DNA of 64,000 nt from Coleofasciculus chthonoplastes F2-STO-03 (GCA_040222015.1 JAVJWO010000040.1:71964-135963), one strand, 5' to 3'. Shown: positions 1-64,000, numbered from the stretch's first letter. Numbers and translations: made by a program. The notes: a model not told the origin generated them from the letters alone.

Positions 1-26
1 TTGCGTCCGCTTGTAAAAGTTAGTTC

Positions 27-212
27 CTATTGACCAAACTCAATCCTAGCTTGCTCAACAATATCTACGGTAACGACATCCAAATCCGCTTCACGAGCTA
101 AATGCTCAATCCGTTGTCGAGCTTGAGTACGCACAAAATAAGGTATTTTTTTGAGTTTCGCCTTAGCTTCGGGTGTCCAGTCTAAGGTATCTGTATAATT
201 AGCGCTGTTCAT
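27..212 (-). CDS. PCP-reductase-family small protein (ChlB/BchB C-terminal-like domain)
   Basis: 61-aa ORF with [25 protein letters not shown], the PCP_red signature (W...A...L..IP.FVR..AR...E). Confidence 0.8.
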
Positions 213-281
213 AGTTCAATGCAAGCGGGAGACTTTTCTCATTCCGCTTTGATCTTAACCCAGAGGGGCAGGAGGCGGGGA

Positions 282-326
282 GCTGGGGGAGCTGGGGGAG
301 CTGGGGAAGCTGGGGGAGCTGGGGAA
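282..326 (+). repeat. Tandem 9-bp G-rich repeat (GCTGGGGRA)x5
   Basis: Read directly in an intergenic region. Confidence 0.95.
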
Positions 327-360
327 GAGGATTACCGATGAACCATGAACAATCAACAAA

Positions 361-394
361 TGACGAATGACAAATGACAAATGACAAATGACGA
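361..394 (+). repeat. STRR2-like heptamer tandem repeat (TGACRAA), about 5 copies
   Basis: TGACGAA TGACAAA TGACAAA TGACAAA TGACGA; reverse complement of the cyanobacterial STRR2 TT(G/T)GTCA. Confidence 0.85.
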
Positions 395-431
395 TCAGAG
401 CCATTAACTTTTATTGTGCCTATCTACTTAA

Positions 432-1355
432 CTAAATCCCAGCTAACCAATCGAGTAACATCTGATTAAACTGTTCTGGGCATTCATCATGAGGACAATG
501 ACCCGCATTATCCAACTCGATCAACTTGATATTCGGGTTGAGAGCGGCAAACTGCTGGGCTAACTGGGAAGGAATCATCCGGTCTTGACGCCCCCAAATT
601 AACAGTATAGGACTATCCAAAGTCGGCAAAACTGATTTGACCGGAGGACCAAATTTAGATGAAGTCATCGCTTTAAACAGCGCACTAAATGTAGCCGCCG
701 CCCCGCGATCGCGAGCAGGGTGGGTGAGAATGTCCACTAATTCTGCATCAATAGCGCTAGGGTTGGCATAAGCAAGTCCTGCCCATTTCTGGACAATTGA
801 TGGGCGTCGCAGCAGATAAAAAAGACTTTGGAGCACCACAGGAGACGCGACTAGACCCTCAACTGTTGATACCACAGGTCTCAGCCAAGTCGGAAGTGCC
901 TCTTCTCGGAGGGAAAAATCTGGCAAATTAACCAAGGCAAGTCCCTTAACCATCTCCGGGTGAGTGGCGGCTGCGCTCAGAGCCACCAGTGAACCGATTG
1001 AGTTCCCCACTAACACTACGGGGTGTTGAATCAAGGTTCGCCAGAATTCATAAACTTGATTGACCCACAACTCAATCGTATACCTTGTCACAGCTTTGCG
1101 CGAACTGCCAAACCCCAACAGATCTAGCGCATAAACCGGGTAGTTCTGACCCAGTACAGGTAGGTTATGACGCCAATGTCCGATGGAAGTACCAAATCCA
1201 TGCAGCAGCAGAACGGGAGGAGTCAATGTTGAGTGAGACTGCGGTGGACGAATATAAGTATAACGAGTCTGCCAACCTTGCCAAACCCAGTCTCGTTGAT
1301 TGCCGACTCGTTGCTGCCACGATACCGATGGATTCACACCATGCCTCAACTTCAA
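432..1355 (-). CDS. Alpha/beta hydrolase fold protein
   Basis: LLLHGFG, DLLGFG, GNSIG nucleophile elbow, WGRQD and GHCPHDE motifs. Confidence 0.92.
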   Translation of the reverse strand: MKLRHGVNPSVSWQQRVGNQRDWVWQGWQTRYTYIRPPQSHSTLTPPVLLLHGFGTSIGHWRHNLPVLGQNYPVYALDLLGFGSSRKAVTRYTIELWVNQVYEFWRTLIQHPVVLVGNSIGSLVALSAAATHPEMVKGLALVNLPDFSLREEALPTWLRPVVSTVEGLVASPVVLQSLFYLLRRPSIVQKWAGLAYANPSAIDAELVDILTHPARDRGAAATFSALFKAMTSSKFGPPVKSVLPTLDSPILLIWGRQDRMIPSQLAQQFAALNPNIKLIELDNAGHCPHDECPEQFNQMLLDWLAGI

Positions 1356-1474
1356 AAACGTTTACAACTCCTTACCTATTATGGACAGAAACTGGATCAG
1401 AGTCAGTAAAATGGCAAGTAAAATCCGCTTACTTTTATCCAACCCTTAACAACTAGAAATTCAAGCAGACACCC

Positions 1475-2002
1475 GTGAGTGATAGAAGACGCCAACGCGA
1501 TCTACCCCAAATCAACGAAAGAATCCGCTATCCTAAGATTCGTGCGATTGATACCGATGGCACACAGCTAGGAATCATTGCCCCTCAAGAGGCTTTATGC
1601 ATCGCTGAGGAAAAAGAGTTGGATCTTGTCTTGGTTAGCGATAAGGCAGATCCGCCCGTGTGCCGGATCATGGACTACGGCAAATACAAATTTGAACAGG
1701 AGAAGAAAGCCCGCGAAGCCCGGAAGAAGCAACACACGGCGGACGTTAAAGAAGTCAAGATGCGCTATAAGATTGATGATCATGACTACCAGGTGCGTGT
1801 CAACGCCGCTAGGCGCTTTCTGAAATCAGGAGATAAAGTTAAAGCCACGATTACCTTTCGGGGGCGAGAAATTCAGCACGCTAACTTAGCCGAAGACTTG
1901 CTCAAGCGCATGGCAACGGATTTACATGACGTTGCCGAAGTGCAGCAAGCCCCCAAACGGGAAGGTCGTAATATGATGATGCTACTCTCTTCCAAAAAAT
2001 AA
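1475..2002 (+). CDS. infC: Translation initiation factor IF-3
   Basis: [26 protein letters not shown] and FRGRE motifs; non-ATG (GTG) start typical of infC. Confidence 0.98.
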
Positions 2003-2010
2003 GACTTGGG

Positions 2011-5000
2011 ATGAAACTACAAACTCGTACTCGCATTCAAAATGAATGGGTACGGCGAATCCTAGAATGGGTCAATCTTCGCCCAGAAGAAGGCGAGCGC
2101 ACCTTTTTGATGTTCGCCTTCTACACCGCTACCTCAGTTGGGCTGCTTTGGTTTGAGTATAGTGCGACAGCACTGTTCTTGGACGAATACGGTGCGAGGT
2201 GGTTACCCGCCATTTATATCGCCAGCTCCCTGATGGTGTCTGGACTAGGGGTCTTATACTCTTGGCTACAAGAACGGGTACCGATGAGGCGTGTCTTGGT
2301 CACAGTCGCTTTCCTAACGGGCGTACCCTTGTTGATCTTACGGTTGACCTTAGGCTTTAGCTATTTAAACGGTTTAATCGCCTTGGGTACCGTTTTTCTG
2401 TTGCGATTGTGGATGGATGCGGTCGAAGTTCTCAATGATCTCAACTCTCAAGTTGCCGCGAATCAATTATTCAATATTCGGGAAATTAAGCGCACTTATC
2501 CGATTGTGTCATCAGGACTCTTAGTGGCTGATGTTATCTCCGGCTTTTCTTTACCCCTGCTGCTGTTGGTTGTCGGCACAATTCAAAACGTTCTCGTGGT
2601 GGCGGCGTTGATGATGATGGTTGGCGCTGGCACCTTGTTTTATTTAACCCAACGCTACCAGCAAGCCTTTCCTAACTTACCCACAAGGGATTGGGAAGAC
2701 GATGACCAGAAATTTGTGGTTCGCCGCACGACCGGACATCTACAACGCTATATTGTGCCGTTATTTGCCTTTTTTATTCTCGGTGAAGCCCTGTATCTGC
2801 TGGTAGAGTTCCAATATCTGGGTCAATTAGAGGCAAATTTAGAAGCCTCAGATATTGCTGGGTTTTTGGGGTTATTCAGTGGGATTGTCGGCATATTTGA
2901 ACTCACCTCTCAGTGGTTCCTATCCAGTCGCGCCGTGGAACGTCTGGGCGTCTTTGTCGCGGCGATGATGCTACCTGCGTCCTTAGCGATTATGGGCTTA
3001 ATCACATTGAGTGGTTTACTGGATGTGGTGATTAAGCTATTCGGTGCCGTCATTACCATCCCCGGATTCGTGACCGGATTATTTGTCGGTCTAATTTTCC
3101 TGCGGTTTATTGACGAACTCCTGCGCTATACCTTAATTGCTGGCATTGAACCGTTCTTGTTCCAACCGATACCTGAAGGAATTCGTAATGCCCTGCAAAC
3201 CCGAGTACAGGGAATTGCAGAACCCATAACCACGGGTATTACGGGCATTAGTATGCTCGCTGGGATCTGGCTGTTGCATCACCTATTCCCAGGACAGCCG
3301 GAAGCTCAAATTCAACAATGGCAGAGTGGTATGTTTATTCTTGCCATTGTGTTTTTCTCCCTAATCTGGTTGCTGAGTGCTTGGTCGATGCGCTCGACTT
3401 ACGTTACCTTGCTGGTTGATAGCGCTGAACAAGGACGCTTAGGGTTTTCTGATGTTGACTTAAAGGCGTTCAAGCGAACGGTGATAGAAACCTTAGAACA
3501 ACCGGGTACGGAAGCTGATAAACGCTCTTGTATTCAACTGTTATCCCAGATTGACCCCACGAATGTGGGTGAGGTACTCGCTCCCCTTTTGCCTCGCCTT
3601 TCTATTGCGCTTCAGTGTCAGAGTCTAGAGGCGATGTTGGAGTATCCCAACCCAGCCTATTGTCAGGATGTGCAAGTCTTGATTGAGCAAAAACCGCCGC
3701 CAGAAGTTTTGGCGTTGGCGCTGCGTTATGTTTGGCTGACTCAACCGGAATTGGATATTGACACGATTAAACCTTATCTCCATGGGACAGTTGATCCGAT
3801 GGTGCGAGCCACAGCCGCTGCGATTATCTTGCGTCGGGGAACCTCGCAAGAGAAGGCGGAAGCGACAGAGATCCTGCGGCGAATGGTGATCTCAAAACGG
3901 GAACGAGAACGGGTGATGGGGACGCGGGCTTTAGGAGAGGCAGAGTATTTGCAAGCCTTGAGAGTTCATATTCCTCATCTGTTAAAAGATGAATCGTTGC
4001 GTGTTCGTTGCGCTTTATTAGAGGTGATTGCGTCAACCCATTTGGATGAGTTCTACCCATCGCTAGTACGAGGACTTTATTACAAATCGACTCGTGAAGC
4101 GGCTCGCATGGCGTTGGTACGTCTGGGGAATGAAGCAATTCCGTTGCTGCTGGAGTTGGCAGAAGATATCCATAAACCGGATTTAGTTCGGGTACAAGCT
4201 TGGACGGCGTTGGCGGAGATTGGCACACCCGAAACCCTGAACTATCTGGTGCAACAGCTAATGACGAGTTGGGGGATCAGCCGTCGTAATATTCTCCGCA
4301 GCTTATTGAAAATTCCTAATGAGGAAGGAATCGATGTGGTGCTAGATCAGTTGGGACGGAGTGGGATTGAGACGTTAATTGAGCAAGAACTGCTGTTTTT
4401 GGGTCAGATTTATGCCGCTCTGGTGGATTTGAAGCCAGAACTGATCAGTGGACAGGAGGCAGATTTGCTGCGACGGGCGTTAAATGATCAGCAAAAGGAT
4501 TTGCTGGAGAATTGTTTTTTGCTGATGAAGTTTCTTTATCCCGTTGGTGCAATTCAAGCGGCATCCTTTAATCTGGAATCTGAGTCTCGCTCCAATATTG
4601 CGATGGGATTGGAAATATTGGATAATACCATAGATATTCCCCAAAAGCAAGCCTTTTTAACTCTGTTTGATCGCCGTTCCTTTGGCGAAAAGCTGGAATG
4701 TTTGCAAGAACTGGTGTCTTATCAACCGATGAATCCCAGCGATCGCGTGCGACGATTGATTGAGTTTCGTCATTTTCTCTCGGATTGGACTCTGGCTTGT
4801 TGTTTCCATTTAGCGCGGGGGGCTTATATGAGTTTGACACCGGCAGCAACGTTAGTCTGTCTGCGTCATCCCACGGGTTTTGTCCGAGAAGCGGTTTTAA
4901 CCTATTTGAAAGCTGCATCGCCCCGTGCTTGTATCGAATTACTACCGATGCTTAAACATGATTCCGATCGGTTGGTGGCGGCGGTAGCTCAACAGATGAG

Positions 5001-5025
5001 TAACGAATTTGGTCTGGTGAGTTAA
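2011..5025 (+). CDS. Membrane transporter-like (Npt/TLC, MFS-type) N-terminal domain fused to HEAT repeats
   Basis: About 470 aa of hydrophobic helices with QLFNIREIKRTYP, followed by helical HEAT-like repeats (e.g. DESLRVRCALLEVIA). Confidence 0.8.
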   Translation: MKLQTRTRIQNEWVRRILEWVNLRPEEGERTFLMFAFYTATSVGLLWFEYSATALFLDEYGARWLPAIYIASSLMVSGLGVLYSWLQERVPMRRVLVTVAFLTGVPLLILRLTLGFSYLNGLIALGTVFLLRLWMDAVEVLNDLNSQVAANQLFNIREIKRTYPIVSSGLLVADVISGFSLPLLLLVVGTIQNVLVVAALMMMVGAGTLFYLTQRYQQAFPNLPTRDWEDDDQKFVVRRTTGHLQRYIVPLFAFFILGEALYLLVEFQYLGQLEANLEASDIAGFLGLFSGIVGIFELTSQWFLSSRAVERLGVFVAAMMLPASLAIMGLITLSGLLDVVIKLFGAVITIPGFVTGLFVGLIFLRFIDELLRYTLIAGIEPFLFQPIPEGIRNALQTRVQGIAEPITTGITGISMLAGIWLLHHLFPGQPEAQIQQWQSGMFILAIVFFSLIWLLSAWSMRSTYVTLLVDSAEQGRLGFSDVDLKAFKRTVIETLEQPGTEADKRSCIQLLSQIDPTNVGEVLAPLLPRLSIALQCQSLEAMLEYPNPAYCQDVQVLIEQKPPPEVLALALRYVWLTQPELDIDTIKPYLHGTVDPMVRATAAAIILRRGTSQEKAEATEILRRMVISKRERERVMGTRALGEAEYLQALRVHIPHLLKDESLRVRCALLEVIASTHLDEFYPSLVRGLYYKSTREAARMALVRLGNEAIPLLLELAEDIHKPDLVRVQAWTALAEIGTPETLNYLVQQLMTSWGISRRNILRSLLKIPNEEGIDVVLDQLGRSGIETLIEQELLFLGQIYAALVDLKPELISGQEADLLRRALNDQQKDLLENCFLLMKFLYPVGAIQAASFNLESESRSNIAMGLEILDNTIDIPQKQAFLTLFDRRSFGEKLECLQELVSYQPMNPSDRVRRLIEFRHFLSDWTLACCFHLARGAYMSLTPAATLVCLRHPTGFVREAVLTYLKAASPRACIELLPMLKHDSDRLVAAVAQQMSNEFGLVS

Positions 5026-5149
5026 CCTTGTTACCGACCGAAGCCGAGATATGTCCACCTACTTATTTTGCGTCAAAGTGGGATAGAGTAAACTAGACCT
5101 TTGTTCAGCTATATTTAGCACCAATCTCCAGCAGCTACCCGCTAACCCC

Positions 5150-5632
5150 ATGTTAACCAGCGTTGAGCGTTTACTTTTTGTCAGGGGCGTCCCCATTTTT
5201 CAGGAATTGCGGGACGATTTTCTGGTGCGCGTTGCTTCGGTTATGGATGAGCTATCATTTCCGAGTGATCATACGATTGTTACCCAAGGGGAAGAAGGGC
5301 GATCGCTATACATTGTGGTGTCCGGTTCCGTGCGGGTTCACATTGGCGATCGCGATTTGGCATATCTGAAGCAAGGTGCTTGTTTTGGCGAGATGTCACT
5401 TTTTGATGCTGAACCGCGTTCGGCTTCGGTGACAACATTGGAAACCTGCGAATGTCTGATGCTGACTCAACTGCAATTGTATGACGCTATTGATGAGACG
5501 CCAGGAATTGCGATTAATATTATCCGCTTACTCTCCCGCCGCATTCGAGAACTGAATAATAAGTTGAATGCTTACGAAGTGAAACATCCGGCGTCTGATT
5601 TCAGTAAAACCAGCAGTAATTTTACGAGGTAG
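5150..5632 (+). CDS. Cyclic nucleotide-binding domain protein (no HTH)
   Basis: QGEEGRSLYIVVSGSV and FGEMSLFDAEPRSASV phosphate-binding cassette. Confidence 0.92.
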   Translation: MLTSVERLLFVRGVPIFQELRDDFLVRVASVMDELSFPSDHTIVTQGEEGRSLYIVVSGSVRVHIGDRDLAYLKQGACFGEMSLFDAEPRSASVTTLETCECLMLTQLQLYDAIDETPGIAINIIRLLSRRIRELNNKLNAYEVKHPASDFSKTSSNFTR

Positions 5633-5639
5633 TTAAGGA

Positions 5640-7076
5640 TTACAGCTTTAGAGCTTTGTGCCTATAGTGATTCCCAGTTTCTTGGAGATCTAGAGCGATT
5701 CGTTCTCGCAATTTCCAAGGTAGCAAGACTTCTACTTCTGCACCTAAAGCCCGTAAGCGCCGGATTACGTGATAATCGTTAACCCGGTATTGATCTTGGT
5801 AGTAGCCATCATCGGGAGAGCGATGTTGAAGAATGTCTAGCCGAGTATTTTTGTGTTCGGGATTGGGCGTATGTTGTTTGATTAAACGGGTGGCTTGCTG
5901 ATAGTTAATCGGGGCAAAGGTGTGATGCAAGAACGTACCTCGAATATAGTGATCATGAAACTGTTGGTTAAACCGTAGTACCATCAACGCCGATGGTTTA
6001 TAGAAATCAAATCCCCAGGCTTGTTTCAGCTTCGTGTGAACCGTTGTGGGTGTGGGCAATTGGTTCTTCTTGTATTGCTCCTGCAACAACTGGGGGACGC
6101 GAGTATCTGTCCAGTTTAATGGCATCAACCGCTCAGAGCAAATTCGGTCGAGGCGATAATTGTGCCAGTTGATTTCGCTTTTGGGAGTGCTGCCATAGGC
6201 ACATAAGTATTTTGCCCGTTCCATATAATAGATACAAACCGGATAGACAACGCATTCTTTGATTAAACCCAAATGAGCGCTGTGATAAGTCATGAGTAGG
6301 GGAGACATTTGTCCAGAGTCCCAAATGTCCTGCAATTGTCCCTGAAGTTGATCCACCTGATCTTGTTTTTGGGTGGATTCGGGGACTAAGTAATCAATGT
6401 ATAAAAAGACACGATGAGTATCGTCTTGGGGATGGGGAGAGATTTGCTCAGTTAAGAATGGGATATTGGGGTCGAGAAAACTTACCATTTCCAAGGTTTC
6501 TGCCAAATAAACCTGCTCTTGAGGCGTCAGATTGCTGTTAGAGATTCGGTTTTCTGGTTGTTGAGAAATGGGCAAGACTTGGACGCGACGGTAGTTCTTG
6601 CTTCTCCCGGTTGAGTGAGGAACTCGTTGCAGCCAGTTGAGATCAACCAGTAAGTCTAAGTCACTCTGAAGGGATTTACGAACTTGAGCAAATAGCCGTT
6701 CGTGGAGTAAGTTTTTCAGGTCAGAATCAGAAATTGACAGGTGTTGTTGTAGGGATTCTTGCCATTTATCAATGGCTATATTCACTTCTTTGAGCCATGT
6801 TCTGGTGGTTTTCGTGCAGGCACAGTTAGGTTCGTGGTGCTGGAGAATATCGTTTTGTTTCTCATCCTGGTGCGTTGGGCTGAAGAAGGCTTGACGCCAA
6901 TCCGCGTAGGTGAATCTGTCGGGCAAAGCCGCGTATCCCTGATCCCCATACAGCCAGCGCAGCCAAACCCATAATCTCACCGCCCGGGTGAGATGGTGAT
7001 TTTGTTGCAAAAGTCCTTTGGCTAATCGTTGCAGGAGTTCAGGTTGGGGGGGATGGCGAAAGAATAGATCAGACAT
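5640..7076 (-). CDS. WYL-domain CRISPR-associated regulator (TIGR03985-like)
   Basis: YPVCIYY..RAKYLCAYG, WHNYRLDRI and WGFDFY motifs; divergent from the cas genes; ATG at 7076 preferred over the ORF-track start. Confidence 0.88.
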   Translation of the reverse strand: MSDLFFRHPPQPELLQRLAKGLLQQNHHLTRAVRLWVWLRWLYGDQGYAALPDRFTYADWRQAFFSPTHQDEKQNDILQHHEPNCACTKTTRTWLKEVNIAIDKWQESLQQHLSISDSDLKNLLHERLFAQVRKSLQSDLDLLVDLNWLQRVPHSTGRSKNYRRVQVLPISQQPENRISNSNLTPQEQVYLAETLEMVSFLDPNIPFLTEQISPHPQDDTHRVFLYIDYLVPESTQKQDQVDQLQGQLQDIWDSGQMSPLLMTYHSAHLGLIKECVVYPVCIYYMERAKYLCAYGSTPKSEINWHNYRLDRICSERLMPLNWTDTRVPQLLQEQYKKNQLPTPTTVHTKLKQAWGFDFYKPSALMVLRFNQQFHDHYIRGTFLHHTFAPINYQQATRLIKQHTPNPEHKNTRLDILQHRSPDDGYYQDQYRVNDYHVIRRLRALGAEVEVLLPWKLRERIALDLQETGNHYRHKALKL

Positions 7077-7119
7077 CAGTTTTGGTTTTGTTGAGTGTGG
7101 CTTATAGGTTATCAAGTAT

Positions 7120-7152
7120 CGGAAGGGGGTGCTTCCGCAGGGGTGGCATAAT
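7120..7152 (+). promoter_or_regulatory. Inverted repeat CGGAAG-N6-CTTCCG next to an extended -10-like TGGCATAAT (candidate WYL operator and cas promoter)
   Basis: Palindrome at 7120-7137 and CATAAT at 7147-7152 between the divergent WYL and CARF genes. Confidence 0.4.
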
Positions 7153-7285
7153 TTTGGGTACAGAGGCGATCGCGCCCTCGACTCGTCCCCCTCTCAATCC
7201 CATGGAGATAAGTTGGATTAGAGTGTTAAGGAAGAGCGATCGCCTATCTCACTCCAGCAGCGACGTCATACACAGGTTAGCCACT

Positions 7286-8320
7286 ATGAACACATCTGAG
7301 TTGGATAAGTACAAAGTCGATCATCTGTTCTTGCTCATTGGGGAAAATCCTTTGCCTAATTATGTAGCTGCCAGACTCTTGTTAAACAAGGGAGGTATGC
7401 CCTATCTGGTTTACTCAAAGGGTACAAAAGATCCAGCGGAGCGTTTACAAACAATATTGAGTAACGAGTCAATTGGCTTAGAAACAGCTCAACTTGTGCC
7501 ACTTAATGATTACGAATCCGATGCTTATCACATTAAAAATGCGATTCGTCTAAGACTAGAATCTATCAAAGTGGGAAACATTGGATTGAATTACACGGGT
7601 GGTACGAAGGCGATGGCTGTACACGCTTACAGAGCCGTTTTCAGCAAAGAGCGTCCCGACACTGTTTTTAGCTATCTTGATCCACGCAAGCTAGAGATAT
7701 GTATTGATCGAGAAGATTCTCCCTGCATCGGCATTAAAGTGAAGCCAGAATTGTTGGAAGTCAAACTTGTAGAGTTTTTTAATCTTCACGGTTTGAAGTT
7801 AAACGGAAAACCTACTCAAGAAGTGCAATTACCTGAATTAGCAGCAGCACTTACCCAAGTATTTAATAATGAGGATAAAGCAAAACGGTGGTTTGATTGG
7901 TACTGCAATGTTTTCTGTAAAGAGGCTCGTAAGAAGAAAAATGGCAATTGGGGTGATTGGAACAGCAAGACAAAATTAGCTGCATTATCAATATCAGTCG
8001 AAAAATTACCGCCAGAAGTTGAGGCTGAGTTTAAGGGAGAAAACTTAATTGATTCAACTGGCAAACTCTCGTTGCAAGCAGTACAACAATTAAAGACCAT
8101 AAAACAGGAGCCTGTCTTTAAAGAAATCAAGGATTTTTGTAAATACCTGGACGGCTTGTGGTTAGAGCATTATGTTTTGAAAAAAGTCAAAAATATTGCT
8201 GATAAAAACTATATCAAAGATTGCGGACTTAATTTTAAAGTATCTCTCCCAGGAACTCAACAGGGATTTGAATTTGATGTGTTGGTGAATACTTCTGGGC
8301 AAAGGAAGGAGGGATTGTAA
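7286..8320 (+). pseudogene. CARF-domain protein (DUF1887/Card1-like), C-terminal nuclease truncated
   Basis: VDHLFLLIGENPLPNY and LNYTGGTKAM CARF motifs; GLWLEHYV...FEFDV begins a PD-(D/E)xK domain, then the frame runs into csx10 DNA and stops. Confidence 0.8.
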
Positions 8321-9477
8321 AGTTATACAAAGAAAAGCGACGGATTAATATTCATAATTTTCGCGATCGCAAAAAAGGGAGAGCGACAGATAATCAAGGT
8401 GAACTCTTCCGCTACGAGGCTTTAGATGCAGGACAAACCTTTCAATCTATCATCCTTTGTGAAGATGACGATGTAGAAACCATTCAGAATTTATTAGCCG
8501 AACCAAATATCTGGTTAGGAGGTTCTCAAAGTGCGGGATACGGACATACTAAAATTATTGAAACCCAACCATCTAGCACGAATTGGAGTGAAATAGGAAT
8601 TTCAGCAGAAGACCGAGAAAATGATGACGTTTTGAGTATCACCCTTCTCAGTGACACGCTGTTAAGAAACGATCAGGGTCAACCTGTAGCTGATCCAAGT
8701 TTAATTAAACAAGCGATCGAGGATGTTTTAAATATAACCTTGCCTCAACCTAAACCAGGAGGTATTTTCACTAGCAGTACGTTAATCGGTGGCTTTAACC
8801 GGAAATGGGGATTGCCTTTACCTCAAGTTCCAGCCTTAACAGCAGGGAGTGTGATTGTTTTTGAAAGTGAAGATATTGCAATTACTACAGAACAAATTAA
8901 GCTACTTGAAGTTTGCGGAATTGGAGAGATAAGAGAAGACGGTTTTGGGAGGATTGCTGTAAATTGGCTAAACGATGAATATATTCAAGTAAAATTAGCC
9001 AAGTTATCTAGTACCTCCAGCTTACCGCCGTTAAGAAGCGAAGACTCGCGGCTTTTGGCTGAACAAATGGCACAAAGACTGTTGGAACAAAAGCTAGAAC
9101 AATATCTTCAAAAACAGCTTGGATATTTAAGTTTGGATGAGGGCATGAGTAACAGCCAATTATCACGACTGCAATCTGTTGCCCGACAAGCACTTCCCAA
9201 CGGAGATTGTAATTTAGTTATCTCGCTGCTAAATAACTTACCCTCTAATGCTAAGAATCAGTTTGAGCGCATAAAATTAGGAAACAAATCGTTCAGAAAA
9301 CAGCTAGACGAGTGGCTAGAAAATCCGACAAATTGGATTAATGGTATAGAATTAAAAATTGCTGATGTAGAGCGCAAATTTGATGACGATCGCGCTCGAC
9401 AAGATAAGCTAGCTGAAAAGTACACGCTACGCCTAATTATGGCAGTAGCCAAGAAGGCAACTAAGGAGAAAAACTAA
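8281..9477 (+). pseudogene. csx10: Csx10/Cas5-type RAMP with Cas11-like helical tail (Cas7-Cas5-Cas11 fusion remnant), 5' end deleted
   Basis: Frame open from 8281 (TGA at 8275-8277, no plausible start): RDRKKGRA..GELFRYEAL, LGGSQSAGYG, FNRKWGLP, GIGEIREDGFG. Confidence 0.8.
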
Positions 9478-10253
9478 TGATTCTTGAACGCCTGAACCGC
9501 CACCAACGCCCTATTGCTAAACGCATCATTGTACGAGGCAGATTAATTTTAGATACTCCGACTTGTCTAGGAAGTGGTGATGCAGATAGTCCAACTGATT
9601 TAGCATTACTCAGAGATAGTATTAGTGACCATGCTATTTTAACAGGTTCATCTATTGCAGGTGCTTTGAGAAATTACTTACGTGAGTATGAGCATGGGTA
9701 TGTGACAGGTGAACAAGAGTGCGATCGCGCTACTTCCCTATTTGGTGGAACCCGTCGTGATGATGATGGTGAACAAAGTCCATTAATTGTGAATGATGCC
9801 ATCAGTAGCAAGATACCGACTGTGGAATTGAGAGATGGAGTAGAAATTGAAGGAAAAACTGGTACAGCCAAAAAAGGTCAGAAATACGACTTAGAGCTAT
9901 TAGCCGCCGGAACTGAATTTTCTCTATGTTTTGAATTACTGATAGAGCAGAAACAAGACCCCAGAGAACAGCAAAATTATGAAGATAGGCTAGTAAAATC
10001 ACTAGCATTAGCTTTACGAGGCTTAGAGCTTGGTGAAATTAGCATTGGCATGAAAAAGCGACGGGGCTTTGGTCGCTGTAAAGTGAAAACGTGGCAAGTT
10101 TGGCAATTTGACCTCACTCAAGATGATAAAAGATTAGAATGGCTACTATTTGAGCATTGGTGTACAGAATTATTACCAGAACACGAAACGTATTCGTCAA
10201 TTGCTACTGCTCTTGGGCTGTCTTTGGATGAAGAGGAAGACAAACGCGAATGA
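9477..10253 (+). pseudogene. Csm3/Cas7-group RAMP, probably the first half of a Cas7-Cas7 protein
   Basis: TPTCLGSG, GSSIAGALR, SPLIVND and MKKRRGFG glycine loop; ends abruptly at EDKRE*. Confidence 0.75.
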
Positions 10254-10782
10254 AACGCTTAGAACTTGGTTAGAGGAACAAGCGAGAACCTGTAACCTAA
10301 ATTATCTGCTAGCTCATGCTGAAGACGGTGTAATTTGGGGTCGCTTTGATTCAGGCAAATTAACCACAGCGGAACAGATATTTCACCAGCCTGAGTTTAA
10401 CGTAGATTTTCCATCCCTACGAGTCTTCACCCTTCAACAATGCCGTATCTTTGGCAAAAATACTGAAGTGATGCTCTGGAAAGTGGGTCAAGACGACTGG
10501 AAAGCACGTTCCATTGAGGATAAATATCTGTCAGAAGAGGACTATATTTCCGAAAATCAAATCCTTTGGGGAACTAAAGCCGAGAAGGAATCCAATGGAT
10601 TTACTTTAGTGTCAGATGGCTCTCAAGGTTTAAAACACGCTGTACCTTTAAGTGGGAGTTTTAAAGGTAAAGATTCTCGATTCTTACGTTTAAAAGTACA
10701 TCATTATATTCATTATGATGATGGAGTAGCTCGTATCTATTTGAGTCGTCTGGTTAATTTATATTTTGATAGCAATACTTAG
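10249..10782 (+). pseudogene. csx19: Csx19 (type III-D), start missing
   Basis: YLLAHAEDGVIWGRF, TLQQCRIFG, ILWGT, QGLKHAVP and ARIYLSRLV; no in-frame start after the cas7 stop. Confidence 0.8.
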
Positions 10783-10853
10783 ATTTTAATTATTTGTCTC
10801 AATAGCATCGAACTCACATTAAAATAAGAATAGATTGCATTAAGGAGCAAATT

Positions 10854-11441
10854 ATGATTACCACTCGCGAACACTATCAAAAAATGACGGCTGAAGAATA
10901 CTTAGAATGGGAAGCCAAGCAAGAATTTCGCCATGAATATATTGACGGCGAAATTCTTGCTATGACAGGAGGAACTCTTCCTCATAATGACATTGCCCTT
11001 AACTTGTACAGGACTTTATATCCTCATATACGTCAGAGGGGCTGTCGAGTTAATGTGTCAGATGCGAAAGTTCAGGCTCGTAAAAATAGTCGCTATTTCT
11101 ATCCCGATTTAGTTATCAGTTGCGATCCTGATGATTTGAAAGCTCGCGATTTTATTCAAAATCCGAAAGTTATTGTTGAGGTTCTTTCTCCAGGTACAGC
11201 CAATTACGATCGCACGAAAAAACTCAAGTATTATCGCCAGATTCCGAGTTTGCAAGAATACGTCTTAGTGGATTCAGAAGAAATAGTAGTTGAGGTTTAT
11301 CGTAGAGGAGAAGGTAAGATGTGGCTTTATTATGAGTATGAAGCTGGGGAAGCGATCGCTTTAGAAAGTATTGAGTTTGAGTGTGCGATCGACCTGCTGT
11401 ATGAAGGTGTTAGTTTTGAACAAGAGTTAGAGGATAAATAG
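10854..11441 (+). CDS. Uma2 family (DUF820) endonuclease-like protein
   Basis: RHEYIDGEILAMTGGT, YFYPDLVISC, VEVLSPGT and YRQIPSLQEYVLVD. Confidence 0.93.
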   Translation: MITTREHYQKMTAEEYLEWEAKQEFRHEYIDGEILAMTGGTLPHNDIALNLYRTLYPHIRQRGCRVNVSDAKVQARKNSRYFYPDLVISCDPDDLKARDFIQNPKVIVEVLSPGTANYDRTKKLKYYRQIPSLQEYVLVDSEEIVVEVYRRGEGKMWLYYEYEAGEAIALESIEFECAIDLLYEGVSFEQELEDK

Positions 11442-11480
11442 AGATTAAGTTAATTCACTGAATCATAAGGAAACTGAACT

Positions 11481-13415
<1,935 letters not shown>

Positions 13416-13593
13416 AGGTAGCACCAGATCCGGTGAAAAGTAAGAGCAACATGGGGGTAGTTAACCCGGATTTAGTCTGAGCCATAGGCAGGGGAATTTT
13501 TTATTTGGCACAGATTGCCGTTTTTTCCAAATCAACGTTATAATCTGATTTGTGTAAGTATGTTTCCTTGGAAACGCCGCTACACACAAGGAA

Positions 13594-13666
13594 GGGCGCG
13601 TAGCTCAGTGGATAGAGCACCAGATTCCGGTTCTGGGTGTCGGGGGTTCAAATCCCTCCGTGCTCG
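13594..13666 (+). tRNA. tRNA-Arg(CCG)
   Basis: GGGCGCG/CGTGCTC acceptor stem, CCAGA-TTCCGGT-TCTGG anticodon arm, GGTTCAAATCC T-loop. Confidence 0.97.
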
Positions 13667-14114
13667 TTAAACTGTCGATTGACACATTATTTGTCATCGT
13701 TGTCAGATTAGTGTCATCGGCTCTCCAGTAGGACGAGGGTAGGGGTTATTGATACGGTCGAGGGTAGTATTTTTCCGTTTGATGAAGGCTTGTTGTTGGT
13801 TATTGAGGTCGCCTTTTTCGTTCATCTTAGTTAAAGTTTTGGCGATGTCTGCTGCTTTTTCGGCACGAACTTCCTCATGCTGCGATATTATGCAGTTTCC
13901 TTGATCCCGAATAAGTCATGTCACAATCCTGGTGCTGACTTTTGGCATCCCATCCGATAATAAGGCGATGTTGAGTTTCGTGTAGGTACAGCCCGCCGTA
14001 GGCATCGCGTCTCTCGATTCAGGTCAATTTGGTAATCTTCTATAATGTATAGTTTCGGAGGCAGATTGTAATAACTCTTGCCTTAGAATCCAATAGATTT
14101 TGCTCAGGTTATCG

Positions 14115-16844
14115 ATGAAACTAACGCTTTCTCGCTTGTACAATCTGTTGCTTACTGCTTGCGACGATCTGCGCGGTAGTATGGATGCTAGTGAGTACAA
14201 AGAGTATGTCTTTGGCATGTTGTTCTTGAAGCGGGCAAGCGATCTCTTTGACCAACGCCGTGCTGAGTTACAAGCAGAGTTAGCAGCTAGAGGCATGGCT
14301 GAAGAAGACATCGAGGTAGAGTTAGAAGACCCCGATAATTACTCTAGCAAATACTTCTATGTGCCACCTCGCGCCCGCTGGAATGAGGGCTGGCAAGAAG
14401 AAGTGATTGATGATAATGGTCAGCGTCAAATCGTCAAGCATCCGGCTCTCAAGCATGTTAAAAATAATGTCGGTACGACTCTCAATAAAGCTCTAGAGGC
14501 AATTGAAGATGCTAACCCGGATGTACTAGAAGATGTACTCAAGGGCATTAACTTTAACCGCAAAATCGGGCAGCGAACGCTGGACGACGATACATTGTCT
14601 GATTTTTTGCAGAACTTCGAGAAGATTCCTTTAAAAGACAGCGATTTTGAGTTTCCCGATCTGTTGGGGGCAGCTTACGAGTGGCTAATCAAATACTTTG
14701 CTGACTCGGCGGGCAAAAAAGCGGGAGAATTTTATACCCCAGCGGAGGTGGTGCGGGTTTGCGTCGAAATTTGTGACCCAGAGGAGGGGATGCGGGTATA
14801 TGACCCTACTGTCGGCTCAGGTGGGATGCTGATTCAAATGCGGGACTATCTGCGGGAAAAGGGGAGAAATGCAGAGGAACTGGCTCTGTTTGGACAGGAG
14901 AAAATGGGGACAACCTGGTCTATCTGCAAGATGAATATGCTGCTGCATGGCATCTCCCATGCGGATATTCGTCAAGCGGATACCATCCGCGAACCCCAGC
15001 ACTTAGACGAAAATAACGAACTCAAACGCTTCGATCGCGTCTTAGCCAATCCCCCCTTTAGCCAGAACTATATTAAAAAAGATCTGGTATTCACCGGACG
15101 GTTTCCGGTGATGATGCCGGAAAAGGGTAAGAAGGCTGACCTGATGTTTGTGCAGCACATGCTGGCGGTGTTGAAGCACGATGGTCGCTCGGCAACAGTA
15201 ATGCCCCACGGTGTGCTATTTCGAGGGGGAGAGGAGCATGAAGCCCGCAAATACTTTATCAATCACGGTTATCTAGAAGCGATTATTGGTCTGCCTAGTA
15301 ACCTGTTTTATGGCACTGGGATTCCGGCGTGCATTCTCGTGCTGAATAAGATGGGGGCGACGACTCGCGATCGCGTGCTGTTTATCAATGCCGATCGCGA
15401 ATACCGTGAGGGCAAAGCGCAGAACTTCCTGCGCCCCGAAGATGTTGATAAAATTGTCTATGCCTATCGCACCAAGGAAAACATTCCCGCCTATGCGCGG
15501 TTAGTGCCCAGGGCGGAGATTGCTGAGGAGGACTACAACTGCAATATCCGGCGTTATGTGGACAATGCCCCACCGCCCGAACCCCATGATGTGCGTGCCC
15601 ATCTGCATGGGGGTGTGCCCAAGGTGGAAGTCGATAGCCTCGAACACTTTTGGCAGAACTATGGGCAGTTGCGAGAGGATGCCTTTGTGCCCCGTGATCA
15701 GACTTATCTTGACTTTGCCCCAGTGCTGACGAGTAAGCGCGACATTGCCGACTTTGTGGCGACTCACCAAAGTGCGATCGCTCGTCACCAGCAGTTTATG
15801 GGAACGCTAGAGGAGTGGTGGCAGGAAAATCTACCCATTGTGGAGGCTCTAGCCCCCGATGCAGCGAATCAGGAAGCTCGCCCCCGGAATGTCTATATTA
15901 TGCGGAGTCGTTTGCTCAGGAGCATTGAAGAGAAATTAGCCAACCAGCAGTTACTTACCTCCTTTCAGGTGCGGGGGGCATTTGCTAACTATGTGGACAC
16001 ATTGAAGGCAGATTTTAAGTCCATTGCAGCCAGTGGTTGGGGGGCAGAACTGATTCCCGATGAGGATATTTTGCAGAGCCAGTTCCCGGAAGTTTTGGAG
16101 GAATTGGAGCAAGCGCAGACTCGTCTGGCGGAGTTACAGGCACTATTTGCTGCTGCTGATGCGGAAGATTTTGAGGATACCGACGACACGGGGGTATTGC
16201 CTAGTGAGGAGGTGAAAAGTCAAAAAGAGGAGTTGAAGACTTGGACGACGGAGTGGAAGGCGCAGATCAAACAGGTTAAAGCTTTGGCTGGCAATATCTT
16301 CACTGAAATTAAGGCAGCGAATTTGTTACCCCCAGGTGCTAAGAAAGGCTTTTATTGCACTGAAGGATTTACCCAAAAAGAGGTGCTGTTTACTAACGGT
16401 AATCGTATTCTGGAGCTTGCTGCTGATGTGGGTCATATCAGTGAGTATGCTATTCCTTTGAAAGAGGCAATGGAACGGGGACAACACGCCTATAATCAGG
16501 CAGCAAGGATTACCGCCAGCTTGGAGCGTCACAAGGCTTTAGAAGATGAAGTGAGAACGCTCCGGGCTAATATTAGGAGTATTGAGCATAATCGCGATGA
16601 ACTGGTGCAAAGTGCCCGTGAAAAGATTTCTACGGATGAAGCTCGCACGGTGATTATTGAGCGTCTGCGGAAGACGCTGATGGAGATTTATGAAACTTAT
16701 TTACGGGCGGATCAGCGGGCTTGTGTGCGGGCGGTTGAGAATTTGTGGGAGAAGTATGCGGTGACAGCGAAGGAGATTGAAGCAGCAAGGGATGCAGCAG
16801 CGCAGGAGTTACAGGCGTTTTTGGTGGAGTTGGGATATGAGTGA
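14115..16844 (+). CDS. hsdM: Type I R-M methyltransferase subunit with long C-terminal extension
   Basis: [16 protein letters not shown] (motif I) and NPPF (motif IV); ATG at 14115. Confidence 0.95.
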
Positions 16845-18126
16845 GGATATATACATTTCCCTTGGTGATGTAGCTCATATCATTGACCCTCATCCAAGTC
16901 ATCGAGCACCTGAGGAAGTTAAGGAAGGAATACCGTTTGCGGGAATAGGAGATATTAGTGAGACAGGTAATCTTATTCATGGAAGAGGAAGGACTGTACC
17001 AAAAAGAATACTGTCTGAACACTCACTTAGATATCAGCTTTCGGGAAACACTATCGGTTTTGGACGAGTCGCAACCATTGGAAAGGTCATCGACTTTCAG
17101 GAAGGAATCAGAGATTTAGTTCTGTCTCCTACTATGGCTGTAATCGAACCTCACACAATTGATCGTGATTATCTGTTAGCAGTTCTTGGGAGTCAAAAAG
17201 TAAAGAAGACTATAGATAAATGGCTTACAGGCTCTACTCGGTCATCCTTAGGTATAGAGTTGCTTCGTGATATCCCAGTACCAGATCTTCCCAGGAGAAA
17301 GCAGGAAAAGATCGGGAGAGTGTATAGAACCTTAAGTAACGCGATCGCACATACAGAAGCCCTGATCGAGAAATACCAGCAGATTAAGGCAGGGCTGATG
17401 CACGACTTGTTTACCCGTGGCATTGGTGCGGATGGCAAGCTGCGCCCTCCCCGTGACGAAGCGCCGGAGTTGTATCAGGAGAGTGCGATCGGTTGGATTC
17501 CTAAGGATTGGAATTGGGAAATCGTTGCTGATTTATGTTCCCAAGTAGTTGACTGTCCTCACTCAACACCTATATATCGTGACTCAGGGATTCCATGCAT
17601 TAGAACTGCTGACATGGAACCGGGAGAATTGATTCTAGAGCAAGCATATTGCGTGGATGAAAAGGACTATAAGATCCGAACTCAAAGGCTAGTTCCAAAA
17701 GAAGGAGATATTATATACTCCCGAGAAGGTGAACGACTTGGCATTGCATCACCTGTAGGCATTAAAAAGGTCTGCCTTGGACAAAGGGTTATGTTATTAC
17801 GCCCAGATTCAAATACAGATCCAAGCTTTTTACTTTGGAGTATGAATCATATTGATTTTTACAGAAGAGTCGTTAGAGGTTTAGGTGCAACGACTTCACC
17901 TCATGTGAATGTTGGAGACATTAAAGCAATACCAATATCAGTGCCAACATATAGAGAGCAGGTTCTCATTGGAGAGAAAATAAACGCAGTTCAAGGTGTT
18001 TTAAACCGAGAAAAAAAATTCAGAGCGAAGCTACAGCAGAAGAAAAACGGTCTGATGCATGATCTCCTCACTGGCAAAGTTCCCGTCAAAGTCCATTCTG
18101 ATGAAGTGGATCATATCTCAAACTAG
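16837..18126 (+). CDS. hsdS: Type I R-M specificity subunit
   Basis: Two TRDs with conserved coiled spacers ([19 protein letters not shown]; [14 protein letters not shown]); overlaps the hsdM stop. Confidence 0.93.
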
Positions 18127-18192
18127 CCCCATCGCCTGTCCTGATAGCAATGCTATCATCAGCATAAGTAATTCCTTCAAAACCCCATCGCT

Positions 18193-18453
18193 ATGGCTAA
18201 TCTAATTGTTCGTAACATCGACGATGCCATTGTCAAAGCACTGAAACAACGGGCTAGTCGCCACGGCATTAGTACCGAAGCCGAACATCGCAAAATCCTA
18301 GAGCAAGTCCTATTGCATCCGCCCCAAAAATCCTTTGCTGAAGTGCTTCGCCTCATTCCCAATGTTGGCAAAGATACCGACTTTGAACGATCTTTGACAG
18401 TCTCATACCCCCCAAATCCCCCAAATCCCCCAAATCATGAAAACCAATATTGA
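18193..18453 (+). CDS. FitA/Arc-like ribbon-helix-helix antitoxin with altered C-terminus
   Basis: MANLIVRNIDDAIVKALKQRA..HG.S.EAEHR.IL; tail after DFER is repeat-derived (CCCCCAAAT x3). Confidence 0.75.
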   Translation: MANLIVRNIDDAIVKALKQRASRHGISTEAEHRKILEQVLLHPPQKSFAEVLRLIPNVGKDTDFERSLTVSYPPNPPNPPNHENQY

Positions 18454-18631
18454 AATAGACGAAGCCTTAATTGCCGATGCCCTGCAAACCACTGGGCTAA
18501 CCACCACCGATCAAGTAATCGAGTTGGCTCTAAAAACGCTATTACAGCTCAAGCACCAAGAAAAAATCAAAGCTTTTCGAGGCAAGTTGTCCTGGGAGGG
18601 CGACCTCGACCTGATGAGGACAGATACATGA
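18437..18631 (+). CDS. vapB: VapB-family antitoxin
   Basis: MKTNIEIDEALI..A...TGL...ELALK..L.....KAFRGKL.WEGDL..MR pattern. Confidence 0.8.
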   Translation: MKTNIEIDEALIADALQTTGLTTTDQVIELALKTLLQLKHQEKIKAFRGKLSWEGDLDLMRTDT

Positions 18632-18660
18632 TTTTAGTCGATTCCAGCCTTATCAGGTAG
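18628..18660 (+). pseudogene. vapC: Stump of a VapC PIN toxin (MILVDSSLIR*)
   Basis: ATG overlaps the vapB stop (ATGA); MILVDSS is the usual VapC start; stop after 10 codons. Confidence 0.6.
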
Positions 18661-18663
18661 CTT

Positions 18664-21600
18664 ATGTCTGAATATACCGAAGTCGAACAGCCATTTCTAC
18701 AGCAGTTACAAACCCTCGGTTGGCAAATTATCGACCAGGGCGCACAAATCCCCAGTGACCCCACCAAAAGCCTACGGGCTAACTTTCGGCAGTGGCTGCT
18801 TCCCCAGGTCTTTAACCAAGCCGTCGCAGCCCTCAACACTAACGCCGACGGCACTTCCTGGCTCACCCCCAAACAACTCCAAGACCTGCAAGACCAAATC
18901 CTGCGCCAGCCCAACCGCACCCTCCTCGAAGCCAACGAAGCCATTCAAAAACTGCTGTTCAAGTCCCAAGTCGATGTCAACGAACAAACCGGGGAAGAAG
19001 ACCCTGTAGTAAAACTGATCGACTTTGCAAATCCCAAGAACAACCAGTTTCACGCCATCAACCAGTTCCGCATCGATACACCGGGCTGCGTGAAGCAATA
19101 CATCATTCCCGACATTGTGCTATTCGTGAACGGCATCCCCTTGGTGGTGGTCGAGTGCAAAAAAGGTAGTGCCACCTGCGCCAACCCCATGTCCGCAGCC
19201 TTTGAGCAGCTCCAGCGTTACATGAACCAGCGAGAGGAGACCACCCGGCATGGTTTACGGGAAGGAGAACCGCGCCTGTTTCATCCCAATCTGTTCGTAG
19301 TTCGCAGCACAGGCGTTGAGGCTGACTATGGTACGATCACCTCCGAAGCAGAGCATTTCTATCCCTGGAAAACCCAGTATCCTCAACCAGAGAGTACCGC
19401 CGAAGGGCTGAACCAACAACAGCAACTCATCAACGGTATGCTCAATAAAACCAACCTACTGAGCATCTTGCGGACTTCTAGCGTCTTTATGGACAGCGAT
19501 AGCGGTCCCCGCATTAAAGTGGTGTGCCGTTACCAACAGTTTCGAGCAGCCAACAAAATTATCGAACGTCTACGCCAAGGTCAAACCGCAGCCGAAAAAA
19601 GTGGTGTTGTTTGGCATACCCAAGGATCGGGCAAAAGCCTGACAATGGTATTTATGGCGCGGATGCTGCGGGCATCGTCAGACCTGAGCGACTACAAAAT
19701 CGTGCTGATTAACGATCGCGTCGATCTCGAAAAGCAGTTGTCTAAAACCGCCACCCTGATTGGCGGGCGGGTTTATCCTATCGAAAGCACCCAAGCCCTC
19801 CGAGACCACCTATCAACAGATGCCTCCGATATCAATATGGTGATGGTGCATAAGTTTCAGCAGCGCGATCGGGTCATGCCCCTGAAAGTTGCCGAAGCCC
19901 TGGGGACTTATCGCCCTATTCCTAGCAACCAGACCTTTGGCGTAGTCAATCACTCCTCCCGCATCGTGCTGATGATTGACGAGGCTCACCGCACCCAAAG
20001 CTCCGACCTGGGCGATAACGTCTTTGAAGCCTTTCCCAACGCTGCCCGTCTTGCCTTCACTGGCACCCCACTGATTACAGAGCGACACGGTGAAAAGAAA
20101 ACCCATAAACGCTTTGGCAGCTACATCGACACCTATCGGCTCATGGATGCCGTACCCGACGGCACTACGCTACAAATTTTGTACGAAGGTCGTACCTCCG
20201 ACGATGCCCTCAACGATAAACACGGCTTTGAAACCCGCTTTGAAAATCTCTTTCGCGATCGCAGTGACGAAGAGTTACTAGCAATCAAGAAAAAATACGG
20301 AGCGACAGGCGACTTGTTAGAAGCCGAGCAACGGATTGGCGCGATCGCCCAAGACCTAGTGAAACACTACCTAGAAAATATTTTCCCTAACGGCTTTAAA
20401 GCCCAAGTCGTGTGCCATTCTAAACTCGCTGCTGTGCGTTATCAAAAAGCAATCCATCAAGCCTTAGCCGACACCGTAGCCCGCTTAAAGGCGCAACCTA
20501 ACCCCGACCTCGAACTGATCCGCAAAGTACGCTTCCTCAAGGCAGCAGTGGTAATCTCCGGCAGTGGCACTAATGAGCCTACCTACGTCACCGAAGCCCG
20601 CCAGCAAGTCCGAGCTTGGAATGCCGTCGATAACTTTTGCCGTCCCTTCGACTTTGACGATCCCGATAAGCCTCATACTGGCATTGCCTTTTTGGTTGTG
20701 TGTGACATGCTACTCACGGGCTTTGATGCCCCCATTGAGCAGGTGATGTATCTCGACAAAAAAATGAAAGAGCATACATTGCTACAAGCGATCGCCCGCA
20801 CCAACCGAGTCAAGAAAGGCAAACAGCGGGGCTACATCGTCGATTACATCGGTCTCACCGAAAATCTGACGGAGGCTCTGACTCTGTATGCAGCCACTAA
20901 TGAACAACAGGAATTGGCTCAGGGCTTAAAAAGCATTGCCTCTGAGATGCCCGTGTTAGAGGAGCGATATCAACGCCTGCTACAGCTATTTGCAGAGCAT
21001 AAGGTCGCCAAAGTACGGGAATATGCCGAAGGGAACCTAGAGACCATCCAAGCAGATGCTGCTGTGGTTCATGAGGCGGTTAAGCTACTCAAAAACGAGA
21101 AAATCCGGGCTGACTTTGAGGTCTATCTAAAAAAATTCCTGGCGAGTCTGGATATTATCCTGCCCAACTCCATTGCTCAAAAATACCGAGTGCCTGCCAA
21201 ACGGTTGGGCTATATCCTCCAAGTCACCAAAGAGCGTTACAAAGACACTAGCCTCAACCTGGGCGATGCTGGCAAAAAAGTCCGGGATCTAATCAACGAG
21301 CATTTGATTAGTCTGGGCATCAACCCCAAAGTGCCTCCCGTAGAGCTGCTATCGCCAGACTTTATGGCGCAACTTAACCAGCACGCGGGTAACAACGACG
21401 AAGCCAAGGCTAGTGAAATGGAGCATGCCATCCGCAAGCACTGCACTGTCCACCACGATGAAGACCCAGCCTTTTATCAAAGCCTATCGGAGAAAGTCGA
21501 GTACCTAATCGAAGAATATCACGACCGCTGGGACAAGCTCGCCAAAGAGTTAGAGAAAATCCGCGAAGAGGCGATCGCGGGTCGTCAGCAGGGTGAAGAG

Positions 21601-21924
21601 GGCATGAGCAAAGAAGCAACAACCTTCTACGAACACATCGCCAACCAGGTCTTTGAAAATGGAGAGATACCCCCAGATGCCAAACCCAAGATCAAGGTGC
21701 TGATGGAAGCAGTTGTCGAAACCTTACAAGATAGTATTGGCAGCATCGATTTCTGGAATAATAGCGATAAGCAAAAGCGAACCCGCAGTGAAATCAAGAC
21801 TGCACTTACCCTTACTGGCATTGTCGAGTTGAAAGTAAATCGTGAACGGATCGCCGTTGAAATTATGAAACTCGCCAAAAACCGCCACAACGAACTATTG
21901 AAAGGTACGACTGACAACCCATGA
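18664..21924 (+). CDS. hsdR: Type I restriction endonuclease/translocase subunit
   Basis: PDIVLFVNGIPLVVVECK nuclease motif, HTQGSGKS Walker A, IDEAHR, MLLTGFDAP, LLQAIARTNR. Confidence 0.96.
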   Translation: MSEYTEVEQPFLQQLQTLGWQIIDQGAQIPSDPTKSLRANFRQWLLPQVFNQAVAALNTNADGTSWLTPKQLQDLQDQILRQPNRTLLEANEAIQKLLFKSQVDVNEQTGEEDPVVKLIDFANPKNNQFHAINQFRIDTPGCVKQYIIPDIVLFVNGIPLVVVECKKGSATCANPMSAAFEQLQRYMNQREETTRHGLREGEPRLFHPNLFVVRSTGVEADYGTITSEAEHFYPWKTQYPQPESTAEGLNQQQQLINGMLNKTNLLSILRTSSVFMDSDSGPRIKVVCRYQQFRAANKIIERLRQGQTAAEKSGVVWHTQGSGKSLTMVFMARMLRASSDLSDYKIVLINDRVDLEKQLSKTATLIGGRVYPIESTQALRDHLSTDASDINMVMVHKFQQRDRVMPLKVAEALGTYRPIPSNQTFGVVNHSSRIVLMIDEAHRTQSSDLGDNVFEAFPNAARLAFTGTPLITERHGEKKTHKRFGSYIDTYRLMDAVPDGTTLQILYEGRTSDDALNDKHGFETRFENLFRDRSDEELLAIKKKYGATGDLLEAEQRIGAIAQDLVKHYLENIFPNGFKAQVVCHSKLAAVRYQKAIHQALADTVARLKAQPNPDLELIRKVRFLKAAVVISGSGTNEPTYVTEARQQVRAWNAVDNFCRPFDFDDPDKPHTGIAFLVVCDMLLTGFDAPIEQVMYLDKKMKEHTLLQAIARTNRVKKGKQRGYIVDYIGLTENLTEALTLYAATNEQQELAQGLKSIASEMPVLEERYQRLLQLFAEHKVAKVREYAEGNLETIQADAAVVHEAVKLLKNEKIRADFEVYLKKFLASLDIILPNSIAQKYRVPAKRLGYILQVTKERYKDTSLNLGDAGKKVRDLINEHLISLGINPKVPPVELLSPDFMAQLNQHAGNNDEAKASEMEHAIRKHCTVHHDEDPAFYQSLSEKVEYLIEEYHDRWDKLAKELEKIREEAIAGRQQGEEGMSKEATTFYEHIANQVFENGEIPPDAKPKIKVLMEAVVETLQDSIGSIDFWNNSDKQKRTRSEIKTALTLTGIVELKVNRERIAVEIMKLAKNRHNELLKGTTDNP

Positions 21925-22628
21925 ATATCCGCTGTGTCAGAGATATAGAATACCAGTTACTACCTGGTAGCCCGCGTAAAACCACCGATATTGTGATTGA
22001 GCGTGATGGCAGAGTAACTTTGCGCCCACCGATTGATTACACCCCCGAACAAGCCGATGCAGTAGTAGAAAGCAAGCGTCTATGGATCTACCGCAACTTG
22101 GCTGAATGGAAAGACCTCAATGCCAGTGCTGTAGTGCGCGAGTGGGTCAACGGTGAAACCTTTCTGTACCTGGGTCGTACCTATCGTTTGGCACTCGTAT
22201 CAAATCAAGACCGTGCCCTCAAGCTCAAAGAAGGCTACTTTTGCTTAGATCGTAGAATTGTTGAGCAAGGCGGTAATGCAGCAGCAAAACAAGCATTTAT
22301 ATCGTATTTCATCGAGAAGGGTCAGCAACGTTTTCGCGATCGGGTTAAATATTTTGCTCCTAAAGTCGGCGTTCAGCCTGTGGGAGTCAAAGTCAAAGAC
22401 ATGGGCTACCGCTGGGCTAGTTGTGGCACAAGTGGCTGGCTTAATTTTCATTGGAAAGGCATGATGGCATCACCCAGAATTATTGATTACATTGTGGTTC
22501 ATGAGCTATGCCATTTCCACCACCGTAATCATAGCGATCTCTTCTGGAACGAAGTAGATAAGGTGATGCCCGACTACCGGGAGAGAAAAGAGTGGCTTAG
22601 AAAAAATGGTGCCAGTTTGACCGTATAG
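21921..22628 (+). CDS. YgjP/DUF45 (M48-like) protein
   Basis: RWASC and IDYIVVHELCH HExxH motif; coupled to hsdR by an ATGA overlap. Confidence 0.9.
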   Translation: MNIRCVRDIEYQLLPGSPRKTTDIVIERDGRVTLRPPIDYTPEQADAVVESKRLWIYRNLAEWKDLNASAVVREWVNGETFLYLGRTYRLALVSNQDRALKLKEGYFCLDRRIVEQGGNAAAKQAFISYFIEKGQQRFRDRVKYFAPKVGVQPVGVKVKDMGYRWASCGTSGWLNFHWKGMMASPRIIDYIVVHELCHFHHRNHSDLFWNEVDKVMPDYRERKEWLRKNGASLTV

Positions 22629-22674
22629 GCAACTTAGACCATCGCATCGACAATTTGAGAATACTGTTGTTTTA

Positions 22675-23274
22675 TCAAAAACCTAGAAATTCATCGATGA
22701 GATTGTTTCGCTCATCTTCAGATAACTGATAGAATACCTTTTTAGCCAGCTCTGGAGAGGCATTTTTGGAAAACCAGTCACTATTAGGGTTATCTTGTAT
22801 TACCAAAAAATATTGTAATCGTTTCTCTATCGCCTCTTTGTCTGATTTGTCTAACTGTCCTATGCGCTTCAACCAATGATGGTTAGAATCTTTAAAACAG
22901 TTACCATCAACAGTGTATATTTGATGTATTAAAGCATAATATTCAGTATCAAGCTCATTCCTTTGAGTTGGATTAATCGGGTAAACCGTTGGTAAACCCT
23001 TGTATATCTCTCGTGAACTCAATGGGATAATTGCAAATGTCTGCATGTCATCCGAGTTATTTCTAAATTGCTCACTTGTCCAAACAAGGTGAGGATGACT
23101 GCCTCTCAAAACTCGACTAGCATTAAGCTTTTCTGTACAATCTTTATGATTACACTCGATCTGACTGGGTTCTTGTAAATCATAAATATGAACATGACCC
23201 TGCTTACAGCGCAAAGAAACACGATCAGGATTAATCAAGTAGATCCATCCTTGCCGAGGTTTTTGTCCAGCCAT
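22675..23274 (-). CDS. PemK/MazF-like toxin with Cys/His insert
   Basis: PRQGWIYLIN, RG.HP.LV, IIPLSS, ALIHQIYTVD and RIGQL follow the PemK/MazF pattern. Confidence 0.7.
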   Translation of the reverse strand: MAGQKPRQGWIYLINPDRVSLRCKQGHVHIYDLQEPSQIECNHKDCTEKLNASRVLRGSHPHLVWTSEQFRNNSDDMQTFAIIPLSSREIYKGLPTVYPINPTQRNELDTEYYALIHQIYTVDGNCFKDSNHHWLKRIGQLDKSDKEAIEKRLQYFLVIQDNPNSDWFSKNASPELAKKVFYQLSEDERNNLIDEFLGF

Positions 23275-23275
23275 T

Positions 23276-23758
23276 TTACAAACCTAACTCACTCACCAAT
23301 TTTTCTCGTTCGGCGTTTAAATTGAGCTTAACTGTTTCTTCAGCTTGATGAATTTGCCTCATTTCCAGCATTGGAGCCGTATTCTGTACATAATCTAATA
23401 ACTGTTCAAATTTTGCGGCACTAGCCCACTCTCTTCTAATGTTATCAAGCATTAGTTTTAGACCCAAAGGTAAATTTATATCAGTTGTGATATCTGCTTC
23501 TATGCCTAGTCTAATAAAGGTAATCCTGCCTTCAGCTTCCTGGGCAATCTCTTTCCCGTCCATTTGACTGAGAGCGGCGTCTATATCTTCATTCCAGGGA
23601 CTACGATGGTAGTAACACCAGTTTAATTCAGTAAGCTGCTTTCCTGTCCATTTAACCGTATAAAGATCAGCCAAATATAAAAAATTAATTAGCTGTGTTT
23701 TCGTGATATGCCCTTTTGTCTTATAGACAAAATATTTGATGAGTTGCTCCAACATCAT
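23276..23758 (-). CDS. Panacea (DUF4065/SocA/GepA-like) antitoxin
   Basis: ITKTQL..FLYLAD...W.G..LT...W.YYH..PW; lies 1 nt upstream of the toxin gene. Confidence 0.78.
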   Translation of the reverse strand: MMLEQLIKYFVYKTKGHITKTQLINFLYLADLYTVKWTGKQLTELNWCYYHRSPWNEDIDAALSQMDGKEIAQEAEGRITFIRLGIEADITTDINLPLGLKLMLDNIRREWASAAKFEQLLDYVQNTAPMLEMRQIHQAEETVKLNLNAEREKLVSELGL

Positions 23759-23828
23759 TACTTTTAATGCTGATACCTAGATCGTCGAGTATTATGAGAA
23801 ACCGGGTTTCTCGCGAAGATGACAGAAA

Positions 23829-23956
23829 TAAGCTGTTCGGCATTTAAACCTTAATGTCAATAATGGCAAAATCCTTGTAGTGCGTTAAGCGAAGCCATGC
23901 CGCAGGCTTTGCATCTTGCTCGCTACCTATTCCCAATTTAAATGCATGACAGCTTA
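23829..23956. mobile_element. MITE family A copy (128 bp TA-to-TA)
   Basis: TAAGCTGTTCGGCATTTAAA...TTTAAATGCATGACAGCTTA; near-identical reverse copy at 53430-53557; lies between two AGAAACC(G/C)GGTTTCT palindromes. Confidence 0.85.
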
Positions 23957-24002
23957 TCAAGCTTTCACCCAAAGAAACCCGGTTTCTTGACCGAGGCATC
24001 CA

Positions 24003-24779
24003 TTACATACCCATGATTTCATATCCAGCATCGACATATAAAACCTGACCCGTGATCCCACTGGCGAGATCACTCGATAAGAAGGTGGCGGTATTGCCAA
24101 CTTCTAGCTGGGTAACGGTTCGCCGTAGGGGTGCTACCTGTTCCACATGATGAATCATATCCAAGATGCCGCCCACCGCTGAAGACGCTAGGGTGCGGAT
24201 TGGACCAGCGGAAATCGCATTGACCCGAATATTACTCGGTCCCAATTCGGCGGCGAGGTAACGGACGCTCATCTCCAATCCTGACTTGGCAATCCCCATG
24301 ACATTATAATTGGGGATCACCTTCACACCTCCAAGATAGGTCAGGGTGACAATACTTCCCCCCTCTTTCATTAGGGGTTTAGCCGCAGCGGCTAATCGCG
24401 TCAGGGAATAGGTACTAATTTCTAAGGCTGTGGTAAACCCTTGTCGCGAGGTTTGGCTAAACTCTCCCGATAAGTCCTCTTTATTGGCAAAGGCAAGGCA
24501 ATGGATGAGGATGTCTAGTTTGCCCCACTGCTTCCCAATCGACTCAAAGGTGGCGTCAATTTGAGCATCATCCTGGACGTTACAGGGTAAGAAGACACTG
24601 GGTTGTAGCGGTTCTACCAAGTCTCTGACTTTCTTCTCATAGCGTCCTTTCTCATCGGGTAAATAGGTGACTCCCAACTCAGCACCCGCTTGGTGCAACT
24701 GTTGGGCAATGCCCCAGGCGATTGATCGATTGTTGGCAATCCCAGTCACTAGGGCATTCTTTCCAGTCAAATTCAGCAT
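24003..24779 (-). CDS. fabI: Enoyl-ACP reductase
   Basis: GIANNRSIAWGIA, YNVMGIAK, NAISAGPIRTLAS. Confidence 0.98.
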   Translation of the reverse strand: MLNLTGKNALVTGIANNRSIAWGIAQQLHQAGAELGVTYLPDEKGRYEKKVRDLVEPLQPSVFLPCNVQDDAQIDATFESIGKQWGKLDILIHCLAFANKEDLSGEFSQTSRQGFTTALEISTYSLTRLAAAAKPLMKEGGSIVTLTYLGGVKVIPNYNVMGIAKSGLEMSVRYLAAELGPSNIRVNAISAGPIRTLASSAVGGILDMIHHVEQVAPLRRTVTQLEVGNTATFLSSDLASGITGQVLYVDAGYEIMGM

Positions 24780-24910
24780 AGGTATCTTAATTCTTCAAGA
24801 CAATAAAACAAAGAATAACCGTGTTTGGGCGATGTTCGTTGTATGATAACGCCAAACCGTTAGCTATCAACTCAATTCGTCAGGTGTCCGTTGACATCTC
24901 ACCTCATTAT

Positions 24911-24924
24911 GTAACAATTAGTAC
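24911..24924. promoter_or_regulatory. NtcA box GTA-N8-TAC (distal)
   Basis: GTAACAATTAGTAC upstream of ntcA. Confidence 0.75.
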
Positions 24925-24950
24925 AAAAAACCTATTGGGACTCAGATTAA

Positions 24951-24964
24951 GTATTCTTGAATAC
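24951..24964. promoter_or_regulatory. NtcA box GTA-N8-TAC (proximal)
   Basis: GTATTCTTGAATAC, 40 bp from the distal box. Confidence 0.75.
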
Positions 24965-25059
24965 AATATAGGGATCGTTCATTGAGCCGATTTTGGAGTC
25001 TCAAGCTTCATCGGCGATCACTTAGAAGTCAGTAAGGCTTTGGCGCAAGGGTAATAGGT

Positions 25060-25731
25060 ATGGTCGTAATGCAAGATAGACCGTTAGCAGCTGTGTTCCG
25101 TCAAATCGGCGGAAGCTCATTTCCTCCCGTTATTGAAACCTTTGAACGGGGCAAAACTATTTTTTTCCCAGGAGATCCCGCCGAACGGGTCTACTTTCTA
25201 ATGAAAGGCGCTGTGAAGCTTTCCCGGGTATATGAGGCGGGGGAAGAAATTACAGTTGCTTTGTTGCGGGAAAATAGTGTCTTTGGGGTATTGTCATTGA
25301 TTACCGGTCACCGCTCTGATCGGTTTTACCATGCGGTAGCATTTACCCCGGTTGAACTGCTTTCGGCTCCGATTGACCAGGTAGAGCAAGCGCTCAAGGA
25401 CAACCCAGAGCTATCTATGTTGATGCTCCAGGGACTGTCCTCGCGGATTTTACAGACGGAAATGATGATCGAGACATTAGCTCACCGGGATATGGGATCT
25501 CGCTTGGTCAGTTTTTTATTGATTCTCTGCCGTGACTTTGGGGTTCCTGGCAAGGATGGGATTACCATTGACTTGAAGCTATCCCATCAAGCGATCGCGG
25601 AAGCGATTGGCTCCACACGAGTAACCGTCACTCGTCTACTGGGGGATCTGCGAACTGATCAAATGATTTCTATTCAAAAGAAAAAAATCACGGTTCACAA
25701 CCCTGTAGTGCTGAGTCAGCAGTTCACGTAG
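25060..25731 (+). CDS. ntcA: Global nitrogen regulator NtcA
   Basis: [38 protein letters not shown]; conserved divergent arrangement with fabI. Confidence 0.99.
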
Positions 25732-25765
25732 GCGTTGTAGACAATTTACTTATTGCTCAGGTTCA

Positions 25766-26749
25766 TCAATTTTGAATGCGAGAGGCTTTTGCTTGATTCA
25801 TTTGATGAACTTTAAGCTGTATTGCGTTGATAAGAGTGTGGGCGATTGCCAGTAGGACAAACTCCCCAACTAAGCCGAGAATCTGTTTGAGCGCGATCGC
25901 GAGAGCCTGAATCACACCGGAATCACTCTGGAGTGTTTTTTTCAATACTCCGGTTTGCAAGTCCCACACTTTAATCGCCTTATCTTTCCCACCACTTATT
26001 AAGGTTTTACCGTCATCACTGATGACAATAGCCAAAGCAGTTGGATGTCCCGTAAAGGTACGAAAGACAGAGAAATTGCAGTAGAGAGATTCCGTTGAAT
26101 TGTCAGAACAAGACTTCAACACTACAGGTTGTGTATCCCGTTTCAGGGATGGAAAAAGCTCATCCAGATGCCAGAAAATATTGCCAGTAACTATCACAAA
26201 CAATACGCCTCTCAATAACCAAGAGCGACGGATTTTATAACTAGAGTTTGGCGGCTCAAGGGGTTCTCCCTGAATAATCTGGGTTAACTCGCGGTGACTG
26301 CGATTTGCCTCATACCAAAACGAGCACCAGAAGGTAAATAATACAACAATTGGTAGTCCTAAAAACAGCAAGCCTTCAACTCTAACCCCATCCCCCGAAA
26401 AAATGCTCCACAGAAATAGTGGGATAGTGGCGCTGTACCATGTTAAGTACCAAAAAACTAAGAACCCAATCACGAAGGGATGTAACCTCATCGTGATCCG
26501 AATCACCGTTCCCTGAGATCCCGATTCAAATCGCCCTCGGATTCTGGGTAAAAATGAGTTTTGGTAATGAATAATTCGCCGCACCTCAAACCCATCACTG
26601 GAAATTGTTCCGGCATAAGGTGCATGGTTACGAGAAAAAGTCCAGCGAAATGTTTTGGGCGCTTCAATGTGAGCATTGAGCTTATCAATAACATCCGGCA
26701 ATGGCTCGTTGCTTTTCAGGGTAAAGGTATTGTCGGGTAAGAGTTGCAT
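25766..26749 (-). pseudogene. Membrane-anchored WD40 protein, truncated after about one repeat
   Basis: GHPTALAIVISDDGKTLISGGKDKAIKVWDLQTG, then a non-WD40 tail starting at HIP1 25893-25900. Confidence 0.65.
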
Positions 26750-26760
26750 GGGTTGAACTA

Positions 26761-28884
26761 TCAAGAATCAAAGGCTTTATTGTGACCCGAATGGGTCACT
26801 AGTTGATCCTGATTTGATGCTTCACGCTGCACCCGTTCCGGACGTCCCATACCCGTTGTCATCGCATAATGTTGGGCTAACAGTCGCAACCATAGCGCGG
26901 GATAACGATTCTCAATCCAGGGTTGTAAGCGACGAATCAGATTAGGGAACCACCCTTTAAGGAATCCACTCACTATAGCATTTCCAGTAAACGTGAAGTA
27001 GCTCTTCAGCCAGCGTAAGAAATCCTTTGTCCCTGCCATGTCCCAAATCCAAAAGATCAGGGCAGGATTACGTCTAGCTGCTTTTAATGCCAGTCGGTTG
27101 AAGGTTAACCAATCAAAACGGTCTTTAATAAAGGTATCAGCAACCTCTGGCGGTTCATCAGCTAAAAGCCCAAAGAAGGTATTTAGCATGGCGTTAACCC
27201 GTTGGGGAGGCAAATGACACCCGGTTGGCACCATCATGCCTTTGGAAAAGAGCCAGGTGACTGCAATATTACTTTGGTGAGCGCGAATTTGGTTTAAATC
27301 TTTGGCAGTTAGGAGATTATGCCGCAGGGCGGTATCGAGTAAGTCGGTTAACCGATACAGGTTACGCACCAGGGAACCAAATCCGGTAAACACCAGAGGC
27401 GATTGTAGGGAAGCCGCATCCCCAATGGTAACCAGCCGATCAAACGCCACCGTGCGATCGCGACTGCTGATGCTAAAGTGTCCAGGAATATAGCCGAATG
27501 TGGGTTTCTTCCACACCAATTTTTCTACGTCGCAGCGGCGGTACTCCGGCAGAATTGTAAAAAAGTCTTCATACATTTCTAATAAAGAGCCAGGGTTCTC
27601 AGGATGCACCTGATGGTAATGGAACAGATAGATCGTTAGTTCTTCCCCGGCTCCCGGAAACAGTTCCCAAATCAACTGCCGTCCCCGGGAAATGTCGCCG
27701 TGGCTATTGAGAACGTCTCCATAGTTAGAATCCCAAACCCCTGGCTCAAACCCACTGGCAATCACCGCACCGACGGTGGGGCAGACGCTATCAAACGCCC
27801 TGCCTCCATTCAGTTGCCAAGCGATGGGGGAAGCGGTACCCATGGCATCGACTAAAAGCCGTCCTCTGGCTTGTCGGGGGGTTTGGCTGGGCAGATGCTG
27901 TAGACTGACCACAACTTCCTCTGGCGTGATCTCTGCCCGGATAAACTCCGTCTCATCCCAGATGTCGCCGCCGGCTTTTTGTAACTTTTCTCCACATAAT
28001 TGTAACAATTTCTCTGAATCAATTGCCACATTGAGTACTGTTGGTGTATGTAATACAGGTGCTTTTAAATGAGGAGGATTGTTGCCATCAAAGAATTTGT
28101 TGAAGCCATCAATATATTCTCTGGCGATCATGGCTTCAAACTCATCGGGGGTAAATAACCCCAAATCGATGAGACTCTGAAACTCAGACCGGGAAATATT
28201 CCATTCTCGGTTCATGCGCCCAAAGGGTAATCGTTCGACCAGTAGAACTCGATACCCCCGTTGTGCCATCACGGCGGCGTGAATGACTCCCAGGGCGCCA
28301 CCGATATAAATCAGGTCATAGGTGGACTTTGATCGGCTGCTTCCTCGAAGCTGTGTCGGTTCCTCGGTTGTCTTAAACACCACTTGTTTAGGCTGCTGTG
28401 GATTCCGTACCCCTTCGCGCCATCGTTTTTCCCACCAATAGACGCGGTTGAGGTCATATTCCCCTTTGGGCATTTTTTGGAAGAAATGAACCGTCTGGGG
28501 ATAATAGGGTGCTAAAGCCTCAAAGATCGACTGTTGGGATAAATCGACCTCTGGGGGTTCAGGATAGCGATAGGGAAACTGACGGTGTAAGTCCCCTGTC
28601 AGCTTCTGGAGTAATTGCCGTTCTCCCGCGATCGCGCGATCGCAAGAGCGAAAGGCTTTCAAGTAGGTGGTTCGCTGCACCGACCAAACAAAAATGGAGA
28701 TTTCCGGAATCGGGACGCAAATCGGTGTAGATGAATTGGCTGAAGGCGCATGTTCAATTTGTACCAGGATACCATCCAGGGTTATCGTTTTCTTCCCCAG
28801 CTCAAAGTACCAGTCCTGCTGCAACCAGGTGCGAACAGTGTCGGTATCGGGGTTCGGTATTTCTACGTAGAGCAGTTCTTTCAT
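26761..28884 (-). CDS. cruA: CruA-type lycopene cyclase (FAD-dependent)
   Basis: IYIGGALG FAD motif, NREWNIS, PTVG, GDAASLQSPLVFTGFGS; about 700 aa with the N-terminal extension of CruA; ATG at 28884. Confidence 0.75.
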   Translation of the reverse strand: MKELLYVEIPNPDTDTVRTWLQQDWYFELGKKTITLDGILVQIEHAPSANSSTPICVPIPEISIFVWSVQRTTYLKAFRSCDRAIAGERQLLQKLTGDLHRQFPYRYPEPPEVDLSQQSIFEALAPYYPQTVHFFQKMPKGEYDLNRVYWWEKRWREGVRNPQQPKQVVFKTTEEPTQLRGSSRSKSTYDLIYIGGALGVIHAAVMAQRGYRVLLVERLPFGRMNREWNISRSEFQSLIDLGLFTPDEFEAMIAREYIDGFNKFFDGNNPPHLKAPVLHTPTVLNVAIDSEKLLQLCGEKLQKAGGDIWDETEFIRAEITPEEVVVSLQHLPSQTPRQARGRLLVDAMGTASPIAWQLNGGRAFDSVCPTVGAVIASGFEPGVWDSNYGDVLNSHGDISRGRQLIWELFPGAGEELTIYLFHYHQVHPENPGSLLEMYEDFFTILPEYRRCDVEKLVWKKPTFGYIPGHFSISSRDRTVAFDRLVTIGDAASLQSPLVFTGFGSLVRNLYRLTDLLDTALRHNLLTAKDLNQIRAHQSNIAVTWLFSKGMMVPTGCHLPPQRVNAMLNTFFGLLADEPPEVADTFIKDRFDWLTFNRLALKAARRNPALIFWIWDMAGTKDFLRWLKSYFTFTGNAIVSGFLKGWFPNLIRRLQPWIENRYPALWLRLLAQHYAMTTGMGRPERVQREASNQDQLVTHSGHNKAFDS

Positions 28885-29040
28885 CGGAGTGATCTGATTC
28901 GCTGAAGAATTAGGCAAGATAACGGAGGTGACTTGAAGCAAAATACGCTACACTTCCGGATACTGATTGGTTTAATATTAGTAAAAAAAGTTTACACTCT
29001 TCTCATTTTCGGTAAATTAGGGTGCTTTTGTTAACTCGCC

Positions 29041-29307
29041 ATGAATTATCCCATCCCAGTTAGTCCCCAAGAAATGACGGCTCTCCGTCAAAAACCAGTG
29101 AACGAAGAATTAGTAGCAGCGGCAATTGCCGGTGTCATTCAGATTGCCCGTTCTCAAGGACAGTCCTTAGACGAGCTTACCGCTGAAGTGCTAGCGGACG
29201 ATAGTGTCTTAGATCAGGCACAACGACGCTGGCTTAGTGATATTGTCGCCCAAGCCTGGAATATTATGCCGTCCATAGAGGCGGTGGAGAGTATCCCGGT
29301 TTCTTGA
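29041..29307 (+). CDS. Conserved cyanobacterial hypothetical protein
   Basis: 88-aa ORF MNYPIP...EELVAAAIAGVIQIARSQGQSLDEL, recognised as a recurring cyanobacterial small protein. Confidence 0.7.
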   Translation: MNYPIPVSPQEMTALRQKPVNEELVAAAIAGVIQIARSQGQSLDELTAEVLADDSVLDQAQRRWLSDIVAQAWNIMPSIEAVESIPVS

Positions 29308-29771
29308 GGATGTCAAGCGGTGCCAATCATCGCTTGACCCCAGGTTGCGATCTCGTCATTATTGTAATTCTAGTGTTGACGGCTGACTGGTGGTTGGTGA
29401 CTGGTGGCTGTTGACGGTTGGTTAGTGGGTATTTGCCGCCTATTTTGTCACGGTTCGTAGTCAGGACTTTAACCTAGACTTTGTTGGCTTTCATACCTCA
29501 ACCCTGGAAATTTTCTATTGATGCCAATACTATCCGTATCTACCCGGACTATTCCCGTCGTTTACCCATAGTAGATCCCGATAACCATACGTGGATAGTT
29601 GAAGCCGCGCTGCGCTAGGTAAGCTAAAGCTTTTGCCACGGGATTTTTCTTTGTCCAGTAAAATATATCTTAATTAAAGATTTAATGAAACATTAGCAAT
29701 TGAGTGAATTCTCTGATGGCTTCAGGAACTGACTAAGCTAGGATGAGATTAATCTGGATAACCCCAACGTT

Positions 29772-31748
29772 ATGTTTAAAGCCCGTACTCTGATTAAATT
29801 CCTGATTATTTTTTTACTGACGGTCTTTATTTTAACCTTTAATTGCCTTCATTATTGGATGTTCGATGTCTTCAATGTTTTGGGTCAAAACTCCCTGGCA
29901 GGCAATCAGTACAATTACGGTGAGGTATTGCAGAAAGCGGTTTATTTTTATGATGTGCAGCGCTCCGGAAAACTGCCTGCCAATAATCGAGTGGAATGGC
30001 GAGGGGATTCGGCTTTAACCGATGGCGCGGATAATGGGATTGACTTAACTGGAGGCTGGTATGATGCCGGGGATCATCTAAAATTTGGCTTTCCCATGGC
30101 AGCTTCAACCACACTGCTGGCTTGGGGCGTCATTGAATACGAAGACGCTTATAAAGAAAGTGGTCAATATAACGCCATGCTGGATAATTTACGCTGGGTT
30201 AATGACTATTTTATTAAAGCCCATCCTGCGCCAACAGTGTTGTGGGGTCAGGTGGGTAAAGGGAGTTTAGATCATGGGTGGTGGGGGGCGGCGGAGGTGA
30301 TGCCAATGGAGCGCCCTTCCTATAAAATTGATGCCACTTGTCCGGGTTCAGATTTAGCTGGAGAAACCGCCGCCGCGATGGCAGCTTCAGCTATGGTTTT
30401 TCAAGCAACCGATGCGAATTATGCCCAAACTCTGCTCAAACATGCCCAGGAACTCTACGACTTTGCTGAGCAATATCCGGGCAATTATTCCGATTGTATT
30501 ACCGAGGCGGCGGAGTATTATCAATCCAGTGGTTATACCGATGAACTGGTTTGGGGTGCAGCATGGCTTTATCGAGCCACACAAATGCCGGAGTATTTAC
30601 AAAAAGCTGAAGCCTATTATGAGCAGTTAAGGGATCAACCTAATGCGACTCTCGCTTATAATTGGACGCATACCTGGGATGATAAATCTTATGGCAGTTA
30701 TGTCTTATTAGCTGAATTAACCGGAAAAACCAAGTATCGACAAGACGCCGAACGTTGGTTAGACTATTGGTGCGATCGCTGTCAGTGGAAACACATCTCT
30801 TATACTCCAGGAGGACTGGCTTGGCTGGATGAATGGGGTTCGTTAAGATATACGGCAAAAACGGCATTTTTAGCCTTTATTTATGGGGACTCAGTAGACT
30901 CGGCTTGGACGCGACGAAAATATCATGCCTTTGCCGAACGGCAGATTAATTATATGTTAGGATCGAATCCAGATCAGCGGAGTTATGTGGTTGGATTTGG
31001 CAATAACCCACCCAGACAACCCCATCATCGAACAGCCCATGGTTCTTGGGCAAATAGTAAAGAAATTCCGGAAGAAACGCGGCATATTTTGTATGGAGCC
31101 TTAGTGGGTGGACCCGATCAGCAGGATAATTATATCGATGAACGATCTAATTTTCAGATGACTGAAGTGGCTACAGATTATAATGCCGGATTTACGGGGG
31201 CTGTGGCGAAACTCTATCAGAAATATGGGGGTAAACCCTTAGCCAATTTTCCGGAACCAGAACAACGAAGTGATGAATTTTTTGTCGAAGCGCAAGGAAA
31301 TCAACTGAGTGATAATTTAATGGAGGTTCAAGCCACAATTTATAACCAATCCGCGTGGCCCGCCCGAATTATTCCTAATTTATCGTTTCGCTATTTTATC
31401 GATAGTAGTGAGGTGATTGAAGCCGGAGTCAACCCAACGGATATTACAGTCAATGCCAGTTCTGAATCAGGAATAACGGTATCTGGACTCAATCCTTGGC
31501 AAAATTCGCCAACGATTTACTATATTCAGGTGGATGTAGATGGAACTCAACTTTATCCTGGGGGGGAAGCTTATTATAAAAAAGATGTCCAATTTGAGGT
31601 AAGTACACCGACAGGTATCTGGACTATGAATAATGATTGGTCGTACCAAGAGATGCTAGAACAAGCCGGGAAGGGCAAACGTACTCATATTCCGGTTTAT
31701 AATAGTGGACAATTAATGTTTGGAATTGAACCGCCCAAGAAGGGGTAA
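29772..31748 (+). CDS. GH9 endoglucanase with CBM3(c)-like C-terminal module
   Basis: GGWYDAGDHLKFGFP, PHHRTAH, TEVATDYNAG; C-terminal IYNQSAWPAR...LSFRYFID; N-terminal hydrophobic signal/anchor. Confidence 0.93.
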   Translation: MFKARTLIKFLIIFLLTVFILTFNCLHYWMFDVFNVLGQNSLAGNQYNYGEVLQKAVYFYDVQRSGKLPANNRVEWRGDSALTDGADNGIDLTGGWYDAGDHLKFGFPMAASTTLLAWGVIEYEDAYKESGQYNAMLDNLRWVNDYFIKAHPAPTVLWGQVGKGSLDHGWWGAAEVMPMERPSYKIDATCPGSDLAGETAAAMAASAMVFQATDANYAQTLLKHAQELYDFAEQYPGNYSDCITEAAEYYQSSGYTDELVWGAAWLYRATQMPEYLQKAEAYYEQLRDQPNATLAYNWTHTWDDKSYGSYVLLAELTGKTKYRQDAERWLDYWCDRCQWKHISYTPGGLAWLDEWGSLRYTAKTAFLAFIYGDSVDSAWTRRKYHAFAERQINYMLGSNPDQRSYVVGFGNNPPRQPHHRTAHGSWANSKEIPEETRHILYGALVGGPDQQDNYIDERSNFQMTEVATDYNAGFTGAVAKLYQKYGGKPLANFPEPEQRSDEFFVEAQGNQLSDNLMEVQATIYNQSAWPARIIPNLSFRYFIDSSEVIEAGVNPTDITVNASSESGITVSGLNPWQNSPTIYYIQVDVDGTQLYPGGEAYYKKDVQFEVSTPTGIWTMNNDWSYQEMLEQAGKGKRTHIPVYNSGQLMFGIEPPKKG

Positions 31749-31795
31749 AATAGTTTTGATGCTTCACAACCTTCGATGGCATGGCGCGTGATTGC

Positions 31796-31860
31796 GTAGG
31801 GGCGGGTTTAGGGACTTTCGTGCAGCTATTAATCATAACGTTTGTACAAAACCCGCCCTG
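31796..31860 (+). repeat. 65-bp REP-like element with a 30-nt core
   Basis: GTAGGGGCGGGTTTAGGGAC-N30-ACAAAACCCGCCCTG; same architecture at 46866, 48401 and 48555. Confidence 0.9.
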
Positions 31861-32047
31861 ACTTGACCCTTCGCTTTGAGTTTAAAGAAACGCATCTGGG
31901 GTCATGTAGGGGCTACCCACTTGCATAAATATCCCGTCCACTCAATTTGCTCGGGTCGCCCTCTCCTCAAACCTTTAGGTGATTGTTTTTTTAGGAATTA
32001 AAGGTGCATCTACAGATTAAACTGTATAAATAGAATGGAATGATGTC

Positions 32048-33781
32048 ATGAAAATCGATAGACGTTTTTTCCTCGGTTGGGCAATATCAATGGCGTATGG
32101 ATTCTTTGCTAAAGGACAAGCGCAAACGGTAAACCCAGATAGTCAAACTAAATTGTTGATTAATCAAGTCGGATATTCCAAAAGCCGTCCTAAATTAGCC
32201 TTTTTACTCAATTCAAATCATTCTGATACGAATACAATCCAATTAATTAACGCCCGTACTAACCGCCCCGTTTTCGAGGTGGATTTGTCATCACCGCTCC
32301 AAGATACAGCCAGCAAAGATAGTATCCAACGGATTGATTTTACCACATTCAACCGTCCCGGACGCTATTATCTGAAAATTGGAGAGATTCAGTCTTATCC
32401 CTTTGAAATTGGTCAAGCTATTTATCAATATGCTTTCAACAAAATGCTACGTTCCTACTATTTACAACGCTGTGGGGTAGCCATACGGGATTCTATCAAT
32501 GGGATTGGTCATTCTCCTTGCCATTTAAATGATGGCACCTTTGCCCATACGGATGATATGCATCGGGCGGGTGAAATGAAACGCGCCCAAGGGGGTTGGC
32601 ATGATGCGGGCGATTTTGGTAAATATGTGGGACCAACGGCGGTAACAGTGGGTCGTTTATTAAGTTTATATGAGCAATATCCATCGCTATTTTCTGACCG
32701 CCAACTGATGATTCCTGAAAGTGGTAATGGCAGACCAGATTTGCTGGATGAAATGAAGGTGGGATTGGATTGGATGCTGACCATGCAACGGCGCGATGGT
32801 GCGGTTTATCGCAAGCTTTCGGGGAAAGAATGGCCCCCCATGATTCTACCGAATGAGGATATCCAAACTCGCTATATTTATGGAATTTCCACACCAGAAA
32901 CAGCGAAATTTGCCGCAGCATTGGCAATGGCGGCGAGAGTGTATTCAGGGTATGATGTGTTATTGGCGAAGAATTATTTGAAAGCGGCGCAAAAAGCCTG
33001 GGAATTTTTACAAAATGAACCCTCCATGCGTGTGGATTGGGTTGAGGGGGATGATAGTGGTTCGGGGAAATATCTGGCTGGGGAGTGGGATACGGAAGCG
33101 TCGTTAAAAACGGATAAGGATGACCGTTTTTGGGCGGCAGCAGAGTTGTTGATTACGACAGGAGAGGCAAGTTTTGCGGCGTATTTAGAACAAGAGCTTC
33201 CTGACTTGCCTTATACTCTATTTGAATGGAAAGATCCCTCGGCTTTGGGGATGGCAGATTATCTGTGGCAAGCGCGTCAGCAAGGTTCAGAAAATCTGAA
33301 GGCGCAAATGAAGCAGAAGTTATTAGAACGGGCAGATCGTTTACTGGATACGGTGAATCGCAGTGGCTATCGCTTGGCACTGGATAAGTTTATTTGGGCG
33401 TCGAATAAGATGGTAGCGGAGGAAGGAATTACCTTGTTTTATGCCTATAAACTGACCGGGAATCAAGCGTATTATCAGGCGGCGGTAGATCAGTTAGATT
33501 ATTTGTTAGGACGCAATCATTTTAATCTATCCTTTGTTACGGCTGTGGGTTCAAATTCAGTCCGCAATGTCCATCACCGAGTTGCTGTCGCGAAAAAAAC
33601 GGTGATTCCCGGGTTAATGGTAGGGGGGGCGAATACAGAAGCCCAGGATGGAATTGCTCCGAAAGGATTAGGTCCGCTAAGTTATGTGGATGATGAGCGA
33701 TCTTATGCCACGAACGAATATGCGATTGATTATAATGCTCCTGCGATCGCACTGATGGGAATGGTGATGGCGGAAGGTTAA
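32048..33781 (+). CDS. GH9 glycoside hydrolase with Tat signal and N-terminal Ig-like domain
   Basis: DRRFFLG twin-arginine motif, INQVGY, GGWHDAGDFGKYV, HHR, NEYAIDYNA. Confidence 0.92.
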   Translation: MKIDRRFFLGWAISMAYGFFAKGQAQTVNPDSQTKLLINQVGYSKSRPKLAFLLNSNHSDTNTIQLINARTNRPVFEVDLSSPLQDTASKDSIQRIDFTTFNRPGRYYLKIGEIQSYPFEIGQAIYQYAFNKMLRSYYLQRCGVAIRDSINGIGHSPCHLNDGTFAHTDDMHRAGEMKRAQGGWHDAGDFGKYVGPTAVTVGRLLSLYEQYPSLFSDRQLMIPESGNGRPDLLDEMKVGLDWMLTMQRRDGAVYRKLSGKEWPPMILPNEDIQTRYIYGISTPETAKFAAALAMAARVYSGYDVLLAKNYLKAAQKAWEFLQNEPSMRVDWVEGDDSGSGKYLAGEWDTEASLKTDKDDRFWAAAELLITTGEASFAAYLEQELPDLPYTLFEWKDPSALGMADYLWQARQQGSENLKAQMKQKLLERADRLLDTVNRSGYRLALDKFIWASNKMVAEEGITLFYAYKLTGNQAYYQAAVDQLDYLLGRNHFNLSFVTAVGSNSVRNVHHRVAVAKKTVIPGLMVGGANTEAQDGIAPKGLGPLSYVDDERSYATNEYAIDYNAPAIALMGMVMAEG

Positions 33782-33822
33782 CTTGTACGAGTTAGAAGAA
33801 AGGCTTGTACGAGAAAAGCTTG

Positions 33823-33869
33823 GCGGTTAGAAACCGCAGCTACACAAACCAAACCCGCCTGCGCGGGTT
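33823..33869. repeat. Double-hairpin REP-like repeat (also 55142-55187 and 63809-63854)
   Basis: GCGGTTAGAAACCGC...AACCCGCCTGCGCGGGTT; reverse-oriented relatives elsewhere in the window. Confidence 0.8.
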
Positions 33870-34014
33870 CTTCGATTAAGTCGATTTTATGTAGGGTGGG
33901 TAAGCATCTAAAAGCTAGACAAGTTTAGGCTAAAGAAATAGCAAATTGGTGGTATCAATATCATCCTAATATTTTTTCATATTAGATTTTTTCTGAGAGA
34001 TAGTGAGGTAATGG

Positions 34015-34818
34015 ATGTCTCAAAATCCAATCATCACCCTATTAAGCGACTTTGGCATCAACGATGTCTACGTGGGTGTCATGAAAGGCGTCATCGCCCA
34101 AATTAACCCAGCCCTCACCATCATCGATCTCACCCACGAGATTCCTCGGCAAAACATCGCCGCCGCCCGATTTAACCTGATGAACGCCTATCCCTATTTT
34201 CCCGATCGCACCATCCATGTTGCTGTAGTTGATCCGGGTGTAGGCAGTCAGCGCCGTGCGATCGCACTACAAGTGGATAATGGTTTCCTAGTTGGACCCG
34301 ATAATGGATTGTTTAGCGGTATTTTAACCCAAAGTACGATTGTTTTTGCTGTTGAACTCACTAACCCAGAATTTTGGCGCACCCCCACCCCTAGTCAAAC
34401 ATTCCATGGTCGAGATATATTTGCCCCCGTCGGCGCACATCTTGCCAGTGGTGTTCCCTTAGCAGAGTTGGGATCAGTGATCGAACCCAGCACTCTGGTA
34501 CAATTGCCGATTCCAGAATTGACCAAAACCGCGACGGGGATCACGGGTTCTATCCAGTATATTGACCATTTCGGTAACCTAATCACCGACATTCCCGCCG
34601 CTGACGTGACGGGAAAAACTTGGTTAGTCACGGTAAATCAGCGCCAGATACCCACGGGTCAAACCTATAGCGATCGCCCTTTAGGAGAACTCATCGCCTT
34701 AATTGGGAGTCACGGTTGGGTTGAAATTGCTGTGAATGGCGGTAGCGCTCAATCCGAGTTGCAGTTAGATTTAGGGAAGAGGGTAGACGTGCCCCTTCCT
34801 GGTATTGAAAGAAGATGA
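34015..34818 (+). CDS. SAM hydroxide adenosyltransferase / chlorinase-fluorinase family (DUF62)
   Basis: TLLSDFG, VVDPGVGS.RR, VGPDNG, TFHGRDIFAP, IDHFGN. Confidence 0.93.
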   Translation: MSQNPIITLLSDFGINDVYVGVMKGVIAQINPALTIIDLTHEIPRQNIAAARFNLMNAYPYFPDRTIHVAVVDPGVGSQRRAIALQVDNGFLVGPDNGLFSGILTQSTIVFAVELTNPEFWRTPTPSQTFHGRDIFAPVGAHLASGVPLAELGSVIEPSTLVQLPIPELTKTATGITGSIQYIDHFGNLITDIPAADVTGKTWLVTVNQRQIPTGQTYSDRPLGELIALIGSHGWVEIAVNGGSAQSELQLDLGKRVDVPLPGIERR

Positions 34819-34825
34819 GATAAAC

Positions 34826-35485
34826 ATGGTATTACAGCAACAATGGGACTCTGAGGTTTACCAGGGTCAATTTGGCGAATTTACAATTACCGACAGCGAT
34901 CGCGTCGGGGTTATTTTATACCGCAGTAGCCTGATAATTGCGGCATTGAGCTTTGCGATCGGTAGTGGTTTGGTCTTGTGGCAACCGGATAATCCCACTA
35001 TTTTAACCGCCCTCACGCCCCTATATGGCTTGTTCTGTGTGGCGCTAGGTGTGAGTCTGGCAACGATTCATATCTATTTAGCCCCCCTACACCGCCTCCT
35101 ACAACTGTTTTGGGGAATTGGCACGATTGCGGCTGGTGTGTTTGCCATCCAGAGTAGCGAACCCCTTGCCCTTTTCGTGTATAACCAACCTGTTACCCTC
35201 TTCGGGATTGGCTTTGTGTTTGTGGCGTTAACGGGGATTTATTTCAAAGAAGCCTTTTGTTTCAACCGCTTTGAAACCAAACTGCTGACTCCCCTCGTAC
35301 CCGTCTTATTACTAGGACATTTAGTTAATATGTTACCCGCTACCGGGGAACAGGTGCTTTTAGGACTGTGGACAGTTCTATTTTTAGTCTTTGCGGTGCG
35401 TAAGGCAATCCAGCCGATTCCCCCTGACATTGGCGACAAGTCAGTTTTTACCTATCTGAAACAACAACGGGCGGCTCAATCCTAA
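34826..35485 (+). CDS. DUF2301-like integral membrane protein
   Basis: YQGQFGEFTIT..DR..V..YR, IHIYLAPLH, FKEAFCF, PDIGDKSVF. Confidence 0.8.
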   Translation: MVLQQQWDSEVYQGQFGEFTITDSDRVGVILYRSSLIIAALSFAIGSGLVLWQPDNPTILTALTPLYGLFCVALGVSLATIHIYLAPLHRLLQLFWGIGTIAAGVFAIQSSEPLALFVYNQPVTLFGIGFVFVALTGIYFKEAFCFNRFETKLLTPLVPVLLLGHLVNMLPATGEQVLLGLWTVLFLVFAVRKAIQPIPPDIGDKSVFTYLKQQRAAQS

Positions 35486-35505
35486 CGATTAGGGGATAGT
35501 AACCG

Positions 35506-35908
35506 ATGAGCTTACCAGGAAAAGTCGCCATTGTTACCGGAGGCGGACAAGGGATTGGCTTTCGCGATCGCGAAAGCCTTCTTAGAACAGGGAATGAACG
35601 TCGCGATCGCAGAACTTGATTCAGAAGCCGGAACAGCTACAGCCGCCGAGTTTCAACCTCTTGGTTCAATTCAATTTACTCAAACGGATATTTCCCAGGA
35701 AGATTCCGTGAAACAGGCGATTCAAGCCACCCAAAACCAATGGGGCAGAATCGATGTTTTGGTCAGACATCAACTCCAATTAACCCCCCAGGATCATCAA
35801 CAACATCCGGCGGGTAGAGTGGGCAAACCCGAAGACATTGCCGCATTTGTGACGGGTGCGAATTTTGTCATTGATGGCGGGATGACCAGAAAAATGATTT
35901 ACTCGTAA
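35506..35908 (+). pseudogene. SDR oxidoreductase pseudogene (frameshift plus two internal deletions)
   Basis: KVAIVTGGGQGIG then a frameshift at about 35560; IDVLV joined to HPAGRVGKPEDIA, which is joined to FVTGANFVIDGG; no YxxxK region. Confidence 0.85.
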
Positions 35909-36090
35909 AAAACGAGCGACAGTTTTCTTGCCCGAATTATTTAAGGCGTAATGGTTTGATAGTCCTAAAAAATGCGCCATTATTTGAGTATAAATCTAAT
36001 CCTATTGATAACTTTGTAATTGCCAATTATTAGGTAAATTAACCCGATTATCTGCGGTGCTTTGCCACTCTAAATCATAAGAAAATTGTC

Positions 36091-36702
36091 ATGGTAATAG
36101 TCATCATTATAAGTTGCCTGATAGCCGAGGTTTTCCCTGTCGTGCTATCCGCTCAATTTTTCTCACCACTGACGCGGTTACAACTGAGTTCCCTACTTGC
36201 CTCAAAGCCCTCTACATTCCCCTTAGAATCCATCAACGTCTTTCCACCTCCTCTAGGGGACATGATTGAAACGCGATGTCGAGAAGTCCCGACTGGTGTT
36301 GGTATTCCCGCCTTTCAGCCAGGAATTACCAAAGAAGATGTGATGCGTTTATTAGGCGCTCCCACCGGAACCGCACGCGGTTATTGGCCCAATACTCGTG
36401 CTATATTCTATGAATTAATACCAGATCAGATTAGCTTAGGTTTTCTGTTTGACCGAAATTCTCTACGAATTCGACAAACAGAAGCCTCCTTTACGGCTGA
36501 AGTTGATTCCCAGACGGTATTATTGACATTGAATGGAATGTTAGGATGCAAGCTGAACCAGCAAATCCAACAGGGATTAGAACAAGTGTGGCAACGTCAA
36601 TCTCGGCAGTTTTCCTTTCAGCTAGACTATCTCGAAGGCGTGATTGAACGCCAACAAGAGGGACGAATCTATATCGGGATTTGGGAAGAAGATTTACATT
36701 GA
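36091..36702 (+). CDS. Hypothetical protein resembling the C-terminal domain of cyanobacterial Ser/Thr kinases
   Basis: LGAPT...RGYWPNTRA..Y...LGFLFD.NS.RIRQTEASF; start uncertain. Confidence 0.55.
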   Translation: MVIVIIISCLIAEVFPVVLSAQFFSPLTRLQLSSLLASKPSTFPLESINVFPPPLGDMIETRCREVPTGVGIPAFQPGITKEDVMRLLGAPTGTARGYWPNTRAIFYELIPDQISLGFLFDRNSLRIRQTEASFTAEVDSQTVLLTLNGMLGCKLNQQIQQGLEQVWQRQSRQFSFQLDYLEGVIERQQEGRIYIGIWEEDLH

Positions 36703-36959
36703 AAGCCGTAAGTCGGTGTTCGTAGTGAGGGCTTCAGCCCTCTCCAGCTAGGCGGAGCGAGAACTAAAGTTCTCACGACAAACAAAGCCCTATTTTAGCT
36801 GGGTCATACCAGTAGTGGTCTAAAATGGTGAAATAGATTTTACTCGAATCCATCCCTCATAAGAATCAGCGTATCGTTATCCACCCACCCTTGCATATCT
36901 TTATCTTCTTTCCCATCTAATTCTTGTTGCGCGATCGCGGCTGAGCCTCCGGCTTTATC

Positions 36960-37904
36960 ATGAATGTAGGTTCTGGCATCATTGAGGATGACTAAAAGCC
37001 CGAATTCTCTCTTCTGTGTATTCAGCCAACTCCAGTAACCGATCCATGCGTTGACTATAACCGCGATCGCCGTAGTATTTCCAAGCTAGCCAAAGGTGGT
37101 TCCGGAAGTGGCTGCCACCAAGAATGGTATTTTACCATGGTTGAGTGCCGTGACAATCCCCCCAAGGTTGAAGACCCGGTTGGATTAATCCGGTTGCGGC
37201 ACCTCGAACTAAACAGGCGCCAATCGGGATACCATTCCCCAGTGCTTTGGCTAAACACAACACATCGGGTACTATATCTTCATGCTGATAGGTGAACAGT
37301 TTACCGGTATGACCAATTCCCGTTTGGACTTCATCAAGCATCATCAGGCAACCCGCGCGATCGCAGATTTGTCGAACCTTTTGCAGATAGCCTAGATCTG
37401 GCACAATAATACCGGCATTACCTTGAACTGGCTCTAGCAGAACAGCCACAATATCCGAATTTGCTTGAATCGCCTGTTCTATCGCCGCCGCATCATTGTA
37501 AGGGACTCGCACAAATCCGGGTAATAATGGTGCAAAACCCGCTTTAATTTTGGGATTAGCTGAAGCGCTCAAGGCTCTCAGGGTACGACCATGAAATCCT
37601 CCCTCCATCACCAAAATTTGGGGACGTTCAATTCCCTTTTGATGACCATATAGTCTAGCAATTTTCAGTCCTAACTCATTAGCTTCTGCTCCAGAATGGT
37701 TGAAGAATGCTTGTAATCTGGCAATTCATGAGCTACACGCATTTTTCCCAGAATCCATAGCAACCCTTCGTCATAAATAACGAAATTTTTTACGCCTAAT
37801 TCAATGCCGCGTTTAATATCTTCAATTGCCCGAATCAGTTGTTCTTGACCTCTCAAGCTTTCAAAGATGAAACCCTTTCTATACCTGGGTTTCAAGCCGT
37901 TCAC
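36960..37904 (-). pseudogene. Fused remnants of a U32-family protein, a class III (ArgD-like) aminotransferase and a group II PLP decarboxylase
   Basis: IEDIKRG...YDEGLL; then SGAEANE, FHGRT, EPVQG, DEVQTG, AKALGNG; then IPFLVAATSGTT and LWLAWKYYGDRGY, in different frames. Confidence 0.75.
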
Positions 37905-38527
37905 TTGTTGTATCCTATTAAGGTATAAGTTCTGAAGTTGCCTAAATCACCTAGGAGTACAGACAATGGTTTCAGACTTTTGACCAGGGTAGCGCAGGCG
38001 ATCGCCCAACCCTGAGTCGTGCTAGCTGAGAAATTGTCCACTCCCCAAGGCTAACTATTCCCAGGTATCAGTTGAGTTAAACCCTGATGCCATAGTCAAT
38101 TCAACAACTTGCCCTATCTATTTTCTCCGGATGGAGTCAGCCGTCTATTGTTGAAGGTGTCAGCAATAAAGGCATACTACCATGGAAAAAAATGATATTG
38201 GCGTTATCCTCATCGGACTCGCGATGATTACCGCGACTCTCGTCTATTTCGACAGAGCCTCAAATTTAGAGGTGAAAATAACCCTCAATATACCAAGTAA
38301 TTTGTTATCGAGGATACAAAACCCTATCCAAACTGGATTATGAGTATTGATTTACACCAGTATTTTTGATATGATCACCAATAATTATTTTTTCATAAGT
38401 AATCGGACTTTCATTAAAGTTAACGGTTGAGATTATGCAACAGGCAACAGTAAGGGTTTGAGGCTCCTTATCATTTCTTATTACAGTGTACAGAATTTAT
38501 GTCCAGGTACTTACTCAAAACAATAAA

Positions 38528-40006
38528 ATGTTAAAAATATTGCCAGCTTTTTCTGATTCTCCTCGGCTCAAACAATGGCTTTCCATCAGCCTAATTATGC
38601 TGCTGGCGGCAACGCTATATCTCTATAAACTAGAGCAACGAGGTTTGTGGATTGATGAGTTCATTAGTATTTCTGATGCTCAAGACATTAGTTTTAACCG
38701 GGGACGCCTTCTTTACTATATCCTACTCCATTTCTGGATGATATTCGGTGACAGTGATGCCTGGTTGCGAGGATTAGCGATTCTTTTTGCGTTAGGCAGT
38801 GTTTTCCTCGTTTATCAGCTAGGTCGTTATTTGTTTACCGACGCGATCGGTTTAATTGCGGCTTTGATGTTAGCACTTTCGCCCTTATTTATTAACCACG
38901 CCCAAGAAGTCCGTTACTACACAATGAGTGTTGGCTTGGGATTAGCTGGCACATTTGCACTCGCTTATGCCCTTGATCATCCCAGTAATTTTTTCAGTCG
39001 CTTCTTGTGGGTTTTTAGTCGGTTTTTGGCAATCATTACCACACCCCTGAACGGCGCATTGTTATTTCCAGATCTAACAATAGTCGGGATGAAATATTAT
39101 CGACAACCTACCCAACTCATCAAGTTCGGCAAAGCCTTCTTGTTCATACTCGTCGCCAGTATCCCTGTGGGTTTATCGGTGAAAGCGTCATCAGGGGCGC
39201 ATCGGCTAATCCTGCCAATTCCGGGTGTGAATGAGGTTTTACGGGAACTGAGAATATTGACCGCTTTTTCCTACCCGCCACCTCCTCCTTATCTGACTCG
39301 CTTTCTCCAAATTTATATCCTACTGTTGGTTGCTGTCATCGGGATTGCTGTTGTCCGGAAACGAAAATCAGAGAAGCTGATTTGGGTTTTAACGTGGGCG
39401 TTTGTGCCTACAGGAACAATTCTCGTATTTTCTCACCTCTTTTTCTCGATTTGGAATACCCGTTATATGATGCTTATCCTGCCGTATATTCTGATTCTTT
39501 TATCCATCGGCTTTAGAGAGATTTGGTATCAATGGCGTCCCATTGCTTGGGGTATAGCCGTTGTTTATACCGTTGCCGTCAGTAGTGGCTTATTTTACTA
39601 TTACACAACACAAAAACGCTACATGGGAGCGTCGGATCATTATCGCCGTGTCGCCCAAATCATCAATGCCAATGAAAAACCAAATGATATCATTGTGTGG
39701 TCAATTATTCATGGCACTGCATTACCGCTCAAACACTACCATCGCGGTTCTGCCCCTATTTACGTAAAAGACTTAATTGAAGTTGAAAAGAACATAGACA
39801 ACATTCAGAAAACCGATGTCGAAAATTGGCTGGGCGAATTACCACCGATTAAATCCCGTTTATGGATTGTTTATGGCAAGGACAATAATCAGGTATTACG
39901 CGAGGTCATTGAAGAAAAATTTCTCATTGAAATTGACCAAAAAGTCGGTGGATTAAATGTATTTCTCGTTCAGAGTCCCCCAAAAGATTCAAGCAAGATA
40001 CATTGA
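38528..40006 (+). CDS. GT-C fold glycosyltransferase (family 39/PMT-like)
   Basis: LWIDE, LLYYILLHFW, HAQEVRYY and many TM helices. Confidence 0.85.
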   Translation: MLKILPAFSDSPRLKQWLSISLIMLLAATLYLYKLEQRGLWIDEFISISDAQDISFNRGRLLYYILLHFWMIFGDSDAWLRGLAILFALGSVFLVYQLGRYLFTDAIGLIAALMLALSPLFINHAQEVRYYTMSVGLGLAGTFALAYALDHPSNFFSRFLWVFSRFLAIITTPLNGALLFPDLTIVGMKYYRQPTQLIKFGKAFLFILVASIPVGLSVKASSGAHRLILPIPGVNEVLRELRILTAFSYPPPPPYLTRFLQIYILLLVAVIGIAVVRKRKSEKLIWVLTWAFVPTGTILVFSHLFFSIWNTRYMMLILPYILILLSIGFREIWYQWRPIAWGIAVVYTVAVSSGLFYYYTTQKRYMGASDHYRRVAQIINANEKPNDIIVWSIIHGTALPLKHYHRGSAPIYVKDLIEVEKNIDNIQKTDVENWLGELPPIKSRLWIVYGKDNNQVLREVIEEKFLIEIDQKVGGLNVFLVQSPPKDSSKIH

Positions 40007-40007
40007 C

Positions 40008-43000
40008 TTAGGCTAGAACCAGATAAATTTGTTCGAGCAATTGACTCATCGAATAGGAACGTCCGGGCAAAATTTTAGTAGCAAGGCTTTGCAATTGCGA
40101 CTCTAATTCTATCATTATCTGATCTGACTCAGAAACTCCAACATTGAGGGATAAATCGGGCAATCGATGATCCAGCAAAAGAATCGGGGGTCGATTGGGT
40201 ATCTGACTCAACGATCTTAATCCTTGAACCACGCCTGAATAATCCCGAATATCTTTGATCCGAATCAACAGTACATCAACCATTTGTTGTTGAAGTTGAT
40301 GGTAGACATCTGACCAACAGTGGGATAATAGACTCCTAAATCCAGCCGCTTGTAGATATTGAATCAATGCCCGTAGCCAAGGGGTGTAAGGTGTGACAGG
40401 ATTCGTGTTGAAGCCATTGGGACTAATCCCTTGAGTGTCGCCCAGATCAAAAATGAGAAGGCTTGACTTGCGACTCACTCCCGCCGCAATTTGAATCACT
40501 TCCAGCAGTGTGGTAATTTTCTGGGGGTTATCCGGTGCTAAACAAGGATAGACAGAAAGACCGATCGCTTGATTGGCGGCTTGTGTGGTTCGATGATCTA
40601 GGGTAATCAGGGGTAGATCCGCTAATGTGGGATATAACAAATAGGTTTTAAAGTAACCTGGGGCATCATTGATCCCAGCCCCATCCAGCAAAACAATATC
40701 TGGATGCCAAACCCGCGCCAATAATTCTGCCTGTTCTAAATCATCGGCTTCCAGTACCCGGTATCTTAGATCTGAATGTTGGCAACTGAGTATATCAGTT
40801 AACTGAGAAATTAGTCTTGACGATTCCGGGGGAACCTCGACTAACTCCGCACTGACATAAAGCAGCGTTAGTACCTGATTGGCGAGAGGCTGATGTTTAC
40901 CCAAGCGGGTCAGGTTTTTGGCTAATGCTTCCTCTTGAACCGGTAAACTTAAGAAGCCATCGGCGTTATTTTGATCAGCCTGTTCTTTTTCAGCTTGAGT
41001 TGCTGTAACTAAGATGGGGATGTGACGGGTTTGCAGATCAGACTTGAGCAATGTCAGGACATCCCAACCCGAAACTTGTGGGAGGAGAGGATTGAGTAAA
41101 ATGATGCTCGGTTGTAAGCTACGAGCTTTGGAGAGTGCTTCTGGACTAGAACGAGCATTGACTACCCAGTAGCCTAAATGTTTTAGCTGCACCGTCAGGC
41201 TTTCTAGATACCGGGGAACGGTTTCCACAATTAACACCAAGCGGTTACGATTGGGGGATGGGACGTTGACATTTGCCTGTCCCCAGTCCTCAGTCTCTGC
41301 CAAATCTTTGCCAGAAGGTGGACAGGGGGGAAGCAGCAGGGTAAACTCGCTACCGTTGCCGCTTTTAGAGATAAACGAAATATCTCCTCCATGCAAGCGA
41401 GCCAAGCGTTGGGTTAAGACTAATCCTAACCCTGTCCCCTCAAACCGACGAGTGAGCGGTTGTTCCAACTGCTGGAATTTCTGGAAAATCAAGTGCTGCT
41501 TGTCTTCGGGAATGCCAATCCCTGTGTCCCAGATGGTAAAGGCTATCCAGCCATCTTGATGGTTAACTTTTAAACCTACGGTGTTTTGGCTGTCGGTAAA
41601 TTTGAGTGCATTGGATAGCAGGTGTGCCAGCATTTGCCGCAGCCGTAGTTCATCGGCAATGATGGTGTCTAGACCAGGTTCAATGTCTAATACAAAGGAA
41701 ATGTCGGGGGTTGCGCCTTCGTGGTTGGGATTGTTGTCTGAGTAGACTTGGAGGGCTTGTTGATAGGCGCGATCGCACAGGCTTTGAATCTGCACTGGTT
41801 CTAACGTCAGTTCAAGCTGACCTGTTTCCATGCGCGTTAGATCCAGAATATCATTGACTACTGCCATCAGTTGACGCCCATTTTGGTAAATCAACCGAGC
41901 ATAACGCGCTTGACGCTCATTGAGTTCGCCTAATAACTGGTCTTTGAGCAGGGTTGATAATCCTAAAACAGCGGTGAGTGGCGTCTTCAGTTCGTGGCTA
42001 ATACAGGCTAAAAACTCGTCTTTCAGGCGGTTGAGTTGGACTAAATCCGCATTTTTGGCAGTCAGTTCTTGAGTGACTTGCTGTTGAGCTGTTGTGTCTT
42101 GCGCCATGACTAACCAAAGCTGTGAATTAGGGGGATTGAGGGGATTCGGGATCATTGGGTTAGCTGTATCTGGTTCTGTACAGATGTGCCATGGTGCATC
42201 TTTCCATGGTGTGCCTTTCCCATCCTCAGTTGTCAATTCGGGGAACAACGAGGGAGGTAGAGGCATTTTAGTCAACACAAACTGGCGATCCTGGATTTTT
42301 TTCGTCATTTCTAGGGTTTCCCCATCCCTGCGTAAGTCTTGAGGATACTGAGATGTCGCTGTAGACTCAAGTTCTGGATGTTGAGAATGGGTTGCCATGA
42401 GGTGGGTGCGATCGCCTGCACAGTCATAACCCATCGCTCTAGGGGAAGTGAATGTTGGCTGAGTTTCATCACCAACACCCCAAGCCACTGGCTTCTCCCT
42501 ATTGTTGAACTGCTTATGGGTGGGGTTCGGCTCAGCTACCGCTAATGGTTCTGTCACTTGAGGATTTGTCTGCCCATTTGCACAGTAGCGGGTTGAGTCT
42601 GGCTGAGTGTTATGGCTAAGGATGCGTAGGTTGGAGGGTGATTCAACCGAGGTTGACTCTATCCCAGTTGGATGCTCCCAGGATAACCCTATCTGCTGAC
42701 GCCAAGCCCGATTTTCAGACAAGACTTGCCCGGTTGCGGTTTGTAAACTCAGGGGGAGTGGTAGTTGTTCGAGGAGTTGGATTAAGGGTGATTGGGGATT
42801 GGGGAACCCTTCGCGACTCTCGAGGGAATGGTTTGTCGGGGCGGGTAATGAAACTTTCTTTTGGCTATTGATGGTAACGTTTGTGCAGAACCCGCCCTGA
42901 CGTAGAGACGTGCCATGGCACGTCTCTACATCCTCAGTCTGGGGTAATGGTGCTAAGAATTTCAATAATTGCCAGCTATTGAGCAGTCCCAAAAATCTAC

Positions 43001-43433
43001 CATTGGGTTCGACTAATGCCCATTGTCTGGAACCTTCCGGGTAGGGAATGGTGGATGTATCGAAGGGTGTGTCTGGTCTTCCCCTACCCAAGTCGGTTAA
43101 GATAGTCCAGAACTGGCTGATTGTCAACGATGCTGGTATGATCTCTAGGGGTTCAATTACAGAGGGTTCCAATTCCGAGAGCCGTTGAGAGAAATCTCTA
43201 GTTGCAGTTGTTCCTAGAGTTGCTGCTGACGTCGCCCCGGTCAGGAGATAGGGCATAACCTGTCGCAGATTCACAACTCCCAGAGGATAATGCTGCTCAC
43301 TGACGACAACAATCGAGTTACTCCCTGATGCGTGAAAAATCTCCAGTAGGGCAGTTAGATCAGTGGTTTGGGAACAAATCGGAACAGGAGCAGCACATTC
43401 TTTTAAACTGGGAGTTGACATGGATATGACCAA
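40008..43433 (-). CDS. Hybrid sensor histidine kinase (CBS-like N-terminus, HisKA-HATPase, up to three receiver-like domains)
   Basis: ISHELKTPL, NALKF, DTGIGI, GTGLGL; receiver-like repeats at the C-terminus; divergent from kaiA. Confidence 0.92.
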   Translation of the reverse strand: MVISMSTPSLKECAAPVPICSQTTDLTALLEIFHASGSNSIVVVSEQHYPLGVVNLRQVMPYLLTGATSAATLGTTATRDFSQRLSELEPSVIEPLEIIPASLTISQFWTILTDLGRGRPDTPFDTSTIPYPEGSRQWALVEPNGRFLGLLNSWQLLKFLAPLPQTEDVETCHGTSLRQGGFCTNVTINSQKKVSLPAPTNHSLESREGFPNPQSPLIQLLEQLPLPLSLQTATGQVLSENRAWRQQIGLSWEHPTGIESTSVESPSNLRILSHNTQPDSTRYCANGQTNPQVTEPLAVAEPNPTHKQFNNREKPVAWGVGDETQPTFTSPRAMGYDCAGDRTHLMATHSQHPELESTATSQYPQDLRRDGETLEMTKKIQDRQFVLTKMPLPPSLFPELTTEDGKGTPWKDAPWHICTEPDTANPMIPNPLNPPNSQLWLVMAQDTTAQQQVTQELTAKNADLVQLNRLKDEFLACISHELKTPLTAVLGLSTLLKDQLLGELNERQARYARLIYQNGRQLMAVVNDILDLTRMETGQLELTLEPVQIQSLCDRAYQQALQVYSDNNPNHEGATPDISFVLDIEPGLDTIIADELRLRQMLAHLLSNALKFTDSQNTVGLKVNHQDGWIAFTIWDTGIGIPEDKQHLIFQKFQQLEQPLTRRFEGTGLGLVLTQRLARLHGGDISFISKSGNGSEFTLLLPPCPPSGKDLAETEDWGQANVNVPSPNRNRLVLIVETVPRYLESLTVQLKHLGYWVVNARSSPEALSKARSLQPSIILLNPLLPQVSGWDVLTLLKSDLQTRHIPILVTATQAEKEQADQNNADGFLSLPVQEEALAKNLTRLGKHQPLANQVLTLLYVSAELVEVPPESSRLISQLTDILSCQHSDLRYRVLEADDLEQAELLARVWHPDIVLLDGAGINDAPGYFKTYLLYPTLADLPLITLDHRTTQAANQAIGLSVYPCLAPDNPQKITTLLEVIQIAAGVSRKSSLLIFDLGDTQGISPNGFNTNPVTPYTPWLRALIQYLQAAGFRSLLSHCWSDVYHQLQQQMVDVLLIRIKDIRDYSGVVQGLRSLSQIPNRPPILLLDHRLPDLSLNVGVSESDQIMIELESQLQSLATKILPGRSYSMSQLLEQIYLVLA

Positions 43434-43726
43434 TTAGCTCAAATCAGGGGAAGCGGCTAGGTCGCAGGATATTACTATCTGTACGTTACCCATAAGCTGA
43501 ATCGCGTCAGGAATTCTGACGCTAACCAGCACAACCACCGCTCTAGTTCAATTATTGCGCTGGATGGGGGGGGTAAAGGACAAAGTGCTTACAATTACTT
43601 ACAATTCTTAGAGTACTTAATGTAATGTTAATTAACTTTAGAAAAATTTTGTTAAAATACGTTACAGTCGAGAAATTTAACTCGGCAATTGGTAAGGTTG
43701 TTTTTCAACATTAAAGTCCTATCGTT

Positions 43727-44644
43727 TTGCATCCTCAACTGTCAATTGGTATTTTTGTTCATTCCCCAGCCCTGGCGCAGTCACTGAGCCAGGTTTTAAG
43801 TGGCGATCGCTATCTGTTATCGATCGCGAACTCAGCCTCTGAGTTTCTGGAGTTCGTAGAACAAAAACAGCAGCATATCGATTGTTTAGTGCTGCAAGAT
43901 GACGACGCCTTACCACCCGTTATTAATCAGTTGTACGAACAAGGAAGCCTACTTCCTCTAGTTATTTTTCCCAAAGAATCAAAAAACAATGATTCTGGTG
44001 TTGTCACAAATGCTCAGCCAAACCCAATTCAGACAACCGTTCGTTGTACACCAGGGGAGGTGCATTATTTGTTTCACGCCGCTGAAGTTCGACTCGATAT
44101 TAGCCAAGTCTCTGAGCTAGAACATTTCCTAGAACAGGCAATTACCCAGTTTCTTTCCCTCTCTCCGAACTGCAACTTGCCTATTCTTCCGGCTAATGCG
44201 GATAAGAAAACCGAAGAAATTCATCGGGGTTCTTTAATGAAGCAGCAGTCTCGGTTATCTGAAAAACTCAAAGAGCGGCTGGGATATCTCGGTGTGTACT
44301 ATAAACGAAATCCTCAGTTTTTCTTTCGCTATTTATCGCAAAATGAAAAAAGCAAACTGATCGAACAGCTTAAGAGTGATTATCGTGAGATTGTTTTAAT
44401 TTACTTCAGTCAAGACACCACAATTAACCAGTTAATTGATAATTTTGTCAACGAAGCATTTTTTGCCGATATATCCGTTTCTAAGATTGTAGAAATTCAC
44501 ATGGATTTGATGGATAATTTTTCTAAACAACTCAAGCTAGAGGGGCGCAAGGAAGATATTCTCACAGACTATCGTCTAACACTGATCGATGTAATTGCTC
44601 ATTTAGGTGAAATGTATCGTCGCTCGATTCCCAGAGAGTTATAA
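43727..44644 (+). CDS. kaiA: Circadian clock protein KaiA (full-length)
   Basis: LKERLGYLGVYYKR, LKLEGR, DYRLTLIDVIAHLGEMYRRSIPRE; TTG start. Confidence 0.97.
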   Translation: MHPQLSIGIFVHSPALAQSLSQVLSGDRYLLSIANSASEFLEFVEQKQQHIDCLVLQDDDALPPVINQLYEQGSLLPLVIFPKESKNNDSGVVTNAQPNPIQTTVRCTPGEVHYLFHAAEVRLDISQVSELEHFLEQAITQFLSLSPNCNLPILPANADKKTEEIHRGSLMKQQSRLSEKLKERLGYLGVYYKRNPQFFFRYLSQNEKSKLIEQLKSDYREIVLIYFSQDTTINQLIDNFVNEAFFADISVSKIVEIHMDLMDNFSKQLKLEGRKEDILTDYRLTLIDVIAHLGEMYRRSIPREL

Positions 44645-44762
44645 TTATAATTGTGGTATTAGCAATTCGCTCCCGACCCATCAACGTCCACGGTGAACGA
44701 ATTTATTCCGGGTTACTTTTAAATTGGCAACTATCCTTCGCTTATTCCTAATGGCTAACCCT

Positions 44763-45077
44763 ATGAGTCCCCTAAAAAAAACTTATGTCCTCAAGCTTTA
44801 TGTGGCTGGGAATACTCCCCACTCAGTTACCGCATTGAAAACCCTCAAAAATATCCTGGAACAGGAATTTCAAGGGGTTTACGCCCTGAAAGTGATTGAT
44901 GTTCTCAAAAGTCCTCAACTTGCCGAGGAAGATAAAATTTTGGCAACGCCAACTCTAGCGAAAGTTTTACCCCCTCCGGTGCGAAAAATTATTGGGGATC
45001 TGTCTGATCGCGAAAAAGTCTTAATCGGATTGGATCTGCTGTATGAAGAACTTCAGGATGGAGAGATAGATTTTTAG
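44763..45077 (+). CDS. kaiB: Circadian clock protein KaiB
   Basis: [39 protein letters not shown]. Confidence 0.98.
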
Positions 45078-45170
45078 GGCAGGTTCAGATTTTATGAGAT
45101 AATAGCAGATTCGAGATCTATTCTCAGATGACGGCGATTTTAGTTATATCTTTAAATTTGACGAAAAAAT

Positions 45171-46730
45171 ATGAGTCCATTTAATCTAGATGAGCAAAGA
45201 CCAGATGAATTTACCACCCCAGGAGTCCATAAAATCCGGACGATGATTGAAGGGTTCGATGATATCAGCCATGGGGGGTTACCTGTGGCTCGAACCACAC
45301 TGGTTAGTGGCACCTCTGGTACGGGTAAAACATTGTTTGCGGTTCAGTTTCTGCATAACGGGATCACTCAATTTGATGATCCGGGTGTCTTCGTTACCTT
45401 TGAAGAATCTCCCAACGATATTATTAAAAATTCCCATAGTTTAGGCTGGGATCTGCAAAAGTTAATTGATGACGGCAAACTGTTTATTCTGGATGCTTCT
45501 CCTGATCCCGAAGGACAAGAAGTTGTCGGCAACTTTGATTTGTCCGCTTTAATTGAGCGGATTCAATACGCGATTCGCAAGTACAAAGCCAAGCGGGTTT
45601 CGGTTGATTCGATTACTGCCATATTTCAACAATACGATGCGGCTTCAGTGGTGCGGCGAGAAATTTTTCGCTTAGTCGCTCGTCTCAAACAAATTGGCGT
45701 GACGACGGTGATGACGACGGAGCGCGTGGAAGAGTATGGACCCGTAGCCAGGTTTGGCGTGGAAGAGTTTGTCTCCGATAATGTGGTAATTGTTCGCAAT
45801 GTTTTGGAAGGAGAACGGCGACGCCGCACCATTGAAATTCTCAAGCTACGGGGTACAACCCACATGAAAGGAGAATACCCGTTTACCCTAAGCAATCAAG
45901 GATTTAATATCTTCCCCTTAGGTGCCATGCAATTAACTCAGCGTTCATCTAATGTTCGGGTATCCTCTGGAATTAAAACCCTGGATGAAATGTGTGGCGG
46001 TGGCTTCTTTAAAGATTCCATTATTCTAGCAACGGGAGCTACGGGAACGGGAAAAACTTTATTAGTTAGTAAGTTTATTCATGATGCTTGTTTAAATGAA
46101 GAACGGGCGATTCTCTTTGCTTACGAAGAATCCAGAGCGCAGCTCACGCGAAACGGTTTATCCTGGGGAATCGATTTCGAGGAAATGGAGGAAAAAGGAT
46201 TATTAAAAATTCTTTGTTCTTACCCAGAATCAGCCGGATTAGAAGATCATTTGCAAATTATTCAAACCCAAATTCAGGAGTTCAAACCGTCTCGGATTGC
46301 CATTGATTCTCTTTCGGCGTTAGCACGGGGAGTGAGCAATAATGCATTCCGTCAGTTCGTGATTAGTGTGACTGGTTACGCCAAGCAAGAAGAAATTACC
46401 GGGTTTTTTACCAATACAACGGATCAATTTATGGGATCGAATTCAATTACAGATTCCCATATTTCTACGATTACTGATACAATTTTAATGTTGCAATACG
46501 TGGAAATTCGGGGGCAAATGTCGCGGGCGCTTAATGTATTTAAAATGCGGGGATCTTGGCACGATACCGGAATTCGAGAGTATCTAATTAGCAAAAATGG
46601 GGCAGACATTAAAGATTCATTCCGCAATTACGAGCGGATTATCAGTGGTTCCCCCAGTCGAATTACGGTTGACGAAAAGAGTGAACTCTCGCGGATTGTG
46701 CAAGGTGTGCGGCAAAAGTCAACGGAATAG
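45171..46730 (+). CDS. kaiC: Circadian clock kinase KaiC
   Basis: Two Walker A motifs (GTSGTGKT, GATGTGKT) and SHISTITDT phosphosites. Confidence 0.99.
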   Translation: MSPFNLDEQRPDEFTTPGVHKIRTMIEGFDDISHGGLPVARTTLVSGTSGTGKTLFAVQFLHNGITQFDDPGVFVTFEESPNDIIKNSHSLGWDLQKLIDDGKLFILDASPDPEGQEVVGNFDLSALIERIQYAIRKYKAKRVSVDSITAIFQQYDAASVVRREIFRLVARLKQIGVTTVMTTERVEEYGPVARFGVEEFVSDNVVIVRNVLEGERRRRTIEILKLRGTTHMKGEYPFTLSNQGFNIFPLGAMQLTQRSSNVRVSSGIKTLDEMCGGGFFKDSIILATGATGTGKTLLVSKFIHDACLNEERAILFAYEESRAQLTRNGLSWGIDFEEMEEKGLLKILCSYPESAGLEDHLQIIQTQIQEFKPSRIAIDSLSALARGVSNNAFRQFVISVTGYAKQEEITGFFTNTTDQFMGSNSITDSHISTITDTILMLQYVEIRGQMSRALNVFKMRGSWHDTGIREYLISKNGADIKDSFRNYERIISGSPSRITVDEKSELSRIVQGVRQKSTE

Positions 46731-46733
46731 TTA

Positions 46734-46761
46734 TTGGTCATTGGTCATTGGTCATTGGTCA
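46734..46761 (+). repeat. STRR2 heptamer (TTGGTCA)x4
   Basis: Read directly after the kaiC stop. Confidence 0.95.
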
Positions 46762-46773
46762 TGATTTGGTATT

Positions 46774-46929
46774 AGGGCGGGTTTTGTTGAGATGTTATCA
46801 CGGAGATTCCAATTGAATAAGGGCGGGTTTTGTTGAGATGTTATCACGGAGATTCTAATTAAATAAGGGCGGGTTTTGTTGTTCCATTATTGGTGGATAT
46901 TTGAATTGAGTCCCTAAACCCGCCCCTAC
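46774..46929. repeat. Mosaic REP cluster: 46-bp tandem units plus a reverse 65-bp element
   Basis: AGGGCGGGTTTTGT at 46774, 46820 and 46866; closed by GTCCCTAAACCCGCCCCTAC. Confidence 0.9.
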
Positions 46930-46949
46930 AATTATCCCTACATCCGCCT

Positions 46950-48149
46950 CTACAATTGATTCGCGATCGCGTCCACTAACCGATCCATTTCCTCATAGTC
47001 CGTAAAGTAATGAACGCAGGCGCGAATGCAGTCGGGATCACGAAGGGTGCGAAGCTGGAAACCCTTGTCTGCTAATTGTTTGACGAGTTGGGAAGAGGGG
47101 GTACTATCGGTTAAGACAAAGGAGACTAAACCCGCTTGGGGGGGAGAGTTCAACAGGCAACGCACCGAGTTTAACTGGGATAAGCGTTGCCAAAGATACT
47201 GACTGCGCTGACAAATTTGTTCGTAGCGGCTTTGATCCGTTCCCCATTGCTGATGAGTTGCGATCGCCTCTCGCAATCCAACATAGAGAGGATAGGCGGA
47301 GGTGGCGACTTCAAAGCGTTCTCCATCCGGCTTCCAGCCGATGGGTTTACCTCTGTTGTCCATCGTAATACCGCGCCAACCAATAAATGTGGGATGCAGG
47401 TGTTCTAATACATCAGGGCGCACGTATAAACCGCCAACCCCAGCAGGTCCACACCACCATTTATGACCTGTAAAGGCATAAAAGTCTACCCCAAGTTCGC
47501 TTAAATTTAAGGGTAAGGAACCAACAGATTGAGCCGCATCGACTAAAATTTGAATTGGGGCATTTTCGGTTACTGCATTACGACAGGTTTCTACAATTTC
47601 TTTTAAGGGCAAAACTTGACCCGTATTCCAGAGGATATGACTAAGAACGACTAACCGGGTACGCGGTGTCAGATGTTGTTTGATTACGGCGGTAGGATCA
47701 CCCTGGTTCAGCGTCGCCATAATTGGACAGGTGGACACCTCTACGCCAAATCGCCGTCCGATCTCTTCTGCTGTAGCCACAATACCCGGATGTTCACAAT
47801 CCGTCAGCAGGATGCGATCGCCAACTTGCCAGTCTATCCCCCAGAAGGCAATATTACAGCCAACGGTGACATTTTCGGTGAGGGTAATCGTTTCGGGAGG
47901 CGTTCTCAACTCAGATGCGATCGCGCTTCGGGTGTACTGGGTTTGTTCCAAGCGCCACTCATTGACCTTACCGGAAAACGGTCCATGTTCCTGAGTATAC
48001 TCATAAGCCTGTTGAATCGCCGTTAATGACCTTGAGGGGAGAGTCCCTTGACCGCCAAAGTTGAAATAGGCTTTGTTGGCTAAAGCCGGAAACTGCTGTC
48101 GATGGTGTTGCAGATGAGTTGATGCACCCGATAGGTCTGTCATTGGCAA
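46950..48149 (-). CDS. Class V PLP aminotransferase (cysteine/cystine lyase, C-DES-like)
   Basis: YFNFGGQG, VLSHILWNTG, VDAAQS, FTGHKW. Confidence 0.9.
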   Translation of the reverse strand: MPMTDLSGASTHLQHHRQQFPALANKAYFNFGGQGTLPSRSLTAIQQAYEYTQEHGPFSGKVNEWRLEQTQYTRSAIASELRTPPETITLTENVTVGCNIAFWGIDWQVGDRILLTDCEHPGIVATAEEIGRRFGVEVSTCPIMATLNQGDPTAVIKQHLTPRTRLVVLSHILWNTGQVLPLKEIVETCRNAVTENAPIQILVDAAQSVGSLPLNLSELGVDFYAFTGHKWWCGPAGVGGLYVRPDVLEHLHPTFIGWRGITMDNRGKPIGWKPDGERFEVATSAYPLYVGLREAIATHQQWGTDQSRYEQICQRSQYLWQRLSQLNSVRCLLNSPPQAGLVSFVLTDSTPSSQLVKQLADKGFQLRTLRDPDCIRACVHYFTDYEEMDRLVDAIANQL

Positions 48150-48400
48150 GTTTTTACTTTTACTATCCCCAGGAATGAATCATTATAATCCCAATCATCC
48201 CAATTTTTCAACACAATAAGCATATATACTGATCAGTTTCTGAGAAACTCAGCCATTCTGCGTAGGATTATTCAGCGAATCAACGGATTATTTGTTACAG
48301 GAAGTAAAGGTATTCTGGTAGGCAGCATAGACATCTAAAAGCAATTTCCTATTTTTATTGCGTCCCAGCCGATTGAAACTATCGGGACATAAAACCCAAT

Positions 48401-48666
48401 GTAGGGGCGGGTTTAGGGACAAAATTAATGGAGCCACAAATCACCTTTATACAAAACCCGCCCTGCCCCAATCTTTCACTGCGATCGCGGTTGAGAATAA
48501 GGTGGGTTGGGTTGTCCAGTTTCGGATTAATCGATTGCCTTTCGGTGGGGGAATGGGCGGGTTTTGTTGTTCCATTATTGGTGGATATTTGAATTGAGTC
48601 CCTAAACCCGCCCCTACAATTATTCCTAAACCCGCCCCTACAATTATTCCTAAACCCGCCCCTACA
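48401..48666. repeat. Mosaic REP cluster: inverted pair of 65-bp elements plus 24-bp tandem units
   Basis: Forward element 48401-48465, reverse element 48555-48617, CCTAAACCCGCCCCTACAATTATT about 3 times. Confidence 0.9.
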
Positions 48667-48738
48667 TCTAATTTTTCTGCCCCAAATGCCTTGGCGAATA
48701 AATCACGCAAATTTATTTTTTTGTCCAAAGTTCAATAC

Positions 48739-49959
48739 TTAAGCGCGAAGCTTAAATTGGGCGATAATAATGCCGATAATGGCTAAAATGGCGGTGGGAT
48801 AGAAAGCATAAGTATAACTGCCAAACAAATCCCGGATTTGTCCGATGGCTAGAGTTCCTAAAAATGCTCCAGCGCCATAGGCAGTGAAGACAATCCCATA
48901 GTTCTTAGCATAGTCCTCTGGAGGAAACAGAATCAGGGTGGCTGTCGGTGCGATCGCCAACCATCCTCCTAAGCAAAGCCAGAACAGCGAAAAGGCAACC
49001 AGATAGGTCAAAGCTTGCCCCTCTCCAGCATTGAGCATCAAAATTGAAGCTATCAGAATTAACACATAGGAAATAATCGCTGCTCCCTTGGGCTGTAGGC
49101 GATCTGTTAACCAACCAAATAGAGGACGCCCGATGCCATTAAAGATAGCAAAGATAGAAACTGTAATCGCGGCGGTAGTCGCATCGAGTTTAATAATTTC
49201 CTGTGCCACGGGGCTAGAAATACCGATCGCCGAAAGTCCGACAAACGTGCCGATGGTATAGCAAAACCAGAGCGCATAAAAGGATGGCGATTGCAAGAGT
49301 TGTCGCCGCTGATTTTTGGTTGTTTCGATCGGTTTTGGCGTCCAGTTTTTGGGTTTCCATCCGACTGGGGGTAATTTTAGGGTGATTGAGATAACGAGAA
49401 TAATTGCCGTCAAACTAATCCCCAGAATTGCAAAGCTAGGAAGAACCCCAAACGCTGCAATTAAGCCCTTTGCCATCGGTGCCGTCACCAAGGGAGAAAG
49501 TCCAAACCCGATCGCCGTCAATCCCACTGCCAACCCTTTGCGATCGGGAAACCATTTAGCGGAAACTGCCAGGGGAACACCATAGGCAATACCAACGCCC
49601 GCACCAGCGATTACACCATAGGTAATCGTTAAGAGGATGATATTCGTGGCGAAACTGGAAAGGATATAACCAATTCCCGTCACCACGCCACCAATCGCTG
49701 TAATTTTGCTCACGCCAATCTTATCAATGTAAAATCCCGTAATTGGCATCAACAGGGCATAGAGGACTAATAAAACTGTGAACGGTAATAAACTTTGAGT
49801 GGCGCTGATGCCAAATAAGTCCTCTAGCGGTTTACGAAAAATACTCCAAGAATAGACTGTGCCTAAACACAGTAGGATAAGCGAGCCTAACGGGATTAAA
49901 AACCATCTGCCTTTCTCTGCTGGCAAGCCAAAAACGCGAACAGATTGCCAGTTATCCAT
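48739..49959 (-). CDS. OFA-family (oxalate/formate antiporter-like) MFS transporter
   Basis: GTVYSWSIF, KWFPDRKGLAVG, FNGIGRP, KNYGIVFTAYG. Confidence 0.9.
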   Translation of the reverse strand: MDNWQSVRVFGLPAEKGRWFLIPLGSLILLCLGTVYSWSIFRKPLEDLFGISATQSLLPFTVLLVLYALLMPITGFYIDKIGVSKITAIGGVVTGIGYILSSFATNIILLTITYGVIAGAGVGIAYGVPLAVSAKWFPDRKGLAVGLTAIGFGLSPLVTAPMAKGLIAAFGVLPSFAILGISLTAIILVISITLKLPPVGWKPKNWTPKPIETTKNQRRQLLQSPSFYALWFCYTIGTFVGLSAIGISSPVAQEIIKLDATTAAITVSIFAIFNGIGRPLFGWLTDRLQPKGAAIISYVLILIASILMLNAGEGQALTYLVAFSLFWLCLGGWLAIAPTATLILFPPEDYAKNYGIVFTAYGAGAFLGTLAIGQIRDLFGSYTYAFYPTAILAIIGIIIAQFKLRA

Positions 49960-50349
49960 AGAATCTCCTACACACAGCTAATCATCCAAGAGGATACCAC
50001 CTGAATAGTATCTGATCAGCTAACTGGGTTAAGTTAATTTTCGGCTCTATGATCCCCTATGTCGATTGGGTTGAGGTACGTAGGTAGAACCTTCTCGAAG
50101 AACAAGCCAACTTAGCAGGTAGCTTGCAGAATGTCTGCTTTCTCTGACATTCTCCCCTCATTTTCAATGGGGCTAGCAAGATTTTCTAACTTAGCGTGTT
50201 GCGGGTTGGAATCTGATTCTATCCATAAAATCACGGTATAACTAAATTTGGAGCCGTTTTAACTAACAGTTTGGCATAGTAAGTCCGGAAGAGCCGATTT
50301 CCGAAATTTTTGATCTGTTTTTATCATAAATACTCTCGAAGAGCCAATA

Positions 50350-51342
50350 TCACTCATGAATTCTACCATCAGGCATTGTCGCCCCCTGCAAATTTGCCCC
50401 CATTAAATTCGTGGTACTCAATTCTGCCCGTGTCAGATTAGCATTGCTCAAATTCGCCCCCATCAGGTTTGTTCGTGCTAAATATGCCTCAATTAAATCC
50501 GACTCACTCAAATTCGCTTCCCGTAAATTTGTCCGACTCAAATCCGCCCGATTCAATCGCGCAAAACTCAGATTTCCCCGACTCACTTGGGCTTTATTCA
50601 ACCTGACATCTGGCATTACAGCCCCCTGTAAATTCACGCCAGTCAAATCAGCTTCACTTAACATCGCCCGTTCTAATTTGACATTCTTCAGCATAGCGCC
50701 ACGCAAATTCGCCCCCATCAAATTCACTTCCGTCAAAAATGCCGAACTCAAATTCGCGCCACTCAAATCTGCCCCCCGCAAATCCGCTTCCCGCAAATTC
50801 GTTTCCCTTAAATTGGCACCCCTTAAGTTTACTTTCAATAAATCTGCCCCGCACAAATCAGCCCCTTGTAAATCGACGTTCTGTAAGATGGCGCCCCGCA
50901 GCTTGGCAGTATACATCCGCTTTTCTTCTCGCAAATTCGCCCCGCGTAAACACGCCCCAGTTAAATCCGCCCCACTTAAATTAGCCCCCCGCAAATCAGC
51001 ATCCATTAAGTTAGCATCGAGCAAACTGGCTAATGTCAAATTGGCGCTTCTTAAGTCAGCACTTTGTAAACTTGCCCCATGTAAATCGGCATTATTTAAA
51101 TTAACCCCACTCAGCCACGCCTGATTTAAATTTGCGCCACTTAACCGTGTCCCTACTAAATTCGCTTTCCTTAAATTCGCGCGACTCAGGTAAGCAAAAA
51201 TTAACGTCGCGCCATGTAAATCAGCCCCATTGAGAACAATGCCAATTAAGTCCGCGCCAAACAAATTGACACCGCTGAGGCTGACACCCGTAAACTTGGT
51301 TTCTCCCGCTTCATAGCGCTGTAGGAGTTCTTTAACGTTCAT
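50350..51342 (-). CDS. Pentapeptide repeat protein
   Basis: Continuous A(D/N)LxG-type repeats; MNVKELLQRYEAGE N-cap. Confidence 0.97.
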   Translation of the reverse strand: MNVKELLQRYEAGETKFTGVSLSGVNLFGADLIGIVLNGADLHGATLIFAYLSRANLRKANLVGTRLSGANLNQAWLSGVNLNNADLHGASLQSADLRSANLTLASLLDANLMDADLRGANLSGADLTGACLRGANLREEKRMYTAKLRGAILQNVDLQGADLCGADLLKVNLRGANLRETNLREADLRGADLSGANLSSAFLTEVNLMGANLRGAMLKNVKLERAMLSEADLTGVNLQGAVMPDVRLNKAQVSRGNLSFARLNRADLSRTNLREANLSESDLIEAYLARTNLMGANLSNANLTRAELSTTNLMGANLQGATMPDGRIHE

Positions 51343-52501
51343 AGAATAATTTCATCGATTGTGCGATCGCGCCAGCGGCTTGAATATTTTCATCGGCGTC
51401 CTCCAGGGCTTGTGCTGTCTGGAAAAGCTTGGCTTCAAGTTCCTCAATCGTGGGACAAGTCGAGAACAATTCAAATAACAAATCGTCTAGGGGCTTGGCT
51501 TTCATCAATAACCAATCATGTTGGGTTTTCTTAATCGGATGATAGAGTACCGAAAAAATTAATAATTTTGCCCGCAATGGGGTTGTATATTTCATTACAT
51601 TTAATCGCAAATCAAACGGGTCATACGGGCATGGCTTTGACGTGGAATCCTGAGTTAAATTTTGTCCATTTTCTTGACTTGTAACACCTGATGATTGCTG
51701 ATTTTTGATTGCTGATTGCTGATGGGTAAATTCGTTTTTATCTTCTCGTTGTTGGGTATTCCTGTTCCCTCGATTGATCGGTGAGGGCAAGGTTTTCGGT
51801 GGCGGTGCTGGTGGCTGCGATCGCACCGCTTTTACGGCTTTCACACTGGTAATTTCTGAATCATCAGTATAGAGTTTTTGCAGCACCTTGAGAATGGTTT
51901 TTGCCACGACAATATAGTCTGCCTGTCGGTTGAGGGTTTGCACTTGCTGCTTGAGTGCTGCACTGAGTTTCTTGATGCTAGGGTAAGATTCTCTTAAGTC
52001 TTGAATTAAATCCGCCAAATTTAATTGCTCTAGAATCTGCGAGTCGGTTTCCCAGTGATTTTTACCGACATAAAGCATCAGTTTTTTGATTCGCAGGATA
52101 TTACTATCTTCTTCCAGTTCACTGGCGGTTTCTAATACTATCCATGGGGGTTGAGTCGCAGCATTAGGCGGGGATTTAACCGCGACGACTTGAGTTAATT
52201 CTTCCGGTTCGCTATAGAGGGGTTCTAACTGATGAATAATTGTATCCGCCACGAGTAAATATTCAGCTTGGCGGTTCAAGGTTTCCGCAAAGCTATAAAG
52301 CCTTGAACGAAGCTGCTCCAGACTGACATGGGAGACGCGAAGTTGTTGGATTAAATCAGAGAACTCATACTGATTCAGAATTGATAACTCGTTTTCCCAC
52401 TGACTCTGGCAGGTATAAACCATTAACTTTTTTATCCGCGTTGAATTGTCGTGGGTTTCTAAATTTTTAACAATTCTATCTAAACTCAATAACCCTGGCA
52501 T
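51332..52501 (-). CDS. Hypothetical protein with two internal ~85-aa repeats
   Basis: RIKKLM...WE...L...DLIQ.LR...LNRQA.Y..VA.TI occurs twice; overlaps the pentapeptide gene start. Confidence 0.8.
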   Translation of the reverse strand: MPGLLSLDRIVKNLETHDNSTRIKKLMVYTCQSQWENELSILNQYEFSDLIQQLRVSHVSLEQLRSRLYSFAETLNRQAEYLLVADTIIHQLEPLYSEPEELTQVVAVKSPPNAATQPPWIVLETASELEEDSNILRIKKLMLYVGKNHWETDSQILEQLNLADLIQDLRESYPSIKKLSAALKQQVQTLNRQADYIVVAKTILKVLQKLYTDDSEITSVKAVKAVRSQPPAPPPKTLPSPINRGNRNTQQREDKNEFTHQQSAIKNQQSSGVTSQENGQNLTQDSTSKPCPYDPFDLRLNVMKYTTPLRAKLLIFSVLYHPIKKTQHDWLLMKAKPLDDLLFELFSTCPTIEELEAKLFQTAQALEDADENIQAAGAIAQSMKLFYER

Positions 52502-52843
52502 TAATCTAAATGATGAATTGTGAAATTATCGCTTTTATGGAGAAATAATCCGCCGCATTTTGTTTTTGAGCAGGATGCCTTGAACTGATGTACCTGCTTA
52601 GAGTTATTAACACACATTATTTATTTTGTCAATATTTTAGATTAAACCGATTTCCAACTCTATGATATCAAGACTGCTGGATGTTCCAGACGTAGCCGGC
52701 TAGATCTAGAACAGGTTCCTCTAGCTTCCCCATAAATTATCCTGATCGGGTGGCATAGGCTAAGAAAATTATAAATACTGACCCCATTTTAGTGGCAGTT
52801 TAATCCCTTATCAGTAGTCGATTACGACTCCTTCTAAATCACT

Positions 52844-53125
52844 ATGTTACTTACTCGTCAACAACTCAAAGCCAAAAAACGCAATGCCAAACGGCTCAGT
52901 CAATTACTCCAAGAGGCTAGAAGAGAACTTGAACACAACATTATCATGTTGGAGGATACGGTTCTCGATCAAGGAATTTGGCAAATGTCTGATATTTTGC
53001 CCTCCCAAAATGCCCATTCCGTAATTGGCGAAATTCTGGCGATCGCGGATGCCTGGGAACAACTCAACCATTTTGAAATTGAGGAAAAGTTAGATCATAT
53101 CGAGGGTAAATTCTATCAAAACTAA
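52844..53125 (+). CDS. Hypothetical protein or gene fragment
   Basis: 93-aa ATG ORF with no recognised motif. Confidence 0.4.
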   Translation: MLLTRQQLKAKKRNAKRLSQLLQEARRELEHNIIMLEDTVLDQGIWQMSDILPSQNAHSVIGEILAIADAWEQLNHFEIEEKLDHIEGKFYQN

Positions 53126-53151
53126 ACCATTCTGTTTAATTGGCTCCCTAA

Positions 53152-53373
53152 TCAATTTATCCCACGACCCAAAGGTTAAAGCAATTTCCCCAAGAGTACA
53201 CAGAGATGGCATTTGAGGCATATTGTTTAGGTTACATCAGCTTGAATAAACTAGCTGAACTGCTGGAGATTCCAGTTGAAGAAGCTAAAGTCCAAGTTGA
53301 GGCTCGGAATGCTCCATTAGACTTGGGTGTGAGTGGGGAGTTAGAACTATTGAATGACATTGAGAATGCCTAA
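53152..53373 (+). pseudogene. UPF0175-like / ImmA-IrrE C-terminal-like antitoxin fragment
   Basis: FPQEYTEMAFEAYCLGYISLNKLAELLEI; stop overlaps the PIN gene start (ATGCCTAA). Confidence 0.5.
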
Positions 53374-53836
53374 ACCAGAAGCATCACCCATCATTTTCGA
53401 TAACACCGTCTTGAGTAATTTTGCTCTGGTAAGCTGTCACACATTTAAATTGGGAATGGGTAGCGAGCAAGATGCAAAGCCTGCGGCATGGCTTCGCTTA
53501 ACGCATTACAAGGGTTTTGCCGTTTTTGACATTAAGGTTTAAATGCCGAACAGCTTACAGGCTTTTGATATCTTACGACAGCTTTATGAAAGTAGAGCCT
53601 TTATTTGTCGAGCGGTTCTACAGGAGATTCAGGCAGGAATTGATAGCGGTTGGAAATATCCTTGGTTACGAGGTAGAACTGGATTACAGGTCATTAATCA
53701 GGCATTGGACGAGGGTTGGCTGCAAATCCCCAGAAGTGAGGTCAATCCAGGCGACGATATTGTGGAGCTTCAACTTGCCCTAGAGTATGGTCAACGTTTT
53801 GGTGCAGGAGAGGCAGAAGCAATGGCGATCGCTTGA
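53366..53836 (+). pseudogene. PIN-domain (DUF3368-like) toxin interrupted by a MITE and 3'-truncated
   Basis: IIFDNTVLSNFALV / QAFDILRQLY...VLQEI...GAGEAEAMAIA*. Confidence 0.7.
53430..53557. mobile_element. MITE family A copy with TA duplication
   Basis: G-TA-[AGCTGT...ACAGCT]-TA-CAG; removing 126 nt restores GTA CAG (V-Q) in the PIN gene. Confidence 0.88.
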
Positions 53837-53851
53837 ACGAATAAGTAGATC

Positions 53852-54835
53852 TTAGGGAGAATCCATCTCGATTTGCATAGACGAACTCATCCGCATCAGC
53901 ATTTCTTGCTTACTTTCGGGTTCTGTCACCAAAAACTCCATGTTAGAAAGTGTAGACATCATTCCACTAAGCGGCATGATCTGATCAAACCCGATGGTCA
54001 TTGTTCCCGCGCTTTGCATAGCAAAAGACTGAATCTGAAAATTCACACCGGGAGGCGTTCCGGGAAGATTCATTTGGCTCGATTCTTGAGATTGCTGTTG
54101 CATACTCATTTTCAGCGTCACCTGATCTTCATTAATATCTTCCACCTCATATAAGACTTGAACCTGATCCAATGGCAACCCAGAAACAGGTACAGCGCTG
54201 GAGACTTGCCAGGTTGCTCCCACTCCCACTGCTGCTTTGGGAAACGGTGCTGCCGATAATTGCTCTAAGGAACTCAACATTTGCTGTAAAAGTTGTTGGA
54301 GGTTGGGATCAAGATCCGCTGGTAACGATACGTCCACATCTTTAGTGATTCCCTGCTGATCAATCACAAACTCAATGGTTACATCCTGGAGTTGTTGCAG
54401 TTGCGATCGCAGGGTTTGAATCAGTTCCGGCGGAGCGGTTGTATCCGAGACTACATCCACATCCGTGTAAGTCACTTTAATATGAGCATCTCCATTCCCA
54501 TCAACCTGAGTCACCTCTGACTCAACTGTCATCTGTATAGCCGGCATATTCATATTCGGCATCACCTGACCATCCACCGCCCCCATCATGTCCATATTCA
54601 TCGTCAGGACTGTGGTTTGCTTGGTGTTGGCGGCGGGTTTAAACCGCAAAATTTGCCGAGGTTGAACACCTGGATCAAGTAAGACTATCGTTGATTTCGC
54701 TTCAGTCGCACTTTCGGCTGAGTCAGGAATGGTTTCAATCAAGGGTGTTTGAGCATGGACAGAGGGAGATGGCGGCGTTATTCCCCATCCAGTAATCAGT
54801 AAGAAGGCAACGCCTAAGACGAATGGTTTTTTCAT
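53852..54835 (-). CDS. Secreted hypothetical protein (DUF6263-like)
   Basis: Signal peptide, LLDPG..PRQ.LRF, P..AVGVGATW. Confidence 0.65.
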   Translation of the reverse strand: MKKPFVLGVAFLLITGWGITPPSPSVHAQTPLIETIPDSAESATEAKSTIVLLDPGVQPRQILRFKPAANTKQTTVLTMNMDMMGAVDGQVMPNMNMPAIQMTVESEVTQVDGNGDAHIKVTYTDVDVVSDTTAPPELIQTLRSQLQQLQDVTIEFVIDQQGITKDVDVSLPADLDPNLQQLLQQMLSSLEQLSAAPFPKAAVGVGATWQVSSAVPVSGLPLDQVQVLYEVEDINEDQVTLKMSMQQQSQESSQMNLPGTPPGVNFQIQSFAMQSAGTMTIGFDQIMPLSGMMSTLSNMEFLVTEPESKQEMLMRMSSSMQIEMDSP

Positions 54836-55092
54836 CAGGTTATTCTAAGATTCAGATTCTCCTTTCAATCTAGCTCACCAAAATAGGCAGAAAAAATATA
54901 GAAGTGTAGGGGCGAGGTTTACCGATAACATGAGAGCCATAAACCGATAAGTAGTCGGACTGGCATAAAACGGCACGCTCCGGCAAGTGCAAGTAAACCG
55001 CCCTCAAACCTTTACTGTTCCCTGTTAAGAGTTCCCTGTTAAGAGTTCCCTAATCTCAACAGTTAACTTTAGTTGTGTCCACCTACTTAATA

Positions 55093-55131
55093 CCCACATT
55101 CCGCACTTCAAATTGAAGTGCGGAATGTGGG
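55093..55131. repeat. Perfect 19-bp-arm inverted repeat
   Basis: CCCACATTCCGCACTTCAA-A-TTGAAGTGCGGAATGTGGG between divergent genes. Confidence 0.9.
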
Positions 55132-55281
55132 ATGATAACCTAGTCCGCGCAGGCGGACTTTGTTTGTCTAGCTGCGATTTCAATCGCCCTGGCTGATGGG
55201 GTGTTGTGTTCATATCAAAGCCCCCCATTGTTTAAACACAGGATACAGTTCAATCATTTAAGCAGAATTTATCAAAAGCTT

Positions 55282-56541
55282 ATGGCAGACTCCAGAATCC
55301 TTTACCTGGGGATCGATTTCGGTACATCTGGGGCACGGGCGATTGTGATTGACGCCACAGGTGCAGTTCAAGCCGAAGCGCAATATACCTTTGCGGCGAC
55401 TCCCCTGGTTGAATTAACGGCAATTTGGCAAAGCACTCTGTATCGGCTAATTGAACAAATTCCGGCATCGATTCGACAGGATATTACTCGTATCGCCATT
55501 GATGGGACATCGGCAACGGTACTGCTATGCGATCGCCAAGGTACTCCAATCACTGAGCCACTTCTCTATAATGATGGGCGAGGGATAGACGTGATGGAAC
55601 AATTACAGCAGATTGCTCCAGCTAATTCCGTCGTTCTCAGTGCTACCTCGAGTCTGGCGAAACTCTTGTGGTTGATTCACCATACACCAGGTAGTCTGGA
55701 CAATTATTACTTCCTCCATCAAGCCGACTGGTTAGCCTTTTTATTACACGGTAAGCTCGGAATTAGCGACTATCACAATGCCTTAAAGCTGGGATATGAC
55801 CCAGAAAAGCTAGAGTATCCCAGTTGGATGAAACAACTCCCTCTCACACCAATATTACCCAAAGTCCTGGCTCCGGGAACGCCAGTTGGTGACGTCACTC
55901 CAGAGATTGCTTCCCGGTTAGGATTACACCCAGACTGCCAGGTTTGTACGGGTACAACAGATAGTATTGCTGCATTTCTCGCCAGTGGTGCAAAGAATCC
56001 CGGTGAAGCTGTAACCTCTCTGGGTTCTACATTAGTCCTGAAGTTATTGAGTCATACCCGCGTCGAGGATGCGGGTTACGGAATTTATTCTCACCGACTC
56101 GGTAATTTATGGTTAACCGGCGGTGCGTCTAATACTGGAGGTGCTGTACTACGACAATTTTTCAGCGACAGAGAACTTGAAGAACTTAGCCATCAAATCA
56201 ACCCTGAGCAGGAAAGTCCCCTAGACTATTATCCATTATTAAAAAGAGGCGATCGCTTTCCCATCAATGACCCTCATCTGTCTCCCAAATTAGAACCTCA
56301 ACCTGCCAACCCTGTAGAATTTCTCCACGGTTTACTCGAAAGCATTGCCCGTATTGAAGCACGAGGCTATCAATTATTACAACAACTCGGTGCGACTCCC
56401 CTCACCTGTGTCTATACGGCGGGAGGAGGTGCTAAAAATACGACATGGACAGCGATTCGCCAACGTCAGCTACAGGTTGCCATTCAACCCCCCAGACACA
56501 TAGAAGCAGCTTACGGTACAGCGTTATTCCTGAAGGGGTGA
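55282..56541 (+). CDS. FGGY-family carbohydrate kinase (xylulose/ribulose kinase-like)
   Basis: LGIDFGTSGAR, DGTSAT, GTTDSIAA, TSLGSTL, TAGGG. Confidence 0.92.
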   Translation: MADSRILYLGIDFGTSGARAIVIDATGAVQAEAQYTFAATPLVELTAIWQSTLYRLIEQIPASIRQDITRIAIDGTSATVLLCDRQGTPITEPLLYNDGRGIDVMEQLQQIAPANSVVLSATSSLAKLLWLIHHTPGSLDNYYFLHQADWLAFLLHGKLGISDYHNALKLGYDPEKLEYPSWMKQLPLTPILPKVLAPGTPVGDVTPEIASRLGLHPDCQVCTGTTDSIAAFLASGAKNPGEAVTSLGSTLVLKLLSHTRVEDAGYGIYSHRLGNLWLTGGASNTGGAVLRQFFSDRELEELSHQINPEQESPLDYYPLLKRGDRFPINDPHLSPKLEPQPANPVEFLHGLLESIARIEARGYQLLQQLGATPLTCVYTAGGGAKNTTWTAIRQRQLQVAIQPPRHIEAAYGTALFLKG

Positions 56542-56564
56542 CAAGCTCGCGTCAAAGGTAGGCA

Positions 56565-56616
56565 GGGTGTGGGGTATGGGGTGTGGGGTATGGGGTGTGG
56601 GGTATGGGGTGTGGGG
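56565..56616 (+). repeat. Alternating G-rich heptamers (GGGTGTG/GGGTATG)x7
   Basis: Read directly after the kinase stop. Confidence 0.95.
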
Positions 56617-56819
56617 CTTCTCGGTAAGGAATACAAAAACCCAGAAGAGGAACTAGGGTAAGGAGCGAGCGCTCTCCAGGCGAGGCAACGCCCTCAACTG
56701 GAAGGACTTCAGGGTCAAAATGAATAAACAATAGAGTTTTTGGTGACTCCCTGAGTAAAGTTCAACACCTCGACTCCGCTCGGTGTTGACGCCCTCGCGG
56801 AGTCGAAGCGTCAATTTTT

Positions 56820-56903
56820 CCCGACACCCGACACCCGACACCCGACACCCGACACCCGACACCCGACACCCGACACCCGACACCCGACACCCGACACCCG
56901 ACA
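56820..56903 (+). repeat. Heptamer array (CCCGACA)x12
   Basis: Perfect tandem copies after the GH5 gene stop. Confidence 0.97.
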
Positions 56904-56954
56904 CCCAGTAGTACCTTCAAGTCCCTTGTCACCCCCTCAGGGCTTGATATCTGA

Positions 56955-59174
56955 TTATCGACTTGACGCCATCAGTTGCTGAGGCTGGTAGTCGGAACCT
57001 TGCTTATTCGCACAAAATCCCAAATCATGCTTTTGTCCCGGTTCAATAACCCGTCCCCAATCCATCGGCGTGACAATATATCGTGATCCTTTCTGTTGAA
57101 AATTCCCATTCCAACTCTGATTAATCGCCGCTTGATTCATCTGAAATTGCACTTGCCAGTCGCGCACTTTGTTATCCGTGGGATTAATGACGGCTAAACT
57201 CATACAAAATCCCTCTTGCCAATCCGATTGTAGATTCGACATGACTTTCAATTGCGGTGGAGTGGTGGGAATCCTGACGGAGGGAGGAAACTCAGCGTCA
57301 CTCCTAACCGCCACGGCTGACAGTTCTCGCAGTTGGTAATCCGAACCCTGCTTATTGGCGCAAAATCCTAACTCGCGGCTTTTTCCTGGTGCGATCGCAC
57401 GTCCCCAGTCCAAGGGTTTCCCGACATACTCTGAACCCTGGGTTTTAAAGTTCCCATTCCAGGTCTGACTAATTGTCGCCTGATTCATCTGGAACTGCAC
57501 TTGCCAATCCCTCACCGCCTGATCCGTGGGATTGATCACCTCGATACTCATACAAAACCCATCTTGCCAATCTGATCGCATCGTTGAGGTGACTTTTAAT
57601 TCCGGTTGACGGGGACGGGGTTTGAGGGTGGGATTCATCCCTAGGGATGGACTAGGTTTAATATCAGGAATGAACGCCATGGCGGGTTTGTGGGCAAACC
57701 TAGTGGCAATTAGGACTCCTTGTAGTAAGTCTTGCTTGGGTTCCTGCACCGTCAGCCAGTCATCTTTGAGCAGTCCTCCGGTATCATCACTATTGGGATT
57801 CCAACTCCAGTAGGCAAAACCCAAATCCTCTTTCTGCACAAAATTAACCAATTTCTGTTGCCAAACGCCTTCCTTGGATTGGGAATCAACTTGTCGTCCG
57901 CCAAACTCCCCGATAAAGACGGGGGCGATTCCTTTTGTGGCAATATAATTCCAGCCGATTTCCCAGCGTCGGGTGAGATTTTGGGGAAAACTCGGTTCAG
58001 AAAACCAGGGTTGATCAAAGACGCCCGAACCATATTCATGGGGAGAATAGACCACTTTATTAGGACGGGACAATCGCACTGGGAAACGTCCCACGCCCTC
58101 TAGATTCGCACCCATCCAATGAATCTCCAGTTGTTGACCGGGAACGTTATTTTCTACCCCTTCGACAACCATTAACCAATCCGGGTTAATCTCCAGAATC
58201 GCATTCCCAGCCCGTTCCGCCGCCAGTCGCCAATCGGTTTCCAAATCCCCAGTTCCCCAACTGGCGCGACCATGGGGTTCGTTTTTCAGGTCAGCCCCAA
58301 TCACGTTTAATTGATTTTTGTAGCGTCTGGCTAACACTTTCCAGGTGTCAATCCAATCGGCTTCAGTGAAGCCATCACCATACCACAATTCGGGAATCCG
58401 TTCGTCGTTGAGTCGGTGAGAGTCCAACAGAATCATTAACCCTTGGCGATCGGCTTCTTGGATAATCATATCCATCACCTGTAGGGGCGATTTCCCTTCC
58501 AGTTCAGCATTTGCACCGATACTATAATCAATCCCAGTCACCTCTGGAGACCTCAGGGATTTTACGGCATAAGGCAGTCGGATCATGTTGTATCCTAATG
58601 CTTTCATCTGCGCCAGCATCTCCTTATAATCCCGTTTCCACAACCCGTGAGGGGCGTGCATTTCGGTTTCAATACCAAACCAGTTTACGCCTCGCAGAAT
58701 GACCAGTTTACCTGTCGCATCCACGATTTTTGCTCCCTCGGTCGAAAGGGGAAAGGTAACGGTAATGATCGGATTGTTCGTCGCCGCCACGGGTAAATCT
58801 GTTGCCCAATCGACGCCCATCACCAGTGATAACAGGAATGCTAACAGGAAACAAATCCCTCGGCGTAAGCCCCGGAGTTTTCGCCTTCGTTCCTGGGTAT
58901 TGTTTTGCAGTGGGGACGATAAATCCTTGCTTCCTGGCGATCGCGCCCCAGCTTTTGCCTTTGGCTTCTTCTGCCATCTACCTGCCTTCTGTTTGTCTTC
59001 AGTCAAAGGATATCCCATCCGGCGTAGCATCAAGGATGGGATATGGCTAATGGGTAAGAGTAGGTCTTGGAAAATGTTAAACATAGTGGTGTGGATATCC
59101 GAATCAGAAACGGTAACAATTGCAATCCCGACTTGGCAATTTTTGGGAGTTGTAATCCCAATCGACGCTCCCAA
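56955..59174 (-). CDS. GH5 endoglucanase with two C-terminal CBM2 modules (true start probably downstream of 59174)
   Basis: LRGVNWFG, DLKNEPH acid/base, SPHEYG, IGEFGG nucleophile; two SDWQ.GFC...DWQVQF...WNGN...GFCA modules. Confidence 0.92.
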   Translation of the reverse strand: MGASIGITTPKNCQVGIAIVTVSDSDIHTTMFNIFQDLLLPISHIPSLMLRRMGYPLTEDKQKAGRWQKKPKAKAGARSPGSKDLSSPLQNNTQERRRKLRGLRRGICFLLAFLLSLVMGVDWATDLPVAATNNPIITVTFPLSTEGAKIVDATGKLVILRGVNWFGIETEMHAPHGLWKRDYKEMLAQMKALGYNMIRLPYAVKSLRSPEVTGIDYSIGANAELEGKSPLQVMDMIIQEADRQGLMILLDSHRLNDERIPELWYGDGFTEADWIDTWKVLARRYKNQLNVIGADLKNEPHGRASWGTGDLETDWRLAAERAGNAILEINPDWLMVVEGVENNVPGQQLEIHWMGANLEGVGRFPVRLSRPNKVVYSPHEYGSGVFDQPWFSEPSFPQNLTRRWEIGWNYIATKGIAPVFIGEFGGRQVDSQSKEGVWQQKLVNFVQKEDLGFAYWSWNPNSDDTGGLLKDDWLTVQEPKQDLLQGVLIATRFAHKPAMAFIPDIKPSPSLGMNPTLKPRPRQPELKVTSTMRSDWQDGFCMSIEVINPTDQAVRDWQVQFQMNQATISQTWNGNFKTQGSEYVGKPLDWGRAIAPGKSRELGFCANKQGSDYQLRELSAVAVRSDAEFPPSVRIPTTPPQLKVMSNLQSDWQEGFCMSLAVINPTDNKVRDWQVQFQMNQAAINQSWNGNFQQKGSRYIVTPMDWGRVIEPGQKHDLGFCANKQGSDYQPQQLMASSR

Positions 59175-59266
59175 GCGATTGCTTTCCTGTCTACTAAGTA
59201 TTCTAGATAAAGTCTAGTGCAAGCAGGCAGAAATAACGCCAACAGCTAACATCTCCCCCAGCTCCC

Positions 59267-59327
59267 AGACGTAGCATGCTACGTCTCTACGCTCCCCCGG
59301 CTCCCAGACGTAGCATGCTACGTCTGG
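59267..59327. repeat. Two tandem palindromes AGACGTAGCATGCTACGTCT
   Basis: Copies at 59267-59286 and 59304-59327; same family as the GTAGAGACG...CGTCTCTAC palindrome. Confidence 0.88.
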
Positions 59328-59787
59328 AACATTGCTCCCCCGGCTTCATCGTATCTACGAAGCGGCTCTTGTATTTTTATGCCCGCTGCACTAGGGGGTA
59401 TAGCCAACTGGCTTAGGGTTAAGAAATGAGCCAAAAATTGTCAGCACCGGAGAGAGCTTGTTTGGTTTGGGTCAAGACTGTTCCTCACCCTGTCGAGTTT
59501 GACCCGAAGTCTCTATCTGATGTTCCCTCGTCTTAGTAATATTTTCTCTCTTTGAACTTTAATTGTAAAGAGATTATAGGTTTATAAAGTTTACGTAAAA
59601 ATACGGACTTAGCCTCTGATTGTTAATCGTAGATTTATAAAAATATATGGACATTTTTTGTCACAAAGATTAACCTTAAAACAGTCCCCATTAAAGTCCT
59701 CCTGCCAATTAGAATTTCTCTCGCCAACGTTTAATAGTAATTAGCAGTACGACGAACACTGGAAATTGTCACTAGGAACTACAAATT

Positions 59788-60681
59788 ATGACGGGCTCTC
59801 CACTACAACGATTCTTAATTACACCCGCCGTTATCTCGACCGCCGTCTTTGGTGTCTTGACCTTACCTCTGGCTATCTTTGGGGATCAGCCAGTCACCAT
59901 TCAACTCCAAGACGAACCTATATTTCATGGGGAACTCCGAGATCCTAATGTGGCTATGCCTTACCTGGGTTTAGTGGCTATACTCGGCTTGACAGCAGGA
60001 GCCTCTAGCATCGCGATAACCGGTTGGCGTCAGTCTGCCCGTAAATCGGCACAGACGGAAGCACAACTCTCCAGTTTGGAGCAAAACTTAAAAGAACGAG
60101 ACGAATTATTAGAGTCTCTCAAAGCGGAAGAATCTCGACTAACCGCTTCTGGCTTAACCTCCTTTTTGGATGAAGAACTCCAAACCGACATCCAGTCGTC
60201 TCCAGAGGAAAAGCCAGCTCAATCCGAATCAGAACCAGCACCTGAACAGAGTCAACCGGAACCTGCATTGTCACTACCCCAAGTGACTCAACCAGCACCG
60301 GCACCGACTCCCCAGCCAGAGGTCAAACCAGCACCTGCACCCTCGTCTCCTCCCTTTGTGATTAATACTTCACTCGCGACGACGCCCTATGAGAGTTCTA
60401 CTCCAGCCACCGTGCAATCCGCCGCCGCCAAGTTTGCTTCCGCGCAAAGCTACATGGCTTATGCGTCCAAAAAAGCCCCAAGCGAACCGCAGAATGTGAC
60501 CCCTGCACTCACTCCCTCAGACTTGGAAAAACTGCAAAGTCAATTCCAACAGATTAAAGAGCAAATGGAATTTCTCAACAAGGCAATACAAGCCCAGCCG
60601 GATGCACCCAATGCTTCAGGAACAGCACACCCAACCCAACTGCGCGTGATTAAAAATTGGTCGGTGGAAAAGATTTCTTAG
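59788..60681 (+). CDS. Membrane-anchored coiled-coil, Pro-rich hypothetical protein
   Basis: Two N-terminal TM segments, a coiled coil, a PAP-rich linker and a second coiled coil. Confidence 0.8.
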   Translation: MTGSPLQRFLITPAVISTAVFGVLTLPLAIFGDQPVTIQLQDEPIFHGELRDPNVAMPYLGLVAILGLTAGASSIAITGWRQSARKSAQTEAQLSSLEQNLKERDELLESLKAEESRLTASGLTSFLDEELQTDIQSSPEEKPAQSESEPAPEQSQPEPALSLPQVTQPAPAPTPQPEVKPAPAPSSPPFVINTSLATTPYESSTPATVQSAAAKFASAQSYMAYASKKAPSEPQNVTPALTPSDLEKLQSQFQQIKEQMEFLNKAIQAQPDAPNASGTAHPTQLRVIKNWSVEKIS

Positions 60682-60770
60682 GGCTTCGTCAATGTCTTGA
60701 CACCGATTTTATCGCTTGTTTGAGTTAATCGCCAAGAATTCAACATCTTGGCAAGCGAGCTACTTTCGGT

Positions 60771-60915
60771 TAAGCTGTCATGCCTTTCAATTGGGTATTA
60801 TACCCCGTCCAAGTTAAAAACTGGAGATTCTTTAAGGGAAAAACGTAGACGCGGTTTAGTAGCGAGCAAGAGGCTTGCCATTATTGACATTAAGGTTTAA
60901 ATGCCGAACCGCTTA
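60771..60915. mobile_element. MITE family A divergent copy (145 bp)
   Basis: TAAGCTGTCATGCC...GTAGCGAGCAAG...TTTAAATGCCGAACCGCTTA. Confidence 0.75.
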
Positions 60916-61317
60916 AGACGGACTGGTATTCTCCTCTGCCCGGTTAGAATTTTCTTGAAGCTGGTTGGACAACATGGAAATAATTTGATCCACTTTCCGG
61001 CGATTTTGTTCACCAATCCATAACGGTAGAACTTGAGTCTCGGCTAATTGTAAGACTAGCGACATAATTTCACTGTTTGATGCCTCTCCATGGAGCAGTA
61101 AAACTAACATGGCTTGGTGTTCGTCTGCTATCTGTTTCGCTTTGGGCAAAATTTCCAGGGATTTAGCCCAGTGGACTGGGAACATCAGGTGAGGCGGTTG
61201 ATTGGCTCCAATGTCAACGAGGGTTGGCTCCAAAATAGTACAAGTACCGTCTTCTCTTTCATACCAAGGGTGACTATTGGGGGAGGAAGCTGCCTGTGAT
61301 TGCATAAGATTGCCCAT
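60913..61317 (-). CDS. Hypothetical protein
   Basis: 134-aa ORF; its TAA stop coincides with the MITE end. Confidence 0.6.
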   Translation of the reverse strand: MGNLMQSQAASSPNSHPWYEREDGTCTILEPTLVDIGANQPPHLMFPVHWAKSLEILPKAKQIADEHQAMLVLLLHGEASNSEIMSLVLQLAETQVLPLWIGEQNRRKVDQIISMLSNQLQENSNRAEENTSPS

Positions 61318-61628
61318 TGATTATCTGGATTATTTTTGTTCTATTTAATCAAATTTTTTTTAAGATTGTCGAGCTTCTCTCAAGAAAATACCGTGGAATT
61401 ACGGACAGGATAATTTGTCAAAAAATAAAATTCAGTAAATTCCACGAGTCGAGCTCTTGTCGGCAAAGTCTCTACATATCTACAATGTTCTACAATTTTA
61501 CCCGCAACAGTTCAGAACCCCTCATTCAGCTCGAACTGAGCTACCCTAATTAACTAGGTAGAGCCAACTAGCGCCACTGCCTCATTGCTACAATCACACC
61601 CAACCGAGCAATCCCTGGAGATCGGCTG

Positions 61629-63698
61629 ATGAAACTGCTCTGGAATTCCCTCCTACTCTCCTTAGGCATCCTACTGCCAACTTCAACCTCTATCGTTTTA
61701 GCCGAGTCTGCGAAAACCCCTGAATCAATTGGTTCTACTCAGAATCTCACCATTTCAGATTCCCCAATTGAGCCAATTGTTCAGACGCCAGATCCACTGC
61801 ATCACCCGATGCAGATCGGATTACCTGAACAAATCGCGGTTGAACACCAATTACCTGCAAACCAGGCTGAAGCGATCGCGATTCCAGAGACTCCCTCAGC
61901 CGCTTCCACTTCAGTTATCGTCGCTGAGGATTCCTCGGAAACGCCAAAAACTATCGTCATTCCAGAGGCTGTACCCACTTCAATTCCCGATACTGCAAGG
62001 GATAGAGGAGCAGGGGCAGCAGGGGCAGCAGAGGAAGCAGGGGAAGAAGAAAACTCAGCAGATGTAGAAGAGGACACCGAAACTACAGCGCCAGACTCTA
62101 TCGAAGTTGAGACAATAGAAATCCCAGAAACCGCCAGCGACGACTCCGCTGATACAGAAGAAGACACCGAAACTACCGCCGAAAACTCGACTGAAGTCGA
62201 GACGACAGAAACCTCAGAAACCGCCAACGACGACTCGACTGATCCAGAAAAGGATACCGAAACCACCGCCGAAATCCCCGAACTGACGCCCGAAGAAAGG
62301 GAACGTCAGCAAAAGCTGATTGAAGCCGATCGCCTTTACATGAGCGGTCAATTTACCGCCGCCCAACAGCTTTATCAGGAAGCCAAAGCCTCTTTTGACA
62401 CGGAAGCAGCCCTAGAGAAACCCGTCGCTATCTATGAGCCGACTGAACTCTCACCTGCGGGTGCGGTGTACTGGCGTCAGTCGGAAGAAGGGTTAGAACA
62501 GCAACTGGAAACCAAGATTCTTGTCCCCCTCCAGTTTTTAGTCGAACAGCAACCGGAATTTATCCCTGGTCATTTGCGCTATGCTCAAACCCTCCAGGAG
62601 TACGATCGCCAGGAGGAGGCGATTCAGGTATTGGAACGGGCGACAACGTTATATCCTAATGAGCCGGATTTAATTAAAGCCAAAGTTATCGCCCTAGCCG
62701 ACACCAAACGTTGGTTAGAAGCCTCCCTCGCCGCCCGCCAGTTTGCTATGCTCAACTTCAATCATCCCCAAGCGGCGGAATTTGAGGTGTTGGCGGAGGA
62801 GAATTTAGAACGCTATCGATCGCGCTTGCGGAGTGAACTCAGAGGGAATGCGATCGCGAATGTGATTACGGGGGCGTTGGGTTATATCTTTACCGGAAAT
62901 CTCTTTGGTCCAATTTCGGCAATTGAAACCACCACATTAATGCTACGGGGAGAATCCGCCGTGGGGGAAAGTTTTGCTGAACGGGTACAAAAGCAACTCC
63001 CCATGATAGAAGATGAACAAGTGTTGGACTATGTTCGAGAAATTGGCAATAAACTCGCGATCGTAGCTGGGCGGGATGAGTTTGAGTATCAGTTTTATGT
63101 GGTTATGGATGACCAACTCAATGCCTTTGCTCTACCCGGTGGGAAGGTATTTGTCAATGCTGGCGCGATCATGAAAACAGACTCAGAGGCGGAGTTAGCG
63201 GGGTTATTGGCTCATGAACTGGCTCATGCCGTATTATCTCATGGCTTTCAGTTGGTAACAGAGGGGAATTTAATTGCCAATGTTACCCAATATATTCCCT
63301 TTGGTCGCACTGCCACCAATTTAATTGTTCTCGACTATAGTCGAGACATGGAACGTCAGGCTGATGCGTTAGGGACAAAGATTTTAGTCGCTGGTGGCTA
63401 TGCAGCAGATGGACTGCATAATCTTATGATTACGTTAAATGAACAAGACCGCGATCGCCCCTTATTTGCATGGCTGTCTACTCACCCGAATACAGATGAA
63501 CGGATTAGCAACATTGAAACCCTAATTGAGCGCAATGGGTACAACCGTTATACCTACGAAGGCGTCGCCCGACATTTGGAAATTCAAGCGCGAGTGGCGC
63601 AATTGCTCAAGGAATACGAAGCGCAACAGGAGTGCGAGGAAAATGATGAGTGTGAGCAAGAACAAGACCAAGAGCAAGAGGAGATACTTGAAGAGTAG
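61629..63698 (+). CDS. M48 family metallopeptidase with signal peptide, acidic repeat linker and TPR-like region
   Basis: NAFALPGG, AHELAH (HExxH), YSRDMERQAD, STHP. Confidence 0.92.
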   Translation: MKLLWNSLLLSLGILLPTSTSIVLAESAKTPESIGSTQNLTISDSPIEPIVQTPDPLHHPMQIGLPEQIAVEHQLPANQAEAIAIPETPSAASTSVIVAEDSSETPKTIVIPEAVPTSIPDTARDRGAGAAGAAEEAGEEENSADVEEDTETTAPDSIEVETIEIPETASDDSADTEEDTETTAENSTEVETTETSETANDDSTDPEKDTETTAEIPELTPEERERQQKLIEADRLYMSGQFTAAQQLYQEAKASFDTEAALEKPVAIYEPTELSPAGAVYWRQSEEGLEQQLETKILVPLQFLVEQQPEFIPGHLRYAQTLQEYDRQEEAIQVLERATTLYPNEPDLIKAKVIALADTKRWLEASLAARQFAMLNFNHPQAAEFEVLAEENLERYRSRLRSELRGNAIANVITGALGYIFTGNLFGPISAIETTTLMLRGESAVGESFAERVQKQLPMIEDEQVLDYVREIGNKLAIVAGRDEFEYQFYVVMDDQLNAFALPGGKVFVNAGAIMKTDSEAELAGLLAHELAHAVLSHGFQLVTEGNLIANVTQYIPFGRTATNLIVLDYSRDMERQADALGTKILVAGGYAADGLHNLMITLNEQDRDRPLFAWLSTHPNTDERISNIETLIERNGYNRYTYEGVARHLEIQARVAQLLKEYEAQQECEENDECEQEQDQEQEEILEE

Positions 63699-64000
63699 AT
63701 TGGTATTTTTATCTATCCATATCTTAAGCCTGGTTGAAAAGGAAATTGCACAAGCAAACGAAACAAAGTCTGCTTGATCTCGGAGTAACCAAAAACTAAG
63801 GGTGTGGAAACCCGCGCAGGCGGGTTTAGTTTGTGTAGCTGCGGTTTCAACCGCTAATCCTAATCCAGTCAGGAAAAAAACCATTATCAAGATTTTTGGA
63901 TACATTTTTTCTTTCTTTGTCAAGTGCCTATAGATGTATTGTGCAAAACTATACGGTAGAGATTTCTTTATAGTGTCCCGAATCATCCAATCAATTCAAC

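Follow-up and report, generated by a model that had tools for sequence, protein, structure and literature searches.

Introduction

Few bacterial RNases have been studied as thoroughly as the MazF toxins, which also serve as tools. In the solved MazF structures, the loop connecting strands beta1 and beta2 bears the catalytic Arg (that of the 'R-P' motif, R25 in B. subtilis MazF and R29 in E. coli MazF). It is this very loop that folds shut over the RNA and that the acidic C-terminus of the antitoxin displaces, as seen for MazEF and EndoA-EndoAI. Toxins of this fold are also encoded next to antitoxins of the Panacea type: the catalogue of PanA:PanT pairs, which spans dozens of toxin types, includes both PemK and HHpred-detected EndoA/PemK/MazF-like toxins (clusters pT5, pT6 and pT9), and for two PanA:MazF-fold pairs, those with the PanT of Pseudomonas moraviensis and of Bifidobacterium ruminantium, both toxicity and its neutralisation were demonstrated (Kurata et al. 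2022, PMC8832971); the PemK rows among those listed from its Dataset S1 belong to Firmicutes and Fusobacteria. The Panacea domain has a compact alpha1-alpha7 plus beta1-beta2 architecture (PMC10440598), a stand-alone Panacea can neutralise directly (Ernits et al. 2023), and, according to a published hypothesis, the sensor is the Panacea domain itself. Zinc is not brought up in connection with MazF in the main texts of either Kurata et al. 2022 (PMC8832971), where the word is absent altogether, or Ernits et al. 2023. A zinc finger and an RNase are, on the other hand, combined in RAZR (ring-activated zinc-finger RNase), an immune protein that senses phage proteins (PMC13017515).

The gene pair described here was found within a 64,000-nt stretch of the Coleofasciculus chthonoplastes F2-STO-03 genome (GCA_040222015.1, JAVJWO010000040.1:71964-135963; this whole stretch is "the window" hereafter) and follows the plan of the PanA:PanT pairs (PMC8832971) in having a Panacea-type antitoxin directly upstream of a MazF-fold toxin, as well as in being bicistronic, mobile and patchily distributed. 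The catalogued PanT toxins, however, are ordinary-sized, and there is no mention there of a zinc-ribbon insert, of His where the catalytic Arg would be or of an acidic tail (PMC8832971), whereas the window toxin has the latter two and a putative zinc ribbon. The first-pass annotation, made from the DNA alone, had presented the pair as an uncharacterised PanA-MazF variant, and this appears to hold for the architecture of the toxin but not for the class of the pair, which is catalogued, with two members validated (PMC8832971); homologues of this very pair are annotated in RefSeq as a SocA antitoxin plus a PemK/MazF toxin. A zinc-ribbon MazF with His for Arg and an acidic tail is apparently an undescribed toxin architecture, as no paper describing a zinc-ribbon MazF was found in full-text literature searches.

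Organization of the gene pair

The features of the locus are as follows (window coordinates):

23276..23758 (-): antitoxin gene, 160 aa; putative divergent stand-alone Panacea/SocA-like protein
22675..23274 (-): toxin gene; 199-aa protein of predicted MazF/PemK fold
23110..23223 (-): residues 18-55 of the toxin; Cys/His insert of the MazF beta1-beta2 loop, putative CHCC zinc ribbon
22807..23109 (-): MazF core of the toxin, residues 56-156; includes R57, H60 and S86
22678..22806 (-): C-terminal extension of the toxin, residues 157-199; acidic, three short helices predicted, without a Pfam match
23759..23827 (-): short leader/promoter region between the MITE and the antitoxin start; holds the palindrome AGAAACCGGGTTTCT (23797-23811)

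Both ORFs lie on the minus strand, the antitoxin ORF upstream and the toxin ORF downstream, with a single nucleotide between the antitoxin stop codon and the toxin ATG; the two-gene arrangement initially proposed is there, down to the last coordinate. The true start of the antitoxin is probably the second ATG (at 23755), because the window ORF opens with 'MM', while nearly all of its relatives open with 'ML'. A consensus scan of the leader (23759..23827) found no promoter on the minus strand, and the pair has no match in either NCBIfam or PADLOC.

Between fabI and the antitoxin gene, there is a MITE-like repeat of ~130 nt (window 23828-23957) with 21-nt terminal inverted repeats that are 86% complementary; it is present in at least 40 copies (89-97% identity) in the genome of the strain, another one being located at ~53427-53557 of the window. 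On either side of the repeat lies one copy of a perfect palindrome of 15 nt, AGAAACCSGGTTTCT (23797-23811 and 23973-23987; chance expectation of 0.09 per window), of which the former is ~40 nt upstream of the antitoxin start and the latter forms a terminator-like hairpin after fabI, the convergent neighbour. The palindrome was considered as a possible operator; it is not conserved upstream of the relatives, and its second copy sits in the terminator-like hairpin of fabI.

The toxin and its fold

The toxin exceeds the threshold of the Pfam PemK_toxin model (PF02452; 36.8 bits against 23.1, E 5e-9), its residues 56-156 being matched to profile positions 18-108 of 109. As the match begins at profile position 18, the first 17 positions should correspond to toxin residues ~1-17, which leaves an insert of ~38 aa (residues 18-55); the N-terminal 'RQGWIYLINPD' does align with the beta1 strand of ordinary MazFs. 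An AlphaFold2 (AF2) model built on an alignment of 30 relatives (mean pLDDT of 80) has the SH3-like beta-barrel of the MazF/CcdB fold, and with it as the query, Foldseek gave 54 PDB matches at E<=1e-3, of which the 50 listed are all MazF/EndoA/MoxT/PemK-type interferases (target TM-scores of 0.6-0.74), including 4MDX and 4ME7 (B. subtilis MazF). Sequence searches of the toxin and the antitoxin against the PDB gave nothing significant, and the family profile of the toxin gave only marginal MazF matches there (E about 0.3). The MazF/PemK fold, already named in the first-pass annotation, is thus what both the profile match and the model point to.

Compared with canonical MazEF/EndoA-EndoAI, the window toxin is of the same fold (target TM-score about 0.7 at a Foldseek E of about 1e-4 to 1e-5), keeps Thr/Ser at the catalytic position and begins beta1 with 'G-x-I-Y', yet differs in having a 38-aa Cys/His insert, a His in place of the 'RP' Arg and a 43-aa acidic C-terminal extension; the partner differs as well, the canonical antitoxin being MazE/AbrB-like and that of the window Panacea-like. 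The toxin gene is under purifying selection (dN/dS of 0.26-0.39 against three relatives, at dS of 0.15-0.40), and its product is near neutral rather than basic (pI 6.2).

The insert had been noticed from the outset as a Cys/His-containing stretch of ~35 aa, an estimate not far from the ~38 aa delimited here, and its motif (CKQGH...CNHKDC) reads C23-x3-H27-x13-C41-x4-C46. All four of these residues are invariant in the alignment of 30 relatives, where the mean column identity is 65%, and the four-ligand pattern is retained by 85 of the 86 full-length members of the toxin family, the N-terminus of the single exception being aberrant; 69 members have C-x4-C as the second knuckle, and 16 have C-x2-C. 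In the model, the insert folds into four short strands (18-22, 28-32, 37-40 and 49-52; pLDDT of 81-90), with C23 and H27 between the first two and C41 and C46 between the last two. Such a placement of the Cys/His pairs, in the turns of two beta-hairpins, would be that of a zinc ribbon, and the insert, being conserved and ribbon-like, would be expected to bind zinc. It is positioned in the beta1-beta2 loop, where it separates beta1 from the loop segment in which the catalytic Arg is normally found, and is lacking in the ordinary MazFs that appear in the match list of the family profile. Its net charge of +1 is not notably basic, which speaks against a simple RNA-binding role for the ribbon.

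The residue aligned to the canonical catalytic Arg is His60 (followed by Pro61), a replacement that the first-pass annotation overlooked. It is by no means a peculiarity of the window sequence: about 90% of the family have His in place of the 'RP' Arg ('R..HP' in 73 of the 81 members scored), because of which the RNase chemistry of the toxin is not assured. Arg57, three residues before His60, does not vary among the 30 aligned sequences and could take over from the canonical Arg. Ser86, a position at which the family has Thr, falls on the catalytic T48 of B. subtilis MazF in the profile alignment, and the equivalent position is occupied by Thr or Ser in 80 of 84 family members (T in 74, S in 6). 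Beyond the end of the PemK profile, the toxin continues for 43 aa (residues 157-199), in good agreement with the extension of ~40 aa originally suggested; this extension has a pI of 4.3, is predicted to form three short helices and contains the invariant W167 and N171.

The antitoxin and its motif

The antitoxin scores 25.2 bits against the Pfam SocA_Panacea model (PF13274, DUF4065), just 0.5 bit short of the threshold of 25.7, and only its N-terminal half aligns (residues 26-79 to profile positions 4-57 of 113). Of 23 aligned relatives, 22 match SocA_Panacea at E<=0.01 (the best at 1.1e-9), and most of the more than 300 relatives have a precomputed PF13274 match, many of them being named 'SocA domain-containing' antitoxins. 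When compared using hhalign, the antitoxin family matches a strong Panacea protein, the partner of a short ribbon-containing MazF (P0262, see below), at 95% probability over the N-terminal 65 aa; with a canonical Panacea protein encoded in the same genome, the alignment is weak (probability of 11%), yet S53-P54 falls on the G-P of 'YGPV'. The C-terminal half is acidic (pI 4.7) and family-specific, and it ends in an invariant helix, 'LNL..E..L' (residues 145-160). The AF2 model (pLDDT of 75.6) comprises 7-8 helices and two beta-hairpins, one at 48-55 with the motif on it and an additional one at 69-84; Foldseek found nothing significant for it in the PDB, and in the viral library, the third match was a SocA-like Panacea protein (E 0.029, TM-score of 0.56, not significant). 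We call the antitoxin a divergent Panacea-type protein on these grounds, and, with the toxin passing the PemK threshold, the pairing of a Panacea antitoxin with a MazF-like toxin, as first put forward, stands.

At the place where the Panacea GP motif is to be expected, residues 49-55 read YYHRSPW, as had been pointed out earlier, and so the aromatic-Gly-Pro motif ('YGPV/W') is not present as such. The family consensus at this site is YYxFGPW, the window protein and its close relatives have HRSPW or RHSPW, and other members of the family have GL, RL, GS or GV. The change from Gly to Ser had been left open as either a variant or decay. Three relatives retain the Ser variant across dS of up to 0.40, and the dN/dS of the antitoxin against these three is 0.20-0.29 (dS of 0.15-0.40), which makes Ser for Gly a lineage variant under purifying selection; decay is ruled out by the intact ORFs, the dN/dS values and the Ser being common to the three relatives.

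Distribution and mobility

A search of 5.8 billion proteins gave 95 clusters of ~200-aa relatives of the toxin. The family is small, for an exhaustive HMMER scan with its profile, which covered 1.84 billion cluster representatives, gave only 82 proteins at E<=1e-3 (27 at E<=1e-30). Among 301 cyanobacterial genomes, the toxin is present in 13 (about 4%), which represent 11 of 134 genera, and the genome of the window has one copy. In Sphaerospermopsis, Desertifilum and metagenomic contigs, the two genes remain together at a spacing of 1-3 nt although the neighbourhoods are unrelated, the pair is also kept in the divergent long forms described below, and at least eight unrelated contexts retain it altogether, which is the linkage of a type II module. 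Four cyanobacterial plasmids carry the pair; on the one plasmid examined, an IS630 transposase gene adjoins, and the PGAP names of the pair are 'SocA domain-containing antitoxin' and 'PemK/MazF family toxin'. None was found in the phage genome collection. Conserved linkage, patchy spread and presence on plasmids are what characterises mobile modules of addiction or defence. The module also decays in some lineages: a 110-aa protein of Anabaenopsis elenkinii (P0094) is a toxin remnant in which residues ~1-38 are fused to ~131-200, the deletion having removed all of the MazF core together with the greater part of the ribbon.

The pair borders on a defence-island-like stretch (window 9477-22628), both in the window genome and in a relative of 93% identity; the stretch consists of the following:

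9477-10253: RAMP-superfamily (CRISPR) protein
10854-11441: Uma2 nuclease
14100-16844: hsdM of a type I R-M system (ORF of 914 aa, methylase domains ending at residue ~489)
16777-18126: hsdS of the type I R-M system
18664-21924: hsdR of the type I R-M system
21921-22628: YgjP-like metallopeptidase, beside the type I R-M system

In other genomes, the neighbours are mostly housekeeping genes. The pair may, quite reasonably, have a defence role in this particular lineage.

Ribbon-containing MazFs beyond the cyanobacterial family

The same insert and tail recur in divergent forms of ~195-215 aa (P0232, P0235, P0239, P0242 and P0243), of which P0239 keeps Arg-Pro and has CxxC as the first knuckle. 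All four long-form distant relatives examined have a Panacea-like partner, including one form whose partner, while having no Pfam record, matches the antitoxin family at 99.2% in hhalign. There are also short forms of ~150 aa (P0256, P0262, P0265, P0269, P0271 and P0276), found in Cytophagia and KSB1 MAGs and in metagenomes, which have a putative zinc ribbon inserted at the same site of the beta1-beta2 loop as the window toxin but differ from it in the ligands (canonical CxxC...CxxC), in having retained Arg-Pro and in lacking the C-terminal extension; P0265 yields weak matches to some twenty Pfam zinc-ribbon models. The presence of the ribbon at the same site in both the short and the long forms makes it an old feature of a MazF subclade; the insert thus predates the cyanobacterial family and extends beyond it, something that had been overlooked at first. 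Judging by these alignments, the cyanobacterial family is the derived one, having exchanged both a ligand Cys and the catalytic Arg for His and gained an acidic tail.

What these toxins are paired with is not constant. P0262, similarly to the window toxin, follows a Panacea protein (of 184-211 aa), which indicates that a toxin can pair with Panacea even if it lacks the C-terminal extension; the idea of the extension as a Panacea docking site was dropped for this reason. The P0265 group, unlike the Panacea-paired window toxin, is accompanied by an unrelated 87-aa protein. The ORF of this protein, which precedes P0265-type MazFs in Cytophagia, KSB1 and unclassified MAGs, is conserved and matches nothing in Pfam; its C-terminal tail is acidic and contains Trp (type 'EWDDFTLAEEWL'), making it a candidate new antitoxin family; upstream of short C4 MazFs, it was located as follows:

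L024, 2723-2986: 87-aa ORF
L025, 2725-2988: 87-aa ORF
L027, 2715-2978: 87-aa ORF

With P0265 next to the 87-aa ORF and P0262 next to Panacea, the ribbon-MazF clade thus appears coupled to at least two unrelated antitoxins.

Discussion

Taken together, the pair is quite probably a mobile type II toxin-antitoxin module made up of a Panacea-type antitoxin and a MazF/PemK-fold endoribonuclease with a structural zinc ribbon. The upstream Panacea antitoxin would most likely bind the downstream toxin directly and keep it inactive. The toxin would act as an endoribonuclease, the beta1-beta2 loop of which holds a small structural zinc ribbon (Cys23, His27, Cys41 and Cys46) that may stiffen and enlarge the RNA-/antitoxin-binding surface and, in so doing, alter substrate choice and partner specificity; we infer such a reshaping because the MazF loop closes over RNA and is displaced by the antitoxin. 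Catalysis could be carried out by Ser/Thr86 together with His60 (for the usual Arg) and/or the invariant Arg57, and the acidic C-terminal tail might serve as an extra regulatory or docking element.

The insert had at first been imagined as a trigger sensor. On such a reading, a phage protein bound by it, or zinc or redox state acting through its thiols, would release or activate the toxin, and the pair would be a switch for abortive infection or stress. Sites rich in Cys can respond to redox state, the pair does abut a defence island in its own genome and in the close relative, and zinc-finger RNases that sense phage proteins do exist in the form of RAZR (PMC13017515), which resembles the window toxin in joining a zinc-ribbon module to a toxic RNase in a defence context and might therefore serve as an analogy for a sensing zinc finger. 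RAZR, however, has a HEPN RNase and an N-terminal zinc finger rather than a loop insert, it has no antitoxin, and there is no homology between the two. The insert, moreover, lies in the loop that binds the substrate and the antitoxin, the published hypothesis puts sensing in the Panacea domain, and the ribbon also occurs with the 87-aa putative antitoxin, i.e., it is not tied to Panacea-type regulation. The housekeeping neighbours in other genomes and the lack of both PADLOC matches and copies in phage genomes speak against a sensor as well. Phage-sensor surfaces are usually fast-evolving, whereas the ligands and the residues next to them are highly conserved here. The sensor reading has, for all these reasons, found no support and seems unlikely to us; the ribbon most plausibly has a structural or specificity role.

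The missing 'RP' Arg raises the question of whether the toxin is an RNase at all, for CcdB, a gyrase poison, is of MazF-like fold, and the toxin could similarly be a target binder or else an inactive, domesticated protein. His60 in about 90% of the family, the near-neutral pI (6.2) and the divergent P0235 and P0243, which also lack Arg at the position equivalent to R57, would all fit such a scenario. The Pfam match, however, is to PemK_toxin and not to CcdB, the structural matches listed are all MazF RNases, the Thr/Ser position and the invariant Arg57 are kept, and the long-form relative P0239 still has Arg-Pro; His is, furthermore, a competent general acid/base in many RNases, and purifying selection along with the tight linkage to the antitoxin argue for toxicity. 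A toxin that is not an endoribonuclease is hence improbable in our estimation. Still a little harder to credit is that the Cys/His residues do not bind metal and merely form disulfides or help to pack the insert, the "ribbon" being a beta-hairpin decoration, even though one of the ligands is His and the C-x3-H spacing is unusual: variation is seen around the four positions but not at them, either C-x2-C or C-x4-C can make up the second knuckle, distant relatives have the textbook CxxC...CxxC at the aligned positions, and a cytoplasmic location disfavours disulfides.

The structural zinc ribbon that we favour has implications for a fold as well explored as that of MazF, as a natural clade that combines a ribbon in the gating loop with His instead of the catalytic Arg would illustrate how both specificity and control can be re-engineered on it. 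The apparent swapping of antitoxins within the ribbon-MazF clade would offer a clean case of the phenomenon and bears on how the "hyperpromiscuous" Panacea domain acquires its partners. Since pairs of this type are already catalogued, the gain is incremental unless the insert turns out to be regulatory. On that side, it can be speculated, at long odds, that the ribbon makes either the activity of the toxin or the grip of the antitoxin dependent on zinc or thiol oxidation, with the acidic tail acting as an in-cis inhibitor of the RNA groove, in which case cyanobacteria would possess a metal- or redox-switched RNase toxin.

Apart from the pair in question, the genome of the strain contains, on other contigs, two more strong Panacea genes (88.6 bits for L009 1420-2294 and 85.3 bits for L010 1375-2389), each overlapping a downstream ORF (of 146 aa and 133 aa, respectively) that has no Pfam match, and these two are candidate PanA pairs with toxins that Pfam has yet to catalogue.
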